From assembly GCA_963812565.1 (NCBI GenBank), contig CAWEVR010000006.1, forward strand, positions 216,199-280,198: 64,000 nt of DNA, written 5' to 3'. Positions within the stretch are counted from its first letter, which is position 1; the number at the start of each line of letters is the position of its first letter. Source of the DNA: an uncultured Acidobacteriota bacterium. GTDB lineage: Bacteria; Acidobacteriota; Terriglobia; Acidiferrales; UBA7541. Below are positions 1-64,000 of this stretch, one piece after another. The notes under the pieces were generated by a model. It saw nothing but the letters and a program-made list of their open reading frames with translations, had not been told where the DNA came from and made no database searches. The position numbers and the translations under genes are program-made.

Positions 1-302
1 ACGGCGAAGGTGTATCACGCGAAGGCGACCTGCTCGATTTGGGCGTGATGAAGGGCCTGCTCGAGAAGTCCGGGACGTGGATTTCCTACAAGAGCGAGCG
101 ACTCGGTCAGGGGCGCGAAAACGCCCGCCTCTTCTTGAAAGAGAATCCGGACATCCGCGCGAAAATCGAGCACGAATTGCGCAAGGCGCTCGGACTTTCG
201 ACTCATGCGGCGCCGGCCGAAGAGGCTGCCAAGCCTGCGGCCGAAGCAGCGAAGCCCGCGGCAAAGGCAGCGGCTGCAGCTCAGGGCCGTTCCGGTCGAT
301 AG
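1..302 (+). CDS. recA: RecA recombinase, C-terminal fragment (5' end lies outside the window)
   Basis: The frame starting at nt 3 reads [56 protein letters not shown], which is the conserved RecA C-terminal domain. An Ala/Lys/Pro-rich tail follows. Stop codon at 300-302. Confidence 0.9.
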
Positions 303-643
303 GCGGCATTTTTCACCGCTCAGTAGTCATGTGACGGATGGATGGAGGGCGTCCATCGCGAGGATGGATGGGCGTGCCCTGATTTCTTCTCGCTCCTCTC
401 CATACCTGCGCCGCATCGGTTCAGTCGGGCCGTCGCGGCACAGGTTTTTGCTGGCGAAGCTTCGCTCCTGTCGCGTATCTCCTTTCTCGTGAACCCCGTA
501 CCGCTCGAAGCTGGCGGCCCATTCCTTGCTCATGCCAATAAGGAAAATGTGCAGCCCTTTAGGGTTGCGGGAGTGCGGAGCACTCTCTTAGAATTGAATT
601 GGAGTCTGCTGACTGCGGCTTTTACGGCCCCATTCATCACCAA

Positions 644-1726
644 ATGCGACGGAACCCAGCCCTTACACAAGCGGTACCAATTTTTTGCCTTTTTCTCGTG
701 GGTGCACTCGGAGCCGCCTTCGGCGCGCCGCCCCCGCGAAACAGCACCCATCATTCGCGCGGCGTTTCGTCCTACGGGGATCCCACAAAGAATGATGTCG
801 CCGATTACGACGACCCAATCGTTCGCCGGATTGCAGTGGATGCTCTGGGCCATGCGAATGGCTCCGTACTCGCCATGGACCCCACCACCGGCCGCATCCT
901 GAGCATCGTCAATCAAAAGATGGCATTTTCCTCCGGCTTTGAACCTTGCTCCACGATCAAGCCTGTGATCGCGCTCGCGGGGCTTCAAGAGGGTGCCATT
1001 TCTCGCGACACCATGATTCGCGTGGGTCGCCGCCGTTATATGGACCTCACCGAGGCCATGGCACATTCCAACAACACATTTTTCGAAGAAGTCGGCAGCC
1101 GCTTGGGCTTCGATACCGTCATCAAATATGCGCGACTGGTCGGTCTGGGCGAGCGCACGGGCTACAGCATCCCGGAAGAACAGTCGGGCGCGTTGCCGCT
1201 GAAGCCCCCCGTGTACGGAGGGGTTGCCAGGATGTCGAGTTTCGGCGAAGGGATTCGCATCACTCCTCTTCAACTCGCGTCACTCGTTTCCACTCTTGCC
1301 AACGGCGGGACACAATATTACCTGCAATACCCTCGCACCGTGGATGAGCGCCAGAATTTTACGCCGCGAATCAAACAGCAACTCGACATCGCGACCTTGC
1401 TTCCGGATTTGCGTGAAGGAATGCTCGCAGCGGTTCTCTACGGCACGGCGAGAGAGAGCAACGACCCGGGCGGGGAGCAAGCGCTTGGCAAAACAGGAAC
1501 CTGTAATGATGAATCCCTCGGCGGAAGGCTAGGCTGGTTTGTTTCCTATGCAGATGAAGCTCATCCGAAAATTGTTCTTGTGGTTTTGATTCGCGGCGGA
1601 AGCCGCAGCGTGAGTGGCCCGCGCGCCTCGGAAATCGCCGGCCGCATCTATCGTGTTCTGCGCGAAAGAAATTATTTCGCCGGTTCCGCGAGCAGCACCG
1701 CCCTCAGCGCCTCCGCCTCTCATTAA
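644..1726 (+). CDS. Penicillin-binding protein, transpeptidase domain (class B-like, short)
   Basis: Carries the SxxK (STIKP), SxN (SNN) and KTG (KTGT) motifs in the canonical order, plus an N-terminal hydrophobic segment. The start is uncertain: ATG 644, or TTG 599 from the ORF track. Confidence 0.8.
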   Translation: MRRNPALTQAVPIFCLFLVGALGAAFGAPPPRNSTHHSRGVSSYGDPTKNDVADYDDPIVRRIAVDALGHANGSVLAMDPTTGRILSIVNQKMAFSSGFEPCSTIKPVIALAGLQEGAISRDTMIRVGRRRYMDLTEAMAHSNNTFFEEVGSRLGFDTVIKYARLVGLGERTGYSIPEEQSGALPLKPPVYGGVARMSSFGEGIRITPLQLASLVSTLANGGTQYYLQYPRTVDERQNFTPRIKQQLDIATLLPDLREGMLAAVLYGTARESNDPGGEQALGKTGTCNDESLGGRLGWFVSYADEAHPKIVLVVLIRGGSRSVSGPRASEIAGRIYRVLRERNYFAGSASSTALSASASH

Positions 1727-1826
1727 TCCTTTAATCTTCCGACTCGGGCTCAATCTCGATCGCTGTCAAAGACGCGAGTAGCAATCACTTGCGTAACTGG
1801 CACGCATTCGACGCGAGCGATGCGCT

Positions 1827-2036
1827 TCAGGCTGCGGGATGGGAGCGCGCTCGCCGAGCCGGCTTTTGCCATCGCGTGAAATGCGTCTGCTCGAACTGAG
1901 CCGCGTAGCAAAAATCACACAGCTCTTCCGTGCCCTCGCCAGCCGGTCGCGGGCGGAACATTTGCCCGCAGTCGGCGCATTCGCGTTCTGGTTCTCCCAA
2001 ATTGTGATTGGGGAAATTCGAGACTGAACCTTCCAT
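1827..2036 (-). CDS. Small hypothetical protein with a CxxC...CxxC zinc-ribbon-like pattern
   Basis: An internal ATG of the 96-aa ORF has GGAGG 6 nt upstream. The 69-aa product contains CADCG and CDFC pairs. No family was recognised. Confidence 0.45.
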   Translation of the reverse strand: MEGSVSNFPNHNLGEPERECADCGQMFRPRPAGEGTEELCDFCYAAQFEQTHFTRWQKPARRARSHPAA

Positions 2037-2397
2037 CGCAGGCCTCCGAAGGCTCTGTCGCTCGAGAGGAGCGACGCCCGTTGCCGGTCCAATACCTTCC
2101 TGCAAGGAGGCCTCCAAAACCTGTGGATGAAACGCTTACAGATACAGCATCTTGCGGAGCGCGCCTGCAGATAAGTTCCCGACGATTTCCCAAACTGGAC
2201 AATCGCGTGCCCTGTCGGATTCGATTCCGTGTTAACTCAAATGCGGCATGTGCAAGCGTTTTCACGTTTACCGAAATGGTTTGCCCAAATACCCTGCACG
2301 CGTCTCACTTTGTCCGTTTTCTTCACGATCGCGAGCACCCATCGAAACGGTGGCTCCGCATGCTCCTGAACCTTTGCCCTCAGACTTGCGTATACCC

Positions 2398-3747
2398 ATG
2401 CGGGGTTCAAAGGACCTTATGCAAAAACGCCCAAGGTTTCGGTTTCGGCTCCGGGACGTCTTAATCCTGTCAATATTCCTGGCCTGCAACACATCGGGTG
2501 TGTCCGCACAGGAGCAACAACAATTCAATAGCCCCGCGATCCAATCACTCTTGAACAAAGCATCCCAAAAGGACCAGCGCGGGATCGAGGAATTCTGGCA
2601 AGGACTCAAAGGTTCCGGTACGCCTCTCATCGAGTCGATCCGGGCTGAGCCGCACGAATCCCTGGTTACGTTCTTTTGGTGTGGAGACAGCAGCACACAA
2701 AATGTCGTGGTGATTTCCCCATTGACGCTCGTCGATTTGCAGGGCGCCAGGATGCACCAGGTGCCCGGCACAGAAATCTGGTATCTGACCTATCGCATGC
2801 GAAACGATGCGCGCATGGCCTACCGTTTGGCCCCCAATGACAGCCTCGTGCCATTTGAGTCCGAGCCCAACTTTTTCACGCGCATGTCCAAATTTCAACG
2901 CGATCCACTCAACCCAAAAACGTTTGACTATGGCGGAAATGTGCAGGGTTCCTTACTCGAACTGCCGGAGGCGCCATCGGACGCGCGGATCCACGTGCGT
3001 CCGGATATTCCGCACGGGGCGCTCGTGGAATCCAAGCTTCCGAGCGCTCTCCTCAAGAATGAGCGGACGGTCTGGACTTACACACCGCCGGGCTATGACG
3101 CTGCCCGCGCATATCCCTTGCTTGTGGTGATGGACGGAGAATCCTATACGAGCCTCGTGCCCACGCCGACGATTCTCGATAATCTGATTCATGACGGCAG
3201 GATTCCTCCCCTCGTCGCGCTTTTTATTGGGAATGCATCGCCGCAGGCGCGCGACGCGGAATTGAATTGCGCCAATGCTTGGGGAGATTTTCTCGTCAAG
3301 GAAGCCATTCCCTGGATGGTCTCCACCGAGCACGTGCGAATCGAAACGAAAAATGTTCTCATCGCCGGGTCCAGCATGGGTGGTCTGGCTGCAGCATGCG
3401 CCGCCGTTCAGCATCCCGAAGTATTCGGCAAAGTGCTGGCGCAGTCCGGTTCGTTTTACCGCGCGCCTGCTGGAGAGCCGCCCGAATGGCTGGCGCGTCA
3501 CGTCGCACAATCACCGCGCCTTCCGCTCGATATTTACTTGGAGATTGGCCTGCTCGAGACGTCGGCTATACCGAGCCGCGATCCGAGTATGCTGACTTCC
3601 AGCCGTCATCTGCGTGATGTGCTCACCGCCAAGGGCTACCGCGTCGATTTCCATGAGCGTTACAACGGACACGAGCACGTCGCCTGGCGCGCCACTTTTG
3701 CTGCTGGGCTGATTGATCTTCTGGGAAGCTCTACAGAACGCAATTGA
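2398..3747 (+). CDS. Secreted esterase, enterochelin-esterase-like alpha/beta hydrolase
   Basis: Signal-peptide-like N-terminus (ILSIFLACNTSGVSAQ), a GSSMGG nucleophile elbow and a VVMDGESY block typical of the putative esterase family. Start chosen at the internal ATG 2398. Confidence 0.75.
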   Translation: MRGSKDLMQKRPRFRFRLRDVLILSIFLACNTSGVSAQEQQQFNSPAIQSLLNKASQKDQRGIEEFWQGLKGSGTPLIESIRAEPHESLVTFFWCGDSSTQNVVVISPLTLVDLQGARMHQVPGTEIWYLTYRMRNDARMAYRLAPNDSLVPFESEPNFFTRMSKFQRDPLNPKTFDYGGNVQGSLLELPEAPSDARIHVRPDIPHGALVESKLPSALLKNERTVWTYTPPGYDAARAYPLLVVMDGESYTSLVPTPTILDNLIHDGRIPPLVALFIGNASPQARDAELNCANAWGDFLVKEAIPWMVSTEHVRIETKNVLIAGSSMGGLAAACAAVQHPEVFGKVLAQSGSFYRAPAGEPPEWLARHVAQSPRLPLDIYLEIGLLETSAIPSRDPSMLTSSRHLRDVLTAKGYRVDFHERYNGHEHVAWRATFAAGLIDLLGSSTERN

Positions 3748-3862
3748 AGTCATATCCCTCGTTGTTAACTGGCACGAAGCAGAGAGTTTCGTTTTCACTT
3801 TTCTATCGTTGCTCGCGTGCGATATTCTGCGCGCCTCTCGGTGGGGCGGGGAAGGAGCAAGT

Positions 3863-5167
3863 GTGAGTCGCATCAAAGTGATCTCTTGGCTGGCGTTTTT
3901 GTCGGTGGGCGTAGCCTGCGTCGGCGCCTCCTACTACGTCCGGTATTCCGCTGAGAATCATGTGTCTGAGCAAGCCTCTGGCGCCCGTGAGGAGGCCCAC
4001 CGAATTCAACAGCAGGTGGTCCTATTCACGGAGCGCACTATCCCTGCTGGACGGCCTTTCGCTGCACTGCTGGAAGCGCAAGGGATCCCTGCAGAAATTG
4101 CTGCGCACGTCGCAGCGGCCGCACAGCCCATATTCAATCTCCGCCATCTCCGCGCCGGGAATCGGTTGGCCGTGGGGCGCTCCGTCCTGGGAGATTTGCG
4201 TGCAGTGCGCTATTCCATTGACGCCGACCGCGTCCTTCTCGTTGCGCCCGAAGGGAACGATTTCCATTCCGAGATTCGGACCATACCTTCGGAGACCGAT
4301 ACAGTCGGCGTCAGCGGAGAGGTCCAGGACTCATTGTTCGGGGCCGTTATCGATGCCGGCGAGAAACCCGAGCTGGCGATGCGTCTCGCCGAAATTTTCG
4401 GTTGGGATCTCGATTTCTATACCGACCCTCGTCCGGGCGATACGTTTCGCGTTGTCGTTGAGAAGAAGCGGCTATCGACCGGGGAAGTGGCCGCGTACGG
4501 CCGAATTCTCGCCGCCGAATACAAGAATAAAGGCCGCACGTATCGCGCAGTCCTGTTCCACATGCCTTCGGGAGCACCCGCGTATTTCACGCCCGAAGGC
4601 AAGTCGATGAAAAAGGCATTCCTGCATTCACCCCTGAAATTTGCCGCACCGATTACTTCTCATTTCAGCGCACATCGCTTTCACCCCATCTTGAAGCAAT
4701 ACCGCCCGCACCTCGGAACGGATTATGGAGCGCCCTCCGGGACGCCGGTGCAGACTATTGGCGACGGCCGCATTTTGTTTGCCGGACCCAAGGGTGGTGC
4801 GGGGAACCTGGTCGAGGTCCTGCACACCAACGGTTACACCACGTATTACATGCACCTATCGCGCATTCTGGTGCGTTCCGGCCAGCACGTGGAGCAAGGG
4901 CAGCGCATCGGCCTCGTGGGCATGACGGGACTCGCGACCGGTCCGCATCTCGACTTCCGCATCGAACGCCGCGGGGAATTCTTGAACTTCGAGCGGCTGC
5001 CGTTGCCGCCGTCCGATCCGGTCTCCAGGCGCGATTGGAACGAATTCATTTCGGCGCGCGACCACGCGCTCGCCCTCATGCCTTTGCCGCCATCGCAGCA
5101 GCCGACGCTCGCGAAGAACTCGCCCGATGCACCCGGGTCCGCGCCTTCCTCACCGGCAGTTCGCTAG
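3863..5167 (+). CDS. M23 family metallopeptidase (LytM-like), membrane anchored
   Basis: HxxxD motif (HLGTDYGAPSGTPV) and HxH region (GPHLDFR). Has an N-terminal TM segment. GTG 3863 is preceded by AAGGAG 7 nt upstream. Confidence 0.8.
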   Translation: MSRIKVISWLAFLSVGVACVGASYYVRYSAENHVSEQASGAREEAHRIQQQVVLFTERTIPAGRPFAALLEAQGIPAEIAAHVAAAAQPIFNLRHLRAGNRLAVGRSVLGDLRAVRYSIDADRVLLVAPEGNDFHSEIRTIPSETDTVGVSGEVQDSLFGAVIDAGEKPELAMRLAEIFGWDLDFYTDPRPGDTFRVVVEKKRLSTGEVAAYGRILAAEYKNKGRTYRAVLFHMPSGAPAYFTPEGKSMKKAFLHSPLKFAAPITSHFSAHRFHPILKQYRPHLGTDYGAPSGTPVQTIGDGRILFAGPKGGAGNLVEVLHTNGYTTYYMHLSRILVRSGQHVEQGQRIGLVGMTGLATGPHLDFRIERRGEFLNFERLPLPPSDPVSRRDWNEFISARDHALALMPLPPSQQPTLAKNSPDAPGSAPSSPAVR

Positions 5168-5258
5168 GACAGGTCAGCGCGCGGCCCCTGCTTGTTCGTT
5201 GACTTGTCTTTGAGCAGCAGCCTATGATGCTCGGCAAAAGACTGGATTCCCACCCCTC

Positions 5259-7631
5259 GTGGACCCGATCGTCTCTCATTATCGGATCGTTGAAAAAATC
5301 GGGGAAGGCGGAATGGGCGTCGTTTACCGCGCCCATGACGACCGGCTGAACCGCGATGTCGCGTTGAAATTCCTCCCCGCGGAATTGAACGAAGACATGT
5401 CCGCCCGGGACCGGCTGATCCGCGAGGCTCGCACGGCCTCGGCCCTGAACCATCCCAATATCTGCACCATCTATGACGTCTGCGAAGAAAGCGGCCGGAC
5501 TTACATCGTCATGGAGTACGTGAAAGGCCGCCCGCTCGCCGAGCAGATTCGCGAGGGCGGCCTCCCCGACGAGACCGTGATTCGCTACGGCGAGCAAATC
5601 TCCGACGCGCTGTCTCATGCGCATCAACAAGGCGTGGTACACCGCGACCTCAAGAGCTCGAATGTCATGATCACGCCCGAAGGTCGCGCCAAGGTTCTTG
5701 ACTTCGGACTGGCGAAGCGCGTCGCGAGCGCCGAAATCGGTGCGAAAACACTCTCGCTTGAGTCCCAGAGCGAGCAACGCACAGTAGCAGGGACTCTCCA
5801 CTATATTGCGCCGGAGATATTTCGCGGCGAGCCCGCGGATGCCAGGAGCGACATTTGGTCGCTCGGCGTGGTGCTCTACGAGATGGCGGCCGGACAGCGC
5901 CCGTTTCGCGGGAAGACGGCGTACGATTTAAGTTCTGCCATCCTCAGTGGTTCGCCTGAGCCGTTCCACACTAGCGTTTCGCCGGGTCTGCGCGCTGTGA
6001 TCGACCACTGCTTGGCCAAGGAACCGGGAGAGCGCTACCAACATGCCAGCGAAGTGCACGCCGCTTTGGGTGCCCTCGCGTCATCGAGCGCGATTTCGCC
6101 CCTCAGCGGAATTGTGCTGGAGGTCAGAGCCGCCGCCCCGCGCTTCCGCCGCCTTTTCCTCGTTTCCGTCGCCGTTTTGGGGTTGCTGATTGTGGGACTT
6201 GTGCTGGCCAAACAGCAGGGTGCGAAGAAGCAGCGGCTAGCCGTGCCCATCGCGGCCCCCATTCGATCGCTCGCCGTGCTGCCGCTCGAGAATCTCTCCG
6301 ACGATCCCAAGCAGGACTACTTTGCGGATGGCATGAGCGACGCACTGATTACCGATCTTTCGCAGATCAAGGACCTGCGTGTGATTTCGCGCACTTCCGT
6401 AATGCAATACAGAGGCGCGCATCTGCCCGTTTCCCAGATCGCCAAGGAACTACGCGTGGACGCCGTCGTGGAAGGCTCGGTGCTGCGCTCGGAAGATCGT
6501 GTCCGCATTTCGGCGGAGCTGGTCCGCGGCGATACCCAGCAAAATCTTTGGGCCCAGAGCTACGAGCGTCCTTTCAACGACGTGCTCTCGCTTCAAAACG
6601 ACGTGGCGCGCGACATCGTCAAAGAAATCCGGATCCGGCTCACGCAGGAGGAACAGGCGAGGCTCTCGAGCAGCCGCTCCGTTGTGCCGGCGGCGTATGA
6701 CGCGTATCTCCAGGGGCGCTACAACTCAGCCAAGCGAACCGGCGAAGCATTGAGCCAGGCCGTGACGGACTACCAACAGGCAATCCAGCTCGATCCCACA
6801 TACGCGCCTGCTTATGCGGGGCTCGCTGGGGCATTAGCCTTGCTGGCTGATTACAAAGATGTGGCGCCTGCACTCATGTTGCAGAACGCTGAAGCGGCCG
6901 CCCAAAAAGCTCTGCAGCTCGATGACAGTCTTGCCGAGGCTCACGCCGCTCTCGGCTTAATTCGGGAATTCCGCCTTGATTGGGCCGGTGTGCTCGCTGA
7001 GTTTCAACGCGCCATCGAATTAAACCCCGGCGACGCCAACGCTCATCACTGGAACGCTCTGGCCCTTTCCGTTGCGGGGAAGAACGACCAAGCCATCGCC
7101 GAGATCAAGTTGGCTCAGGAACTCGACCCGCGCTCCCCGATCATCAACGCAAACGTCGCCTGGTGTTTTTACCTGGCTGGGAACTACGACGAGTCCATCG
7201 AACAAGCTCGCAAGACGCTGGAGCTGGACCCGAACTTTCCCGTGGCTCACGGATATCTCGGGCAAGCGTATCTCGAGAAGGAGAAATTTGAAGACGCCTT
7301 TGCAGAGTTGCGAAAAGCGCTTTCTCTCTCCGGAAATGAAACGTCTTACAAAGCGGAGCTTGCAAACGCTTACGCGGTTGCGGGAAGGAAGCAGGAGGCG
7401 CTCGCCATCTTGCGAGAATTTCTTGCGCTTTCCTCTAAACAGTATGTCTCTTCATACAACCTCGCTCTCGTGTATGCCGGCTTGGGCGACAAGGATAAGA
7501 CCATCCAGTGGCTGAACAAGGCGTACGAGGAGAAGGCCTTGCGCGTGATCAACATCAATGTCCATCCGAGATTCGCAAGCCTTCGCTCCGACCCGCGTTT
7601 CCAGGCCTTGGTTCACCGGATGGGTCTCTAG
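5259..7631 (+). CDS. Ser/Thr protein kinase with TM segment, TolB-N-like domain and C-terminal TPR repeats
   Basis: Kinase motifs GEGGMGVVYRA, VALKF, HRDLKSSNV, DFGLA and APE. These are followed by a TM helix, an LAVLPLENLSDDP...YFADGMSDALITDL block, and several TPR-like repeats. Confidence 0.9.
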   Translation: MDPIVSHYRIVEKIGEGGMGVVYRAHDDRLNRDVALKFLPAELNEDMSARDRLIREARTASALNHPNICTIYDVCEESGRTYIVMEYVKGRPLAEQIREGGLPDETVIRYGEQISDALSHAHQQGVVHRDLKSSNVMITPEGRAKVLDFGLAKRVASAEIGAKTLSLESQSEQRTVAGTLHYIAPEIFRGEPADARSDIWSLGVVLYEMAAGQRPFRGKTAYDLSSAILSGSPEPFHTSVSPGLRAVIDHCLAKEPGERYQHASEVHAALGALASSSAISPLSGIVLEVRAAAPRFRRLFLVSVAVLGLLIVGLVLAKQQGAKKQRLAVPIAAPIRSLAVLPLENLSDDPKQDYFADGMSDALITDLSQIKDLRVISRTSVMQYRGAHLPVSQIAKELRVDAVVEGSVLRSEDRVRISAELVRGDTQQNLWAQSYERPFNDVLSLQNDVARDIVKEIRIRLTQEEQARLSSSRSVVPAAYDAYLQGRYNSAKRTGEALSQAVTDYQQAIQLDPTYAPAYAGLAGALALLADYKDVAPALMLQNAEAAAQKALQLDDSLAEAHAALGLIREFRLDWAGVLAEFQRAIELNPGDANAHHWNALALSVAGKNDQAIAEIKLAQELDPRSPIINANVAWCFYLAGNYDESIEQARKTLELDPNFPVAHGYLGQAYLEKEKFEDAFAELRKALSLSGNETSYKAELANAYAVAGRKQEALAILREFLALSSKQYVSSYNLALVYAGLGDKDKTIQWLNKAYEEKALRVININVHPRFASLRSDPRFQALVHRMGL

Positions 7632-7684
7632 GTTAATTCGCAGGTAAGCCTGCCAAGTGGACTGCGCCCGCCGGGCAATTCGCC

Positions 7685-7713
7685 TTGACCGCTTGGAGGC
7701 GGAGGACTAGACT
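7685..7713 (+). promoter_or_regulatory. Candidate sigma70-type promoter (TTGACC-17 nt-TAGACT)
   Basis: The hexamers were read directly from the sequence. They lie about 85 nt upstream of the small ORF at 7800. Confidence 0.35.
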
Positions 7714-7799
7714 CCGGTGCTCTAACCCGCGTTCCGGGTAGAATTCGATTCACGGCCTCGAGCATTCACTCCGACAACGGTTTCTGCTGGGAGGTGAAT

Positions 7800-7976
7800 A
7801 TGAGCAGCGTCCAGGTTTCGGTGCGTTCGATTCGAAAAGAAATCGCCAAGGCGGAAAGGGAGCTACGGGCACTCCGCCGGCGCGTCGGCAAAGCAAAGAA
7901 GCAGAAAATCGATTGTGAACTCCGCCTTCTAAGCGTGGCCAAAGCAGTGATTCCAATCGGTTGCTTTGCCCGGTAA
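7800..7976 (+). CDS. Small hypothetical protein (58 aa), candidate substrate or partner of the downstream dehydrogenase
   Basis: GGAGG lies 5 nt before ATG 7800. The N-terminal half is Lys/Arg-rich and looks helical. The C-terminus is hydrophobic (IDCELRLLSVAKAVIPIGCFAR) with two Cys. It ends 61 nt before the next gene. Confidence 0.4.
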   Translation: MSSVQVSVRSIRKEIAKAERELRALRRRVGKAKKQKIDCELRLLSVAKAVIPIGCFAR

Positions 7977-8037
7977 TTTCGTACGGAGAAATATTCGGAA
8001 CTGTTCTCGCCGGGCGCGCGTCCGGTCGAATTGAGGC

Positions 8038-9189
8038 ATGCGAAAAGCAAACCAACTGGCTTTTCGGCGTTCCCCTTTCGTCGTTTCTTATTGGCAGGAC
8101 GGGCGCCTCGTCTTCGAGAATTTTGCAACGTGCATGCGCGCGAGTGCCGCGCCGATTGCTTGTGAAGTTCTGAACTTTTTTGACCGTTGGCGTCCGGCCC
8201 AAGCGCTTTTTTTGCACCTGAACGAATACGATCCTTCAGCTCTGCGAAAAGCGATTGATGATCTTGTCAGTCACTCCTTTTTGAATCGCTCCGACCGCAA
8301 AGAAGGCCGCATCGAACGGCTCCTGTCCTCCTGGAAAGACTGGAATCCGGCGGCAGGCTTCCTTCATTTCTCCACTCAGAACCCCCCGTATGAAACCGAT
8401 TACGCAACGCTCGCTCAAGATCTCCGCCGATTGGCTCGCAGGGCGCCGATGCCGAATCCGGTCAAGCGCTACGCCCGTGCTCCGCAGACGCGTCTACCGC
8501 CGCCGCGGACTCGCGGCGAGTTTGCGCGTGCGCTGCTCGAGCGGCACACTTGGCGAAGATTCTCCCGCCAGCCGCTGGCGCTTTCAGATCTGGGGACGTT
8601 GCTCGGGCTTACGTGGGGCGTTCGTGAGTGGGTTTCCGTGCCCGGCGTTGGGCGCTTTGCTCTCAAGACGTCGCCTTCTGGCGGAGCGTTGCATCCCATC
8701 GAAGCCTACGTCTTGGTGCGGCGCGTCAAGGACACAGCTCCCGGCCTCTATCATTACGATTCGGAGCGTCACCATCTGGAATTGCTGCGGCGCGGTGCGG
8801 CGAGCCGCCAAATCACGAGTTACCTGGCGGGCCAAACGTGGTTTTCGGACGCAGCGGCCCTTATTCTAATGACCGCTGTATTTCCGCGAACGCAGTGGAA
8901 GTACCATTCTCCCCGAGCTTATCGCGTCGTGCTGATTGAGGCGGGACATCTCTGCCAAACATTTTGCTTGGTCGCCACGTGGCTCGGGCTTGCGCCATTC
9001 TGCACCATGGCGCTCGCGGAGTCCCGCATCGAAAAAGATCTTGGAATCGACGGCGTGACGGAGGGCATTATTTACGCGGCCGGAGTTGGGCGCGTCCCGT
9101 CAGGGCAGGACTGGCGCACAGCGGCGGTACCGAAACTGCCGGGCGAAAGAAAACGGCGGAGCACAAGGGATCTTCAACGCAAGAAATAA
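8038..9189 (+). CDS. SagB/ThcOx-type (nitroreductase-fold) dehydrogenase with an N-terminal PqqD/RRE-like domain
   Basis: The C-terminal half carries SPSGGALHPIEAYV, GLYHYD, AYRVVLIEAGHLCQ and GIDGVTEGIIYAAGVG, as in the SagB-type dehydrogenase domain. The N-terminal ~165 aa has a winged-helix-like pattern (PIACEVLNFFDRW...ALRKAIDDLVSHSFL). Confidence 0.85.
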   Translation: MRKANQLAFRRSPFVVSYWQDGRLVFENFATCMRASAAPIACEVLNFFDRWRPAQALFLHLNEYDPSALRKAIDDLVSHSFLNRSDRKEGRIERLLSSWKDWNPAAGFLHFSTQNPPYETDYATLAQDLRRLARRAPMPNPVKRYARAPQTRLPPPRTRGEFARALLERHTWRRFSRQPLALSDLGTLLGLTWGVREWVSVPGVGRFALKTSPSGGALHPIEAYVLVRRVKDTAPGLYHYDSERHHLELLRRGAASRQITSYLAGQTWFSDAAALILMTAVFPRTQWKYHSPRAYRVVLIEAGHLCQTFCLVATWLGLAPFCTMALAESRIEKDLGIDGVTEGIIYAAGVGRVPSGQDWRTAAVPKLPGERKRRSTRDLQRKK

Positions 9190-9195
9190 ATTTCG

Positions 9196-10227
9196 CTAGG
9201 CGCGAACTTCCCATGTATCGCCCGCGCGAAGAAGCTTTGCGAGATCGCCTTTTCCCTTTTTCGTCTCGACATCGAGAATCTGCTTGGCGATGAGATCCTC
9301 GTAACGCGGCAAGTCCCACGCGCGCAAAACGCCGATGGGAGTGGGGAAGCCGGGTCGTTGCTCCATGTGCGCGAGCAGAAATGCGTAGGCCGGGCGCGGA
9401 TGATTCTCGTCGTGAACGAGCAAATCCTTTTCGGTGATCCCATTGCCGAGCTGGACCACCTCCAAATCGAGACCTTTCAGCCGAATGCCCTTGTCGCGGT
9501 TCTTGCCGAAGATGAGCGGCTTGCCGTGTTCGAGCTGAACGATGTGCTCGCTGCGTGCATCTTTTTCAGTCAGGTCTATCCATGCGCCGTCGTTGAAGAT
9601 GTTGCAGTTCTGAAGTATCTCGACGTAAGCCGCGCCTTGGTGGGCGGCCGTTTTTTTCAACGTATCCTTCAAATGTTGTTGGAACACGTCCACAGAGCGA
9701 GCTACAAAAGTGCCTTCGGACCCAATTGCCAGCGCAATGGGATTGAACGGTCGGTCAGCGGTACCGTATGGAGTTGACTTTGTCTTTTTGCCGTATTCAG
9801 AGGTCGGCGAGTATTGCCCTTTGGTCAGGCCGTAGATCTTGTTATTGAACATGAGGACTTTAATCCCCACGTTTCGGCGCAGCATGTGAATCGTATGGTT
9901 GCCGCCGATCGAGAGCGAGTCGCCGTCGCCCGTAACCACCCAGACGTCGAGGTCCGGCCGCGCCAGTTTTACGCCGGTGGCCACAGCAGGCGCGCGCCCG
10001 TGAATCGTGTGGAAGCCGAATGTGTTCATGTAATACGGGAATCGGCTGGAGCAGCCGATGCCGGAAACGATCACGAATTTTTCGCGGGGAATCCCAAGCT
10101 CAGCGAACACGGACTGCACGGCGGAAAGGATCGCGTAGTCTCCGCAGCCCGGACACCAGCGCACCTCCTGGTCCGTCTGGTAATCCTTTTTCGTGTAGAC
10201 CGGTAAAGTGGCCGTAGTCATTTCCAT
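9196..10227 (-). CDS. korB: 2-oxoacid:ferredoxin oxidoreductase, beta (TPP-binding) subunit
   Basis: Carries RWCPGCGDYAILSA, GIGCSSRFPYY and VTGDGDSLSIGGNH, the signatures of the KorB/OorB family. Confidence 0.9.
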   Translation of the reverse strand: MEMTTATLPVYTKKDYQTDQEVRWCPGCGDYAILSAVQSVFAELGIPREKFVIVSGIGCSSRFPYYMNTFGFHTIHGRAPAVATGVKLARPDLDVWVVTGDGDSLSIGGNHTIHMLRRNVGIKVLMFNNKIYGLTKGQYSPTSEYGKKTKSTPYGTADRPFNPIALAIGSEGTFVARSVDVFQQHLKDTLKKTAAHQGAAYVEILQNCNIFNDGAWIDLTEKDARSEHIVQLEHGKPLIFGKNRDKGIRLKGLDLEVVQLGNGITEKDLLVHDENHPRPAYAFLLAHMEQRPGFPTPIGVLRAWDLPRYEDLIAKQILDVETKKGKGDLAKLLRAGDTWEVRA

Positions 10228-10249
10228 TCTCCTGGGATTGATACGCGCA

Positions 10250-12103
10250 TTAGCCCACCAATTCTTGAATTTTGCGTTCGATTTCGGCTTGCTGGAAGGG
10301 TTTCCCCTGAATCTTGTTGAGTCCCTGCGCGTCCACCAGGTACTTAGCGCGAAGGAGCATGATGAGCTGCCCCATATTCATCTCCGGGACAAGAATCTTC
10401 TTGTAGCGCTTGAGAACCTGTCCGAGATTTCTTGGCAGCGGGTTCAGATGCCGCAAGTGAACGTGGCCGATTCGCCGGCCCGTGGAACGCTGAGCATTCA
10501 GCGCTGCCGTTATCGGGCCGTGCGTTGAACCCCAAGCTACGATCAAAAGGTCACCTTCGGGATCACCCGCGGGAACGACGTCCGGGATGTCCAGCGCGAC
10601 GGCTTCGACCTTGGCAGCGCGGATTCGAACCATGCGCTCATGGTTGAGCGGGTCGTAGTTCACGTTGCCGGTCACGTCCTGCTTCTCGATGCCTCCAATG
10701 CGGTGCTCGAGGCCGGGTGTGCCCGGTATGGCCCAGGGCCGCGCGAGCGTTTCCGGATCGCGTCGGTAGGGCTGGAAATTCTCCGGGTTGGTGGCGAAGT
10801 GCACGGGGATGTCTGGCAGCTCGGACACTTCGGGAATCTTCCACGGCTCGGCGCCATTGGCAAGATAGCCGTCCGAAAGGATGATGACGGGCACCATGTG
10901 CTTGATAGCGATACGGCTGGCTTCGAGCGCGACCCAGAAGCAATCTCCCGGGGTTGACGCCGCGATTACGGGAATAGGAGCCTCCGAATTTCTGCTGAAC
11001 ATGGCCTGCAACAGGTCTGCTTGCTCGGTTTTCGTCGGCAGACCCGTCGAGGGGCCTCCGCGCTGAATGTCGCAGATGACAAGCGGCAACTCGACAGCCA
11101 CGGCCAGGCCGAGAGCCTCGGTCTTCAGCGCCATGCCCGGGCCTGATGTGGCCGTGATTCCCAGAGCGCCGGAATAGGCGGCACCGATGGCCGACGTAAC
11201 GGCGGCAATTTCATCCTCTGCCTGAAAAGTGATTACTCCGAAGTCCTTGTACTGGGACAGCTCGTGGAGGATGTCGGAAGCCGGTGTAATCGGGTAAGAG
11301 CCGAGAAACAAAGGGATGCCGGCCTTTTGGGAAGCAGCAACGAATCCCAGAGCGAGGGCAGTGTTTCCGCTGATGTTGCGATACAACCCGGGCGCGAGCT
11401 TTGCGGGTGGAATCTCGTACGAGATTTGAAATGCCTCGGTGGCCTCGCAATAGCTGCAGCCGCCCTGCAAGGCCAGACGATTGGCCTGGGCAAGCTGCGG
11501 TTTGGATTTGAATTTGTCGTCGATCCAACGAAGCGTCGCTTCCATCGACCGGTTGTAGAGCCAGTAGCACATCCCGAGCGCGAAGAAGTTCTTGCAGCGG
11601 TCCATGCTCTTGGCATCGAGCCCTAATTCCTTCAGCGCGGCGCGTGTAAGCCGCGTCAGCTCGACCGCGAACAGCCGGTATGCGTCCAGCGAATGGTCCT
11701 CGATGGGATTCGAGGTCATTTGCGCTTTGCGAAGATCCGTCTCCTTAAAGCTGTCGAGGTTGACGATCAAAATACCGTTGGGCCGTAAATCCGCGAGGTT
11801 CATCTTGAGTGCCGCTGGATTCATGGCCACCAGCGCGTCCACGGAATCGCCCGGCGTATAGACATCGCTTGAGGAGAAATGAACCTGGAACCCGCTGACG
11901 CCCGGTAGGGTGCCTGCAGGGGCGCGAATCTCGGCGGGGTAGTCGGGGAACGTGGCCAAGTCGTTGCCGTAAAGCGCCACGGTGTTGGTGAACTGGTTCC
12001 CCGTAATCTGCATGCCATCGCCGGAGTCCCCACAGAAGCGAATTACGGCCTTGTCGATGACCTCGCGCTTTCGACCCGGGATTTCAACGATTGTCGTAGA
12101 CAT
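10250..12103 (-). CDS. korA: 2-oxoacid:ferredoxin oxidoreductase, alpha subunit
   Basis: A 617-aa protein with a fused gamma-like N-terminus and an alpha domain (GSYPITPASDILHEL, TSGPGMALK). It lies immediately upstream of korB on the same strand. Confidence 0.9.
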   Translation of the reverse strand: MSTTIVEIPGRKREVIDKAVIRFCGDSGDGMQITGNQFTNTVALYGNDLATFPDYPAEIRAPAGTLPGVSGFQVHFSSSDVYTPGDSVDALVAMNPAALKMNLADLRPNGILIVNLDSFKETDLRKAQMTSNPIEDHSLDAYRLFAVELTRLTRAALKELGLDAKSMDRCKNFFALGMCYWLYNRSMEATLRWIDDKFKSKPQLAQANRLALQGGCSYCEATEAFQISYEIPPAKLAPGLYRNISGNTALALGFVAASQKAGIPLFLGSYPITPASDILHELSQYKDFGVITFQAEDEIAAVTSAIGAAYSGALGITATSGPGMALKTEALGLAVAVELPLVICDIQRGGPSTGLPTKTEQADLLQAMFSRNSEAPIPVIAASTPGDCFWVALEASRIAIKHMVPVIILSDGYLANGAEPWKIPEVSELPDIPVHFATNPENFQPYRRDPETLARPWAIPGTPGLEHRIGGIEKQDVTGNVNYDPLNHERMVRIRAAKVEAVALDIPDVVPAGDPEGDLLIVAWGSTHGPITAALNAQRSTGRRIGHVHLRHLNPLPRNLGQVLKRYKKILVPEMNMGQLIMLLRAKYLVDAQGLNKIQGKPFQQAEIERKIQELVG

Positions 12104-12359
12104 GGTTTCCTAGGACCCTCACTTCCAAGATGAGTCGACTGGACAGATGATGACACCCCAACATTTCGTCAAAATGAGCTCACGTAGGATTTCGGAAAAT
12201 TGCCCTTCAAAATAGTAGCACGGCACGGGTTACGCGAAAATCGAAATCGTCGAGCTCTCATGCCGTTAGCATTACCTCGATACCTTCTGTTTGACTTAGA
12301 TGCAAACTCCTGGTTAGGCGTATAGCAGGACAAAAGATATGCATCCCGTTCTACTTCGT

Positions 12360-12860
12360 TTATACCAAGCCCATTTCGAAGAAGCGTGCGCCGGGCACGG
12401 GGTTAAATCGGTAGGGCAGGATCTCCCGGAAGCCGAGGGAACGATAGAGGGCCTGCGCCTTCGCCATCTCCGGCAACGTGTCGAGGCGCACGCTGCGATA
12501 GCCGATCCTCCGCGCCGCATCCATCACGGCCCGCGCGAGCCCTCGGCCCACGCCCCGCCCGCGAAACTGCGGCCGGATGTACAGACGCTTCATTTCACAG
12601 GTCGTGCTCTCGAACTGCCGTAGGGCGACACAACCCGCCAGGCCTGGAACTTCGGATCCGAGCTGGCCTTCGGCCGAACTTTCTATGAAAGCCAGGAGCA
12701 GACAACCCTGGGGCGGAGCGTAGTCACCAGGAAGCTCTGCAAGCTCGGCCTCGAATTCCTGGAAAGATAAATCGACCGTGAGGTTGGAGGCGTATTCACG
12801 GAAAAGTACGGCTGCTTTTTGGACGGTTTCTCTTGAGTCCGCTGAGACGATGCGCAGCAT
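12360..12860 (-). CDS. GNAT family N-acetyltransferase
   Basis: Acetyl-CoA binding motif RPQFRGRGVGRGLARAVM. The size is typical at about 166 aa when started at ATG 12860. Confidence 0.8.
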   Translation of the reverse strand: MLRIVSADSRETVQKAAVLFREYASNLTVDLSFQEFEAELAELPGDYAPPQGCLLLAFIESSAEGQLGSEVPGLAGCVALRQFESTTCEMKRLYIRPQFRGRGVGRGLARAVMDAARRIGYRSVRLDTLPEMAKAQALYRSLGFREILPYRFNPVPGARFFEMGLV

Positions 12861-13009
12861 GGCGATTCCGTGAAGTGAATATCTCAGTTTGGAGAAGTGG
12901 AGAGTGATTGCCAACGCCCAAATTGGATGGGCGCGAATCGACTGTCATTAGTCTTTGCCGGAATCCAAGATGGCAGCGCTGGGGCAAGCGAACCTGTCCC
13001 GGAGTACCA

Positions 13010-13038
13010 TTGACTTTCGCTTTTACTTCGCCTATAGT
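13010..13038 (+). promoter_or_regulatory. Sigma70-type promoter of lexA (TTGACT-17 nt-TATAGT)
   Basis: Near-consensus hexamers with a 17-nt spacer, ending 26 nt before the lexA ATG. Confidence 0.55.
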
Positions 13039-13064
13039 CCAACCGCGATCCTGGGAGACCTTAC

Positions 13065-13688
13065 ATGTCGCTGACGAAAAGGCAGAAGGAAGTTCTGAAC
13101 TACCTGGTGAGTTTCCTGAACAAGAACGGCTACTCGCCGAGCTTTGAGGAAATTGCGCACGCGCTGAAGCTGACTTCGCTCGCGACGGTGCACAAACATC
13201 TTCAAACGCTCGAGAAAAAGGGGTTCATCCGCCGCGGCTACAACCAGAGCCGATCGATTGAAGTCTTGCAGCTTCCGAAACCGGTACGCGAGCAGGTGCT
13301 CGATCGCCACATCGTGGAGCTGCCGCTCGCCGGACGCATCGCCGCCGGGCGCCCTCTCGAAGCGGTCGAAGACCGCGAAACGATTTCGCTGGCCGATTTT
13401 GCGCGCGGCCAAAACACATTCGTGCTTCAGGTAAAGGGCGATTCCATGCACGAGGACCACATCCTCGATGGCGATTTCATTGTCGTCGAGCAAACGCAAG
13501 TAGCCAATCCAGGCGAGATTGTCGTCGCGCTAGTAGGCGAAGATGAAGCCACCGTGAAAAGATTCTATCGCGAAGCCGGCGGGAAGGTTCGTTTGCAGCC
13601 GGCAAACTCGCAGATGTCGCCGATCGTGGTGTCGGCCACGGATGTCAGAATCCAGGGCCGCGTGGTCGGCGTTCTACGGAAGTATTAG
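13065..13688 (+). CDS. lexA: LexA SOS repressor
   Basis: N-terminal winged HTH (LTKRQKEVLNYL...GYSPSFEEIA), an Ala-Gly cleavage site (LPLAGRIAAGRP), the catalytic Ser in VKGDSM and the Lys in ATVKRF. Confidence 0.95.
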   Translation: MSLTKRQKEVLNYLVSFLNKNGYSPSFEEIAHALKLTSLATVHKHLQTLEKKGFIRRGYNQSRSIEVLQLPKPVREQVLDRHIVELPLAGRIAAGRPLEAVEDRETISLADFARGQNTFVLQVKGDSMHEDHILDGDFIVVEQTQVANPGEIVVALVGEDEATVKRFYREAGGKVRLQPANSQMSPIVVSATDVRIQGRVVGVLRKY

Positions 13689-13892
13689 AAGAGTTTTCCA
13701 GGATATGAGCCAGTAAGGCCGAGTCCCCGGTCACACGCCGAGGGCATCAAGTTCAACCCTTGCTTCAGCATTGCCTCGCAGGACACTTTTTCCCGATTTT
13801 GCATTTGCCTTACGATTCGCAGGGGACTACATTCAAAGACCCAGTCTTTATCTATTCCCGGTTTTAGGCGAAGTTGAGCCCGAGGAGGCTCC

Positions 13893-14450
13893 ATGTGGGG
13901 AGACAAGAAGCCTGACGTCCCGGCGAAGGCGCCGCTCCCGCAGCAAGTGAAGTCATCCGGAACTAGCGCGTCACCATATCTCGGGGAGGCAAAGACCATG
14001 GCACCTTTGGATTCGACGTATCCCGCGACGACAAGCGGCGGAACGGCTCGGCTCGGGGCAAGCCTGCACGTCAAGGGCGAGATCACGGGCAACGAAGACC
14101 TGACGATTGACGGCACGGTGGAAGGTTTGGTCCACCTCGAAGATCGTAAGCTCACGGTCGGCGCGAGCGCAAAAGTAACAGCGGACGTCATTTCACGCGA
14201 AGTGGTGGTGTACGGCAACGTGAAAGGAAATCTGCGGGCGCGCGACCGCATCGAGATCAAGAAGGACGGCTCGGTGGTTGGCGACCTCACGACGGCGCGT
14301 ATCATGATCGAGGACGGCGCGTACTTCAAAGGCTCGATCGAAATCGATAAGGCCGGCGAAGGAAGCGACAACGACCTCGAGAAGCCGGCGTACACGCGGG
14401 CCGCTCGAACGGGCGCTGCGTCCACCACTTCATCTTCTTCCTCGGATTAA
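13893..14450 (+). CDS. Bactofilin (polymer-forming cytoskeletal protein, DUF583)
   Basis: A repetitive beta-helix core (VKGEITGNEDLTIDGTVEGLV...VYGNVKGNLRARDRIEIKKDGSVVGDL...IEDGAYFKGSIEI) flanked by disordered tails. GAGGAGG lies upstream of the ATG. Confidence 0.85.
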   Translation: MWGDKKPDVPAKAPLPQQVKSSGTSASPYLGEAKTMAPLDSTYPATTSGGTARLGASLHVKGEITGNEDLTIDGTVEGLVHLEDRKLTVGASAKVTADVISREVVVYGNVKGNLRARDRIEIKKDGSVVGDLTTARIMIEDGAYFKGSIEIDKAGEGSDNDLEKPAYTRAARTGAASTTSSSSSD

Positions 14451-14472
14451 AATCGCGTAATTCCGCGCGGAC

Positions 14473-14515
14473 GGGCCTTGTCCCGAGCCATCGGGACGAG
14501 GCCCGCGCCGCTTTT
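14473..14515 (+). terminator. Candidate intrinsic terminator after the bactofilin gene
   Basis: A GGGCC-tt-GTCCCGA-gcca-TCGGGAC-ga-GGCCC hairpin is followed within 7 nt by CTTTT. The T-run is short and displaced. Confidence 0.35.
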
Positions 14516-14699
14516 CCCAGCGTCCACGAATTGCGGTCGCCCCTCTGCGCGTTGTCATCTCCGGCGAACTCTTCGTTGCCGGCAGCTCGTCTCGCACCCC
14601 GAAAAAAGATGTAATAAAATGGTAAAATACTCTACCCTTAAATCGAGCGAAAATTAGCGATCTTGGGCGGGCAAGCCCCGAAAAGGATGCGGTGCGGCG

Positions 14700-15302
14700 A
14701 TGGCGCGAAAACTCACGGGCGCGCGGGCAAAAACCGTCCGGGCGTTCAACGCCTACATCGACCTGATGGACGCGGCAGATTGGATCCGCGATGAGATGAA
14801 CCGGCAGCTCGATTCGTGGGACCTGACTGTTACGCAGTTTCGAGTGCTCGAAAGGATCTACCGGCACGGACCGCAGTACCAGCAGGCGATCAGCCACACG
14901 TTTCGTTGCAGCAAGCAGAACGTGCGATATGTAATCGAGGACCTCGTGAGCAGCGGGTGCGTGCGCCGCGTGCATTCGTCTCTTCCACCGGTTCGGTTGA
15001 GGGACCCTTCGGCCGGTGCGGGGCGCGTTCGACGCCTCGGCAGGAAACGCGCAGAGCAAGCAAGACGCCGGGGCGCTGAGGATCGGCGGGGCCGAAGAAT
15101 CATCCTGCTGCGGCTGACGCCGGAAGGAAAAGATTTGATCGCGCACGTTTTTCCGAAGCACGCGAAGGTGGTGAAGTCGCATATGAGGGTGCTCGACGGG
15201 CGGGAGCAGGCGACGCTGAGCCGGCTGTGCCGGAAATTGAGGGAAGGGGACATTGTGAAGTTCGTTCGGGAGATTACGATGGACCGTGATGAGGACATTT
15301 AG
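14700..15302 (+). CDS. MarR family transcriptional regulator with a ~36-aa Arg-rich insertion in the wing
   Basis: MarR winged-helix pattern (LTVTQFRVLERIYRHGPQYQQAISHTF...NVRYVIEDLVSSGCVRR ... DRRGRRIILLRLTPEGKDL). It is interrupted by an extra segment at residues ~92-127. Confidence 0.8.
   Translation: MARKLTGARAKTVRAFNAYIDLMDAADWIRDEMNRQLDSWDLTVTQFRVLERIYRHGPQYQQAISHTFRCSKQNVRYVIEDLVSSGCVRRVHSSLPPVRLRDPSAGAGRVRRLGRKRAEQARRRGAEDRRGRRIILLRLTPEGKDLIAHVFPKHAKVVKSHMRVLDGREQATLSRLCRKLREGDIVKFVREITMDRDEDI
14999..15086 (+). repeat. Degenerate copy of the GAGAGATCCTTCG...CAGGATGAC repeat module, embedded in frame in the MarR gene
   Basis: The 5' end GAGGGACCCTTCGG matches the family 5' end GAGAGATCCTTCGG at 12 of 14 positions. 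Interior: GCGCAGAGCAAG versus GCGCAGAGAGAAG. The 3' end is CTGAGGATCGG versus CTCAGGATGACGG. It has the same codon phase (RDPS...xxD) as ORFs read through intergenic copies. Confidence 0.4.
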
Positions 15303-15349
15303 AGTTAACGGTTGAGACTTCAGAGTTGAAAGTTAAGAGCTAAGTGTCA
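15301..15349. repeat. Seven degenerate tandem heptamers (AGAGTTN) with a mirror arrangement of GTTAA/GTTGA
   Basis: Reads AGAGTTA ACGGTTG AGACTTC AGAGTTG AAAGTTA AGAGCTA AGTGTCA, starting inside the MarR stop codon. This gives GTTAA-n2-GTTGA-n9-GTTGA-n2-GTTAA. Confidence 0.4.
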
Positions 15350-15740
15350 AAACCATCGCACCCTTTGCGAACGGCGCAAAGGATGCGGCACCCCAAAGAC
15401 CAAATTCCACGCCCAAAGAAAACAGACGACAACTGCGAGGTCGGAATTCGAACTGAAACTTTCGCCCGCACGAACGTGAATCGTGGAAAAGACGGATGCG
15501 AAAGGCTTGGCCACCTGCCGCCTGTCCTCGGTAATTACACGCAGTCTGAGGTGTTTTCGCACGAAACATCGCTAGATACGCAGGCAATCGCCAAAACACT
15601 GCAAATTGAATACATTCTTGTCGGAACGCTCGCTGGGTTCAAGTTCGTTGTGTCCAAGGGCAGAAGAAGCGTACGATGCGCACAAGTCGGAAATCCAAAT
15701 CGGAAATTCTGACCCAGAGCGGTTCGACCGGAGGTAATGG

Positions 15741-16481
15741 TTGATCGTTGTGGCTCACAAAAAGAGAGCAGCCAGGACATTCTTCGACAAGTTGCACGAT
15801 CATCTAACTTCGCGCCTGCCCTCCAGCGACGAACTTAGGCGAAAGGTCCGAGAAACGGTTTTGAACGCGAAGAATTCACAATCGCCGAACGATAAATGCA
15901 AGGCTTTTCCGGAAGGCGCCTTCCTGAATCAGTTCGTCATTGATCCGATTCACGAATTCCTAAAATCGGAACTCAGCCTATCTAGAGAGGAAGCATGTCG
16001 TGCGCTCCTTTCAGAATCGTATAGAAGCCATCCGACGATTGCTTCGGGATCGCCTAAGAGTGCATTGAGGCACCCCTTTACGAAAGTTCTTGGCGCAACT
16101 GCCAAGAGCGTTGCGGGCAGGTGGTGGGACAAGGCAACTAAATCCTGTGTCTCCCAAAGCTGCCCCGACTTGGCTCTCCGTAGTCCCTGCCCCTACACTA
16201 CTCTGTTCGAAGCTAAGTATTTCCCGAAAGGAGGAGCGGAAGCGGCGAAGACGGCTTTGGTCACGGGGATTTATCAGAGCTTTTACTATCGCGGGCTGCC
16301 GCACGTTGAAAAAGACAAGAGATATGCCGCCTGGGATTATGATTTCTCGTGCTTCTTGATTTGTGACAGTACGGACAAGGGCAGCGTTTTCTCTGCGTGG
16401 GATGATGTTCGGTCAGACATAAGCCGAGGCTGTTGGGAAGGAGGGAACATCTACGTCATGGTACTTCGAGGCGGGCTATGA
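15741..16481 (+). CDS. Hypothetical protein with a PD-(D/E)xK nuclease-like motif
   Basis: TTG start with GGAGG 6 nt upstream, in an AT-richer region. The motif CPDLALRSPCPYTTLFEAKYF (P142 D143 ... E157 A158 K159) fits hhPD-x(13)-ExK. No family was recognised. Confidence 0.55.
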   Translation: MIVVAHKKRAARTFFDKLHDHLTSRLPSSDELRRKVRETVLNAKNSQSPNDKCKAFPEGAFLNQFVIDPIHEFLKSELSLSREEACRALLSESYRSHPTIASGSPKSALRHPFTKVLGATAKSVAGRWWDKATKSCVSQSCPDLALRSPCPYTTLFEAKYFPKGGAEAAKTALVTGIYQSFYYRGLPHVEKDKRYAAWDYDFSCFLICDSTDKGSVFSAWDDVRSDISRGCWEGGNIYVMVLRGGL

Positions 16482-16855
16482 CCCAATGGACTGTTCCCAG
16501 CGCATCGCCGCCGTGACCGTGTACTAGAAGCGAAAGCTGAAGTTGTGTGTGAATCGTCGCAGGCGTCCGCCTTTCCGACTTAGCTCAGTGAAAAAGTGGC
16601 GACGCTCGAAAAGCCGCTACGTCAAAGGTGACGCACACGGTTTCTGTTGCGTCGCACGAACTCCATTCATGCAGTAAATACCGTATTCACTTTGTCTATT
16701 CTAAGTACTTGACGGCTATTAACACGACTGGCATACTTCGCGCAAAGGTTGCCCCCGGCGGACGCATATACCCCGATCCAATTCGTCTCTCGAGATCCGC
16801 AGCCAAGAGAAGGGTCGCGATTCGCGGGTGCAGGACAAGTCGGAAGTAGGAAAAA

Positions 16856-17239
16856 ATGAAAACCAGACCCGTAGTAGCTATCTCACTTGCAGTCTTCTCA
16901 CTGTCGGTGATGAATTGTTCCGGGCTACCGTCTGTCGTGGCGACCGGCCCGCCGGATTCCCAAATCAAAGAAGATGCTATGTCTAGATTTGAGCCGTGTA
17001 CGAAAAATCATCGCACAGTGGTTGATGGTGTGAAAATTTCCAAACAGAAGGTTGAGAACAATGAAGCGACGCTATTTGTTGGTGTCGAATACCACTGGAC
17101 AATACAACCTACAATGATGCAAGTGTATGTATTTGCCCCCTGCGCGTCATTTAACAAGGGCGTTCCCAAGGGAATGGTGCAGTCGAAAATGATATACAGG
17201 AAGTACGATTCAGAGTGGAAACTAGCGTCCGTTGAGTAG
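16856..17239 (+). CDS. Small secreted protein or lipoprotein-like hypothetical protein
   Basis: Signal peptide MKTRPVVAISLAVFSLSVMNCSG with an imperfect lipobox (VMNC). AGGA lies upstream of the ATG. It ends about 90 nt before the M23 gene. Confidence 0.6.
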   Translation: MKTRPVVAISLAVFSLSVMNCSGLPSVVATGPPDSQIKEDAMSRFEPCTKNHRTVVDGVKISKQKVENNEATLFVGVEYHWTIQPTMMQVYVFAPCASFNKGVPKGMVQSKMIYRKYDSEWKLASVE

Positions 17240-17327
17240 GACCATTTATCTGGTTACCTCCTCGACAATGATCCAAGTCAATGCACCTAAGTCGAAGACA
17301 AACTTCGCGCGAGCCGGGATCGCAAGA

Positions 17328-18746
17328 ATGTCGCACAGGATCCTAGAAGGCTTATTCCTGAGTGCTTTCGTATTGGCCTCGGGCGTCTTATTGCCAACAC
17401 TCAGTCACTCGCAGCCGACTGGAAGTCAAGACGCCTCGAGGATTCGGACTGATTTCACATCCAAAGATACAATGGCAAGGCTCGAGCAGAGTTCACCTCA
17501 GGCTGATGCTTCTACGGCGGTACGTCCGCAAGGTGGGACTCCGAAGAACTGTCTTCAATTCTCCAATCCGGTTGTGCCCGGGGCCTGCCCCGGCGAGTTT
17601 CGTCATGGAACTTTGGTCAAGAAGATCGGATTCGGAAAGAACGAGATCCTTGAGTTAGCTCATGGTCCTGAAGACGCCACAGATACTCACCCTGGTCTGG
17701 ACCTAGTTGCAGACTGCGGACTGCCGATATATGCAGTCGCGGATGGCGTAGTTGTTGATATGGTAGCGGACAGCAGCGATCGAGACTTCCCATATCTCGG
17801 CTACATGATTAGGTTGAAGCACGCAGCCACAAGCACTGGGCGCACTTTGCCGGAACCGCCGCTTCATGAAACTGAGACGATTTATCTTCACATGCAAGAT
17901 CCCCCCTTGGTGAAGCTGGGGAGTACTATCCAGGAAAACACGTTGTTAGGAAAAGTAGGTCGAACAGGAGCGGCCTGGGGGTGCCATTCACATTTTGAGG
18001 TAAGACACTTTCGCGGACGCTACATGTCTGATCCGAGTTGGAATAGTCCGCCGAACATTTACGGCACTGGCGACCAGACAAAGAGCAAGCTATTCACGAG
18101 TAAGTGGACGGATCCGATTTCTTGGTTTCAGCAGCTTCCCGCAGAACTCGCCCCAGCAAAGCCATTCTTATTGGATACCGCAATTGGGGCGACCGTGCGA
18201 GACTTTCCCAATCCACCTACCACATTCGTTGATCCGGGTGTTTGTCCTGGTGAGTATTGCCGCTATGGAGCGTGGACTGTGCCGAAGGCTACGGCAGTCC
18301 ATCCGAGCCAAGGCGCGAGCACTACGCTATTCACCCTAAGCAAGGGACAAGAGGTGACGGCCTTGACCGGCGTCGTGACCACCAAACCGGGAAAGATTAG
18401 AATTATCCATCCAATTCGTGTACCCAACTTGGGTGGCATAATGGAATCTGGAGAAATATACATCCTCACCTACAAAAGTGAGGGCTATTGGAAAGTCTGG
18501 ATGATGGGCAAACTAATTGACGGTGTACAACTCACTGGGAAGAACTTTCCCCTGACTCTGAACTGTAATCCGTCTGATCAGGCGTGCAAAAATAAAATCG
18601 AGTCGCAGTGGATAGGCCCGATTGTCGGTGAGGTGGAAGAAGAGCCACAAGCAAAGTGGTGGGTGCAGATCAGAGACGCCGCCGGCCGGACCGGCTGGAT
18701 CGAGGCTTCAACCCTAACTTGGTCAGGGATCAATAGCATTTTTTAA
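17328..18746 (+). CDS. Secreted M23 metallopeptidase with C-terminal SH3b-like repeats
   Basis: Signal peptide (LFLSAFVLASGVLLPTLSHSQ), HxxxD (HPGLDLVADCGLPIYAVADG) and HxH (CHSHFEV). The C-terminal WWVQIRDAAGRTGWIEAS resembles bacterial SH3 domains. Confidence 0.8.
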   Translation: MSHRILEGLFLSAFVLASGVLLPTLSHSQPTGSQDASRIRTDFTSKDTMARLEQSSPQADASTAVRPQGGTPKNCLQFSNPVVPGACPGEFRHGTLVKKIGFGKNEILELAHGPEDATDTHPGLDLVADCGLPIYAVADGVVVDMVADSSDRDFPYLGYMIRLKHAATSTGRTLPEPPLHETETIYLHMQDPPLVKLGSTIQENTLLGKVGRTGAAWGCHSHFEVRHFRGRYMSDPSWNSPPNIYGTGDQTKSKLFTSKWTDPISWFQQLPAELAPAKPFLLDTAIGATVRDFPNPPTTFVDPGVCPGEYCRYGAWTVPKATAVHPSQGASTTLFTLSKGQEVTALTGVVTTKPGKIRIIHPIRVPNLGGIMESGEIYILTYKSEGYWKVWMMGKLIDGVQLTGKNFPLTLNCNPSDQACKNKIESQWIGPIVGEVEEEPQAKWWVQIRDAAGRTGWIEASTLTWSGINSIF

Positions 18747-19254
18747 GTAACATAGGACCTCCATTTGACCGAAGGGGGCATACCACTTCATACCACACAA
18801 TTCCGCCAAGGCAGATTGACCACGCAATTCGTAAATGCGACGGCAAATATGGTGCGACTCTCCGTGGATGATTGTTGAATGACGCCATGACAGTAGACGA
18901 CTTTGGAATTGACATACCAACGAAACGCGTGATTTCTGGGGTGTTTTTGACGAGCGTACGAGCTCAACGCGGAGGTGTACCGCTGGATGTTTGGGGCGTG
19001 CAGTCTTTTGGAGTGTACGGAGGGAGCCCCGCACTGTCTTTGTCTCCGCCGCTTCAGGCCTTTAGCCTCTGACGTATCGACGTCAGCTTGTTGAAATTGG
19101 GCGTCGGCGCGGTAACCTATCTAAAAAATCTCAAATCCCCTCAAAATCCCCGGTCACGATAGTTGGGTGGTGGGTGATGCGCCATACGTGTCGTTACATT
19201 TTCTTGGGACGGGGGATCACGCGAACAAGTAGGCATTGCGCAAACGGCGAGGGC

Positions 19255-19574
19255 GAAAGAAAGAGAGCCGGCGGGATGCCGGCGCTATAGAGGCGAAGAG
19301 AGATCCTTTCCGCCCAGGCGGACTCAGAATGACGGGCAGGGGCGAGTAAGGCAGCAAGAAGCAGATCCCTCGTCGTCCGCCAGAAAAGCCGGCGGACTCG
19401 CTCGGGGTGACAGCGCAAAGGCCAGAGCAATAGAAAGAGAGATTCTTCGCTCCGCTCAGAATGACGGACGAAGAGGAGCGGTGGTGGGTCAGATTGAAAA
19501 AACGCAGGGGGTTTCCCTGGGCGGGACCTCGCGAGGAGTCAGAGGGCCCTTGTCCGGTAACGGCGTTCATCAGG
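19255..19574. repeat. Cluster of structured repeat modules ending in the 92-bp B-type repeat (copy B1, 19483-19574)
   Basis: Contains modules GAAGAGAGATCCTTTCC...CTCAGAATGAC, GCAGATCCCTCGTCGTCCGCCAGAAAAGCCGGCGGACTCGCTCGGGGTGAC and GAGATTCTTCGCTCCGCTCAGAATGAC. These are followed by GGTGGGTCAGATTGAAAAAACGCAGGGG..., which is nearly identical to 20904-20994. Confidence 0.7.
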
Positions 19575-19908
19575 CATCTGACCCAGCTTGGCTTGAAGGT
19601 AGGTTGTTCCAAGCGACCACGCGATGCCACACGGTTTTCGAGGCCCACTCGTCTTGTGCGTTCTTCCACGACCGCTGAGTGGCAAGCCGAATCGCTCAGG
19701 AGGAAGAATGCGGAGGGAGCAGTGTCCGAGAAAGCGACGAGGAACGACCTCGATTACGCGCCACAGCCCAACAAGGTGCGGCATAATTTCGGTTTTTGTT
19801 CACATATGCAGCTTTGGTCGTACAAGACCGCTTGCGAGCAGAATGGTCCGGGAGATTCAGGGCACTAAAAGGAGATCCTTTTTTTGGATATGGCGCAACT
19901 GTATTGCC

Positions 19909-19917
19909 TGCTATAAT
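19909..19917 (+). promoter_or_regulatory. Extended -10 element (TGcTATAAT) upstream of the STAS gene
   Basis: TG at 19909-19910 and TATAAT at 19912-19917, about 57 nt before ATG 19974. No good -35 hexamer was found. Confidence 0.4.
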
Positions 19918-19973
19918 CGCGCCTCCCAACTGCGCCACCCTCGCGATGGGCATTGGAACGAGAGGAGGTTTCT

Positions 19974-20330
19974 ATGGCCTCGAATGCTGCTCCCATATCC
20001 GAACTGGTTCTGACCACAGACGGGACATCTACCGAGACAACCGTCCGTTGCACCGGCAGGATAACGTCGGACACAGCCCCATCGTTAAAGTCGACGGTCA
20101 AGCCACTGTTTTCGGAGAGCAAATCTGTCGTGCTGGATTTAACGAACGTGAGCTACATGGACAGCTCCGGGTTGGGTACGATCGTCGGTTTGTACGTATC
20201 GGCGAAAGCTGCCAACAGCCAGTTGAAGCTCATCAATTTGAACCAGCGCCTTAAGGAACTCTTCAGTATTACAAGGCTGGGTCAGGTGATGGCTGAAGGG
20301 CGCGACCCAGAGCAAATCCTGCCGCCCTGA
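19974..20330 (+). CDS. STAS-domain anti-sigma-factor antagonist (SpoIIAA-like)
   Basis: DLTNVSYMDSSGLGTIVGLY with the conserved phosphorylatable Ser context. AGGAGG lies 5 nt upstream of the ATG. Confidence 0.8.
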   Translation: MASNAAPISELVLTTDGTSTETTVRCTGRITSDTAPSLKSTVKPLFSESKSVVLDLTNVSYMDSSGLGTIVGLYVSAKAANSQLKLINLNQRLKELFSITRLGQVMAEGRDPEQILPP

Positions 20331-20589
20331 TCTTCAGCGCGCGAACCATTCGCCTTGCGCAGAACAGAGAAAAGCATCTGCCTCAAAGACGCTCCTCCCG
20401 TGGCCAGCGGCAACACGCTCGCCTAGCCTCCGTCAGAGCCACATTCAACGAAAAGCCGTACATCGGAGACGTTCGCAACACTCGGGTAAGGGTGAAGCAG
20501 AAGGGCGAGTGGCGTCAGCGAGCGAGTGAGCCTCTAAATCGCTGAGGACTGACCGGCCACTCGGAGACTTCACTAACCCCCGATAAGAC

Positions 20590-20994
20590 GGATTACCGGA
20601 CAAGTCCTTCACCGCCACCGGCTCTAGAAGCGGGGCCTCAGAAGTAAGGGCTCGCCTGCCAGCGCCACAAAGGCGAAGAGAGATCCTTCGGTTCGCTGCG
20701 CTGCCTCAGGATGACGGGCAGGGACGAGAGCGAGGCAGTAGGAAGCAGGTCCCTCGTCGTCCGCCAGAAAAGCCGCGGACTCGCTCGGGATGACAACGTA
20801 AACGCAAAGGCGGAAGTAAGAGAGCCGGCGGGACGCCAGCGTTACGAAGGCGAAGAGAGATCTTTCGGTTCGCTGCGCTCCCTCAGGATGACGGGCAAGA
20901 TGAGGTGGGTCAGATTGAAAAAACGCAGGGGATTCCCTGGGCGGGACCTCGCGAGGAGTCAGAGGGCACTTGTCCGGTAACAGCGTTAATCAGG
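20590..20994. repeat. Composite ~405-bp repeat element (A-type 170 bp, internal modules, B-type 91 bp) bounded by a 13-bp inverted repeat
   Basis: TTACCGGACAAGT at 20593-20605 is the reverse complement of ACTTGTCCGGTAA at 20968-20980. The left 170 bp recurs at 24777-24946. The right 91 bp recurs at 19483-19574. Confidence 0.75.
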
Positions 20995-21072
20995 ACTTGA
21001 GGTTTACTTCCGGGTTGCCCGTTATTCGGGAGCGATCGCAGAATACTTTCCGATGTCCGAAGTTCGACTACA

Positions 21073-21278
21073 TCACCACGGGATCACGCAGTGCGGGCTC
21101 GTCGGGTCCGCGTTCAACGTCAGCGAGCCGGAGGAGCCCGATACGTTGACGATATGTCCCGCCGACTCACCACGAAGATCCCGTGGATGGGTGGCGCATG
21201 GTTGATCTACCGGTGACAGCCAACAATCACCTTCGGGCTCTGTTGTTGTCGAAGCAGCTTAGCCAGGGCGAGCGTGGC
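21073..21278 (-). pseudogene. Possible remnant of an SDR-family gene (truncated and frameshifted)
   Basis: Minus-strand reading directly after the upstream SDR stop gives ATLALAKLLRQQQSPKVIVGCHR*. A +1 shifted frame gives ...DLRGESAGHIVNVSGSSGSLTL..., which resembles the SDR G-x-IVN-x-SS block. There is no start codon and no intact frame. Confidence 0.3.
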
Positions 21279-22004
21279 CTAGGCCGCCACCCCGGCCATT
21301 TTGCGAAGACGATCATTCGCGAAATATTGCGCCTGGCCTTCTTCGACAGCCTGCAAAACGAGGCCGGCGACGAATTCAGGCTTGTCACCATCGGCGAAAT
21401 TGACCGCCGGCCCGCCGGCTGGATTCCCCATCCTGGTCTTGCCGAAGTTTGTCGCCGTGATTGACGGGTAGATTTCACTCACGACGATGCGGTCCTTTTC
21501 CAACTCGGCGCGTGCCGTGAGGCTAAATCCAAGCAGCGCCCGCTTCGACGACGAGTAAACACTGTACTGAGGAAGGATCATGAAAGCAGTTCCCGAGTTG
21601 ATGTTTACGATGCTCCCGCCGCCTTGCGCCCGCATCACCGGAATCACAGCCTGCATTGCGACGATTGGTCCCAGGACATTGAGATGGAAGATTTCGTCAA
21701 AAAGCGCAGGGTCGATCTCCTCTATTCCGGCCGCATAGCTGCGGCCTGCATTGTTTACGAGACCGTCGATGCGGCCGTAATGCTGGTGCACAGCGCCTAC
21801 GGCTTCCCGCACTCGATCAAACTGCGTCATGTCTACCGTGACCGGCAAGCTGCCCGGAAGCTTCTGTGCTAATTCTTTCACCGCATCGGTGCTGCGAGCG
21901 AGAAGGGCGACTTTCGCGCCGCGATCAGACAGAGCGATCGCCGTGGACAGCCCTATGCCCGACGAAGCCCCGGTCGCAATGAATACGCGATCTTTGATTT
22001 CCAT
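21279..22004 (-). CDS. Short-chain dehydrogenase/reductase (classical SDR)
   Basis: TGASSGIG cofactor motif, NNAG, and YSSSK active-site context. GGAGG lies upstream of ATG 22004. Confidence 0.85.
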   Translation of the reverse strand: MEIKDRVFIATGASSGIGLSTAIALSDRGAKVALLARSTDAVKELAQKLPGSLPVTVDMTQFDRVREAVGAVHQHYGRIDGLVNNAGRSYAAGIEEIDPALFDEIFHLNVLGPIVAMQAVIPVMRAQGGGSIVNINSGTAFMILPQYSVYSSSKRALLGFSLTARAELEKDRIVVSEIYPSITATNFGKTRMGNPAGGPAVNFADGDKPEFVAGLVLQAVEEGQAQYFANDRLRKMAGVAA

Positions 22005-22029
22005 GGTTTGCTCCTCCCAATTCCAACGC

Positions 22030-22962
22030 TTAGCTGCGTCGCGCCGCAGACGCGGCAACTGTAGCAGCCTCGTGATAGTTCATTTGTTCAAGATCGGGAA
22101 TTAACCCACGCTCTGTCGGACGCCATCCGAGCTGCTTCTGCGTTTTAGCGGAAGACGCCTGCAAGTCGCTCCCCACGAAGGTCGCCAGCCAGCCAAAATG
22201 CTCCATTGCATCCTTGGGGGACTTGCTGACGACCGGAACCTGGAGGCCGCGGCCGATTACTTCGGCGATGTCTCGAAAGGGCACGCCTTCCTCGGCGACA
22301 GCATGATATCTGGCTCCCGCGGAACCCTTCTCCAGCACGAGTCTATAGAGACACGCAGCATCGAGCAGATGTGCCGCCGGCCACCGGTTTGAGCCGTCGC
22401 CGACGTACGCTGACACGCCCTTATCACGAGCCATGGCGATGGCGAAAGTGACGAGCCCTTGCTTGAAAGTATTATGAACTTGCGGGAGGCGTACGACTGA
22501 CACGCGCACGCCACGCGCGGCGACCGCGGCTGCTGCTTCTTCCGATGCCACGCGCGGAATCGCATTGGGGCCGGAAGCTGGCTCATCTTCTTCCGTCGCC
22601 ACGCGTCCCAGCGTGTGGCCCGCGATCGCCGTGCCGGAGGTGACGATGAAGGGTCGATCCGAACCAGCAAGTTCGGCGCCGAGAGCCTCGATCGCGCGCC
22701 TGTCGATTTCGCAGTTCTCCTTGAATTTCGAGAAGTCGTGAGTGAAGGCGGTGTGAATCACGCCGTCAGCGGCGGCCGCTCCCCTTCGCAAGCTCTCCAG
22801 GGCTTCGACATCACCTCGATGCACCTGGGCACCAGCGGCGATAAGAGACTTGGCCCCTGCTTCAGAACGCGCGAGGCCGAGCACCTGATGCCCCGCGCCG
22901 ATCAACTCCTTCACGACGGCCGAACCGATAAATCCCGTAGCTCCTGTCACAAATATCTTCAT
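22030..22962 (-). CDS. NAD(P)-binding atypical/extended SDR (NmrA or epimerase-like)
   Basis: [20 protein letters not shown] Rossmann motif. AGGAGG lies 8 nt upstream of ATG 22962, which is internal to the longer ORF-track call. Confidence 0.85.
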
Positions 22963-22991
22963 TGTTCGTTCCTCCTGATCCTTAGGGATCC

Positions 22992-23975
22992 TTAAAACCT
23001 CTCTCCGACCATTTCTTCGCTTTTCTTCCACAGCGCTTCCGCGTTGTTTGGATCGAGCGCATAACCGCGCACGCCTTCGCTGACGCTGCTGATCGCCGCA
23101 GAGTCCGCCACGACCTCGCCGACATGGCAGTTCTCGCAATAATTGCCACCGATCTTTTCTGCCGGAGCGACCACTGCCGCCCACACCGATGTTGCGGCAC
23201 CTTGTGGAACCGTCTTCCATTGGAAGGGTTCCTTACCCTCCGCAGCCCGTTCTTTGGTGATTTGGTCGATCAATGCCTGAAGGCGGGCCGGATCTACACT
23301 GCGCGCAAGCTCGGTTTGAATGACTCCCGGGTGCACGGCGGCGGCACGCACCCCGCTTCCACGGTGGCGCCGGTCAAACGCGACGGCGAAAAGAATGTTC
23401 GCGGTCTTCGAGCGGCCGTAGGCGACGAACGGTTCGTAAGCCGTTCGCTCAAAATTGGGATCGTCCAGGTCTACGTTGGAAAAACGGTGACCTGAGGAAG
23501 AGAGGTTGATCAGCCTGCTGCCTTTGCGCAGAAGCCGCGCAATCCGGTTGACCAGGACAAAGTGGCCGAGATGGTTGGTGCCAAACTGCGTCTCAAAGCC
23601 ATCCGCCGTGTGGCCAAAGGGAGTGGCCATCACGCCCGCGTTGGCGATAACCACGTCGAAGAACTGCCCCTTCGCCAGCAGCTCATCCGCACATTCACGT
23701 ACGCTTTTGAGGCTGGCGAGATCAAGCGCAACCAGCTCGAAACTTCCGCCGGCAGTCGCAGCATCTCTTCTGACCTGTGCAGTCGCCGCTTCGGCCTTTT
23801 TCAAATCGCGCGCGGCACCGACTACTTCTGCACCATGCGCTGCCAGCGATCGTGCCGTCTCAATGCCCAGACCCGCCGAAACGCCGGTCACGAGGATTCG
23901 TTTACCCTGCAGATTCACGCCGGATAGAACCTCGTCCGTTGTCGAAGTCGCTCCAAACACATCCACCATGTTCAT
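22992..23975 (-). CDS. Short-chain dehydrogenase/reductase (retinol-dehydrogenase-like SDR)
   Basis: [13 protein letters not shown] cofactor motif, NAGV, and YGRSKTAN active site. This is the first gene of the three-gene minus-strand operon divergent from the TetR gene. Confidence 0.85.
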
Positions 23976-24025
23976 ATTCTTTCTCCCTTCGGGCGGCTCG
24001 CCCAGATTGGGCCCGAACATCGGTA

Positions 24026-24054
24026 TTGACAAGCCACCGCATCTCGAATAAAAC
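24026..24054 (+). promoter_or_regulatory. Candidate promoter of the TetR gene (TTGACA-17 nt-TAAAAC)
   Basis: The hexamers were read directly. The -10 abuts operator 1. Confidence 0.4.
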
Positions 24055-24068
24055 GGAGAGTGTCTCCG
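24054..24068. promoter_or_regulatory. Palindromic operator 1 (CGGAGAgtgTCTCCG)
   Basis: 6-bp perfect inverted arms in the SDR/TetR divergent intergenic region. Confidence 0.5.
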
Positions 24069-24083
24069 CAACGTATAAGATAA

Positions 24084-24100
24084 CCGGAGACTGTCTCCGG
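24084..24100. promoter_or_regulatory. Palindromic operator 2 (CCGGAGACtGTCTCCGG)
   Basis: A perfect 17-bp palindrome with the same core as operator 1. The centre-to-centre distance is about 31 bp. Confidence 0.5.
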
Positions 24101-24116
24101 ATGCAAGTATTTTTTC

Positions 24117-24701
24117 ATGGCCCAAAAACATTCAAAACGCGTCCAGCGAAAGCCCCGAGCGGATGCTCAGCGGAATCGCGAACGGATTCTGGAAGTGGCG
24201 AAGGAAGCGTTTGCCCGGCATGGCGCAAACGCCAGTCTTGACGACATCGCCAGGCAGGTAGGCGTCGGACCTGGAACGTTGTATCGCCACTTCCCGACGC
24301 GCGAGGAACTTCTACAGGCGGTTTATCGGGCTGAGTTGGAAAAGCTGGCCGCAGCCGAACAGAAGTTCGCGCAGACGATGGCTCCGACTGACGCACTGCG
24401 AGCCTGGCTGTTGTTATTCGTTGATGCCATCGCAGCGAAGCAGCTCATCGCGCCCGCGCTCAATACGCTGCTCGGTGATCCCAAGAAGGTGTTCGAAGCC
24501 TCTTACGCGAAGATGCATCAGGCGATTCGCGCACTGGTGAAGCGCGGCGTTGAGAGCGGCGAGATACGCAGCGACCTCGATCCAATTGACTTACTCCACG
24601 CTCTGGTCGGCGTCTCCAATGTCGCGTCCGCGCCCGATTGGCAGCCAAGCGCCAGAAGATTAGTGGATATCCTCATTGTCGGCTCGCGTTCCCTTAAATA
24701 G
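24117..24701 (+). CDS. TetR/AcrR family transcriptional regulator
   Basis: N-terminal HTH RERILEVAKEAFARHGANASLDDIARQVGVGPGTLYRHFPTREEL. It is divergent from the SDR operon. Confidence 0.9.
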   Translation: MAQKHSKRVQRKPRADAQRNRERILEVAKEAFARHGANASLDDIARQVGVGPGTLYRHFPTREELLQAVYRAELEKLAAAEQKFAQTMAPTDALRAWLLLFVDAIAAKQLIAPALNTLLGDPKKVFEASYAKMHQAIRALVKRGVESGEIRSDLDPIDLLHALVGVSNVASAPDWQPSARRLVDILIVGSRSLK

Positions 24702-24776
24702 CCCGGGGATCTGACTCCCGGATCGTCGGCAAACCGGAAGTTATCGTCGGACCACGCGGTCAAGTCCCGGTTGGTT

Positions 24777-24946
24777 GGATTACCGGACAAGTCCTTCACC
24801 GCCACCGGCTCTAGAAGCGGGGCCTCAGAAGTAACAGCTCGCCTGCCAGCGCCACAAAGGCGAAGAGAGATCCTTCGGTTCGCTGCGCTCCCTCAGGATG
24901 ACGGGCAGGGACGAGACCGAGGCAGTAAGAAGCAGATCCCTCGTCG
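24777..24946. repeat. A-type 170-bp repeat, second copy
   Basis: Aligns without gaps to 20590-20759, with 6 mismatches counted by eye. Confidence 0.75.
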
Positions 24947-24993
24947 GCAAGAAGGTTACCGATGCCAGGCGGTAAAAAGAGCGTTGAAGTGCG

Positions 24994-25164
24994 TCAAGCC
25001 CCTTGCGAGCGAGGTTGTGTTCGCCTGTCCTCTGCCAGAAATGCCGCCACGAGCCAGACAATAGCAAACACTATGCAAATGGCGCTCAGAATGCCGCTTC
25101 TGGCGCAGAACGCAGCGGCGATGTAAATGTTCGCGATTAGGAACCTGACGACTGATTGCTTCAT
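24994..25164 (-). CDS. Small hydrophobic protein (56 aa), absent from the ORF track
   Basis: ATG at 25164 is preceded by AGGAGG with a 7-nt spacer. The product is MKQSVVRFLIANIYIAAAFCARSGILSAICIVFAIVWLVAAFLAEDRRTQPRSQGA. TGA stop at 24994-24996. Confidence 0.45.
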   Translation of the reverse strand: MKQSVVRFLIANIYIAAAFCARSGILSAICIVFAIVWLVAAFLAEDRRTQPRSQGA

Positions 25165-25263
25165 GGCTTTACCTCCTGTGATGATTCACGGCTTGGCAAG
25201 TGCCACCCGCAAGATCAAAGTAGCCCATTATCCGTATTTCTAATGACTTGACTTGGGAATTAA

Positions 25264-25500
25264 ATGGCGGGATGCTTTTCCAGCCCAAGCCTCCTCTCGT
25301 CATGGAATGTATCCATGGGTTCGAAATATGACATTTTCGTAAAGCCTCCCGCAGGGCCTCTTACCTGGATCGAAACAGTAGAGGATATTCACGAAGCGAA
25401 AAAGCGTTTAATTAGCTTGGCGTCGAGTAAGCCGGGCGACTATTTCATTTGGGATTTATCGGAGCACAAGTTCATCGAGCAATTCAAGGAATCCGCGTAG
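25264..25500 (+). CDS. Hypothetical small protein
   Basis: An ORF in an AT-richer segment with no recognised family. An alternative start is ATG 25315 (MGSKYDIFVK...). Confidence 0.35.
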   Translation: MAGCFSSPSLLSSWNVSMGSKYDIFVKPPAGPLTWIETVEDIHEAKKRLISLASSKPGDYFIWDLSEHKFIEQFKESA

Positions 25501-25603
25501 CGTGGGTCGATGGATACCCTGGCTCCCAGGTTTGAGGAGGAATTGCTTGTCCAGAAATCAATAACACGGTGTATTTGGGAATATTTATTTTCGGAGCAGT
25601 CGG

Positions 25604-25798
25604 TTACTTAGGACATTCATCCGTTCCGATTTCGGAATATCCTTCCTTGTTAATCCCGGTCCATTGAAAATGCGTAAAGGATGTTTTTTCATTCATTACT
25701 TTAGCGAGGCCAGGTTTCTCGCAATGCGGACAAATCTGAATTTCACTTCTGTCTATTTTTGTTCCAATTGGTAGGCATGTGTAATCGTCTGTTTTCAT
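25604..25798 (-). CDS. Hypothetical small Cys-containing protein
   Basis: A 64-aa ORF in an AT-richer segment, containing ICPHCEKPG and a C-terminal ECPK. No SD sequence was found. TATAGT lies 7 nt upstream of the ATG, which could mean a leaderless transcript. Confidence 0.35.
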   Translation of the reverse strand: MKTDDYTCLPIGTKIDRSEIQICPHCEKPGLAKVMNEKTSFTHFQWTGINKEGYSEIGTDECPK

Positions 25799-25947
25799 AT
25801 TAGAGACTATACACTGTCCGCTAAGCTTGAGAGGGGTGCTGGTCTGGTCATTTCCAACGTATTGGCTGCCTTCGCGGTTATTCGAATCATCCTAGTGCCT
25901 GCAAAAGCCGAAACTCCAAACTGACCCAATGCCCGAACGCGTTCGCG

Positions 25948-25977
25948 TTGACAGAAGATGCGGGGATGGCTTACACT
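25948..25977 (+). promoter_or_regulatory. Candidate promoter of rplM-rpsI (TTGACA-18 nt-TACACT)
   Basis: The hexamers were read directly. They lie about 38 nt upstream of the rplM ATG. Confidence 0.4.
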
Positions 25978-26014
25978 TGGCGATTGTCTCCAGACTGAAA
26001 GGTGCGACAGAGAG

Positions 26015-26464
26015 ATGCGGACGTATGTTCCAACGGGCCGGGAAACCGAAGAAGTAACGGCCGGAAAAAATTGGTTTGTGGTGGACGCGAACGGGCAAGT
26101 CCTGGGGCGCCTCGCGACGCGCATCGCGCGAATCCTGATCGGCAAGGACAAGCCGCAATTCACGCCCTACCTCGATTGCGGAGATCACGTGGTGGTGATC
26201 AATGCCGAGCGAGTCAGGCTGACGGGAAACAAGATCGATCAAAAAGTGTATCGCCATCACAGCGGTTATCCGGGCGGATTGAAGGAAACTTCGATTCGCT
26301 TGATGTTGCAACGCCGTCCCGAGGAAGTGGTGCGCGAAGCGGTGCTGGGCATGCTGCCGAAAAATAAGCTCCGCGCGCGCCGCGCCAAGAAGCTGCGTGT
26401 CTATGCCGGAAGTGAAGCGCTCGCCCGCCACGCCGGACAAAAGCCCCAGCCGCTCGCGTTGTAA
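26015..26464 (+). CDS. rplM: 50S ribosomal protein L13
   Basis: NWFVVDANGQVLGRLATRIARIL...GDHVVVINAE...YRHHSGYPGGLK. Start at the internal ATG 26015. Confidence 0.95.
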   Translation: MRTYVPTGRETEEVTAGKNWFVVDANGQVLGRLATRIARILIGKDKPQFTPYLDCGDHVVVINAERVRLTGNKIDQKVYRHHSGYPGGLKETSIRLMLQRRPEEVVREAVLGMLPKNKLRARRAKKLRVYAGSEALARHAGQKPQPLAL

Positions 26465-26581
26465 CCCGGCAACAGGGATTCGAAATCACCGCGCTTGCCG
26501 GAGGTATCCGCCGCGAGCGCGATGTGAGCAGAAGTGGAACGAGGAGGAACGTTGAGTTCAGGTTCGAGTGCGATCGAAGCG

Positions 26582-26974
26582 ATGGCAGGGAAGCAGTTCT
26601 ACGGCACGGGACGCCGCCGGGAATCGGTGGCGCGCGTGTACCTCAAAATGGGGCCGGCGCGGTTCACGGTGAATGGGCGGCCGGTGGAGGAATATTTTCG
26701 CAATATCGCGTGGCACACGGCTGCGGTCGAGCCGCTGAAGTTCACGCAGACGGCGGATCAAGTCGAAGTGAAAGCGATCGTGAAGGGCGGCGGAGTGGGT
26801 GGACAATCCGGCGCGGTGCGCATGGGACTTTCCCGAGCGCTCGCGAAGTTGAATCCCGACCTGCGCTCCGGACTGCGGAAAAACGGCTTCCTGACGCGCG
26901 ATTCGCGCATGAAGGAACGGAAGAAGTACGGACAGAAGGGCGCACGGCGCCGCTTCCAGTTCAGCAAGCGGTAA
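26582..26974 (+). CDS. rpsI: 30S ribosomal protein S9
   Basis: QFYGTGRRRESVARVYL ... GGGVGGQSGAVRMGLSRAL ... ARRRFQFSKR. An alternative start is TTG 26552, which has GAGGAGG upstream. Confidence 0.95.
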   Translation: MAGKQFYGTGRRRESVARVYLKMGPARFTVNGRPVEEYFRNIAWHTAAVEPLKFTQTADQVEVKAIVKGGGVGGQSGAVRMGLSRALAKLNPDLRSGLRKNGFLTRDSRMKERKKYGQKGARRRFQFSKR

Positions 26975-27144
26975 TCGAAGCAGTGTCCCGGTTCGCCGAG
27001 ACGGCGGGCCGGGATAATTCACGGCCGGCAAGGCACCGGCAAAAAAAGATGCTGCCTCGGCGGGATGAGAGAAAGCTTCCGGCTCGCCGGGGTCTCAAGC
27101 ATCCCTTATAAAGAGAGAGAGGTACTTTGGGAGTCGAAATAACG

Positions 27145-28029
27145 ATGAAGGAGCTTCTGGAGGCCGGAGTTCATTTCGGCCATCAGACGCGACGCTGGAA
27201 CCCGAAGATGAAGGAATACATTTTCGGTGAGCGCAACGGGATCCACATTATTGACCTGCAGAAAACCCTGAAGATGTTCCGCGAGGCCGCGCGATACGTT
27301 TCCGAATTGGCCGGGCGGGGCAAAATCGTTCTCTTCCTCGGCACGAAGCGGCAAGCCCAGGAAGCCATCGCCGAAGAAGCGCTGCGCTGCGGAATGTATT
27401 ACGTGAACCATCGCTGGCTCGGCGGCACACTAACCAACTGGGTGACGCTCCAAAAATCCATCAAGAGATTGAAGCTGCTGAAAGCCATGGTCGAAGACGG
27501 CCGCATGGCCGCTCTGCCCAAGAAGGAAGCTGCGCGGCTCGACCGCGAGCTGAAACACTTGAAGCAAAACTTTTCCGGGGTCGAGAATATGGCCGTGCTG
27601 CCCGACGCCATGTTTATCATCGATCCCAACGCGGAAGTCATTGCGGTGCGCGAGGCACGCCGGATGGGCTGTCCAGTGGTGGCGATCGTGGACACGAATT
27701 GCGATCCGGATCTCGTAGACTGGGTGATTCCGGGCAACGACGACGCGTTGCGCGCGATTCGGCTGTTCACGTCGAAGATTTCCGACGCGGTTCTCGCGGG
27801 GCGGCAATCATTTGAGCAATCGCAGATCGCCGATCAGAAGGCCGCCGACGGCGCCGCGGGTGAAGAAAGTGTCGATTACGTCGACACCAGCCCGTATGAG
27901 GTGTACGAAAAACAGGAGGGCGATTTCGTCGAGGGGGAGCCTGTGGTTGACGCCCCTGTCGAAGAGGCCGCGGCTCCGGTCGCAACGGATGACGAGGCAC
28001 AAGCCGATAAGCCCCGCGCCGCGCGATGA
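27145..28029 (+). CDS. rpsB: 30S ribosomal protein S2 with an acidic C-terminal extension
   Basis: [22 protein letters not shown]. Has a ~60-aa Asp/Glu/Ala-rich tail. Confidence 0.95.
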
Positions 28030-28101
28030 CCTCAAGGCCGGCTGGTTCCAGCCGGCCGGGTTCAAAAACCCGAAACCAGAAAAAAGGAATTGAGTCGAGC
28101 T

Positions 28102-28785
28102 ATGGCGACAGCACCGGATCCCAAGAAGGGGAATGTATCCGCGCAACTCGTGAAAGAGTTGCGCGACCGCACCGGCGCCGGCTTCACGGCCTGCCGCGAG
28201 GCCCTGGTCGAATCCGGCGGCGAAATCGAACAGGCCATCAACATCCTGCGGAAAAAAGGGCAGGCCGCGGCGGCGAAGAAAGCGCAGCGCACCACTTCGG
28301 AAGGATTGGTCAGTTGCTACATTCACGCGGGCGGAAGAATCGGCGTGCTGGTCGAGATCAACTGCGAAAGCGACTTCGTTGCGCGCACGGATGACTTCCA
28401 GCGCCTGTGCCACGACGTGGCAATGCACATCGCCGCACTTGATCCGCGATTTTTGCGGCGCGACGACGTAACGCCGGAAATTCTCGACCGCGAACGCGAT
28501 ATTTATCGCGAGCAGGCCAAGCAAACCGGCAAGCCCGAGAACGTAATCGAGAAAATTGTGAATGGCAAGATGGAAAAGTTCTACGAAGAGAACTGCCTCT
28601 ACGAGCAGCACTTCATCAAGGATGAGGGCATGACGGTGAAGGAGCTGATCGATCTGGCTATCTCCAAAGTCGGCGAGAACATCGGTGTCCGGCGGTTCTC
28701 GCGATTCAAGGTGGGCGAGTTGGACGGCGCTGCGCCCGCGGCACCGGCAATCGAAGAGCCGGATCCGTCCGCTCCCGCCGCGTAA
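28102..28785 (+). CDS. tsf: Elongation factor Ts
   Basis: [22 protein letters not shown], a UBA-like N-terminus, then [16 protein letters not shown]. Confidence 0.95.
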
Positions 28786-28881
28786 ATCACGCCGCAATCT
28801 TTTGCCCGCCGAGCAGCGCGTGAGGTTGCGCGCAATCTCTGCTAGAATGCCCGCGAGCCAGGGGGCTCGACCAACCGCTCC

Positions 28882-29640
28882 ATGACAACCGCAGAATCGG
28901 CAAGCCGAATGGGTGCGACGCGCGGCGCGCCCGTCTATCAGCGCATCGTGCTCAAGCTTTCGGGAGAATCACTTTCGGGCCCCAACGAATTCGGCATCCA
29001 TGCGGAAACGCTCCAGGGCATTGCGCGAGAAGTGAAAGAGGTGCGCGAACTGGGCGTGCAGGTGGCCATCATCGTCGGCGGCGGAAACATTTTCCGCGGC
29101 ACGCGCCAGAAAGAATTGGCGATCGATCGCGCCACGGGCGATTACATGGGCATGCTGGCGACCGTTATCAACGGCCTGGCGCTGATGGATGCGCTGGAAA
29201 AGAGCGGCTGCATTGCGCGGCTGCTGAGCGCAATCGAAATGCACCAGGTGGCCGAGCCGTTCATTCGCCGCCGGGCCACGCGCCACCTGGAAAAAGAGCG
29301 CGTCGTGATCTTCGCTGCCGGGACCGGCAATCCTTATTTTTCAACGGACACGGCGGCGGCATTGCGCGCGATGGAGATCAAGGCGCAGGTGATTCTGAAG
29401 GCCACGCGCGTGGACGGAATTTTCGACGCCGATCCGGAAAAAGTGAAGGGCGCGAAAATGTTCGAACGGATAACGTACCTGGATGTGCTGCAAAAGGGTC
29501 TTTCGGTGATGGATTCGACGGCCATCTCCCTCTGCATGGACAACAAGATGCCCATCGTCGTGTTCAACATGAACGTGCCCGGGAACCTGAAGCGCGTGGT
29601 GCTGGGCGAGCGAGTCGGCTCGGTTGTCAGCGTCACGTGA
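28882..29640 (+). CDS. pyrH: UMP kinase
   Basis: [22 protein letters not shown] and [19 protein letters not shown]. Confidence 0.95.
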
Positions 29641-29668
29641 GACACCATCGGCGGAGGGATTCTTTCCG

Positions 29669-30244
29669 ATGACTACGATTGCCACAAGCAAAGACGCGCT
29701 GGCTCAAGCGAAAATCCGGATGGAAAAGGCCGTCGAAGATTTTCGCAAGGATCTTGCCAGCGTGCGCACCGGCCGCGCGAATGTAAGCATTCTCGACCAC
29801 GTTCGCGTGGACTACCATGGCACGCCGATGCCCATCAATCAGCTCGGCACTCTCTCGGTTCCCGATCCGACGATCATTGTCATCTCGCCGTGGGATCCGA
29901 GCGCCGTTCCTTTGATTGACAAGGCTATACGGACGACGGACCTCGGTCTGAACCCCACGAACGACGGGAAAGTGCTGCGCGTCCCGATTCCGTCCCTCAC
30001 CGAAGAACGGCGCAAGGATCTGGTAAAGCACATCCATAAGGTCCTCGAGAATCACCGCACCGCCGTGCGCAATATCCGCCGCGACATCAAGGAAGCGGTG
30101 GAGAAACTCGAGAAGGAAAAGAAGATCAGCGAAGACGATAAGAAGCGCACGCTCGACGAACTGGAAAAAGTCACCCACTCCGAAACGAAGAAAATCGAAG
30201 ACCTGTCGGCTGCCAAGGAAAAGGAAGTCCTGGAAATTAAGTGA
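29669..30244 (+). CDS. frr: Ribosome recycling factor
   Basis: MEKAVEDFRKDLASVRTGRANVSILDHVRVDYHG...PIPSLTEERRKDLVK. GGAGGG lies upstream of ATG 29669. Confidence 0.95.
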   Translation: MTTIATSKDALAQAKIRMEKAVEDFRKDLASVRTGRANVSILDHVRVDYHGTPMPINQLGTLSVPDPTIIVISPWDPSAVPLIDKAIRTTDLGLNPTNDGKVLRVPIPSLTEERRKDLVKHIHKVLENHRTAVRNIRRDIKEAVEKLEKEKKISEDDKKRTLDELEKVTHSETKKIEDLSAAKEKEVLEIK

Positions 30245-30304
30245 CGATGCGATGCGGCCACGGCCGCACGCGTGCGCTTCTCGCCTTTTTGTCCAACGCC
30301 TCAA

Positions 30305-30806
30305 TTGAAATGCAGGCAACGCGATAAATCGAAGAGAGATTCTTCGCTGCGCGCGCCGGACATTCGTCCCGGAAAAGCGGGACGAATGCGCAGAGAGAAG
30401 CCGGCGCGCTCCGTTCAGAATGACGCGCCGGGGGTTTGTGCCCTGGGCAAGTTTCCCTTCGTTTGCAATGCAGGGCACGCCGTAAATCGAAGAGAGATTC
30501 TTCACTGCGCGCGCCGGACATTCGTCCCGGAAAAGCGGGACGAACGCGCAGAGAGAAGCCGGCGCGCTCCGTTCAGAATGACGCGCCGGGGGTTTGTGCC
30601 CTGGGCAAGTTTCCCTTCGATTGCAATGTAGGGCACGCCGTAAGTCGAAGAGAGATCCTTCGACTTCGGGCCGGCTTGTCCCGCGAGAGCGGGACACAGG
30701 CAGAAGAGCCGGCCCTCCGCTCAGGATGACGACGCCGGTGGCGTGGGCGGTTCAGAAAGACAGAAGCAGATCCCTCGTCGGCCACTGAGCGGCCGCACTC
30801 GGGATG
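30305..30806. repeat. Tandem array: three 158-bp structured units plus one extra short module
   Basis: Unit starts are at 30305, 30463 and 30621 (TTGMAATG...). Units 1 and 2 are nearly identical. Unit 3 keeps the architecture but differs in sequence. A terminal GCAGATCCCTCG...CTCGGGATGA module follows. Confidence 0.8.
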
Positions 30807-30824
30807 AAAATCCTCACCAGATTT

Positions 30825-33800
30825 TCAGTTTACCGTGCGGACATCCTCGGGGAGGATCAGGGTAAAGCTGCAGTCGCCGGTGACGGCGGCGCAGGAAAGC
30901 GTGCCGCGGCGCACAATTTTCAGCGGCGAAGCATCGGGAAACATTCCATCGCTATCCAAGGAGCGGAGTTTCTCACCCGACGACCGAAGTGCATCACTTC
31001 CGCTTATGAATTGCACGGCTTTGATTCGAGCGGCAGGGTGGTCCGGGGAGGGCGCAAGCAGAACAAAGAAATCGGCGGCAACCTTGCTTTCCCCAAGTTT
31101 CTGAAGGGAAAGCGTGCGCATGGCCGCAAGTTCCGGACGAGCCTTGGTCACGAGGCCTTCGATCCGGGGATCCTTTTCGTCCGAGCCGAGAAGAGAAGCG
31201 AGGCGGCCGCGCGTTTCCGGGATGGAGTGCAGCGCGGCGATGCCGAGAGCATACATGTGGATGGCGCGATCCTTCTGTCCCAGTTTTTCGTAAATCTGCC
31301 CGAGATGATCAGCCACTTCTCCGTGCTGATTGAGCAGCCAGGAAGCGCGAACAAAACGGTCCGCCGTCGAAAGATCGCCTTTTTGGAAATAAACCCAACC
31401 GAGAGTGTCCCAATACGCGCCGATGCTCGAGACTTCACCGAGGTCGTCGAGTGTGATGTGCGCGAGCTCGACGTTGCGCAGGTTTGCAGCCGTGCGTGAA
31501 ATTGCGGATTCGGCATACTGCTGCGCCTTGTCCAGCTCGATTTTGTGGTCGGCGAGATTGTAAGCGATGTTGTTCCATACGGCGGGAGTCTGCGAAAGCT
31601 GCGCGGCCTTCTCGAATGCCGCGAGCCCTTTTTCCCGTTCTCCGGTGTTCAGATAAGCCTGGCCAAGGCTGATTCGAAGGCCCGCGTCATCGGGCGAGAG
31701 AATCGTGGCCTTGTCGAGCTCCGGGATGGCTTCGGCGTACTTGTGCTGCTCGACGAAGAGCTGCCCGAGCGCAGCGTGAGCGAGGGAATCAAGCGGATTC
31801 ACTTCAATCTGCTTGCGATATGCATCCGCCGCGCTGTTGTACATCTGCTGCTGCTGCAGGGCGATGCCGAGATAGTCGTACGCGTGCTCGTCGTAGGGAT
31901 TCACGTCAATCTGGTGGCGGAATGCGTCCGCCGCTTCGTTGAATTGTCCGACGCGGAGAAAGCCGAGTCCAAGGTAATTCCACGCCAGCTTGTGTTTCGG
32001 ATCGAGTTCGACGACGCGCTGAAACAGTGGAATTGCCGCCGTGGGGTTGCCGGAATTCATCGCGGCAATTCCTGCTTCCAGCAATTCGTCCGGTTTGACG
32101 GTCGAGGGGATCGCGGGCGCCCCCGGGGTGGAATTTTCAGCGACAAGCACCTGACTCTCATCGGACTCTACCGCTCGCGCGAACGCCATGTAATCACCGG
32201 TGCGCGCAGCGGGCAAACTGCGCATCTTGAAATTGAGCGAGCGCTCGACATCGAGGGTGTGGTTTTCAAAGCGATAGCTCGATTTGAATTCCGCGTAATC
32301 CCGCTGGACGCCGACGGCCACAGGCGCCTGCGCCGTAAATGTTTCTGGCAGCGTCAGCTTCAGCGTCGTGATTACGTCGAGCGGGCTGCCGAGCTCGATC
32401 GGTTCCGTGTTGTCCTCGGAAACATTGGGCAATCCAATATTCGGAAGAGGGAGCGCAACCTTCGCTTTCCGGCTGGACCAATCGAGAAAATTCGCTTGCG
32501 AAAATTCGAGATCGAGCACGAAGGGATCCTTTGTTTCGGAGGGATCGCCGGGCTTCACGGAGGTGACTTCCCCTTTTAAGCCGTCGAGCGAAGCGATGGT
32601 CTGGGCGAGCTGCTTCCACTGCGTCTCGGGTGTGCGGCGAAATGCGGCGCGCAACGCGAACTCATTGTCGCCGCGGAGAACGTAGTGGAACTTTGCTTCG
32701 AGCTTGCCTAAATCGCTGACGCGGGCTTCGATTTCGACGCGCTGCACGGAAGGGAAAGGCGGGTCTGCCGGCGTTTCGACGATCTTGCCTGCGCCGTCCG
32801 GCGGCACGAGCAGTGCGGATTTGTCGCGCAGCGTACGGGAGAGAAGACGGAATGGCGCGACCTCCGCCGTGGAATCCATCCAGATGAGCTCATTGCCTTT
32901 CGGCACAGCGGTGATGACATGGTCGAATTGCGACGGCGACGGCACAGAAACGTCGAGCTTGCGCGAAAAAGGAATCAGGACGGCGTCGGCCCGGATTCCG
33001 GCGGCGTCGAGCATGGCGGTGAGCAGCGTGCTTTTGTCTTTGCAGTCGCCGTATTGGTTTGCGAAAACCTCTGCAGCGGAATGCGGCTGATAGCGTCCGA
33101 GGCCGAAAGACAGACTGACGTAGCGGATGTTTTTTGAGACGTATTCGTAAAGCGCATCCATCTTGTCGAGTTCATCGGTGCGACCCTGTATAAGCTCCTG
33201 CGCTTTCGCCCGGATTTCAGGGGTCGGCTCCGTGCGGCCTCGCTCGAGCTTCGCATACCACTGGGCCACTTCTTTCCAGCTTGCGAAGGTGGTGAGCTGC
33301 ACGGCCGGAGCCTTCGATTTATCGGACTGCGTTTTTTTCTTTTTCGCTTCCTCCTCACCGGGCCGAGTCAGATTCGTGTGTTTCCAGCGGTAGCTGGTCC
33401 AGCCATCCGCTTCGTTCTTCTCGTAGGGGAAAAGAGGAGATTGCAGGTTCACGGCGCGGCCTCGCGGAACGCGAATCTCGAGGCGCTCGTCAAGAACAAT
33501 GGCGCCTTCGAGAAAATTTTGCTCGAACCAGAATTGGTCGGGCGCGAGAGCTGTCACAAGGCGCGTCACGATTTCATATTCGATCGTATCCCCCGGACGG
33601 AGGGAGGGAACCGTGATGTGCTTTTCCTTGTAGTCGGTGTACACGGGCGCATCGCGCGCAACCGTTGCCGTCATTTCCTTCACGGCATCGGGTCCGGCAT
33701 TCACAACGGTCGCGTCGGCTTTTCGCACGCGCACATAGCGCACGTCCATTTGCTCGCTCGTGGAGTTGTAGCCAAAAACGAGTTCGCCCAACTGTTGCAC

Positions 33801-34049
33801 GCCGGCTTCACTCTGTACATGGATGCGGGCCGTGACGGCGCGTTCGCCGGTGCCGTCGTTTTCAAACCGCGCGGCAGTGTAGTACTGCTCGACGACGAAA
33901 GGTTCCTGCGAGTAATCGGAAGGGTTCTGCTTCTGCTTTGCGGGCGGCGGCGCGTTCTGCGCAGGCACGGGAGCCGAGGCTGGTTGCTGGGCCGAGTTCG
34001 CGCCAGACAAAATCAACGCACAAGACAGGACCAGCCAGAGGCGCTTCAT
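30825..34049 (-). CDS. Large secreted protein with a transglutaminase-like cysteine protease core, a DUF3857-like N-terminus and C-terminal TPR repeats
   Basis: Signal peptide MKRLWLVLSCALILSGANSAQ, a transglutaminase core QYGDCKDKSTLLTAML, and multiple TPR-like repeats (DPKHKLAWNYLG..., NPYDEHAYDYLG...). Confidence 0.8.
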   Translation of the reverse strand: MKRLWLVLSCALILSGANSAQQPASAPVPAQNAPPPAKQKQNPSDYSQEPFVVEQYYTAARFENDGTGERAVTARIHVQSEAGVQQLGELVFGYNSTSEQMDVRYVRVRKADATVVNAGPDAVKEMTATVARDAPVYTDYKEKHITVPSLRPGDTIEYEIVTRLVTALAPDQFWFEQNFLEGAIVLDERLEIRVPRGRAVNLQSPLFPYEKNEADGWTSYRWKHTNLTRPGEEEAKKKKTQSDKSKAPAVQLTTFASWKEVAQWYAKLERGRTEPTPEIRAKAQELIQGRTDELDKMDALYEYVSKNIRYVSLSFGLGRYQPHSAAEVFANQYGDCKDKSTLLTAMLDAAGIRADAVLIPFSRKLDVSVPSPSQFDHVITAVPKGNELIWMDSTAEVAPFRLLSRTLRDKSALLVPPDGAGKIVETPADPPFPSVQRVEIEARVSDLGKLEAKFHYVLRGDNEFALRAAFRRTPETQWKQLAQTIASLDGLKGEVTSVKPGDPSETKDPFVLDLEFSQANFLDWSSRKAKVALPLPNIGLPNVSEDNTEPIELGSPLDVITTLKLTLPETFTAQAPVAVGVQRDYAEFKSSYRFENHTLDVERSLNFKMRSLPAARTGDYMAFARAVESDESQVLVAENSTPGAPAIPSTVKPDELLEAGIAAMNSGNPTAAIPLFQRVVELDPKHKLAWNYLGLGFLRVGQFNEAADAFRHQIDVNPYDEHAYDYLGIALQQQQMYNSAADAYRKQIEVNPLDSLAHAALGQLFVEQHKYAEAIPELDKATILSPDDAGLRISLGQAYLNTGEREKGLAAFEKAAQLSQTPAVWNNIAYNLADHKIELDKAQQYAESAISRTAANLRNVELAHITLDDLGEVSSIGAYWDTLGWVYFQKGDLSTADRFVRASWLLNQHGEVADHLGQIYEKLGQKDRAIHMYALGIAALHSIPETRGRLASLLGSDEKDPRIEGLVTKARPELAAMRTLSLQKLGESKVAADFFVLLAPSPDHPAARIKAVQFISGSDALRSSGEKLRSLDSDGMFPDASPLKIVRRGTLSCAAVTGDCSFTLILPEDVRTVN

Positions 34050-34325
34050 TCTTTCACCTCGTTCATAATTGAGCGGAAGTAGTGTAGGCCCGATTGACAG
34101 ATGGGTAAAGCGCGCCTCTTGTGGAAGGTGGACAATCGTGAAAGGGATCGCAGTTTCTTGGATGGCGGTTGCTCTGGCGGGGCGACCGCGATCTCTGGAT
34201 TTTATCTATTACACTGATAGTATATATGTAAGCGCTTTTTCGTCATAAAGATAGACGTCTCAAGGGAAGGTTCTGGCCGCGTGACTGGAGTTTGGGGATA
34301 GTGGCGGGGCGTTTTTGCTTTTGCG

Positions 34326-34361
34326 GGAGTCGATGAGAGCACTCGATTCTCGACTCCTTTT
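34326..34361 (+). terminator. Orphan terminator-like hairpin in the divergent intergenic region
   Basis: GGAGTCGA-16 nt-TCGACTCC followed directly by TTTT. No annotated plus-strand gene lies upstream of it. Confidence 0.3.
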
Positions 34362-34436
34362 CGGAACGTCAGCGGGGACTAATTCTAGGATCTGGGCGCG
34401 GACAAATTGTGCTCATGATTTCCACGGGGAATCGAG

Positions 34437-34465
34437 TTGACATGAGTCGTTGTTTTTCCTATACT
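34437..34465 (+). promoter_or_regulatory. Strong sigma70-type promoter (TTGACA-17 nt-TATACT) for the str/S10/spc/alpha cluster
   Basis: A consensus -35, a 17-nt spacer and a 5/6 match at -10. It lies about 312 nt upstream of the rpsL GTG. Confidence 0.6.
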
Positions 34466-34727
34466 TGCGCGGTTGTAAAGGGCCCGTTGGGGCCGGTGGT
34501 GATGGGGAAGTCTTCCACCCCGGAACAGAGAACGACGGAACGGGGTACAGGAAGAACGGCGAATATGGGGCGCCAGCCTCGCAAAGCCGTGTGAGCCTCT
34601 CCGCTCGTGGCAGATGCAGTTCACTCCCTGGGGTGAAGCGTCAGCGCGGAGTACCTGGGTAATTCCTCGGGGTCGGGCGACCTTTTCTGTTCATTCACCC
34701 GCGAGAAGTGCGCGGCTGTGTATACGA

Positions 34728-34752
34728 GCGCCTCGTGTGGCGCCGTGTTTTT
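34728..34752 (+). terminator. Candidate leader attenuator hairpin before the rpsL SD
   Basis: GCGCC-tcgtgt-GGCGC followed by cgtgTTTTT. It ends 14 nt before the GGAGG at 34766. The stem is short, so this call is weak. Confidence 0.3.
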
Positions 34753-34777
34753 GCGCGAAAGCAAGTGGAGGAAATAC

Positions 34778-35161
34778 GTGCCGACGTTTTCGCAACTCGT
34801 GAAGTACGGCCGTGAAAAAATTCGGTCGAAGACGAAGTCGCCCGCACTCGAAGGATGTCCGGAAAAGCGCGGCGTGTGCGTCCGCGTCTATACCCAGACG
34901 CCGAAGAAACCGAACTCCGCTCTGCGGAAAGTGGCGCGCGCACGGCTGACGAACAGCGCCGAAGTAACGACCTACATTCCCGGCATCGGCCACAATTTGC
35001 AGGAGCACTCGATCGTGCTCGTGCGCGGCGGCCGCGTGAAGGATTTGCCGGGCGTTCGCTACCACGTGATTCGCGGCACGCTGGACGCCGCGGGCGTGGA
35101 AAATCGCAAGCAAGCGCGCTCGAAATACGGAGCGAAGCGGCCCAAAGCCGCACAAAAGTAG
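34778..35161 (+). CDS. rpsL: 30S ribosomal protein S12
   Basis: GTG start with GGAGG 7 nt upstream. [13 protein letters not shown]...[16 protein letters not shown]...[13 protein letters not shown]. Confidence 0.95.
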
Positions 35162-35173
35162 GAGAGCGGAACG

Positions 35174-35644
35174 ATGCCTCGTAAAGGATGGGTTCTTCGC
35201 CGAAAGATTCCCGGCGATCCGGTGTACGGCAGCGATCTGGTGCAGAAGTTCATTTCCAGCATGATGTACGACGGAAAGCGTTCGACCGCGCAGGCCATTT
35301 TCTACCAGGCGATGGATCAAGTGGCGAAAAAGGCGAATGACGACGCTTTCAAATTGTTCAAGAAGGCTGTGGAGAATTGCAAGCCGGTTCTCGAAGTGAA
35401 GTCGCGACGCGTGGGCGGCGCGAACTATCAGGTCCCCGTGGAAGTGAACCCGTTCCGGAGGCAATCGCTGGCGATTCACTGGCTGGTGCTCTACGCCCGG
35501 ACGCGCGGGGGAAAGACGATGACCGATAAGTTGGCCGAAGAAATTCTGGATGCCGCGAACGGCCGCGGCGGCGCAGTGAAAAAGAAGGAGGACGTGCACC
35601 GCATGGCGGAGGCCAACAAGGCTTTCGCGCATTATCGCTGGTAA
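35174..35644 (+). CDS. rpsG: 30S ribosomal protein S7
   Basis: [26 protein letters not shown]...[17 protein letters not shown]. Confidence 0.95.
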
Positions 35645-35657
35645 GCAAAAATTTTTT

Positions 35658-37925
35658 ATGGCACGCCAAGTCCAACTCGATCAGACCCGCAACATCGGGA
35701 TCATGGCGCACATCGATGCCGGCAAGACCACGTGCACCGAGCGGATCCTGTTCTATACGGGTGTGACCTATAAGATCGGCGAAGTCCACGACGGCACGGC
35801 CACCATGGACTGGATGGAGCAGGAGCGCGAGCGGGGAATCACGATTACATCCGCGGCGACGACAGCTTCCTGGAAGCGGTTTGACAAGATGATCCGCATC
35901 AATATTATCGATACGCCCGGGCACGTGGACTTCACCGTCGAGGTCGAGCGATCGCTTCGGGTTCTCGACGGCGCCGTGGCGATCTTTGACGCCGTGGCCG
36001 GCGTTCAGCCGCAGTCGGAGACCGTCTGGCGCCAGGCAGACAAGTACCGCGTTCCGCGCATTGCCTTCATCAACAAGATGGACCGCATCGGCGCTGATTT
36101 CGATCATTCGATCCGCTCGATGCGCACGCGGCTTTCGGCCCACCCCGTTCCCATTCAGTTTCCCATCGGCAAAGAAGACAGCTTCATCGGCGTGATTGAT
36201 TTCATCGAAGAGCGGGCCATCATCTGGAAGGAAGAGACGCTCGGCGCGGAGTACGAAATTCTTCCGCTCGAAAAACTTTGGGATGTGGCGTATCTGAAGA
36301 CCCGGCCCGAGCTCGAGACGGCGGTGATGGCTTCGAAATTGACGCCGGCGTTTTATAAGGAGCACCGCGACAAGGTGGTGGAATACATTGCCGAGCACGA
36401 TGACGCGATTTTGGCAAAGTGGCTCGAACAGCACACGCTCGAGCCGGCTGAACTGCGCGCCTCGATTCGCCGCTCGACGATCGCGCTGAAGCTCGTTCCC
36501 GTGGTTGCGGGCTCGGCGTTCAAGAACAAAGGCATTCAGCCGTTGCTCGACGCGATTGTGGACTTCCTGCCTTCGCCGGTGGATGTGCCGCCCGTGGAAG
36601 GGCTGGACCCGAACAACGAAGACGAAGCGCTTCTGCGACGCGCGTCGGACGATCAGCCGTTTGCGGCCCTGGCGTTCAAGATTATGACCGACCCTTATGT
36701 CGGACACCTGACGTACATCCGCGTTTATTCCGGGGTGCTGAAGTCCGGGAATTCGGTTTACAACTCGTCGAGGAAAACGCGCGAGCGCGTCGGGCGCTTG
36801 CTGCGAATGCATGCGAATAAGCGCGAGGAAATCGAATCGATCGAAGCCGGCGACATCGCCGCGTGCGTGGGCCTTAAGAATGTGACGACCGGCGACACGC
36901 TTTGTGATGAAGACAAGCCGATCGTCCTTGAATCGATTGAATTTCCCGCCCCCGTAATTTCCGTAGCGATTGAACCCAAGACCAAAGCCGACCAGGAAAA
37001 AATGGGCACTGCGCTGGGAAAACTCGCGCAGGAAGATCCCACGTTCCGCGTACACACGGACCACGATACGGGTCAAACGCTGATTTCCGGAATGGGCGAG
37101 CTGCACCTGGAAATTATCGTGGACCGCATGATGCGCGAGTTCAACGTGCAGGCGAACGTCGGCCGCCCACAGGTGGCGTACCGCGAAACGATCATGAAAG
37201 TCGCGAGCGGAGAAGGGAAATATATCCGCCAGACCGGCGGACGCGGCCAGTACGGCCACGCTAAGCTTTCCGTTCATCCGCTGCCGAGCGCGACGCATGA
37301 AGACATGCACGAAATGTCCACCGACGAAATCGACGCGCTGGCGAAACAAGTGGCCGGCAAGGGCGGCAAGTGGCACTTCGACAAGGAGCATCGCCTGCTG
37401 TTCATCGACAAGGTGATCGGCGGTTCGATCCCCAAGGAATTTATCCAGCCGATTGAGAATGGTGTGCGGGAAGCGATGGAAACAGGCATTCTCGCGGGCT
37501 ACGAAATGGTGGATATCGCAGTCGTTCTCGAAGACGGCAGCTACCACGACGTGGACAGTTCGGAAATGGCCTTCAAGATTGCGGGGTCGATGGCGTTCAA
37601 GGATGCGTGTCATCACGCGAATCCGAGACTGCTCGAGCCGATCATGCGCGTGGAAGTGGTGGTGCCCGAGGACTACATGGGACCTGTGATCGCGGACCTG
37701 AATTCGCGCCGCGGGCAGTTGCAAGGACGCGAATCGCGCGGCGGCAGCGAAATCATCAACGTTCAAGTTCCCCTAGCCGAGATGTTCGGGTACGCCACGG
37801 AAATCCGCAGCCGCACGCAAGGGCGCGGAAGCTTTACGATGCATTTTTCGCATTATCAGCAAGCACCGGCGGGGGTCGCCGAGGAAGTCATTGGGAAAGC
37901 GACCGGCAGGACCGTCAAGACGTAG
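35658..37925 (+). CDS. fusA: Elongation factor G (755 aa, longer than usual)
   Basis: [28 protein letters not shown], and GGRGQYGH ... GGSIPKEF with extra residues between them. Confidence 0.95.
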
Positions 37926-37969
37926 GGAAAACATTCAATCGAGCACGCTGAAGCTGAGGAGCAAGGACG

Positions 37970-39157
<1,188 letters not shown>

Positions 39158-39160
39158 ACC

Positions 39161-39496
39161 ATGCCTAACGGAGAAAAAATTCGGATTCGTTTGAAGGCTT
39201 ACGATCACCGCATCCTCGACCAATCCACGAAAGAGATTGTCGATACGGCGAAACGCACCGGCGCGGAAGTGGCCGGACCGATTCCTCTGCCGACGGTGAT
39301 TAACCGTTGGACCGTACTGCGGTCGCCACACGTGGACAAAAAATCGCGCGAGCAATTCGAGATGCGCACGCACAAGCGGTTGATCGACATCCTCGAGCCA
39401 ACGCCGGATACGGTGGACGCGCTGATGAAGCTGGACCTCCCGCCGGGCGTGGATGTGGAGATCAAAGCTTTTGGGCGGGAACACACAACGAAGTAG
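39161..39496 (+). CDS. rpsJ: 30S ribosomal protein S10
   Basis: [29 protein letters not shown]...PLPT...[17 protein letters not shown]. Confidence 0.95.
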
Positions 39497-39538
39497 TACG
39501 GCGTTTCGAAAGAAATTGAGAAGGAAAGAGCGAACGAA

Positions 39539-40180
39539 ATGGGAGTCAGCGGCATACTCGGAATCAAGCTGGGAATGACGCAGGTTTTTGCCGAGGACGG
39601 AACCGCCGTGCCCTGCACGGTGTTGCAAGCGGGCCCCTGTGTTGTGGTGCAGCGGCGCACGAAAGACAACGACGGATACGACGCGGTGCAGCTGGGACTC
39701 GTCGAGTTCATCAAGCCGCAGCGCGTCAACAAAGCCATGACCGGCCATTTCAAGAAGGCCAGCGTGGCGCCGATGCGATACGTCCATGAGGTCGGAATCG
39801 AAGACTCAAAGGATGAGACGAAGCCGGGCGACCGCGTCCTCGTGGACGGATTCAAGGTCGGCGAGCTCGTGGATGTCACAGGCGTCAGCAAAGGCAAAGG
39901 GTTTCAAGGCGGGGTGAAGCGCTGGCATTACCGTGGCGGCGACGCGTCGCACGGTTCGATGTTCCATCGCGCACCCGGCGGCATCGGCGGAAGCTCGTTT
40001 CCGTCGCGCGTTTGGCTCGGCCAGCATTTCCCGGGGCACATGGGAAATGAGCGCAAGACGTCGAAAAATTTGCGCGTGGTGAAAATCGATTCGGAAGAGA
40101 ATTTGCTGTTGGTACGCGGCGCGGTACCCGGCCCTGCCGGCGCCTATATCTTCATTCGCAAGGCCAAGACGGCCCGATAA
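39539..40180 (+). CDS. rplC: 50S ribosomal protein L3
   Basis: [13 protein letters not shown]...[11 protein letters not shown]...[12 protein letters not shown]. Confidence 0.95.
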
Positions 40181-40193
40181 AGAGAAGACGACA

Positions 40194-41009
40194 ATGCCCG
40201 TAGTGGACGTGAAAAACCTGGAAGGCGAGACGATCGGCAAGATCGAGCTTGCCGACGATGTGTTTGGCGCGAAGGTGAATGCTCACCTGCTGCACGAAGC
40301 CGTTCGCCACACTCTCGCGGGCAAGCACGCCGGAACGCACAAGACGAAGGACAAGAGCGAAGTCAGCGGCGCGGGCCGCAAACTGTGGAAGCAGAAGGGA
40401 ACCGGCCGCGCGCGAGTCGGATCAATCCGCTCGCCGCTCTGGCGCCATGGTGGAACGGTGCACGGCCCGGTCCCGCGAAGCTACGACTACGCGCTGCCGA
40501 AGAAAATGATCGTGGGCGCTCTGCGCTCGGCGCTTTCCGCAAAGCTGGCGCAGGAGAAAATGACGGTGGTGGACGTCTGGAAGCTCGAATCGCACAAGAC
40601 GAAGCCCTTCCGCCTGACGCTCGACAAGCTCGACGGCGAGACGCGCTCAATCCTGCTGGTGGAAAGCGGCGCGAATTTGAATCTGGAGCGGGCGAGCCGC
40701 AATCTCGAAGGTGTGACGCTGGTGCCGACAACCGCTCTCGGGCCGTATGACCTGATGCGGCACGACCACCTGATGCTTTCGCGTGAAGCCGCCGCGAAGT
40801 TGAGCCGCGCGCTTTCTGCGGAAGCGCCGGGAGAGCCGCCCGTGCAGATCGAGCCGGCTCCGGCCGTGCACGCGAAAAAAGCGCCGGCAGAGAAGGCCGA
40901 GCATAAAGCGGCTCCGGCGAAAGCGCATGCCGCGGCGAAACCGGCCAAAAAGGTCGCCGCAAAAAAGAAAGAAAAGCCGAAGGCAAAGCACAAGGCGAAG
41001 AAGGATTAA
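40194..41009 (+). CDS. rplD: 50S ribosomal protein L4 with a ~65-aa Lys/Ala/Pro-rich C-terminal tail
   Basis: RKLWKQKGTGRARVGSIRSPLWRHGG core. The tail reads ...KKAPAEKAEHKAAPAKAHAAAKPAKKVAAKKKEKPKAKHKAKKD. Confidence 0.95.
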   Translation: MPVVDVKNLEGETIGKIELADDVFGAKVNAHLLHEAVRHTLAGKHAGTHKTKDKSEVSGAGRKLWKQKGTGRARVGSIRSPLWRHGGTVHGPVPRSYDYALPKKMIVGALRSALSAKLAQEKMTVVDVWKLESHKTKPFRLTLDKLDGETRSILLVESGANLNLERASRNLEGVTLVPTTALGPYDLMRHDHLMLSREAAAKLSRALSAEAPGEPPVQIEPAPAVHAKKAPAEKAEHKAAPAKAHAAAKPAKKVAAKKKEKPKAKHKAKKD

Positions 41010-41012
41010 GCG

Positions 41013-41309
41013 ATGGCGACGAGGCTTTATCAAGTGATTAAGCGGCCGATCATCACCGAAAAGGGACTCGGTGTGAAGGAAACGCAGCACACGGTTGTGT
41101 TCGAAGTCGCCGATGACGCCACGAAAACGGAAATCAAGGAAGCAGTGCAACTGATTTTCAAGGTGAAAGTGGACGCCGTGCGCACCGCGAAGTTTCACGG
41201 GAAGTTTCGCAGGCGAGGGCGCGCCGAGGGTTTCCGGCGCGACTGGAAAAAGGCCTACGTCAAGCTGTCAAAAGATTCGAAGATGATCGAGTATGCCGAG
41301 AATTTGTAA
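41013..41309 (+). CDS. rplW: 50S ribosomal protein L23
   Basis: LYQVIKRPIITEKG...VVFEVADDATKTEIKEAVQLIFKVKV. Confidence 0.95.
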   Translation: MATRLYQVIKRPIITEKGLGVKETQHTVVFEVADDATKTEIKEAVQLIFKVKVDAVRTAKFHGKFRRRGRAEGFRRDWKKAYVKLSKDSKMIEYAENL

Positions 41310-41375
41310 CTTTGACCTTGTAACTTTGGGAAAGGTCGAGGGGCGGCGGCGCTCTCTCGACGGCAAGAGGCAACC

Positions 41376-42197
41376 ATGGGACTGAAATCTTACAAACCGT
41401 ATACGCCTTCGCGGCGATTCATCACCATGCTCGACAAGAGCGAGGTGACCAAAGAAACTCCGGAGAAGTCGCTGACTGAATCGAAGAAGCGAACGGGCGG
41501 GCGCAACTCTCATGGTGAAGTGACCTCCTGGCATCGCGGCGGGGGGCACGCGCGAAAGTACCGCTCGATCGACTTCCGGCGCGACAAAATCGGAATCTCG
41601 GCGAAGGTTGCCGCCATCGAATACGATCCCAACCGGTCGTCGCGAATCGCCTTGCTCCATTATGCGGACGGCGAAAAGCGCTACATCCTGCAGCCCATCG
41701 GGCTCGAGGTGGGGATGACGGTGCAGAACGGCGAGGGTGCGGACATTCTTCCCGGCAACGCGCTGATGATTCGGCATATACCGCCCGGGACAATGGTGCA
41801 CAACCTGGAGCTTTTCCCCGGCAAGGGCGGGCAAGTGGTCCGCGCGGCGGGGGGAGCGGCACAGCTTTTGAGCAAGGAAGGCGATTTTGCCCTGATCAAG
41901 CTGCCCTCGGGCGAAGTTCGGAAGTTCAGCGTGGATTGCATGGCCACAGTCGGCCAGCTCGGAAATGTAGATCACGAAAATGTAACATACGGGAAGGCGG
42001 GCCGCACGCGCTGGCACGGGAAACGCCCCACGGTGCGCGGCGTGGCCATGAACCCGGTGGATCACCCTCACGGCGGCGGTGAAGGCCGCGTGAAGGGCAA
42101 CCACCCGCAAACACCCTGGGGTTTTCCGACTCTGGGCGCGAAGACGCGCAAGAAACGGAAGAGCTCCCGGATGATCGTGGAGCGGCGAAAGCCTTAA
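41376..42197 (+). CDS. rplB: 50S ribosomal protein L2
   Basis: [17 protein letters not shown]...[18 protein letters not shown]. Confidence 0.97.
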
Positions 42198-42221
42198 GTT
42201 TGGAATGGAGTAGAAGTAAAA

Positions 42222-42560
42222 ATGAACCCGGCGCGGCGGGGAATTGAGAGAAAAGACATGACAGCCACACGAACGTCTCGACGTGCACATCGGCGAGCGG
42301 CACGCAGGCGGAAAGCAGTTCCGCGGCGTGCAACGAAGCCGGTGGTAAAGACCGTCTCGAAGCTCGTGCCCCCACCCCAGGCAATGCTTCGGTTGTGCCG
42401 GGCCGGTTGGGCCGTGATTATCGAGAAGACACCGAACGCGCAGGGGACGCGCTTTGTTTGTCCCTTCTGCCCGCAATCGCACCGCGTTTCGGGCCCCGTC
42501 CGGGGATTCCGAAAGATGCGGCGCGCGCAGTGGGTGAAACTGCGCCGAGTAGAGGAATAG
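42222..42560 (+). CDS. Hypothetical very basic 112-aa protein inserted between rplB and rpsS
   Basis: The ORF fills the 371-nt rplB-rpsS gap. Its stop at 42558-42560 lies 8 nt before the rpsS ATG and is adjacent to the rpsS SD (GGAG). It has an Arg-rich N-terminus and a C-x(26)-CPFC-x3-H pattern. An alternative start is ATG 42258. Confidence 0.45.
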
Positions 42561-42568
42561 GGAGACCG

Positions 42569-42937
42569 ATGCCGCGCTCGCTCAAGAAGGGTCCGTTCAT
42601 CGACGACCACCTGAGAGAAAAGGTGGAAGGAATGAACGCCCGGAACGAAAAGAAGGTTCTGAAGACGTGGTCGCGCCGCTCGACGATTCTTCCCGAGATG
42701 GTGGGTCACACGATCGCGGTGCACAACGGCAGGAAATTCATCCCGGTGTACATCACCGAGCAGATGGTGGGACACAAACTCGGCGAATTCGCTCCCACGC
42801 GCACGTTCAAGGGCCACGCGGTAAAGGCGGCACTCGAAAGGGCGGCTGCGGCGGCAGGCGTCGCACCGGCTGCAGGGGGCGCAGCGGCTCCAGCGGCAGG
42901 CGGAGGCACCGGCGCGGCTCCGGCGCCCAAGGCATAA
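42569..42937 (+). CDS. rpsS: 30S ribosomal protein S19 with an Ala/Gly/Pro-rich C-terminal tail
   Basis: [12 protein letters not shown]...[22 protein letters not shown]..., then ~30 extra residues ([31 protein letters not shown]). Confidence 0.95.
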
Positions 42938-42940
42938 ACG

Positions 42941-43450
42941 ATGGCAACGGCAATCCCAGTCCAGAATCAGATCGAAGGAATCGCGAAAGCGCGGTACGTG
43001 CGCGTTTCGCCGCAGAAGGCAAGACTGGTGGTGGACTTGATCCGCGGCCAGCGCGCCGAAGACGCACTTCAAACGCTGCGCTTCACGAAAAAGCGCGTGG
43101 CGAAGGAAGTAGAAAAGACGCTGCGCAGCGCGATTGCCAACGCCGAGCGCAAAGCAGAGGATTCGGGGGAATCGCTGGACGTGGACGCGCTGTTCGTGAC
43201 CCGGTGTTTCGTGAACGAAGGGCCTCGCTGGAAGCGTTTGCGTCCTGCACCGATGGGCCGTGGCTTCCGGTATCAGAAGCGCACGAGCCACATCGTGGTC
43301 GAAGTCGCCGAGCATCACCGCGCCGCAGCCGACCGCGCGGCAGCGGCGGCGGCCGAAGCGCAAGCATCGAAGGGCGTGAAGGGCGCGGTGCGGAAGGCTC
43401 GCAAGGCGCTCGAGAAGCGCGCAAAGTCCGGACAGAAAAAGAAGAAGTAG
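42941..43450 (+). CDS. rplV: 50S ribosomal protein L22 with a ~55-aa Ala/Lys-rich C-terminal tail
   Basis: ARYVRVSPQKARLVVDLIRGQ...GPRWKRLRPAPMGRGFRYQKRTSHI, then AAADRAAAAAAEAQASKGVKGAVRKARKALEKRAKSGQKKKK. Confidence 0.95.
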   Translation: MATAIPVQNQIEGIAKARYVRVSPQKARLVVDLIRGQRAEDALQTLRFTKKRVAKEVEKTLRSAIANAERKAEDSGESLDVDALFVTRCFVNEGPRWKRLRPAPMGRGFRYQKRTSHIVVEVAEHHRAAADRAAAAAAEAQASKGVKGAVRKARKALEKRAKSGQKKKK

Positions 43451-43459
43451 GAGGCGAGT

Positions 43460-44119
43460 TTGGGTCAGAAAACGCATCCGTACGGATTTCGGCTGGGCTA
43501 CAACAAAGCCTGGAAGTCGCGCTGGTTCGCGAAGCGCGATTACGCCGACCTGCTTCATGAAGACGTGGCGCTGCGCGGCCAGTTAAAGGACCGGCTGCGG
43601 TCAGCGGGCGTCAGCTCGATTGACGTGGAGCGCGCCGCCAACAAACTCGTCGTGCGAATCTACACCGCCCGCCCGGGCATCATCATCGGCCGCAAGGGGT
43701 CGGAAATCGACAAGCTCAAGAACGAAGTGCAGAAGCGCACGAAGCGCGAGGTGCACATCGACATTCAGGAAGTCCATCGGCCGGAACTCGACGCGCAACT
43801 CGTGGCGGAATCGATTGCGCTGCAACTGGAAAAGCGCGTGGCCTTCCGCCGGGCGATGCGCAAGGCGGTGGATTCGGCGCTGCGGTTCGGGTGCAAGGGA
43901 ATCAAAGTGCGCGTCGCCGGGCGGCTGAACGGAGCCGAAATCGCGCGGAAGGAATGGTATTTGCAGGGACGGCTGCCGCTGCAGACGCTGCGCGCGGACA
44001 TCGATTACGGGACGGCCGAGGCGCACACAACGTACGGCGTGATTGGCGTGAAGTGCTGGGTTTATCAGGGCGAGAAGATACCGCAGCGCGGGAAGCCCGG
44101 GCCGGAAACGACAGCCTAG
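43460..44119 (+). CDS. rpsC: 30S ribosomal protein S3
   Basis: TTG start. [22 protein letters not shown]...[10 protein letters not shown]. Confidence 0.95.
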
Positions 44120-44137
44120 GAAAAAAGGCGAACGATT

Positions 44138-44554
44138 ATGTTGATGCCGAAAAAAGTGAAGTACCGCAAGCAGCAGCGCGGGCGGCGCAGCGGAAAAGCC
44201 TGGCGCGGAGGGTCGCTTGCGTTTGGTGAATACGGGTTGAAGGCCATGGAACCGGCGTGGATCACCGACCGCCAAATCGAAGCGTCGCGCGTGGCGATCA
44301 CACGTTTTATCAAGCGCGGAGGGAAACTTTGGATCCGCGTGTTTCCGGACAAGCCGTTTACGAAAAAGCCGGCTGAAACTCGTATGGGCAAGGGAAAGGG
44401 TCCACCGGAGCACTGGGTGGCGGTAGTGAAGCCGGGACGCATCCTTTTCGAAATGGCCGGCGTGGATCTGGCGGCGGCGACCGAAGCGATGGAGCTCGCG
44501 GCAAACAAGCTGCCCATTGCGACGAAGTTCGTCAGCCGTGCGGAGGAGCTGTGA
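44138..44554 (+). CDS. rplP: 50S ribosomal protein L16
   Basis: [16 protein letters not shown]...[24 protein letters not shown]. Confidence 0.95.
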
Positions 44555-44757
44555 TGGCGCGGCGCGTGGAGAAACTGCGCGAGTTGGACAAGAATGAGCT
44601 CGAAATCCGGCAGCGCGAACTCGCCGAGCAGATTTTCCGGCTGCGATTTCAGCTTTCTACAGGACAGGCCGAGGGTTTGAAAAAGCTGCGGGAAGCAAAG
44701 CACGATCTGGCGCGGATCAAGACTCTGCTGCGCGAAAACGAATTGGAGAAGGCGTAA
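44554..44757 (+). CDS. rpmC: 50S ribosomal protein L29
   Basis: LRELDKNELEIRQRELAEQIFRLRFQLSTGQ. The ATG overlaps the rplP stop (TGATG). Confidence 0.9.
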   Translation: MARRVEKLRELDKNELEIRQRELAEQIFRLRFQLSTGQAEGLKKLREAKHDLARIKTLLRENELEKA

Positions 44758-45044
44758 TGGTGAACGAAACAGCAGCCGTTCGCGAGCGTGGTGCGCGGCA
44801 GGAGCTCGTGGGCGTGGTGACGAGCGCCAAGATGCAGAAGACGATCGTGGTGAAGGTCACGCGCGCGGTGCAGCATCCGCTCTATCATCGCGTGGTGCGC
44901 ACAGCGAAAAAATACTACGCTCATGATGAAACGGGCGATGCGCACCTGGGCGATACCGTGAGGATCGTTTCCACACGGCCGCTCTCGAAACTGAAGCGGT
45001 GGCGCCTCAAGGAAGTTGTCCAGCGCTCGACGATTGTGGCCTGA
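44757..45044 (+). CDS. rpsQ: 30S ribosomal protein S17
   Basis: LVGVVTSAKMQKTIVVKV...HPLYHRVVRTAKKYYAHDE...GDTVRIVSTRPLSK. The ATG overlaps the rpmC stop (TAATG). Confidence 0.95.
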   Translation: MVNETAAVRERGARQELVGVVTSAKMQKTIVVKVTRAVQHPLYHRVVRTAKKYYAHDETGDAHLGDTVRIVSTRPLSKLKRWRLKEVVQRSTIVA

Positions 45045-45073
45045 GCCCGAAGCGGCGTTAAGGGAGCACGACA

Positions 45074-45442
45074 ATGGTTCAGATGCGGACGTGGCTGACG
45101 GTGGCCGATAATTCCGGCGCACGCCAGTTGACCTGCATTCACCCTCTCGGGGGGGACGCGGGCCTGGTTGCCGGACTCGGCGACGTCATCACCGCTTCGG
45201 TGAAAGAGGCGGCCGCGGACAGCCAGATCAAGAAGGGGACAGTGGTGCGCGCAGTGGTGGTACGGACGCGCAAAGAGCAGCGGCGGAGGGACGGCACGTA
45301 TATCCGTTTCGACGACAACGCTGCGGTGCTGATCAACGACGCGAACGAGCCGGTCGGTACGCGCGTATTTGGGCCGGTTGCGCGGGAGCTGCGCGACAGG
45401 AAATTCACGAAGATCATCTCGCTGGCTCCGGAAGTGTGGTAG
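45074..45442 (+). CDS. rplN: 50S ribosomal protein L14
   Basis: [22 protein letters not shown]...[10 protein letters not shown]. Confidence 0.95.
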
Positions 45443-45444
45443 CG

Positions 45445-45792
45445 ATGAGAGAAACCAAAACAGCAGTGACGCGATTGAACGTGCACCATGGCGACATGGT
45501 CATGATTGTGGCGGGGCGCTCGAAGGGCAAGACCGGGAAAATCCTTTCCGTGAATCCGGCAAAGCGCACCGTGACGGTGGAGCACGCGAACATCATCAAG
45601 AAGCACACGCGGCCGAATCCGTCGAAAAACATCAAGGGCGGCATCCTCGAGAAAGAAGGGCCGGTTCACGTTTCGAACGTGATGCTGGTCTGCCCGGGGT
45701 GCGGCAAGCACGCGCGGGCGGGGCACACGACGTTGCCGGACGGAACCAAGGTCCGCGTTTGCCGCCGCTGCAACACGACATTCGAGAATTAG
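45445..45792 (+). CDS. rplX: 50S ribosomal protein L24
   Basis: [26 protein letters not shown] motif. ATG 45445 is preferred over GTG 45436. Confidence 0.93.
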
Positions 45793-45805
45793 AGGCCGGA
45801 AAGAA

Positions 45806-46348
45806 ATGATCACCCGTTTGCACGAAAAGTACCGCAAAGAGGCCATGCCGGCGCTGACGAAGCGCTTCGGATACAAGAACGCCATGGCCGTGCCGCGCGT
45901 CGAGAAAGTGACGGTCAATATCGGCCTCGGCGAGGCGAGCCAGAACGTGAAGCTGCTGGACACGGCGGCTGCGGAACTGGGATTAATTACGGGACAGAAG
46001 CCGATCATCACGCGGGCCAAGAAGTCGATTGCCAATTTCAAAATCCGGAGGGGCATGCCGATCGGCTGCATGGTCACGCTGCGCGGGGAGCGGATGTACG
46101 AGTTCCTCGACCGGCTTTCGGCCATCGTTTTTCCGCGCGTGCGCGATTTCAAAGGGTTGGCGCCGAATTCGTTCGACGGCCGCGGCAATTACACGCTGGG
46201 CATAAAGGATCAACTGGTGTTCCCGGAGATCGATTACACGCGGGTGGATAAAATCAAGGGCATGAACGTCACGATTACGACGACGGCCCACACCGATGAA
46301 GAAGGGCGCGAGCTGCTGAAGCTGCTCGGCGTGCCCTTCCGGGCATAA
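45806..46348 (+). CDS. rplE: 50S ribosomal protein L5
   Basis: [21 protein letters not shown]...[20 protein letters not shown]. Confidence 0.95.
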
Positions 46349-46363
46349 AGGGAGAAAAATCGA

Positions 46364-46549
46364 ATGGCGCGTACGAGCCAGTTCGCGAAGATGCGGAAAA
46401 AGCTGAAGTACAAGATTCGCAATCGCAACCGTTGCCGGATCTGCGGGCGCCCGCGCGGCTTTTTGCGCAAGTTCGAGATGTGCAGGATTTGTTTCCGCGG
46501 CCTCGCGCTCAAGGGGGAAATCCCCGGCGTGGTGAAGGCCAGCTGGTAG
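46364..46549 (+). CDS. rpsN: 30S ribosomal protein S14, type Z (zinc-binding, 61 aa)
   Basis: [22 protein letters not shown] carries two CxxC pairs. Ends in KASW. Confidence 0.95.
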
Positions 46550-46587
46550 TTTCGGGTTCCGAGGAAAGGCAGAAAAGGTAAGCAAGA

Positions 46588-46983
46588 ATGACGACCGATC
46601 CGATTGCCGATATGTTGACGCGGGTTCGAAACGCCGCGCGGGCAAAACACCCGCGCGTGGATTTACCGTCTTCCAAGCTGAAAGTGGAAGTCGCGCGCAT
46701 TCTGAAAGAGGAAGGCTATCTGGCGAATTTCAAGGTGATCGAAGAGAAGGGCAAAAGGACGCTGCGCGTCTTTTTGCGGTACACGCCGGATCGCCGGAGC
46801 GTGATCACCGACCTCAAGCGCATTTCCCGGCCCGGCTCACGGCGGTACGTGGGAAAGATGGACATTCGCGCGGTGGTGGGTGGGATGGGAATTTCGATTC
46901 TTTCCACGCCGCGGGGACTGATGACCGGCCAGGCGGCGCGCAAGCAAGGCGTGGGCGGGGAATTGCTTTGCGAGGTTTGGTAA
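46588..46983 (+). CDS. rpsH: 30S ribosomal protein S8
   Basis: TDPIADMLTRVRNA...GMGISILSTPRGLMT. Confidence 0.95.
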   Translation: MTTDPIADMLTRVRNAARAKHPRVDLPSSKLKVEVARILKEEGYLANFKVIEEKGKRTLRVFLRYTPDRRSVITDLKRISRPGSRRYVGKMDIRAVVGGMGISILSTPRGLMTGQAARKQGVGGELLCEVW

Positions 46984-47004
46984 ACCAGAGGATTTGAGAG
47001 AGCC

Positions 47005-47550
47005 ATGTCGAGAATTGGAAACAAACTGATTCCGCTTCCATCCGGCGTAAAGGTGCAGATCAAGGCCGGCGAGGTCGAAGTGCAGGGGCCCAAGGGCAAA
47101 ATGACGGTGCCGCTGCCGCACGGAATTCAATTCGAGCAGAAAGACGCCACGCTCATCGCCAAGCGCGATGCGGAACAACACCGCGCTTTGCATGGATTGG
47201 CGCGCGCGCTGGTTGCGAACGCCGTGACCGGCGTTACGACCGGATTCAAGAAGGATCTCGATATCGTGGGCGTCGGCTACCGCGCCGAAGTGAAGGGCAA
47301 GAACGTCGTTTTGGCGCTCGGATATTCGCATCCGATCGAGTTCGCCATCCCGGAGGGAATTCAGATTACGGTCGAGAAGCAGACGCATGTGACGGTCTCG
47401 GGGGCGGACAAGAATCGAGTGGGCCAGGTGGCCGCAAACCTCCGCGCCTTGCGCCCTCCCGATCCGTACAAGCAGAAGGGCATTCGCATTACCGGCGAGC
47501 GGTTGAAGAAGAAAGCCGGGAAGGCCGGCGCCGCCAAGACGGCAGCGTAG
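47005..47550 (+). CDS. rplF: 50S ribosomal protein L6
   Basis: [17 protein letters not shown]...[11 protein letters not shown]...[10 protein letters not shown]. Confidence 0.95.
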
Positions 47551-47568
47551 CCGAAAGGGAGAACGAGA

Positions 47569-47946
47569 GTGGCAGCACCGATTCGTAAACTGTCGAGTGA
47601 AGCGCACCGCCAACGAATTCACATGCGGATACGCAAGAGGATCTCGGGAACGCTCGAGCGCCCGCGGCTCTGCGTACACCGCTCGAGCAAGCACATTCGG
47701 GTTCAGGTGGTGGACGACAACACGGGCCGCACGATCGTCTCCGCGAGCTCGGTGGACAAGGAAATGCGCAAGACCCTTAAGGGAGGCGGCAATATTGCCG
47801 CCGCAAAAGTTGTGGGCAAGGCCATCGCCGAACGCGCCCGCGCAAAGGGCGTTGATAAGGTGGTCTTCGATCGCGGCGGGTATCAATACCACGGCCGCAT
47901 CCAGGCGCTTGCCGAAGCGGCCCGTGAGGCGGGCCTGAAGTTCTGA
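47569..47946 (+). CDS. rplR: 50S ribosomal protein L18
   Basis: GTG start. [20 protein letters not shown]...[28 protein letters not shown]. Confidence 0.95.
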
Positions 47947-47951
47947 CACTT

Positions 47952-48488
47952 ATGCCGAAACAAGAGCTCAAAGATATTCTTTCGGTTCGCCGGCTGGTGA
48001 ATACCAACCAGTCCAATTTGAAAGATCAAGTGGTTTCGATCAACCGCGTGACGAAGGTCGTCAAGGGCGGAAAGAATCTCAGCTTCTCGGCGCTGGTCGT
48101 TGTCGGCGACCAGGGCGGACATGCCGGGTTCGGAATGGGCAAGGCCCGTGAAGTTCCCATGGCCATCCGCAAGGCCATCGAGCAAGCCAAGAAGAATATG
48201 GTCAAGCTGAATTTGAAAGGCACGACGATTCCGCACCTGGTTATCGGCCGCTACGGCTCGGGCCAAGTGCTGCTCAAGCCTGCTCCGGAAGGGACGGGCG
48301 TGATTGCCGGAGGGCCGGTGCGAGCGGTGATGGAAGTGGCGGGAATTCAAAACGTGCTGACGAAATCGCTGGGCACTTCGAACCCGCACAACGTGATCAA
48401 GGCGACGTTTGACGCCTTGTTGCATTTGAAAGATGCGGCGAAAGTGGCGGAAGGCCGCGGCAAGGGAGCGGAGGAAGCGGGTTCCTAG
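47952..48488 (+). CDS. rpsE: 30S ribosomal protein S5
   Basis: [27 protein letters not shown]...[13 protein letters not shown]. Confidence 0.95.
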
Positions 48489-48508
48489 CCGGTCCGCACA
48501 AAGAGACA

Positions 48509-48706
48509 ATGACAGCGACGAAGAAAAAATCGGGGACGCTGAAAATCAAATGGGTGGTCAGCTTCATCGGTTGCCCGCGCGCTATGCGGCAAACGATTCG
48601 TGGCCTGGGATTCCGCCGCATGAATCAAGTGGTGGAGCGCGAGGACACGCCGGCCATTCGCGGCATGGTCGCCAAGGTTCATCATCTGGTCAGGATCGAG
48701 GATTAG
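48509..48706 (+). CDS. rpmD: 50S ribosomal protein L30
   Basis: LKIKWVVSFIGCPRAMRQTIRGLGFRRMNQVV. Confidence 0.9.
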   Translation: MTATKKKSGTLKIKWVVSFIGCPRAMRQTIRGLGFRRMNQVVEREDTPAIRGMVAKVHHLVRIED

Positions 48707-48714
48707 GGACAGCC

Positions 48715-49164
48715 ATGGAACCGACTCTATCGAATTTGAAGCCCCCGCGCGGCTCGCGCCATCGCAAGGTGCGAGTGGGGCGCGGCATGGGCTCGAAGCT
48801 CGGCAAGACGTCTGGCGCGGGTAACAAAGGCCAGCAGTCTCGCCGGGGTTATTCCCGACGCGCCGGATTTGAAGGCGGCCAGATGCCGCTGCACCGGCGT
48901 TTGCCGAAGCGCGGCTTTCGGAGTCCGTCACCGAAGACGTTCGCGGTAGTCAACGTGGAGAGCCTCAACGGTTTTGAGGCCGGTGAGACGATCACGCCGG
49001 AATTGCTGGCCGGGGCCGGGATCGTGCGGGCGATGCGGAGCGGTGTAAAGATTTTGGGCGATGGTGAATTGAAAGTCGCACTGACGGTGCGCGCGCACGC
49101 CTTCAGCAAGTCGGCGCAGGAGAAAATCACGGGCGCCGGCGGGAAGATCGAAATTCTGAAATGA
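48715..49164 (+). CDS. rplO: 50S ribosomal protein L15
   Basis: LSNLKPPRGSRHRKVRVGRGMGSKLGKTSGAGNKGQ. Start at the internal ATG 48715 of the longer ORF-track call. Confidence 0.95.
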   Translation: MEPTLSNLKPPRGSRHRKVRVGRGMGSKLGKTSGAGNKGQQSRRGYSRRAGFEGGQMPLHRRLPKRGFRSPSPKTFAVVNVESLNGFEAGETITPELLAGAGIVRAMRSGVKILGDGELKVALTVRAHAFSKSAQEKITGAGGKIEILK

Positions 49165-50570
49165 GGAAGCTCTTCGAGGCATTCCGGAATATCTTCAGCA
49201 CGCCGGACCTGCGTAATCGCGTCCTGTTTACGCTGGCGTTGCTGGGGGTGTACCGCCTCGGCGCTTTCATACCGACTCCGGGAATCAATACCGACCTGCT
49301 GCAACAGTTGTTCGAGCGGGGTCAGGGATCGATGCTGGGGATTTTCGACCTGTTCAGCGGCGGCAACCTCCGCCGGCTTACGATTTTCGCTCTGGGAATC
49401 ATGCCGTACATTACGGCGTCGATTATTTTGCAATTGATGGTGGTTGTCTGGCCCTACCTCGAGCGGTTGCAGAAGGAAGGCGAGCTCGGGCGGCGGAAAA
49501 TCACGCAATACACGAGGTATTTGACGATTATCCTGAGCGCGTTTCAGTCGTTCACGATCGCGCAGGCGCTAATGCGCCAAAGCATGTCCGGGCAATCGCT
49601 CGTCTATCACCCGGGCGCGCGTTTCGTCCTGATGACGATGCTGACGCTGACGACGGGTTCGGCTTTCATAATGTGGCTCGGCGAGCAAATCAGCGATCGG
49701 GGAATCGGCAACGGGATGTCGCTCATTATTTTTGCGGGCATCGTTGTGGGGCTGCCTCGCGCAGTGCAAGACCTCTGGGTGAAAGCGTCCACGCAGCAGT
49801 GGGGCTCGTTCACGCCTATCGCGCTGCTGGCGCTGATTGCTTTGATGGCCGGGGTGGTGGCTTTCATCGTGTTCGTCGAAGGGGGGCAGCGGCGCATCCC
49901 CGTGCAGTACGCAAAGCGGGTGATGGGGCGCAAGGTGATGGGCGGGCAGATGACGTATCTGCCGCTGCGGGTGAATTCCGGCGGCGTGATCCCTCCCATT
50001 TTCGCCAGCTCGCTGCTGACTTTTCCGCAAACGCTGGAGCTTTTCTTTCAGGGAAAGTCTCATGCTTTTGAAAGGTTTGCCAATTCGATTCGCTGGGGCG
50101 AGCCGCTCTACACGCTGGTCTACGTCACGCTGATCATCTTTTTTGCATTTTTCTACGTGGGGATCATTTTCAACCCCACCGAGCTGGCCGACAACATGCG
50201 GAAATACGGCGGCTTCATTCCCGGGATTCGGCCGGGGCGGAATACGTCGGAATACATCAACCGCATTTTGACGCGGCTGACGCTGGTCGGCGGCGTCTAT
50301 TTAGCGATTGTTTGCCTGCTTCCGGAATGGATGATTTCCGGGATCCACTTGCAGCACTTGCCGATATGGCTGGGCGGCGAATGGTTTGACAAGCACATGT
50401 GGCGGTTCGTGCTCGACGGGCTGAACGTGCAGTTTTATTTCGGCGGCACTTCGTTGCTGATCGTGGTCGGCGTGGCGATGGACACGGTGCAGCAGCTCGA
50501 AGCGCAATTGGTGATGCGCAATTACGACGGCTTTGTCCGCAAAGGCCGGATGCGAAGCCGTCGCGGTTAA
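49161..50570 (+). CDS. secY: Preprotein translocase subunit SecY
   Basis: A 469-aa polytopic membrane protein (LGIMPYITASIILQL, GEQISDRGIGNG). Its ATGA overlaps the rplO stop. Confidence 0.95.
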   Translation: MRKLFEAFRNIFSTPDLRNRVLFTLALLGVYRLGAFIPTPGINTDLLQQLFERGQGSMLGIFDLFSGGNLRRLTIFALGIMPYITASIILQLMVVVWPYLERLQKEGELGRRKITQYTRYLTIILSAFQSFTIAQALMRQSMSGQSLVYHPGARFVLMTMLTLTTGSAFIMWLGEQISDRGIGNGMSLIIFAGIVVGLPRAVQDLWVKASTQQWGSFTPIALLALIALMAGVVAFIVFVEGGQRRIPVQYAKRVMGRKVMGGQMTYLPLRVNSGGVIPPIFASSLLTFPQTLELFFQGKSHAFERFANSIRWGEPLYTLVYVTLIIFFAFFYVGIIFNPTELADNMRKYGGFIPGIRPGRNTSEYINRILTRLTLVGGVYLAIVCLLPEWMISGIHLQHLPIWLGGEWFDKHMWRFVLDGLNVQFYFGGTSLLIVVGVAMDTVQQLEAQLVMRNYDGFVRKGRMRSRRG

Positions 50571-50592
50571 TTCCCGTTCGTCGGCGGTGAAG

Positions 50593-51258
50593 ATGGCGCT
50601 CCATCGGGCGTTAATTTTCTTGGGACCGCCGGGGGCCGGGAAAGGCACCCAGGCGAAGCGCATCGCGCAGCGGTATCAAGTGCCGCATCTTTCGACGGGC
50701 GACATGTTTCGCGATGCGGTCGCTCGCGGCACCGCGCTGGGCCTTCTGGCCAAGCCGATCATGGATCGCGGCGCGCTGGTGCCGGATGAAATTGTGATAG
50801 GTATGGTGGAGGAGAGGCTGGCGCGGCCGGATTGCGCGGGCGGGTTCCTGTTCGACGGGTTCCCGCGGACGATTCCGCAGGCCGAAGCGCTCGACGGCAT
50901 TCTCGAACGGCAAGGGTTCGGCAAACCGCTCGTCGTTGATTTTGAGGTGAGCGAAGAGAAGCTTCTGCGGCGTTTGGCCGGCCGCTGGACGTGCAGTGTC
51001 GGCGGTGAGATTTACAATATTTACGAGCACCCGCCGAAGGTTCCGGGGATTTGCGATCGCGACGGCGGCAAGCTGTTTCAGCGCCCCGATGACCGGCCCG
51101 AAGTGGTGAGAGAACGGCTGGTGTCGTACGAGCGGCAGACGAAGCCGCTTGCAGAGTATTACCGGCAGCGCGGCGTGCTGGAGGTCGTGGACGGTTCGGA
51201 AGACGTGGAAGCGGTAGGCCGTGCGCTGGATGGAATCTTGAAGCGCGCGGAAGGGTGA
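50593..51258 (+). CDS. adk: Adenylate kinase
   Basis: [15 protein letters not shown]-loop, LSTGDMFR and FLFDGFPRT. Start at the internal ATG 50593. Confidence 0.95.
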
Positions 51259-51259
51259 G

Positions 51260-52033
51260 ATGGTCATCTGTAAATCGCCGGCAGAGCTGGAGAAGATGCA
51301 TCAGGCGGGATTGATCGTCTGGGGCGCGCTCGAAAAGATGCGCGCGATGGTCCGGCCGGGCATTTCGACGAAGGACTTGGACGACTTCGCAGAGACGTAC
51401 ACGACGGAGCGCAAGGCGCGGCCCGCGTTCAAGGGTTACCGGGGATATCCGAGTTCGGTGTGCACCTCGATCAATCAGGAGGTGGTGCACGGGATTCCGT
51501 CGCCGGGGCGGCGGCTGCGCGAAGGCGACATCCTCTCGATGGATTTCGGGGTCGAGCTGGAGGGCTACTTTGCGGACGCGGCGCTGACGGTTCCAGTGGG
51601 CAAGGTCGCTCCGGAGCGGGAAAAGCTGCTTCGCGTAACGCGCGAGTCACTCGAGCACGGAATCGAAAAGGTGCGGGCAGGCAATCGGCTCGGGGACATC
51701 TCGGCCGCGGTCCAGGGCTGGGTGGAGAAAAACGGATTTTCGGTGGTGCGCGAATTTGTGGGCCATGGGATTGGCACGCAGATGCATGAGGACCCGCAGC
51801 TTCCGAATTTCGGCCCGCCGGGACAAGGGCCGCGGTTGCAAGAGGGCATGGTGCTTGCGATCGAACCGATGGTGAACCGGGGCGGCCCGGGCGTGAAAGT
51901 GCTGGACGACGACTGGACCGCAGTGACGACCGACGGCAGCGATTCAGCGCATTTCGAGCATACGGTCGCCGTCACCGCCGACGGCCCGTGGATTTTGACG
52001 CGGCCCAAAAAAGCAAGCGGGCCGGTGTGGTAA
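51260..52033 (+). CDS. map: Methionine aminopeptidase, type I
   Basis: [26 protein letters not shown] and LAIEPM. Confidence 0.95.
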
Positions 52034-52072
52034 GAGGGAGAGCCGGTACATCGAGTTTTCAGACAGGAGCGC

Positions 52073-52336
52073 ATGGGCAGAAGGCCTGAGCGGGAAAAAA
52101 AGAAGCCGGGCGAAGGTAGCGGGAAAGAAGACGCCATCGAAGTGATGGCGACGGTGGTTGAGCCGCTTCCGAATGCGATGTTTCGCGTTGAGCTGGAAAA
52201 CAAGCATCAGGTACTGGCTCATATCTCCGGAAAGATGCGGAAGAATTTCATTCGCATATTGCCCGGGGATCGCGTGGCGGTCGAGCTTTCGCCGTACGAC
52301 TTGACGCGCGGCCGGATTGTTTACCGGTACAAGTAG
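52073..52336 (+). CDS. infA: Translation initiation factor IF-1 with a ~15-aa basic N-terminal extension
   Basis: [69 protein letters not shown], preceded by [17 protein letters not shown]. Confidence 0.93.
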
Positions 52337-52375
52337 CGCGCATCGCCGGGAGCGGCGAGAAGGACGGAGTTGAAT

Positions 52376-52489
52376 ATGAAGGTTCGGGCATCGGTAAAGA
52401 AAATTTGCATGAAGTGCAAGGTGGTTCATCGGCGCGGCGTGGTGCGCGTGATTTGCGTTAATCCAAAGCACCGCCAGCGCCAGGGTTAG
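52376..52489 (+). CDS. rpmJ: 50S ribosomal protein L36 (zinc-ribbon form, 37 aa), absent from the ORF track
   Basis: Manual translation gives [37 protein letters not shown], with a TAG stop at 52487-52489. Confidence 0.93.
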
Positions 52490-52501
52490 GGAGGACGCAA
52501 A

Positions 52502-52888
52502 ATGGCACGCATTGCAGGTGTGGATCTTCCGCCGAACAAGCGCCTTTGGGTCGGACTGACGGCGATCTACGGGATCGGGCACGCGCGCGCAAAATCGCTC
52601 GCGGAAAAGGCGAAAGTGGATCCCACGAAAAAGATCAAGGACCTCACCGAAGATGAGGTGACGCATCTGCGCGCTGCGATCGAGTCCGAAGGGCGCATCG
52701 AGGGCGATCTCCGCAAAGAGATGCAGATGAATATTCGGCGGCTGATCGAAATCCAGTGCTACCGCGGCTTGCGTCATCGCCGGAATCTTCCGGTGCGCGG
52801 CCAGCGGACGCACACGAACGCGCGCACGCGAAAGGGACCGCGCAAGGGTGCGGTGGCTACCAAGAAGAAGGTCATGGCGCGCAAGTAG
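52502..52888 (+). CDS. rpsM: 30S ribosomal protein S13
   Basis: [14 protein letters not shown]...[26 protein letters not shown]. Confidence 0.95.
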
Positions 52889-52912
52889 GATTCGAAAAGG
52901 AGAAGGAACAAA

Positions 52913-53359
52913 GTGGCCAAAGAACCTCAGGACGCCGCCGCTGCTCCGGCAGCACCGGCGAAAACTTCCAAACGCAAGAAGGAATTCCGGAAGAAGAAGG
53001 AAAAGCGCGTTGTGCCGCACGGCGTAGTGTGCATCACGGCCACATTCAACAACACGATGGTGACCTTGACCGATCCCGACGGCCGCGTGGTGAGCTGGGC
53101 TACGTCTGGTTCGGTCGGATTCAAGGGCTCTCGCAAGGGCACTCCATACGCTGCACAGCAGGCGGCGATGACTGCCGCGGGAGTGGCGCGCGATCAATAC
53201 GGGATGAAATCGGTCGAGGTGCGCGTTAAAGGGCCGGGCGCGGGACGAGAGTCCGCCGTTCGCGCGCTGGCTTCGTCGGGGCTGCACATCAACGCGATCA
53301 AAGATGTGACGCCCGTTCCGCACAATGGGTGCCGGCCGCCGAAGCGCCGGCGCGTGTAG
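52913..53359 (+). CDS. rpsK: 30S ribosomal protein S11 with an Ala/Lys-rich N-terminal extension
   Basis: GTG start with AAGGAGAAGG upstream. [18 protein letters not shown]...[14 protein letters not shown]...[18 protein letters not shown]. Confidence 0.95.
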
Positions 53360-53457
53360 CAGGGTTTTGAAGGGCGGGACTTCAGCCCCGCCGCAAGCAA
53401 CGAGCCGTGAGCAGGCATTAGCCTCTGAAGCACGGACTCGAAGAAGGAGAAAAGCAC

Positions 53458-54090
53458 TTGGCAAGACATCGTGAAGCGGTATGCCGGCTGTGCCGACGGG
53501 AAGGGCAGAAGCTCTTCCTGAAAGGCCTGCGGTGTTTTACGGAGAAATGCGCGATTGAGAAGCGCAATTTTGTTCCCGGGCAACACGGCCAGGCGCGCCG
53601 ACCGAAGATGGTCGGCTACGGCGTGCAATTGCGCGAAAAACAGAAGGTGAAGCGCACCTACGGGCTGCTGGAGCGGCAGTTCCGCACCTATTTCGAAAAG
53701 TCCGAGCGCGCCAAGGGGCCGACAGGCTCGAACCTGATCGTGATGCTCGAACGCCGTCTCGACAACGTGGTCTATCGCATGGGGCTCGCCGGTTCGCGCT
53801 CGCAGGCGCGCCAGTTCGTCCTGCACGGCCATATCCGCGTGAAGGGCCAGAAAGTGAATATTCCGAGTTACCTGGTGCAGGTGGGCGACGAAATCGCCAT
53901 CAAAGAAAACATGCACCGAAACACGATGGTGCTCGAGGCGCGCAACCTGGCGCAAAGCCAGGGCATGGCTCCGTGGCTCGATATCGACCGCGAGAATTTC
54001 AAGGCGCGGGTGGTCTCGCTGCCGCGGCGCGAAGACGTGCAAACGCCGCCGATGAACGAGCAACTCATCGTCGAACTTTATTCGAAGTAA
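53458..54090 (+). CDS. rpsD: 30S ribosomal protein S4
   Basis: TTG start with GAAGGAGA upstream. ARHREAVCRLCRREGQKLFLKG...LERRLDNVVYRMG. Confidence 0.95.
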   Translation: MARHREAVCRLCRREGQKLFLKGLRCFTEKCAIEKRNFVPGQHGQARRPKMVGYGVQLREKQKVKRTYGLLERQFRTYFEKSERAKGPTGSNLIVMLERRLDNVVYRMGLAGSRSQARQFVLHGHIRVKGQKVNIPSYLVQVGDEIAIKENMHRNTMVLEARNLAQSQGMAPWLDIDRENFKARVVSLPRREDVQTPPMNEQLIVELYSK

Positions 54091-54158
54091 GACAGCCAGT
54101 TTATCTCGATGGGTAATTTCGATGGTCCGCTGCGCGCGGGCCAGGAGGAAGGGCAAAG

Positions 54159-55187
54159 ATGTGGAAAGGCTTTCAAAAACCAAAGAGGTTGGCAGCAGAA
54201 CCGGAAACACTCACCGATAAATACGGGAAATTTTCCGCGCAGCCGTTTGAGCGCGGTTGGGGGACCACCGTCGGCAACGCGTTGCGGCGCGCCCTGCTGA
54301 GCTCGATCGAGGGCGCCGCGATCACGGCGGTGAAAATCGAAGGCGTGTTGCACGAATTCTCGCCGATCCCCGGCGTGGTCGAGGACGCCACGGACATCAT
54401 CCTCAATCTGAAGGCGGTTCCGCTGAAGTTGAATACCGACCAGCCGAAGACGATCACGTTGATCGTGGAAACGCCCGGGCCGGTAACGTCTGCGAAAATC
54501 GAAGAGGACGCCGACATCGCCGTACTCGACAAGAACGTTTATATCGCAACGGTCAGTGAGGGAGGGAAACTCGAGCTGGAGTTGCGCATCAAGAACGGCC
54601 GCGGCTACGTCGCCGCGGACCGGAATTTCGACGAGGACCTGCCGATCGGCTACATCCCGATCGATTCGGTTCACTCGCCGGTGCGCAAGGTGAACTACGC
54701 CGTGGAAGCCGCGCGTCTCGGCCAGATGACCGACTACGAAAAGCTGACGCTCGAAGTCTGGACCAACGCCGCGATCACACCGCAGGATTCGATTGGTTTG
54801 GCCTCCAAGCTCATCAAGGACCACATGAGTATCTTCATCAACTTCGAGGAGACGCCCGACCTTCCCGAGGAAGTCGTCGAAAGCTACAACGATCCCAGGC
54901 TCGAATACCTCGACCGTTCGGTGGAGGAGCTGGAGCTTTCAGTGCGGTCCTACAATTGCTTGAAGAACGCAAACATTCAAAACCTGCGCGAACTCGTGCA
55001 GAAAACCGAGTCCGAGATGCTCAAGACGAAAAACTTCGGGCGAAAGTCACTGAATGAGATCAAGGACATTCTCCTGAAGATGGGCCTCAGCCTCGGGATG
55101 AAGTTCGACGAACACGGACGCATCATCTGGCCTCCGCTTCCCAGCCAGACGGCGCCGCCGCCGGCAGAGGAGACCACGGCCCTTTAG
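54159..55187 (+). CDS. rpoA: DNA-directed RNA polymerase alpha subunit
   Basis: [27 protein letters not shown] ... the C-terminal domain [23 protein letters not shown]. Confidence 0.97.
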
Positions 55188-55203
55188 GCTGCGGAACGCA
55201 AAC

Positions 55204-55641
55204 ATGAGACACCTCGTTTCAGGCTCCAAGCTCGGACGCAATCCGGCGCATCGTCGCGCGACGCTGCGCAATCTCGTGACGAATCTCATCGAGAAGGAAC
55301 GCATCCACACCACACTGCTGCGCGCCAAAGCGACTCGCCCGCTCGCCGAGCGAATGATTACGCTCGGCAAGCGCGATTCGCTCCACGCGCGGCGGCAAGC
55401 AGCGGCGTATCTGACGACTCCCGAGGCGACCCAGAAACTCTTCGCGGATCTCGCTCCGCGATTTGCGGATCGTGCGGGCGGCTATACGCGTGTCGTTCGG
55501 ACTGGCTGGCGGCTCGGCGACGGAGCCGAACTTGCCATCCTCGAATTCATTGGGTCCGAGTTGAAGAAGAAGGAAAAGAAATCGAAGAAGGAAAAGGCCG
55601 AAGTGGCTCCGGAAGAGAAGGAAGCCGTCGCGGCGAAGTAG
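55204..55641 (+). CDS. rplQ: 50S ribosomal protein L17 with a Lys/Glu-rich C-terminal tail
   Basis: [24 protein letters not shown]...GGYTRV, then [27 protein letters not shown]. Confidence 0.95.
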
Positions 55642-55665
55642 ATCTCTCGAACCATCGAAACATTT

Positions 55666-55703
55666 GGCCCGCCCCGGAAGGACCGAGGCGGGCCGATTTT
55701 TTT
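55666..55703 (+). terminator. Rho-independent terminator ending the ribosomal superoperon
   Basis: GGCCCGCC-13 nt loop-GGCGGGCC followed by gaTTTTTTT, 25 nt after the rplQ stop. Confidence 0.7.
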
Positions 55704-55715
55704 GGCAGCTCCGGC

Positions 55716-55967
55716 CTACTTCAAAGTGATGGTCATTACCGCAATTTCTGCCTTCTTGAGACTCTCAACGGTCTTCGTCAGTGCTCCCTGAGAAGCCCCC
55801 AATCCGAGCAGATATTGTTCAGCATCGTGCCACGTCTGAAAGCGAAGAGACAGCACGGGCTGGGCCTTTCCCTCAGGCGGGTAAACCTCTCCAGGCAAAC
55901 CAATTTCTGTGATATTGACTAACAGAATGGTGTGATTCAAGGTGTGAACAAGGAATCTGTGTTTCAC
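55716..55967 (-). CDS. Hypothetical small protein
   Basis: An 83-aa ORF starting 9 nt after the upstream M61 gene's stop. It is AT-richer and no family was recognised. Confidence 0.4.
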   Translation of the reverse strand: MKHRFLVHTLNHTILLVNITEIGLPGEVYPPEGKAQPVLSLRFQTWHDAEQYLLGLGASQGALTKTVESLKKAEIAVMTITLK

Positions 55968-55976
55968 GACCAGCCC

Positions 55977-57833
55977 CTACTTCACACCGAGCCAACTGCT
56001 AAAGATGGCCTTCTGCCGATCGGTGGGATTGTCCATAGGCTTGAGCGTATAGACCCAATACGGGTCTGCGGCTACTGCGACGGAGATTTCCTTCACCGCG
56101 CCAAGGTGCAGGACCATGACTTTGATCGTGTCGCCCGGCTTGTGACGAGCGACCGCTCTTGTGAAGCCGTCGAAATCGACCGCGCGGTCGTCCGCAGCAA
56201 GAATCACATCGTTGCGGTCGAGTCCTGCCGCTTCGGCCGGGCCGCCCGGAATGACATCCTTGACGCTGGCACGGCCATTGTCGCCCTCCGCTGTCGTGAG
56301 CCCGATCCATGGCTTACCCGCCTCGAGGTTCTTTTCGACGGAGATTCCCGCGTAGCTGAAATACTCCTCATAGGGAATCGGCTCTTTGCCGCTGATGTAC
56401 CGGGTAAAGATTTCGCCCAGATCCTTGCCCGCCACTTCCGACGCCGCATGAACCGCATCGTCGGGCTCGAATCCGGGTTTCGGGAGCGCGTAGCGTGAAT
56501 AGAGGAGCCGCATCCAATCGTCGAGCGATTTCTCATTGGCGGTGCTCTCGCGGATTGCGAAATCGAGTATGTGCCCCATGATTTGCCCGCCGTCGTAATA
56601 CGAGTACAACGTGTTCGCGAGATTGTTTTCCTGCTGAACGGCGCCGCCGCGCGGGAGCCACGTGTCCCAGCTCGTATCTTCGATGCTGCGCTCGGTGCGG
56701 CCCGGCTCCTGCTCGAATTTAGTGATGAGCTTTCCGATATCATCGAGGTACCGCTGGGGTGTGATGAGGCCGGCGCGCACAAGAGCGAGCGAGCCGTAGT
56801 AGCTCGTAAGCCCCTCGGAAATCCACAGCGACGGCGTGTGCACCATCTGCGTGTAGTCGAATGGCCCGAGCGGGCGTGGCCGCAGCCGTTTCACGTTCCA
56901 GGCGTGGAAAAATTCGTGCGACGCCACGAATAGCTTCAAATCATACTGCGAGCCGCGGCCGCCGGCTGCCGGGCCCGTGTTATCCCAGTCGGTAGGGTAA
57001 TTGATCTGGGTCGAGTTCAAATGCTCGAGCCCGCCTCCCGTCTTCGGCCAGATGTGGAAGAGGAACCAGTACTCCTTGAAAGGGGCCGCCTGTTCCTTCC
57101 CCGCGACCGGCTGGAACATGGACACGCTGGTCTCCACGAACTTCTGCACCTCCTCCGTGAACTTGGTGAAATCCTTATGGCCTTCGACGTCGTGGACGAT
57201 CACGTGGTATGTGGTGCCGAGCACTTGAAAATCTTTTTCCGCGAAGTCCGAGATTTCGAGCGGCGCATCAGCAAACCAATCGTAGTCCGCGGCGCGAAAA
57301 GTATGATCCGTCGTTCGCTCCATCCCCGTGGCCACTTTCCAGCCCGCGGGGACCGCGATGGAAAGTTCAATCGCGCGCTCCTTCCCGCCCACCAGATACA
57401 TCCAGACCGCAGGGCCGCCGATGAAAGCGTGCCGCTCGTTGTACTGCGCGAGATTATTTTGCAGCGTGTTTCCGTATACCTGATATTCCACCGTCGCCGC
57501 CTTCGCGCCGGCGAGCTGGATCCGCCAGGTTTGGCTGTCCGTCTTGCGCCAGGCTAGCTTATGGCCGTCGGCGCCAACCGCGCGAAATCGCTGCACGTTT
57601 GCAGCGTAATTCTCGATGTAGTAGGAGCCGGGCGCCCAGTCGGGCATGGCGAATTCCACCGTCGATCCCTCGAGCGAGTTCGCACGGATGGTGACGTCCA
57701 TCAGATGTGTATTCGGGCGCTCGAAGCCCAACTCGTAGAGCAGCGGGCCCGCGGCAGCAGAGGCGGATGTGATCAGAAACAGCGAGGCCGCGAGGGGCAG
57801 GAAGAATTGCAGCATGCGGCGAATCATTTTCAT
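55977..57833 (-). CDS. M61 family glycyl aminopeptidase with a C-terminal PDZ domain
   Basis: Signal peptide, an HEFFHAWNVK zinc motif, and a PDZ-like segment (GIPGGPAEAAGLDRNDVILAADD). Confidence 0.85.
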   Translation of the reverse strand: MKMIRRMLQFFLPLAASLFLITSASAAAGPLLYELGFERPNTHLMDVTIRANSLEGSTVEFAMPDWAPGSYYIENYAANVQRFRAVGADGHKLAWRKTDSQTWRIQLAGAKAATVEYQVYGNTLQNNLAQYNERHAFIGGPAVWMYLVGGKERAIELSIAVPAGWKVATGMERTTDHTFRAADYDWFADAPLEISDFAEKDFQVLGTTYHVIVHDVEGHKDFTKFTEEVQKFVETSVSMFQPVAGKEQAAPFKEYWFLFHIWPKTGGGLEHLNSTQINYPTDWDNTGPAAGGRGSQYDLKLFVASHEFFHAWNVKRLRPRPLGPFDYTQMVHTPSLWISEGLTSYYGSLALVRAGLITPQRYLDDIGKLITKFEQEPGRTERSIEDTSWDTWLPRGGAVQQENNLANTLYSYYDGGQIMGHILDFAIRESTANEKSLDDWMRLLYSRYALPKPGFEPDDAVHAASEVAGKDLGEIFTRYISGKEPIPYEEYFSYAGISVEKNLEAGKPWIGLTTAEGDNGRASVKDVIPGGPAEAAGLDRNDVILAADDRAVDFDGFTRAVARHKPGDTIKVMVLHLGAVKEISVAVAADPYWVYTLKPMDNPTDRQKAIFSSWLGVK

Positions 57834-57879
57834 CTCCTTTCGACGGGCATCGAAGATCAGTCCCGGCGCACCGCACAGC

Positions 57880-58350
57880 TTACACCGGGTTCTTACGTTC
57901 TTGCCTTTGCTGCATACGAATGTCGCCCCACAACATAAAGAGCGCTGCGATCAACTGTGCGGCCACTCCGCCGGCCGTATCGAGCAGCACGTCGCTGACA
58001 GCCGCCGTGCGCCCGGGAACAAACGACTGATGAAATTCATCGAGCGCCGCATAAGCCGCGACGATGGCCACGGCAGCGACCGCCCAGCCGAGATGCGCCT
58101 CGTTCTTCCCCGCGCGAATCCCCCGAAGAATGAGGAGGCTGAAAATGAAGTACTCCGTAAAGTGGCCGGACTTGCGAATCATATGGTGAATGAATGCCAG
58201 AGTTTCTTGCGACGCGTGGGGCAGGAGCCAGTGAAGGAACGGGAGAATAACCTGCCCTGTGTTGGCGGCCGTAAAAATGCCGGTGGAAAAAATCGAAATA
58301 AGGGCGGCCCAGGCCAGCGCCGGCCACCACAACTTGAGCCAGCGCATCAT
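57880..58350 (-). CDS. VanZ-like family membrane protein
   Basis: 156 aa with four hydrophobic segments, the [15 protein letters not shown] motif, and [11 protein letters not shown]...D typical of VanZ. Its start overlaps the guaB stop by 4 nt. Confidence 0.75.
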
Positions 58351-59807
58351 TCGAGGCGGTAATTCGGCGCTTCTCGCGTGATGATCACGTCGTGGACGTG
58401 GCTCTCGCGCAGTCCTGCCTGCGAAATGCGAATGAACCGGCTGCGTTCTTGCAGTTCGTTTAAATTCGCCACGCCGCAGTAGCCCATCCCGCTGCGCAAT
58501 CCGCCGACAAGCTGGTCCACAAGCCCGGCGAGCGGCCCCTTGTAAGGGACTTGGCCTTCGATGCCCTCCGGCACCGACTTTCCCGGCTGGGCCAATTCCT
58601 GAGAGTAGCGGTCGGCCGAGCCTGCTTCCATCGCGCCGAGCGAGCCCATGCCGCGATAGGATTTGAACGTGCGGCCCTGGTAGAGAATTGTTTCGCCGGG
58701 AGACTCTTCCGTGCCGGCAAACAGGCCGCCGATCATCACCGTCGCCGCGCCGGCGGCGAGGGCCTTGGTGATGTCGCCCGAGAACTTGATCCCGCCGTCG
58801 GCGATTAGTGGGACGCCGGTTCCTTTTGCAGCGCGCGCACATTCCAGGATAGCCGTAATTTGCGGCACGCCTGCTCCGGTGACTACGCGCGTGGTGCAGA
58901 TGGATCCCGGGCCGATGCCGACCTTGAGGCCGTCAATCCCGAGCGCGACCAAATCGCGCGTGGCCTCGGCTGTCGCCACGTTTCCGGCAATGAGTTGGAT
59001 CTCCGGAAATTTGCGTTTCACTTCGCGGATCGCTTCCATCACGCGCGTGGTATGGCCGTGGGCCGTGTCAATGGCGAGCACGTCCACTTTTTCTCGCGCC
59101 AGCTCCTGTGCGCGCTCGAGGAAATCGCCAGTGGCTCCAATGGCCGCGCCGACGCAAAGACGCCCCTGCTCGTCTTTCGTGGCGCTGGGAAACTCGATTT
59201 TCTTCTGAATGTCCTTTACGGTGATCAGGCCCTTCAGGTTGAAATCCTTGTCCACCACCAGAAGCTTTTCGATGCGGTGCCGTTGCAGGAGGCGCTCTGC
59301 TTCTTCGAGCGTCGTCCCCACGGGGACTGTGATGAGATTGTCTTTCGTCATCACGTTGCTCACCGGCTGATCGAGATTCCGCTCGAAACGCAGGTCCCGG
59401 TTCGTGAGGATGCCCACGAGATGCGTGCCGCGCGTCACGGGCAGGCCCGATACCTTGTACTTCGTCATGATGTCGAGCGCCTGGCGCACGGACATTTCGG
59501 CCGAGATCGTGACGGGGTCCACGATCATGCCGCTCTCCGAGCGTTTCACCTTGTCCACCTCTTCGGCTTGCCGCTCGATGCTCATGTTGCGATGAACGAA
59601 TCCGATGCCGCCCTGGCGGGAGATGGCGATGGCCAGGCGCGAGTCCGTCACGGTGTCCATGGCGGCCGCGACGATCGGAATTTTCAGCGCGATTTTGCGC
59701 GTGAGGCATGTGCGCGTGTCGGTTTGCGTGGGCAATACGGTCGACTTGCCGGGGAGGAGCAGCACGTCGTCAAACGTCAGCCCCTCGGGGATCGCTCCTT
59801 CAATCAT
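58347..59807 (-). CDS. guaB: IMP dehydrogenase
   Basis: [11 protein letters not shown], a CBS pair, the catalytic loop [12 protein letters not shown], and [17 protein letters not shown]. Confidence 0.95.
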
Positions 59808-59902
59808 TCCTTTTGCACTCCTTAAATTTTGTCCCTATAAACGCCACAGCCCAGCGCGAGGCGCTGGGCTGTGGGAAAATTTCATTGTCGCGAAAGACCC
59901 TC

Positions 59903-61048
59903 ATGCGTAATCGAAGCATTCTAGGCGCATCGCGGATTGAAATCAAGCAACCGCAACCCGCTTTGCAAGTCAAGAGTGAGCGGTCTGCGGGCGGTTGCGC
60001 AAATCAGGCGGAGTCCCTACGATGGAGCGTCGTGAAGGAATTCATTCCACACCGAGTGCTGCGCAACGCGCACGCAATGACGATTGCCGCCAGCTTCTGG
60101 CCGCGGCGGTATCGGCGATTGCCTGCGAGCGTCGAGCGGCTGTTTGAGGTTGCGCCGGGAACGCGCGTGCGCGGCGAATGCCATTGGCAGCCGGAGCCAC
60201 GCACGCGTCCCACACTTGTCCTGCTGCATGGGCTCGAAGGCTCGAGCGAGTCGGATTACATTCTGGGCACGGCCGAAAAGGCCTGGGTCGCGGGATTTAA
60301 CGTGGTCCGGCTAAACCAGCGAAATTGCGGGGGAACGGAGAAGCTGACCCCTTCGCTCTATCATTCCGGCTTAAGCGGTGACATTCGCGCGGTGGTTCTG
60401 GAGTTGATCGAGCGCGACGCACTGCCGGAAGTTTTCGCCGCAGGCTTCTCGATGGGCGGCAATCTCGTTCTGAAAATGGCGGGAGAAATCGGCGACGCAG
60501 CCCCGGCGCAGCTTCGCGCATTCGTGGCAGTGGCGCCGGCGCTCGATCTGGCCGCTTGCGCCGATGCGCTCGCCGAACCGCGCAATTTTATTTACGAGTG
60601 GCATTTTGTGCGCAGCCTGAAGCAAAGCATTCGCAGAAAAGCAGGCCTTTTCCCCGAGCTCTATCCCATCGATGGCCTGAAGCGCGTGCGGACGGTGCGC
60701 GATTTCGATGACGTCGTGACGGCGCGGTTCTGTGGCTTTCGCGGCGCCAGCGACTATTATGAGCAGTCGAGCGCCCGGAGAGTGATTCAAGGCATCCGCA
60801 GGCCCACGCTCATCCTGACGGCCGAGGATGATCCGTTTGTTCCCTACGCGTCTTTTGAGAATCCCGCGATTCGAAAGAATTCGAACATCACGTTTGTTGC
60901 GACTCACCACGGCGGTCATTGCGCGTTCATTTCGAAGGAAGCAGGCGAGGAACGATTCTGGGCCGAAGGGCGCATCGTGGATTTCTGCGCCGGGAATTCG
61001 AATTTGGTCGCCCAAAATCAGGCGATCGGATTTTCGAGCGACGGCTGA
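59903..61048 (+). CDS. Alpha/beta hydrolase (YheT-like)
   Basis: GFSMGGN nucleophile elbow, LLHGLEGSS, and HGGHCAF near the C-terminus. The start is uncertain (ATG 59903, or a downstream GTG near 60030). Confidence 0.8.
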   Translation: MRNRSILGASRIEIKQPQPALQVKSERSAGGCANQAESLRWSVVKEFIPHRVLRNAHAMTIAASFWPRRYRRLPASVERLFEVAPGTRVRGECHWQPEPRTRPTLVLLHGLEGSSESDYILGTAEKAWVAGFNVVRLNQRNCGGTEKLTPSLYHSGLSGDIRAVVLELIERDALPEVFAAGFSMGGNLVLKMAGEIGDAAPAQLRAFVAVAPALDLAACADALAEPRNFIYEWHFVRSLKQSIRRKAGLFPELYPIDGLKRVRTVRDFDDVVTARFCGFRGASDYYEQSSARRVIQGIRRPTLILTAEDDPFVPYASFENPAIRKNSNITFVATHHGGHCAFISKEAGEERFWAEGRIVDFCAGNSNLVAQNQAIGFSSDG

Positions 61049-62322
61049 AAGCCCGGCGTCAAAAGATGCGCCGCGCCGGAATCGGCGATCACCATGTCGT
61101 CTTCGCAACGCAGGCCGTAATCCCCAACAACGTAAATTCCAGGTTCGTTCGAGAAAGTCATGCGCGGCTTCATCAGCGTGTGGTTTCCGCGAACCAAGTA
61201 AGGCGATTCGTGGCCATCGAGGCCGATGCCGTGGCCGAGGCGATGCGTGAAGTATTTGTATCCGGGACCGAATTTGGCGTCGATGATGACTTTGCGCGCG
61301 GCGTCGTCCACGGAGCCACATTCACGGCCGCCCTGGGCAGCTGCAAGCGCGGCATCCTGCGCCCTGCGGACGATTTCAAAAGCGCGGAGAAGTTTGGCGG
61401 ACGGCTTTCCCAGGACGCTCGTGCGCGTAACGTCCGATTCATAACCCTCGACGGAAGTGCCGCCGTCGATCAGGATGCCGACGCCTTCGCGGAGGATTTG
61501 TTCTTCCTGCGTCCCGTGCGGAAGAGCAGCGGACGGACCGAAGAGGACGAGCGCGTAACCTCCGAGTCCCATCTTCGCGTAGCCCTGGGAGATGAGCCCG
61601 GCCACGTCGCGCTGCGTCATGCCGTCGTGGAGAGAGGCGAACGTGGCTTTGTAAACGTCGAACGTGGCGGAGCAGGCGAGGCGCATCACTTCGAGCTCGG
61701 CATCGCTCTTTTGCGCGCGACAGCCCATGGTGATGGGATCGGCGCTCGCGTAATCAGGGACTGGAGCCGCGCGGCGCAACCCATCGAAAAATACAAAGCG
61801 CGTCGTTTGCTCGATGCCGATGCGTCCTGCGCGGATGCCACGCTCGGCGAACCATTTTCCGGCCATGGCGTAGGGTTTTTCGTCTTCTTGCCAGGCACGC
61901 ACTTCGATCGGCCAGCGAAGCTGCTCGTGCAGCCGCCCTTCTTCAAAGGCGGGACAGAGAATGACCGGGTTGCCCTTTTGGGGGATGAGCAACGCGAGAA
62001 TTCGCTCGCTCAAACCCCACCGAAATCCCAGGTAGTAGGAGAGCGTCGTGCCGGGAGTGACGAACATGGCGTCGAAATGGTCCTTGGAATTGCCCATCAA
62101 CTCCTGAGCATGCGCGATGCGGCCCTGAAATTCTTCAATGCGAATTGGCTTCACGCGTTCGCCGAGGGGCTGCAATATTTCAAAAGCCGCGGGCAACGAC
62201 GAAGATGATTCCTGGAAATTTCCGGCGTGTCCCGTGGATGAATTTCCCACAAGCGCGTTCATGGCGACACCGGCCGTTGCGACGGAGGCAGTCTGGAGCA
62301 ATTCGCGCCGCGAAATCTTCAT
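61018..62322 (-). CDS. M24 family Xaa-Pro aminopeptidase with a Tat-type signal
   Basis: MKISRRELLQTASVATAGVA twin-arginine leader, then HRLGHGIGLDGHE and FSNEPGIY metal-ligand blocks. GGAGA lies upstream of ATG 62322. Confidence 0.85.
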   Translation of the reverse strand: MKISRRELLQTASVATAGVAMNALVGNSSTGHAGNFQESSSSLPAAFEILQPLGERVKPIRIEEFQGRIAHAQELMGNSKDHFDAMFVTPGTTLSYYLGFRWGLSERILALLIPQKGNPVILCPAFEEGRLHEQLRWPIEVRAWQEDEKPYAMAGKWFAERGIRAGRIGIEQTTRFVFFDGLRRAAPVPDYASADPITMGCRAQKSDAELEVMRLACSATFDVYKATFASLHDGMTQRDVAGLISQGYAKMGLGGYALVLFGPSAALPHGTQEEQILREGVGILIDGGTSVEGYESDVTRTSVLGKPSAKLLRAFEIVRRAQDAALAAAQGGRECGSVDDAARKVIIDAKFGPGYKYFTHRLGHGIGLDGHESPYLVRGNHTLMKPRMTFSNEPGIYVVGDYGLRCEDDMVIADSGAAHLLTPGFQPSLENPIA

Positions 62323-62342
62323 TCGTTTCTCCGTGGGAGCGA

Positions 62343-64000
62343 TTAATGGAAGTGCGTGATGAGGACAGCGTCGGTGACGGGCTCGCCTCGAGAACAAAGG
62401 ATCTGCTTGCCGTCCGGAGAGAGGGCATAGCCCCAGACGAGACCCGGGCCAAAAGTCATTAGCTGCTTTGAAGGCACCGGCGGCGCTCCGGGGGCGCCGA
62501 CCGGTTGCGCCCAGAGTGTCGAGACGTCATTCTGGTTGACGACGAACAAGAGCGTGCGGCCATCCTTCGTCCAAGCGAGGGTGCTGCCGCCATTGGGGCC
62601 GAGCGTGAAATCCGAAGGCACATCATATGCGACTCGAATCTCGCCGCCCTGGGCACTGAGGATGGCGATTTTCGCGGGCTTGCTGGCATCCGGACGGTAA
62701 ACTGCGGCGAGAGAATTATTGTCCGGCGAAACCACTCCGAATTGGAGCATCTCTTTGCTGAGGATTGCCGGTGCGCCTCCGTCTATACCGACCTTCATCA
62801 GAGTAGCTTGATCGCCGGAAATGTCCGTATAGACAACGAACTTGCCGTCCGGCGAACAGTTGGGCCACATGTCCACGGCACCGGTGGTGAGTTGTTTCAG
62901 ATTCGAGCCATCGAGATCCGCACGCCAAATAGAAATGCCGTGCTGGACGCGATTCAAGCTCAGTACGAAGTGCCGCCCATCGCCGCAAGCGGAAGGGAAG
63001 AGTGGAACATCGGAACCGAAGGGCAAATCGTGGGTGTTGCTGCCGTCCGGGGAAGCGGAAGCAAGCTTCATCACGCCGGACGAGTAATAAGTATAGAGAA
63101 TCTGCTCGGGCAAAGGCCAGATCAGTCCAGCAAGGCCGTCGGCGCGGTTGATCCCGGAGGTCACTTGCCGGCGCTCCGAAAACGGAGGGGCGCTGCCGAA
63201 ACCTGCAGCCCAAAGGTCGCCGGAGAAAGACAACTGAACGGTGGCGAGAGTCGTCCCGTCAGAAGTGATGTTAGCGCTGCGATAATAGTTCAGATCATTC
63301 GTGACGCGGCGCACCTCCCCATCGGGGTAGCTTACATCCCAAAGCTGGGCGTTAAAGGATGACTTGTCCACCGAAGCCGGGAAAATTATGCCGGAGCCGT
63401 CGGGAAGCCATGCCATTCGGCGGGGAGAATCCCATTCGCGGCTGCCGAGGCGAGTTTCCTCGCCAGAATCGACTGCCACGGTCTCGATTATGAAGGTTTG
63501 AAAATCACCCTTGGGACTCTTTGAGACAGCTACGCGCTTACCGTCCGGAGACCACGCAGGGCCCGAAATGTCAAAGAGCATCGGAGGGTGCAAGATAAGG
63601 AGCGGTTTCTCACCGGTGCCGTCGGCGTTGGCGATGAGGAGTGAGGACGTCTTGGCAACTGAAGAGTCGCGGACAAAGACGAAGCGTTTGCCGTCGGGAG
63701 AAAAGCTGATCGGGCTGTCCACGTCCACCATGATCTGGCGCGGCGCTCCGCCGAGAGAAGGAACTTGGTACAGGGTGCTCAAGCCGGTCCCCACCGCCTG
63801 CTTGTTGAAGTAAAGGTAGTTTCCGTCCGGGGAAAAAGTAATCGCGGTGACTTCTCCTTCCGAGCCCGGCAAAACGAGTGCGGTGCTGCCGGTGGCAAGC
63901 TGGCGGACGAAAATGCCGTGCTCTCCTTTTTCATCAGAGACGTAGGCGATCCATTTCCCGTCGGGCGAGACGATGGCTGAATGGACTTCGCCTGTCGAAG
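62343..64000 (-). CDS. PD40/TolB-like beta-propeller repeat protein (5' end lies outside the window)
   Basis: Repeated FSPDGK/SPDGK blades. The reading frame stays open upstream of 63872 to the window edge (STGEVHSAIVSPDGKWIAYVSDEKGEHGIFVRQLATGS...). Confidence 0.8.
   Translation of the reverse strand, partial: STGEVHSAIVSPDGKWIAYVSDEKGEHGIFVRQLATGSTALVLPGSEGEVTAITFSPDGNYLYFNKQAVGTGLSTLYQVPSLGGAPRQIMVDVDSPISFSPDGKRFVFVRDSSVAKTSSLLIANADGTGEKPLLILHPPMLFDISGPAWSPDGKRVAVSKSPKGDFQTFIIETVAVDSGEETRLGSREWDSPRRMAWLPDGSGIIFPASVDKSSFNAQLWDVSYPDGEVRRVTNDLNYYRSANITSDGTTLATVQLSFSGDLWAAGFGSAPPFSERRQVTSGINRADGLAGLIWPLPEQILYTYYSSGVMKLASASPDGSNTHDLPFGSDVPLFPSACGDGRHFVLSLNRVQHGISIWRADLDGSNLKQLTTGAVDMWPNCSPDGKFVVYTDISGDQATLMKVGIDGGAPAILSKEMLQFGVVSPDNNSLAAVYRPDASKPAKIAILSAQGGEIRVAYDVPSDFTLGPNGGSTLAWTKDGRTLLFVVNQNDVSTLWAQPVGAPGAPPVPSKQLMTFGPGLVWGYALSPDGKQILCSRGEPVTDAVLITHFH

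Follow-up and report, generated by a model that had tools for sequence, protein, structure and literature searches.

A conserved three-gene cassette of a small peptide, a SagB-type flavoenzyme and a receptor-type Ser/Thr kinase in soil Acidobacteriota

SagB-type enzymes are textbook azoline oxidases dependent on YcaO, and the locus studied here raises the question of what such an enzyme does beside a small peptide gene with no YcaO nearby. The cassette spans positions 5259 to 9189, all on the (+) strand, of the window, i.e. the whole stretch of 64,000 nt of contig CAWEVR010000006.1, from an uncultured Acidobacteriota bacterium, that was analysed. An earlier note had proposed either an orphan oxidoreductase or a minimal two-gene, self-contained peptide-modification module with a chemistry other than azoline oxidation. 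The locus was compared with three sets: 84 loci (tblastn, jackhmmer), 82 non-redundant loci (ORF clustering, ±7 kb) and 80 loci profile-positive for the peptide. The 58-aa ORF and the gene of the SagB-type flavoenzyme make up a genuine, conserved peptide-enzyme pair, the Ser/Thr kinase gene upstream is a conserved third member, and together they form an uncharacterised cassette, common in soil Acidobacteriota, in which a modified peptide may perhaps be both made and sensed.

The peptide/enzyme operon is preceded by a predicted sigma-70-type promoter, TTGACC-17-TAGACT (7685..7713, +), and a Shine-Dalgarno GGAGG (7790..7794, +), read directly from the sequence, lies 5 nt before the ATG at 7800; all of these are present as the earlier note had given them. 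The promoter is the only promoter-like site in 7400-9400 (0.3 expected), and the relaxed pattern TTGACN-17-TANACT occurs just twice in the 64-kb window against 0.01 expected. Both hexamers and the GGAGG are invariant in the alignment of four orthologous loci with an enzyme identity of 70-85%. In 71/80 loci the relaxed pattern, of which there are 100 occurrences in total in 3.0 Mb, is found at most 200 nt upstream of the first peptide gene, and an SD-like site precedes 115/115 peptide genes. A regulatory RNA in the ~80-nt 5' UTR found no support, with no Rfam match and no consensus structure among 21 sequences.

The small peptide gene (7800..7976, +) encodes the 58-aa product MSSVQVSVRSIRKEIAKAERELRALRRRVGKAKKQKIDCELRLLSVAKAVIPIGCFAR, already called exactly so in public annotation (P0125). 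It consists of a basic helical, leader-like N-terminal part of ~54 aa, Cys55 (codon 7962-7964) and the tail FAR. The sequence had been correctly described as containing Cys39 and Cys55, and in the alignment of homologues Cys55 is conserved and Cys39 is not. The 58-aa ORF is a real gene, and the peptide genes are under purifying selection, with a pN/pS of 0.125 and codon-position differences of 0.25/0.18/0.45. The earlier note had asked whether a small ORF with coding-type substitutions always precedes the enzyme gene, and an upstream homologue is indeed present in 82/82 non-redundant loci, 80 by profile search and 2 divergent candidates by eye; by jackhmmer it is found in 82/84 loci, the remaining 2 having divergent Cys-containing small ORFs. 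The peptide profile matched 113 times immediately in front of the enzyme gene, 10 times immediately behind it in convergent orientation and once across its start, and nowhere else within ±10 kb of the enzyme genes.

The peptide homologues share an N-terminal part of ~55 aa that is basic and helical, with I/L at heptad spacing, a near-invariant Cys (Cys55 in the window) and a variable tail. The Cys stands in a single alignment column in 106/113 sequences and, in the other 7, a Cys is located 7-12 residues from the C-terminus, while a Ser/Thr near the N-terminus is conserved in 99/113. After the conserved Cys the orthologous tails measure 0-42 aa, 3 aa in the window, and carry clade-specific motifs, F/Y-G-Q-x-F being conserved in many Acidiferrales tails. 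Two tandem peptide copies are present in 33/80 profile-positive loci. This layout is precursor-like: RiPP precursors are expected to be small SD-led genes beside a modifying enzyme, often in several copies, and to combine a conserved leader with a variable core. The window peptide has no signal or double-glycine motif. Pfam and NCBIfam searches of the peptides returned no matching family, and a profile of 37 peptides searched against 5.8 billion proteins gave 21 matches, all 'hypothetical', with no loci beyond the known set. Reading the ..IPIGC-FAR end as a lipobox or CaaX box was rejected, considering that 54 aa of charged helical region precede the Cys and that orthologous tails run from 0 to 42 aa; a ribbon-helix-helix identity had no support in a Pfam scan of 37 members.

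The flavoenzyme gene (8038..9189, +), an ORF of 383 aa after a gap of 61 nt, encodes an RRE-fused SagB-family FMN dehydrogenase according to Pfam, NCBIfam, PDB-profile and model matches; the gap, the ORF and the segments SPSGGALHPIE and YRVVLIEAGH are as had been described. The assignment as SagB-type also held. The SagB/nitroreductase domain (residues 167-352, nt 8536-9093) matches Pfam Nitroreductase (PF00881) at 3e-17, with 63.6 bits against a cutoff of 23.5, and residues 182-352 match TIGR03605 with 124.4 bits against 78.4. The catalytic K288-Y289 (nt 8899-8904) align with McbC K201/Y202 and with the WKY of ThcOx, the FMN-binding-type motif RxTWRRF is kept, and 35 homologues share without exception R169, T171, W172, R173, K288 and Y289, among other residues. 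The invariant Lys-Tyr pair together with the FMN motif argue for an active enzyme. Profile matches in the PDB are 3EO7 (5e-36), ThcOx (2e-21) and McbC (8e-10), and the best match of the full-length model is ThcOx, with an E-value of 3e-16 over 374-386 columns.

The N-terminal ~165 aa had been proposed to be a PqqD-like RRE. The structure prediction supports an RRE-like winged helix, at fold level, for residues ~5-90 (nt 8050-8307), while residues 90-165 are instead a conserved linker with a low-confidence model, including the invariant motif W99..W102-N-P..G107..H110 (nt 8332-8370). The model of residues 1-101 (pLDDT 82.5) presents strands at 8-11, 15-20, 23-28 and 33-36 and helices at 39-47, 54-60 and 66-78, with the three-stranded sheet followed by three helices of RRE winged helices. 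It matches almost exclusively RRE domains, those of TigE, TbiB1 with leader, ThcOx, PbtF, lasso B1, CteB, TruD/LynD, TbtB, PqqD, MccB, McbB and NisB, with a TMq of 0.5-0.7 and a probability up to 1.0; the E-values are modest, 4.6e-4 at best and mostly 0.004-1. The PqqD-like claim thus held for the fold and not for the sequence, as a Pfam scan of the enzyme at E <= 1 found nothing besides Nitroreductase.

The gene at 5259..7631 (+) encodes a receptor-type Ser/Thr kinase of 790 aa, with a kinase domain (residues 8-261, nt 5280-6041; Pfam Pkinase, 7e-59), a predicted single TM (residues about 296-320, nt 6144-6218) and an extracytoplasmic FlgO-like/TPR sensor (residues 332-790, nt 6252-7628) matched in Pfam by many TPR families and weakly by FlgO. 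A kinase homologue adjoins the enzyme gene in 81/84 loci by tblastn and in 79/82 by ORF clustering, i.e. ~96%, and it is kept where other synteny is lost, where orientation has changed and at 33-38% enzyme identity. The kinase, previously listed as a mere upstream neighbour, is therefore a conserved third cassette member. The module of the earlier note is favoured as a self-contained peptide-modification system, but it is not a minimal, two-gene one, the kinase/TPR-sensor being co-located in 79-81 of 82-84 loci. Among the partners, 78/81 have a kinase domain and 74/78 one TM; in one locus (L084) the partner is sensor-only, with 31% identity to residues 332-790 (E 2e-50) and an N-terminal membrane anchor. 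By sequence comparison, the sensor part is the constant piece of the partner gene.

The note had also reported no cyclodehydratase nearby, and the wider comparison agrees. The 20 other largest ORFs of the window include no YcaO or ThiF-like gene, and no further conserved gene family, cyclodehydratases included, was found within ±7 kb of the 82 loci, which equally have no conserved protease, exporter or immunity gene in the Acidobacterial cassette. The two hallmarks of TOMM/LAP clusters, an adjacent YcaO with its E1-like/Ocin-ThiF partner and a Cys/Ser/Thr-rich core, were thus absent, the former from the window and from ±7 kb of the 82 loci, and the peptides present a single near-invariant Cys and short variable tails. 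The convergent kor operon is where it had been placed, with the korB stop 6 nt past the enzyme stop; we discarded the idea that korAB, the M23 peptidase or LexA are functionally linked to the cassette, considering that this synteny is limited to the closest clade (37/84, 28/84 and 19/84).

The enzyme clade is large: clustering at 50% identity (E <= 1e-30) gives 685 clusters, and in the species-representative genome collection 364 pattern-matched stretches encode a relative. Distant homologues also have a small upstream ORF, but of other sequence families; the type-B peptides among these are without Cys and conserved to the C-terminus, so that the conserved Cys cannot be a universal target. The receptor partner is kept at 4/5 non-Firmicute distant loci, the fifth having the sensor-only version, and FHA and OmpR-type regulators adjoin the kinase in two loci (L087, L089). 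In Firmicutes the enzyme is paired with an MFS transporter, one representative being an enzyme-MFS fusion. A plasmid search found relatives in other contexts only, in Bacillus with an MFS transporter and in a Sinorhizobium small-molecule cluster with AMP-binding, B12-dependent and PPTase genes.

We favour a RiPP-like cassette that matures a peptide independently of YcaO and is coupled to a receptor, a reading to which we give about an even chance of being correct. The strong conserved promoter would drive one or more precursor-like peptide genes and then the enzyme gene. The RRE-like domain would bind the peptide in its conserved N-terminal part, most plausibly at the [IVL]-x-[FV]-[ST]-[LV] strand near the N-terminus. 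The SagB-type FMN domain, as a nitroreductase-fold dimer, may then carry out a YcaO-independent alpha,beta-dehydrogenation, in which the Lys-Tyr pair would abstract the C-alpha proton and the hydride would pass to FMN, at or near the conserved Cys, i.e. at the junction of the leader-like part and the variable tail. The membrane receptor, with its constant extracytoplasmic FlgO-like/TPR domain and a cytoplasmic output that is usually a Ser/Thr kinase, would most likely sense the matured, exported peptide or otherwise couple the system to signalling.

This reading is supported by a peptide gene that is conserved, selected, precursor-like in layout and matched only beside the enzyme gene, by the RRE fold matches, the ThcOx match and the invariant K-Y pair and FMN motif of the enzyme, by the small upstream ORFs of distant homologues and by the proposed non-azole chemistry of TfxB/TfxC. 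Export is supported by the MFS pairing and fusion of the Firmicutes, and the receptor role by a partner kept in ~96% of loci and by the resemblance of the sensor to TIGR04510, a cyclase-headed partner named together with TIGR04511. Against the reading count the lack of a conserved protease, exporter or immunity gene and of a signal or double-glycine motif, the 3-residue tail of the window peptide, an N-terminal part of a length and conservation beyond those of many leaders, the modest RRE fold E-values and the Cys-less type-B peptides; a kinase beside the operon can also simply regulate it. A more far-reaching version, tentative and rather unlikely in our judgement, is a new type of peptide-signalling circuit in diderm soil bacteria, in which the peptide is matured by the RRE-guided, YcaO-independent flavoenzyme, exported and recognised as the ligand of the FlgO-like/TPR sensor, whose output head would differ between systems, being a Ser/Thr kinase in this cassette and a cyclase with TIGR04510, while some loci would have none.

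Other explanations have to be weighed against this cassette. The three genes could form an intracellular regulatory module that releases no peptide, the small helical protein being a stable partner (kinase substrate/adaptor or RHH-like DNA binder) and the winged-helix-flavin protein a kinase-controlled redox sensor or regulator. The long helical part with its heptad-spaced I/L, the conserved N-terminal Ser/Thr, the short window tail, the type-B proteins, the missing protease and exporter and the FHA and OmpR-type regulators would all fit. Nevertheless, no RHH or other family was found in the 37 members, precursors typically show such variable tails, tandem duplication and additional convergent copies, the Lys-Tyr pair and FMN motif point to catalysis, the constant partner is an extracytoplasmic sensor even without a kinase, and the Firmicute relatives are paired with an MFS exporter; we consider this module unlikely.

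A classical TOMM/LAP azoline oxidase, with a YcaO encoded elsewhere making a thiazoline at the conserved Cys and the enzyme oxidising it to thiazole, seems distinctly improbable. The TIGR03605 match above cutoff, the McbC-type K-Y pair, a Cys in 113/113 Acidobacterial peptides and a closest solved structure, ThcOx, that is itself an azoline oxidase are in its favour, but neither the other large ORFs of the window nor the flanks of the 82 loci supply the cyclodehydratase, the peptides have at most one or two Cys and cores not rich in Cys/Ser/Thr, distant cassettes have Cys-less peptides, and the linkage is to a receptor. As for an oxidoreductase that is an orphan, its upstream ORF being unrelated or spurious and the kinase beside it by chance, the enzyme family does exist in other contexts, e.g. 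the Sinorhizobium cluster, but this idea can practically be dismissed: the small ORF is conserved and selected, which already contradicts it, the promoter is conserved and the kinase adjoins also after rearrangements. The selected small ORF tied to the enzyme, the RRE-like fold and the lack of a nearby YcaO thus favour the self-contained peptide-modification module over the orphan enzyme.

The genes that accompany a large SagB-type clade are those of a small peptide and a receptor, in place of a cyclodehydratase, which would point to a different substrate chemistry and a different role in the cell. The Acidobacteriota, an abundant phylum that is difficult to culture, have many Ser/Thr kinases whose TPR ectodomains are without an assigned ligand, and here candidate ligand, maturase and receptor are co-encoded as a directly testable three-gene system; the signalling circuit, if true, would assign a ligand to bacterial TPR-ectodomain receptors, which are a very large class of orphans. 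Current genome mining, which relies on YcaO or on known precursors, would overlook these peptide families, which have no Pfam or NCBIfam model. Our search found no literature on the kinase-peptide-SagB cassette or on the TIGR04511/04510/04509 trio.

In the Gram-positive quorum-sensing systems comQXPA and agrBDCA, a precursor peptide, a modifying enzyme and a membrane sensor kinase are encoded side by side. The gene triad is the same and, as in comQXP, there is no dedicated exporter, but the analogy is functional only: the proteins there are an isoprenyl transferase or AgrB and histidine kinases, all unrelated, whereas here a diderm phylum has a receptor with a TPR ectodomain and a Ser/Thr kinase of eukaryote-like type, with a putative role in signalling. 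Closer in the enzyme are ThcOx (cyanobactin azoline oxidase, PDB 5LQ4/8PZ5) and McbC (microcin B17 synthetase dehydrogenase, PDB 6GOS), in which RRE-type domain(s) are likewise fused N-terminally to a SagB/nitroreductase FMN domain (PMC5108345, PMC6395948) and the Lys-Tyr pair is present, with a mechanism described for McbC (PMC6395948). The window enzyme differs by having one RRE-like domain and not two and by an identity of 23-24%, and its cassette by coupling to a receptor kinase without a neighbouring YcaO heterocyclase and by a precursor with a single conserved Cys and no heterocyclisable core. TfxB/TfxC of tiarin/trifolitoxin are RRE-bearing SagB-family proteins with a proposed non-azole modification and an accessory YcaO (bioRxiv 10.64898/2025.12.02.691738), and the likeness is one of architecture, an RRE-bearing SagB-family FMN dehydrogenase just after an SD-led small precursor gene. 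Tiarins use the TfxB/TfxC pair, whereas the 82 clustered loci have a single SagB-family gene, with no aaRS, immunity or exporter gene. The window peptide lacks the Gln motif by which tiarins are defined; many Acidiferrales tails carry the conserved F/Y-G-Q-x-F motif.

The nearest named systems are those of NCBI. The enzyme aligns with TIGR04511 ('putative peptide maturation dehydrogenase, SagB_rel_DH_2') over model positions 108-368 of 380 with 194.5 bits, below the cutoff of 240, as are ten distant relatives (141-192 bits). Kinase residues 392-550 match positions 308-464 of TIGR04510 ('putative peptide modification system cyclase') with 44 bits against a cutoff of 400, the window partner being kinase-headed (or headless elsewhere) instead of carrying a cyclase. 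TIGR04509 is presumably the 'NHLP-related RiPP peptide' of a three-gene neighbourhood with these two, and the peptides match no NCBIfam model. The logic is nevertheless alike, in that a small peptide goes with a dehydrogenase related to SagB and with a large TPR protein that bears a signalling head, and the cassette is best read as a sister of the uncharacterised TIGR04509/04510/04511 systems.

The peptide gene (7800-7976, forward strand) starts at ATG 7800 and encodes a 58-aa product with Cys39 and Cys55, as the earlier note had read it. It was compared with loci all from Acidobacteriota, 80 from species-representative genomes and 3 from metagenome look-ups, whose enzymes are 52-85% identical to the window enzyme. 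The earlier note had raised the question of whether a small coding ORF always precedes the enzyme; with the window peptide as jackhmmer seed, 82 of 84 sources proved to have a homologous ORF immediately before the enzyme gene, and the two exceptions (L064 and L081) carry divergent small ORFs with a Cys at the same position. Once trimmed to the best start codon, the peptide genes (n = 115) have a median length of 72 aa (range 55-97), an ATG start in 109 cases and an SD-like site in all 115. The codon-position differences (0.25/0.18/0.45) and a pN/pS of 0.125 over 868 pairs are of the coding type, and the small ORF is a real gene. Two tandem copies are present in 33 loci. An additional convergent copy lies just downstream of the enzyme gene in 10 loci (L040, 11129-11452 on the reverse strand, and the same position in L052, L055, L056, L057, L060, L071, L074, L080 and L083), so that the enzyme gene is flanked by peptide genes on both sides; no other copy of the family occurs within ±10 kb of the enzyme gene.

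The family is built of an N-terminal region, a near-invariant Cys and a variable tail. The N-terminal region, of about 55 aa, is basic (K+R 27%) and opens with [IVL]-x-[FV]-[ST]-[LV], followed by heptad-spaced I/L residues. Of 113 sequences, 106 have the Cys in a single alignment column and 7 have one 7-12 residues from the C-terminus; this Cys corresponds to Cys55 in the window, while Cys39 is not conserved. The tail is 0-42 aa long, being only FAR in the window, and shows clade-specific motifs (CRPPTxFGQTFTTK, CPx(6-9)FGQWFTTNPK, CGRMTHGFNPL). None of the family members has a Pfam or NCBIfam match, and public annotation already includes the exact window peptide, as an unnamed protein (P0125).

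The promoter-like TTGACC-17-TAGACT (7685-7713) and the Shine-Dalgarno GGAGG (7790-7794) upstream of the ATG are where the earlier note had placed them. The relaxed pattern TTGACN-17-TANACT has 2 matches in the 64-kb window compared with 0.01 expected. Among 80 related loci, 71 have a match no more than 200 nt ahead of their first peptide gene, with a total of only 100 matches in 3.0 Mb of locus sequence, both strands counted. Across 4 loci with enzymes 70-85% identical, both hexamers and the SD are unchanged while the flanking sequence drifts. The peptide-gene promoter exceeds chance. The only other exact match in the window, at 34437-34465 on the forward strand (TTGACATGAGTCGTTGTTTTTCCTATACT), may be a housekeeping promoter, since the EF-G/EF-Tu genes (35658-39157) lie some 1.2 kb further downstream; the peptide promoter would then be comparable to it in consensus quality. 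Many Acidiferrales loci have a second match some 6.4 kb past the enzyme gene, just upstream of the lexA homologue (L017 16437-16465, L021 16443-16471, L029 16374-16402 and others); the window lexA (13065-13688) has no exact match. The spacing between the -10 hexamer and the start codon of the peptide gene is near-constant, with a median of 84 nt, despite diverging sequence (window 7714-7799; L007 9343-9424). This region gave no Rfam match and no RNAalifold consensus in the window and related loci; by eye, a long-range CGCGCAC...GTGCGCG pairing is possible in several loci.

The 383-aa enzyme is encoded at 8038-9189, after the 61-nt gap reported earlier, and contains SPSGGALHPIE and YRVVLIEAGH. 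Its assignment as SagB-type was borne out by a TIGR03605 (SagB family) score above cutoff and by Pfam Nitroreductase on residues 167-352. A profile of 35 homologues matched 3EO7 (5e-36), ThcOx (2e-21), McbC (8e-10) and BmdC in the PDB. The full-length AlphaFold2 model (pLDDT 71) best matches ThcOx chains, with E 3e-16 over 374-386 columns, an alignment length that takes in the N-terminal region. Modelled separately, residues 1-101 (pLDDT 82.5) form a small beta-sheet followed by three helices, and nearly all hits of a fold search were RiPP recognition elements: TigE (E 4.6e-4, TMq 0.71), leader-bound TbiB1, ThcOx, the PbtF RRE, lasso B1, CteB, TruD/LynD, TbtB, PqqD, MccB, McbB and NisB. ThcOx residues 7-86 have been described as a TruD-type leader-binding "peptide clamp" (PMC5108345), and the whole protein as RRE copies fused to a McbC equivalent (PMC6395948). 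A Pfam scan of the enzyme gave no sequence-level PqqD match. The models therefore support an RRE-like fold for residues ~5-90, and not for the whole of residues 1-165 to which the earlier note had extended it.

K288-Y289 aligns with K201-Y202 of McbC and with the WKY of ThcOx. In McbC this pair abstracts the C-alpha proton, and the hydride goes from C-beta to FMN (PMC6395948). K288, Y289 and R169-x-T171-W-R173-x-F175 are invariant among the 35 homologues, and the latter motif would bind FMN by analogy with the nitroreductase family. A second invariant motif, W99-x2-W102-N-P-x2-G107-x2-H110, lies between the RRE and the flavin domain (W-x2-W-N-P-x2-G-F-x-H-F, residues 99-111, window 8332-8370), in a linker with AlphaFold pLDDT <50, which may become ordered on peptide binding or dimerisation. 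It is recognisable in homologues at 30-35% identity (WxxW...FHFxTRD).

The convergent korB stop codon falls 6 nt past the enzyme stop, as described before. Among the window's 20 other largest ORFs, which are housekeeping genes (e.g. EF-G, EF-Tu, SecY, RpoA, IMPDH), there is no YcaO, ThiF-like enzyme or dedicated transporter, in keeping with the reported lack of an adjacent cyclodehydratase or transporter. A 1074-aa protein with DUF3857, a transglutaminase-like core and a long TPR array (30825-34049, reverse strand) is unrelated to the cassette. When ORFs within ±7 kb of the enzyme gene were clustered over 82 non-redundant sources, only two large families, shadow-ORF clusters aside, were near-universal: the enzyme (81/82) and a Ser/Thr kinase homologue of about 816 aa (79/82).

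The Ser/Thr kinase (window gene 5259-7631, forward strand) is the third conserved gene of the cassette. By tblastn it adjoins the enzyme gene in 81 of 84 sources, and in two of the three exceptions the enzyme gene is within ~570 nt of a contig end. The link is kept where korAB, M23 and LexA synteny is lost, and in 10 loci in which a relocated kinase gene lies downstream, on the opposite strand. A kinase domain is present in 78 of the 81 partners, with HRDLK in 68, DFG in 73 and APE in all 78, and 74 of these 78 have one TM segment. Window kinase residues 332-790 follow the single TM and are thus extracytoplasmic. This region, often the best-conserved part of the partner, weakly matches FlgO, the CadC periplasmic region and HilA/EilA, and also positions 308-464 of TIGR04510, "putative peptide modification system cyclase".

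An exhaustive search with the enzyme gave 685 clusters (50% identity) at E <= 1e-30 and 6616 at E <= 1e-10, with full-length matches down to ~33% identity; all 10 distant members tested score above cutoff for TIGR03605 and below it for TIGR04511. The order kinase/TPR, small ORF (57-87 aa), enzyme recurs around homologues of 33-38% identity (L086, L087, L089 and P0324), the L086 kinase being 33% identical to the window kinase over its full length. At L084, a membrane-anchored sensor-only protein, 31% identical to window residues 332-790 (E 2e-50), precedes a 71-aa ORF and the enzyme. At these five loci the small proteins belong to another family, which has an ELETGLEE core, a ..NHILASL end and no Cys. 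The Bacillus and Priestia loci, plasmid-borne ones included, have a conserved 26-29-aa ORF (..KPCxxEYxxRVNxEHGETSPxK), then the enzyme and an MFS transporter, and in P0277 (786 aa) enzyme and MFS transporter are naturally fused. These Firmicute loci (L085 521-598, L088 5814-5903 and L091, Bacillus pseudomycoides plasmid pBTZ_1) are on plasmids or beside transposases. An upstream small ORF was present at every Acidobacterial and distant metagenome or Firmicute locus inspected, and the cassette is completed either by a TPR sensor, which may or may not have a signalling head, or by an exporter. A protein with an OmpR-type DNA-binding domain (Trans_reg_C) and FHA adjoins the cassette kinase at L087 (1800-2444, reverse strand) and L089 (2257-2931, forward strand), and could be its downstream transcription factor. 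On the Sinorhizobium medicae plasmid NZ_CP149880.1, a 34% identical RRE-SagB homologue (L090, 6995-8113) neighbours AMP-binding, cobalamin-dependent, 3-dehydroquinate synthase II, hydroxylase and PPTase genes, in an unrelated cluster that looks to be of a different, small-molecule type; the record holds a second homologous place.

Strongly promoted small gene(s) with an enzyme gene, the three-gene linkage, the lack of a local YcaO and the fusion of an RRE-like fold with a SagB-type domain that keeps its catalytic pair are the basis for a model of RRE-guided, YcaO-independent peptide maturation coupled to a receptor, to which we give an even chance. The RRE would bind the conserved N-terminal region of the peptide, and the flavin domain would carry out an alpha,beta-dehydrogenation that needs no prior YcaO chemistry and, in the Acidobacterial clade, targets the conserved Cys or a site near it. 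The product would be exported, and the TPR ectodomain of the receptor would recognise it, or the kinase would otherwise control the system. The ligand-receptor reading is the weakest part of the model and is rather doubtful; it is suggested by the constant partner being an extracytoplasmic sensor whatever its head (kinase, none, or the cyclase of TIGR04510), by relatives that use an exporter instead and by the FHA and OmpR-type regulators flanking the kinase in two loci.

The same linkage of kinase, peptide and enzyme might also represent an intracellular regulatory module of a non-RiPP kind, an unlikely reading. Still less probable is a classical azoline oxidase, to which the McbC-like Lys-Tyr pair would be suited and which would depend on a YcaO elsewhere in the genome, none being encoded locally. 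That the earlier note's orphan oxidoreductase merely has chance neighbours is contradicted by the conservation of the cassette across the sampled loci, and we regard it as extremely improbable.

A literature search found no paper describing a kinase-peptide-SagB cassette and nothing on TIGR04509-04511. The enzyme belongs to the SagB domain family and is not part of a TOMM cluster, a type defined by an adjacent YcaO. Its best named NCBIfam match is TIGR04511, "putative peptide maturation dehydrogenase", of which it is a relative and not a member because its score of 194.5 bits is under the cutoff of 240. ThcOx is structurally closest to the enzyme. In concept the TIGR04509-04511 names come closest; also conceptually close are the tiarin enzymes TfxB/TfxC, RRE-bearing SagB-family dehydrogenases with a proposed non-azole chemistry.

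Follow-up and report, generated by a model that had tools for sequence, protein, structure and literature searches.

The window analysed here is a stretch of 64,000 nucleotides from an uncultured Acidobacteriota bacterium, with a GC content of 58.7%. Its plus strand carries a canonical tuf-S10-spc-alpha cluster of genes for ribosomal proteins (r-proteins). The spacing between the end of rplB (42197) and the start of rpsS (42569) amounts to 371 nt; between rpsJ and rpsN the thirteen remaining junctions range from −7 to 66 nt, and the other genes of the S10 operon are canonical in order and tight spacing. The gap is filled by a single plus-strand ORF of 112 amino acids (42222-42560), which we here call gene X. 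It stops 8 nt 5' of the rpsS ATG, at the Shine-Dalgarno sequence of rpsS. In all these coordinates, and in the shortness of the other junctions, our measurements agree with the initial annotation of this DNA. The features are compiled in Table 1.

Table 1. Features at the rplB-rpsS junction, in window coordinates
Feature	Position	Strand	Basis or remarks
rplB (ribosomal protein L2, 273 aa), upstream neighbour of X	41376..42197	+	ORF, translation, L2 motif present
X leader	42198..42257	+	GGAG 42207-42210, in-frame ATG 42222, block AACCCGGCGCGGCGGGGAAT 42225-42244, GAGAG 42246-42250
Gene X, conserved core CDS, 100 aa + stop	42258..42560	+	Invariant Met13, codon entropy, GAGAG Shine-Dalgarno
Gene X, possible 5' extension to ATG 42222, giving 112 aa	42222..42560	+	ORF
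X N-terminal Arg/Lys/Ala/Pro-rich tail, residues 13-53	42258..42380	+	Predicted disordered, length-variable
X C-terminal beta-rich domain, residues 54-112	42381..42557	+	AF2; putative Cys3His zinc-ribbon-like module
rpsS Shine-Dalgarno region (GAGGAA, TAG, GGAG)	42552..42564	+	Overlaps the 3' end of X (last two codons, stop)
rpsS (ribosomal protein S19, 122 aa), downstream neighbour of X	42569..42937	+	ORF, translation, synteny

The end of X, GTGGAGGAR-TAG, is conserved in nearly all loci compared, and rpsS starts 5-30 nt further on. A scan of the gap gave no match to a plus-strand promoter or terminator. The earlier suggestion that X is co-translated with the core r-proteins is thus upheld as far as gene anatomy goes, i.e., by the missing promoter or terminator match and by the Shine-Dalgarno sequence of rpsS being embedded in the end of X.

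Other genes of the cluster show peculiarities of their own. L4 (40194-41009), S19 and L22 (42941-43450) have long low-complexity C-terminal tails that are rich in Ala, Lys, Pro or Gly; that of S19 is Ala/Gly/Pro-rich, and L4 ends in ...AKKAPAEKAEHKAAPAKAHAAAKPAKKVAAKKKEKPKAKHKAKKD. The N-terminal tail of X resembles these tails in composition. Ribosomal protein L24 (45436-45792, 118 aa) bears a zinc-ribbon-like C-terminal extension of the type CxxC...CxxC, with VCPGCGK as its first CxxC segment, which to our knowledge is not a feature of the usual bacterial L24. The longest ORFs of IF1 (52073-52336) and S11 (52913-53359) open with basic extensions of ~20-30 aa; these could be real lineage-specific extensions or result from starts set too far upstream. 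On the minus strand, the ORFs 42194-43558 (454 aa) and 41268-42482 (404 aa) cross X, rpsS, rplV and rplB. Both were discounted as genes, because only the plus frame agrees with the codon-position pattern; they are shadow frames of the kind usual in GC-rich coding DNA.

Coding character, start codon and leader of X

The coding character of X was judged from a codon alignment that starts at Met13 (ATG 42258; residues are counted from ATG 42222) and comprises the window and 79 loci of GTDB species representatives; one locus with a garbled N-terminus (L072) was left out. The mean per-site entropy at codon positions 1, 2 and 3 is 0.41, 0.26 and 1.16 bits, respectively, i.e., from 42258 onward the third positions are 3-4 times more variable than the first and second ones. 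By the Nei-Gojobori method, dN/dS is 0.067 for residues 54-112 and 0.196 for residues 13-53; the corresponding values of the neighbours are 0.050 for L2, 0.050 for S19, 0.060 for L23 and 0.081 for L22. Purifying selection on the folded domain of X therefore equals in strength that on core r-proteins. The N-terminal tail differs in length between members exclusively by in-frame insertions rich in Ala, Lys and Pro. Nearly all of 80 genome loci and about 108 metagenome loci keep the frame open; the few that break it, e.g., L072 and L122, seem to suffer from errors of sequencing or assembly. This pattern of substitution identifies 42258-42560 as a real gene on which purifying selection acts strongly. 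The initial annotation had named the relatives as the place to check the ORF, with loss of the spacer, frameshifts or stops and non-coding substitutions as the outcomes speaking against it. What was found is retention of X, indels in frame and a dN/dS of 0.07-0.2; none of those objections holds. A codon-usage score for expression (LLR −0.017 for X, against a mean of 0.029 for r-proteins and −0.024 for the background, in bits per codon) is uninformative on X, because in this genome the score hardly tells r-protein genes from background genes.

Gene callers differ on the start of X. The initial annotation had placed it at 42222, but ATG 42258 most likely represents the conserved start. The methionine encoded there, Met13, is invariant. 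A large sister subfamily begins precisely at this residue with MRATRT..., and more than 60 of its members are so called. In both subfamilies a GAGAG Shine-Dalgarno sequence precedes ATG 42258 by 7-9 nt (7 nt in the window). Two loci, L078 and L079, do without the 12 codons upstream of Met13. Where these codons are present, they do not evolve like the rest of the gene: their dS is 0.28 as compared to about 1.0 elsewhere, dN/dS is 0.76, and the third positions are essentially invariant (ATG AAC CCG GCG CGG CGG GGA). In the most divergent locus, L083, a 1-nt indel falls inside the conserved block and an in-frame ATG is missing. The low dS, the invariant third positions and the indel together imply that conservation of the upstream segment acts on the nucleic acid and not on the protein. 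Wherever ATG 42222 occurs, it is in frame (11 or 12 codons ahead of Met13); a GGAG precedes it by 11 nt, and it may be used as a start. Taken together, the conservation pattern makes ATG 42258 probably the main start of X.

The leader itself deserves a closer look. In the window it contains a mini hairpin, formed by CCCG (42227-42230) and CGGG (42237-42240), within the invariant 20-nt block AACCCGGCGCGGCGGGGAAT. In leaders of the window type, RNAalifold finds only this invariant 4-bp hairpin, without covariation, and the leader folded alone yields a z of −0.33, which is not significant. In the MRATRT subfamily, a 7-bp stem-loop is seen at the homologous place; it ends directly 5' of the Shine-Dalgarno sequence of X. 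An alignment of 39 distinct MRATRT leaders (A5; from loci L082-L207) shows double compensatory changes in 7 of the 7 pairs predicted by RNAalifold. Of the hairpin cells, 87.3% are paired versus 66.0% in shuffled alignments (0 of 500 shuffles reach the observed value), and the covariation score is 0.60 versus 0.23 in the shuffles. If the partners are slid by 1-3 columns, pairing drops to 33-46% and the score to 0.09-0.16. The MRATRT leader is a structured RNA whose pairs are kept by compensatory changes beyond these controls, and the hairpin in the leader of the window subfamily is a 4-bp remnant of this stem-loop. Rfam yielded no gathering-level match in the whole window; around the gap there were chance-level ones only (E > 2). 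The length of the leader is highly variable among genomes, as is evident from one genome of the MRATRT subfamily (L084), in which the spacer between rplB and X (1181-1500) extends over 320 nt instead of the usual about 40-120 nt. This spacer is made up in part of short tandem-like GGGTCTTGTAG(T/C)GGCGG repeats.

Occurrence in genomes and metagenomes

Relatives of X are numerous. A word-indexed search of 5.8 billion proteins revealed 1170 clusters at 90% identity, and the best 120 of these 1170 all have an E value below 1e-40, are 100-127 aa long and are called "hypothetical protein" or are unnamed. When divergent members of X served as seeds, the search yielded 1597 clusters at 90% identity; cluster counts of small genes in long-read metagenomes are, of course, inflated because artefacts are among the representatives. 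Many such artefacts were encountered among the 50%-identity cluster representatives of X (P0122, P0123 and P0127-P0150) and in the loci L081 and L151. They comprise frameshifted versions of X, fusions of X with S19 in other frames (P0129, P0132, P0146, P0149) and chimeric contigs. When 1.84 billion cluster representatives were searched exhaustively with a HMMER profile, 30 matches came up, many of them frameshift chimeras from error-prone assemblies. All 30 belong to the X family, so that there is no detectable homologue elsewhere.

With each GTDB species represented by a single genome, 542 genomes were found to encode a relative of X. The 80 of them that were listed are metagenome-assembled genomes of Acidobacteriota, most of them under the label Ca. 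Acidiferrales, Acidoferrum or Terriglobia and a few under implausible ones. Genomes with X came, for example, from the SPRUCE, Stordalen "palsa" and Microflora Danica sites. The gene order rplW-rplB-X-rpsS-rplV is found in all 80. Also in seven loci of members picked from the search with divergent seeds, including the three most divergent ones (P0125, P0126 and P0266), X is situated between the genes of L2 and S19.

An independent sample was drawn from metagenomes by the L2 motif HGGGEG[RK]VKGNHP alone, and 120 loci were listed. The succession rplB-X-rpsS is seen in 100 of them. Seven further contigs end after rplB-X, another seven before the content of the junction becomes visible, and one (L151) is a chimera that switches to unrelated sequence past the N-terminus of X. 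The remaining five (L088, L111, L130, L178 and L200) lack X, and rpsS follows 2-4 nt after rplB. Their L2 contains the motif GRVKGNHP and is just 59-62% identical to the L2 of the window, which reveals these contigs as a distant lineage with a normal junction. In loci that carry X, L2 is 75-93% identical; wherever the junction is visible and L2 is at least 75% identical to that of the window, X follows rplB.

According to PMC13348298, Ca. Acidiferrales corresponds to the GTDB lineage UBA7541 and has a GC content of 58-60%. As far as these sequence surveys reach, X is specific to one acidobacterial clade and fixed between rplB and rpsS. The initial annotation had suspected a lineage-specific protein, and rightly so: outside this clade no homologue came up in the searches, and X always sits between rplB and rpsS.

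The X protein and the search for relatives

The 112-aa product has a pI of 12.0 and contains 31 Lys and Arg residues (27%) versus five Asp and Glu, which bears out the earlier description of a very basic protein with an Arg/Lys-rich N-terminus. Its basicity exceeds that of the neighbouring r-proteins and is similar to that of S14 and L36. The tail (residues 13-53) has 14 Lys and Arg and not a single Asp or Glu. In the AF2 model of full-length X, the N-terminal half appears disordered (pLDDT < 50) and the C-terminal part ordered. The domain alone, modelled with 123 sequences, is predicted to consist of five beta strands (pLDDT 80.8, pTM 0.61).

A direct count of the Cys/His set gives C59-x20-C80-x2-C83-x3-H87, which corrects the C-x26-CxxC-x3-H spacing given earlier. 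The four residues, encoded at 42396-98, 42459-61, 42468-70 and 42480-82, respectively, are invariant. In the model, strand 1 is followed by a turn that holds C59, strands 3 and 4 are connected by a turn with C80-P-F-C83, and H87 is part of strand 4. C59 stands alone in the first knuckle (C-R-A-G), and H87 is the sole candidate for a fourth ligand. The predicted topology would be that of a degenerate zinc ribbon, the first knuckle of which has lost one ligand. The invariance of the three cysteines and the histidine is not specific for metal binding, because most of the domain is invariant (22 columns in 123 sequences). The domain is a putative, probably zinc-binding, module.

Attempts to assign X to a family have yielded little. 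Pfam and NCBIfam contain no entry that matches X above cut-off. The sub-threshold matches in Pfam are DUF7560 (E = 0.039, 14.1 bits against a cut-off of 27) and Zn_ribbon_FGT1_1, the latter in 10 of 22 X members with a best E of 0.026. A sequence profile search of the PDB with X reached a best E of 0.24, which is not significant. Foldseek with the full-length and the domain model did not get beyond E values of 1.6-2.3 against the PDB and found nothing significant in BFVD; RPC10, a zinc-ribbon subunit of Pol III, came up with a non-significant E of 2.3. The first knuckle of eL43 (L37ae) shows a local match of 20 residues to X, again without significance (E = 0.29). All the sub-threshold zinc-ribbon matches cover the CPFC knuckle alone. 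An identity of X with eL43 was rejected, since a significant match is lacking and CPFC forms the first knuckle in eL43 and the second one in X. Equally rejected was a paralogy to S14, L36 or L24 of the window, for which hhalign probabilities stayed below 5%. In short, Pfam, NCBIfam, PDB, Foldseek and hhalign disclosed no similarity of X to a known r-protein by sequence or structure, and no zinc-ribbon family matches it significantly by profile or structure. The structure prediction and profile comparison proposed in the initial annotation gave a beta-rich C-terminal domain in the AF2 model, and no significant family match in Pfam, NCBIfam, PDB or Foldseek. A search of the accessible literature found no paper on gene X, and sources that name its product always call it "hypothetical protein".

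Possible functions and comparison with known systems

X shares several traits with r-proteins. It resides in an r-protein operon, is small and basic, and evolves at the rate of r-proteins. These features are typical of r-proteins; they are not sufficient to define one. Location in particular is weak evidence, because secY, adk, map, infA and rpoA are also found in such clusters. Composition and context suggest that X is a lineage-specific ribosome-bound protein that is made in step with the core r-proteins, and we consider the chances of this being correct as even. The scenario would be the following. The X gene would be part of the S10 operon transcript and, since its last codons are the ribosome-binding site of rpsS, X would be made in roughly the amounts of L2 and S19. 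In Acidobacteriota of the Ca. Acidiferrales type it would serve as a new ribosomal protein or as a factor associated with the ribosome in stoichiometric amounts. The folded putative zinc module would grip rRNA, and the basic tail would thread into it. Basic tails that thread into rRNA are common among small r-proteins. More speculatively, the hairpin 5' of the Shine-Dalgarno sequence of X might be an operator for feedback control of X translation; a role in processing or stability is equally conceivable. A more elaborate version of the ribosomal reading sees in X a previously unrecognised r-protein, specific to an order of uncultured Acidobacteria that abounds in soil. The protein would represent a new fold family combining a Cys3His zinc module with a basic tail, would have been born in the L2-S19 junction and would regulate its own synthesis through a hairpin in the leader that resembles its binding site on rRNA. 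In this full form the proposal appears unlikely.

Alternatively, X might be a small non-structural nucleic-acid-binding protein that uses the S10 operon only for growth-rate-coupled expression. It could, for instance, regulate its own gene or the operon, act as an RNA chaperone, help in ribosome assembly or hibernation, or be the zinc-ribbon partner of an enzyme that modifies RNA. We regard this as possible, if somewhat doubtful. The covarying hairpin at the ribosome-binding site of X would fit a regulator-operator pair, yet autoregulating r-proteins have such operators too, and the hairpin therefore does not discriminate between an r-protein and a regulator. The extreme basic charge would suit any binder of RNA or DNA, X is not similar to known r-proteins, and genes of other function (secY, adk, map and infA) are present in the very same cluster of the window. 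On the other hand, the X domain is under purifying selection as strong as that acting on core r-proteins, every locus shows X at the same strictly fixed position and translationally coupled to rpsS, and a low-copy regulator is not expected to be made in stoichiometry with L2 and S19.

It is very improbable that X is a diverged paralogue or zinc-dependent form of L31, L32, L33, L36, S14, S18 or eL43, or a selfish or mobile insertion. The weak local likeness to the first knuckle of eL43, the sub-threshold Pfam matches to DUF7560 and Zn_ribbon_FGT1_1 and RPC10 as best Foldseek match might be quoted in favour; all of them, however, are below significance and confined to the CPFC knuckle. Also, the comparison by hhalign with S14, L36 and L24 of the window was negative, tblastn and blastn detected no paralogue or DNA duplication of X within the window, and the zinc-type S14 and L36 are both already there. 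The identical position of X in every genome argues against mobility. Finally, the idea of a long non-coding regulatory spacer whose reading frame is open by chance, which the initial annotation had kept as an alternative, can practically be dismissed: it has a point in 42198-42257, a conserved RNA leader of which the 36 nt from 42222 to 42257 have the low dS, the high dN/dS and the invariant third positions described above, but it fails for 42258-42560 with its coding pattern of variable third positions and low dN/dS, with every length change in frame and the frame open in nearly all genome and metagenome loci, and Rfam did not match the gap either.

If X is indeed bound to the ribosome, it would be a new, non-homologous entry among the few lineage-specific r-proteins of bacteria. 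It would come from Ca. Acidiferrales/UBA7541, a group that is common in soils and peat and for which we know of no ribosome biochemistry. It would also be a clean case of a ribosome gaining a protein, in which de novo birth could be weighed against capture. Independently of its function, the X gene is a sharp marker of its clade.

The small lineage-specific r-proteins of bacteria include bTHX of Thermus, bS22 and bL37 of mycobacteria, and bS21. We know of none whose gene lies inside the S10 operon. Of these, bS22 is described in PMC10081302. Like them, X is very small, very basic, confined to a lineage, and missed or called "hypothetical" by annotation based on E. coli. Unlike X, they are peptides of 24-70 aa without a folded zinc module, and they share no sequence similarity with it. 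They have been placed on the ribosome by structure or mass spectrometry, whereas X is a candidate for such a place.

With the zinc-ribbon r-proteins bL31, bL32, bL33, bL36, uS14, eL43, eS27 and eL40, X has in common a beta-hairpin knuckle, Cys/His residues and basic extensions. As in X, three Cys and one His are found in bL36, and both uS14 (46364-46549) and bL36 (52376-52489) are encoded in the same gene cluster. There is, however, no significant match between X and these proteins in sequence, profile or fold, and the ligand order C-x20-CxxC-x3-H with a single Cys in the first knuckle is not matched by any of them.

Autogenous operators are well established in r-protein operons, e.g., the S8, S4 and L4 sites of E. 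coli. The X leader of the MRATRT subfamily resembles them in being a conserved, covarying stem-loop beside a ribosome-binding site. It differs in lying inside the S10 operon, ahead of a gene that other bacteria lack, and in having no match in Rfam; in the window, its own copy is reduced to the 4-bp hairpin.

The adjacency of L2 and S19 is conserved across Bacteria and Archaea and is among the most conserved gene junctions known. A gene that is fixed there throughout a lineage is therefore rare. Compared with the canonical S10 operon, rpsJ-rplC-rplD-rplW-rplB-rpsS-rplV-rpsC-..., the window adds one conserved gene and its leader at the rplB-rpsS junction. What is new here is that an S10 operon carries an additional, conserved orphan gene together with a structured leader inside the operon.
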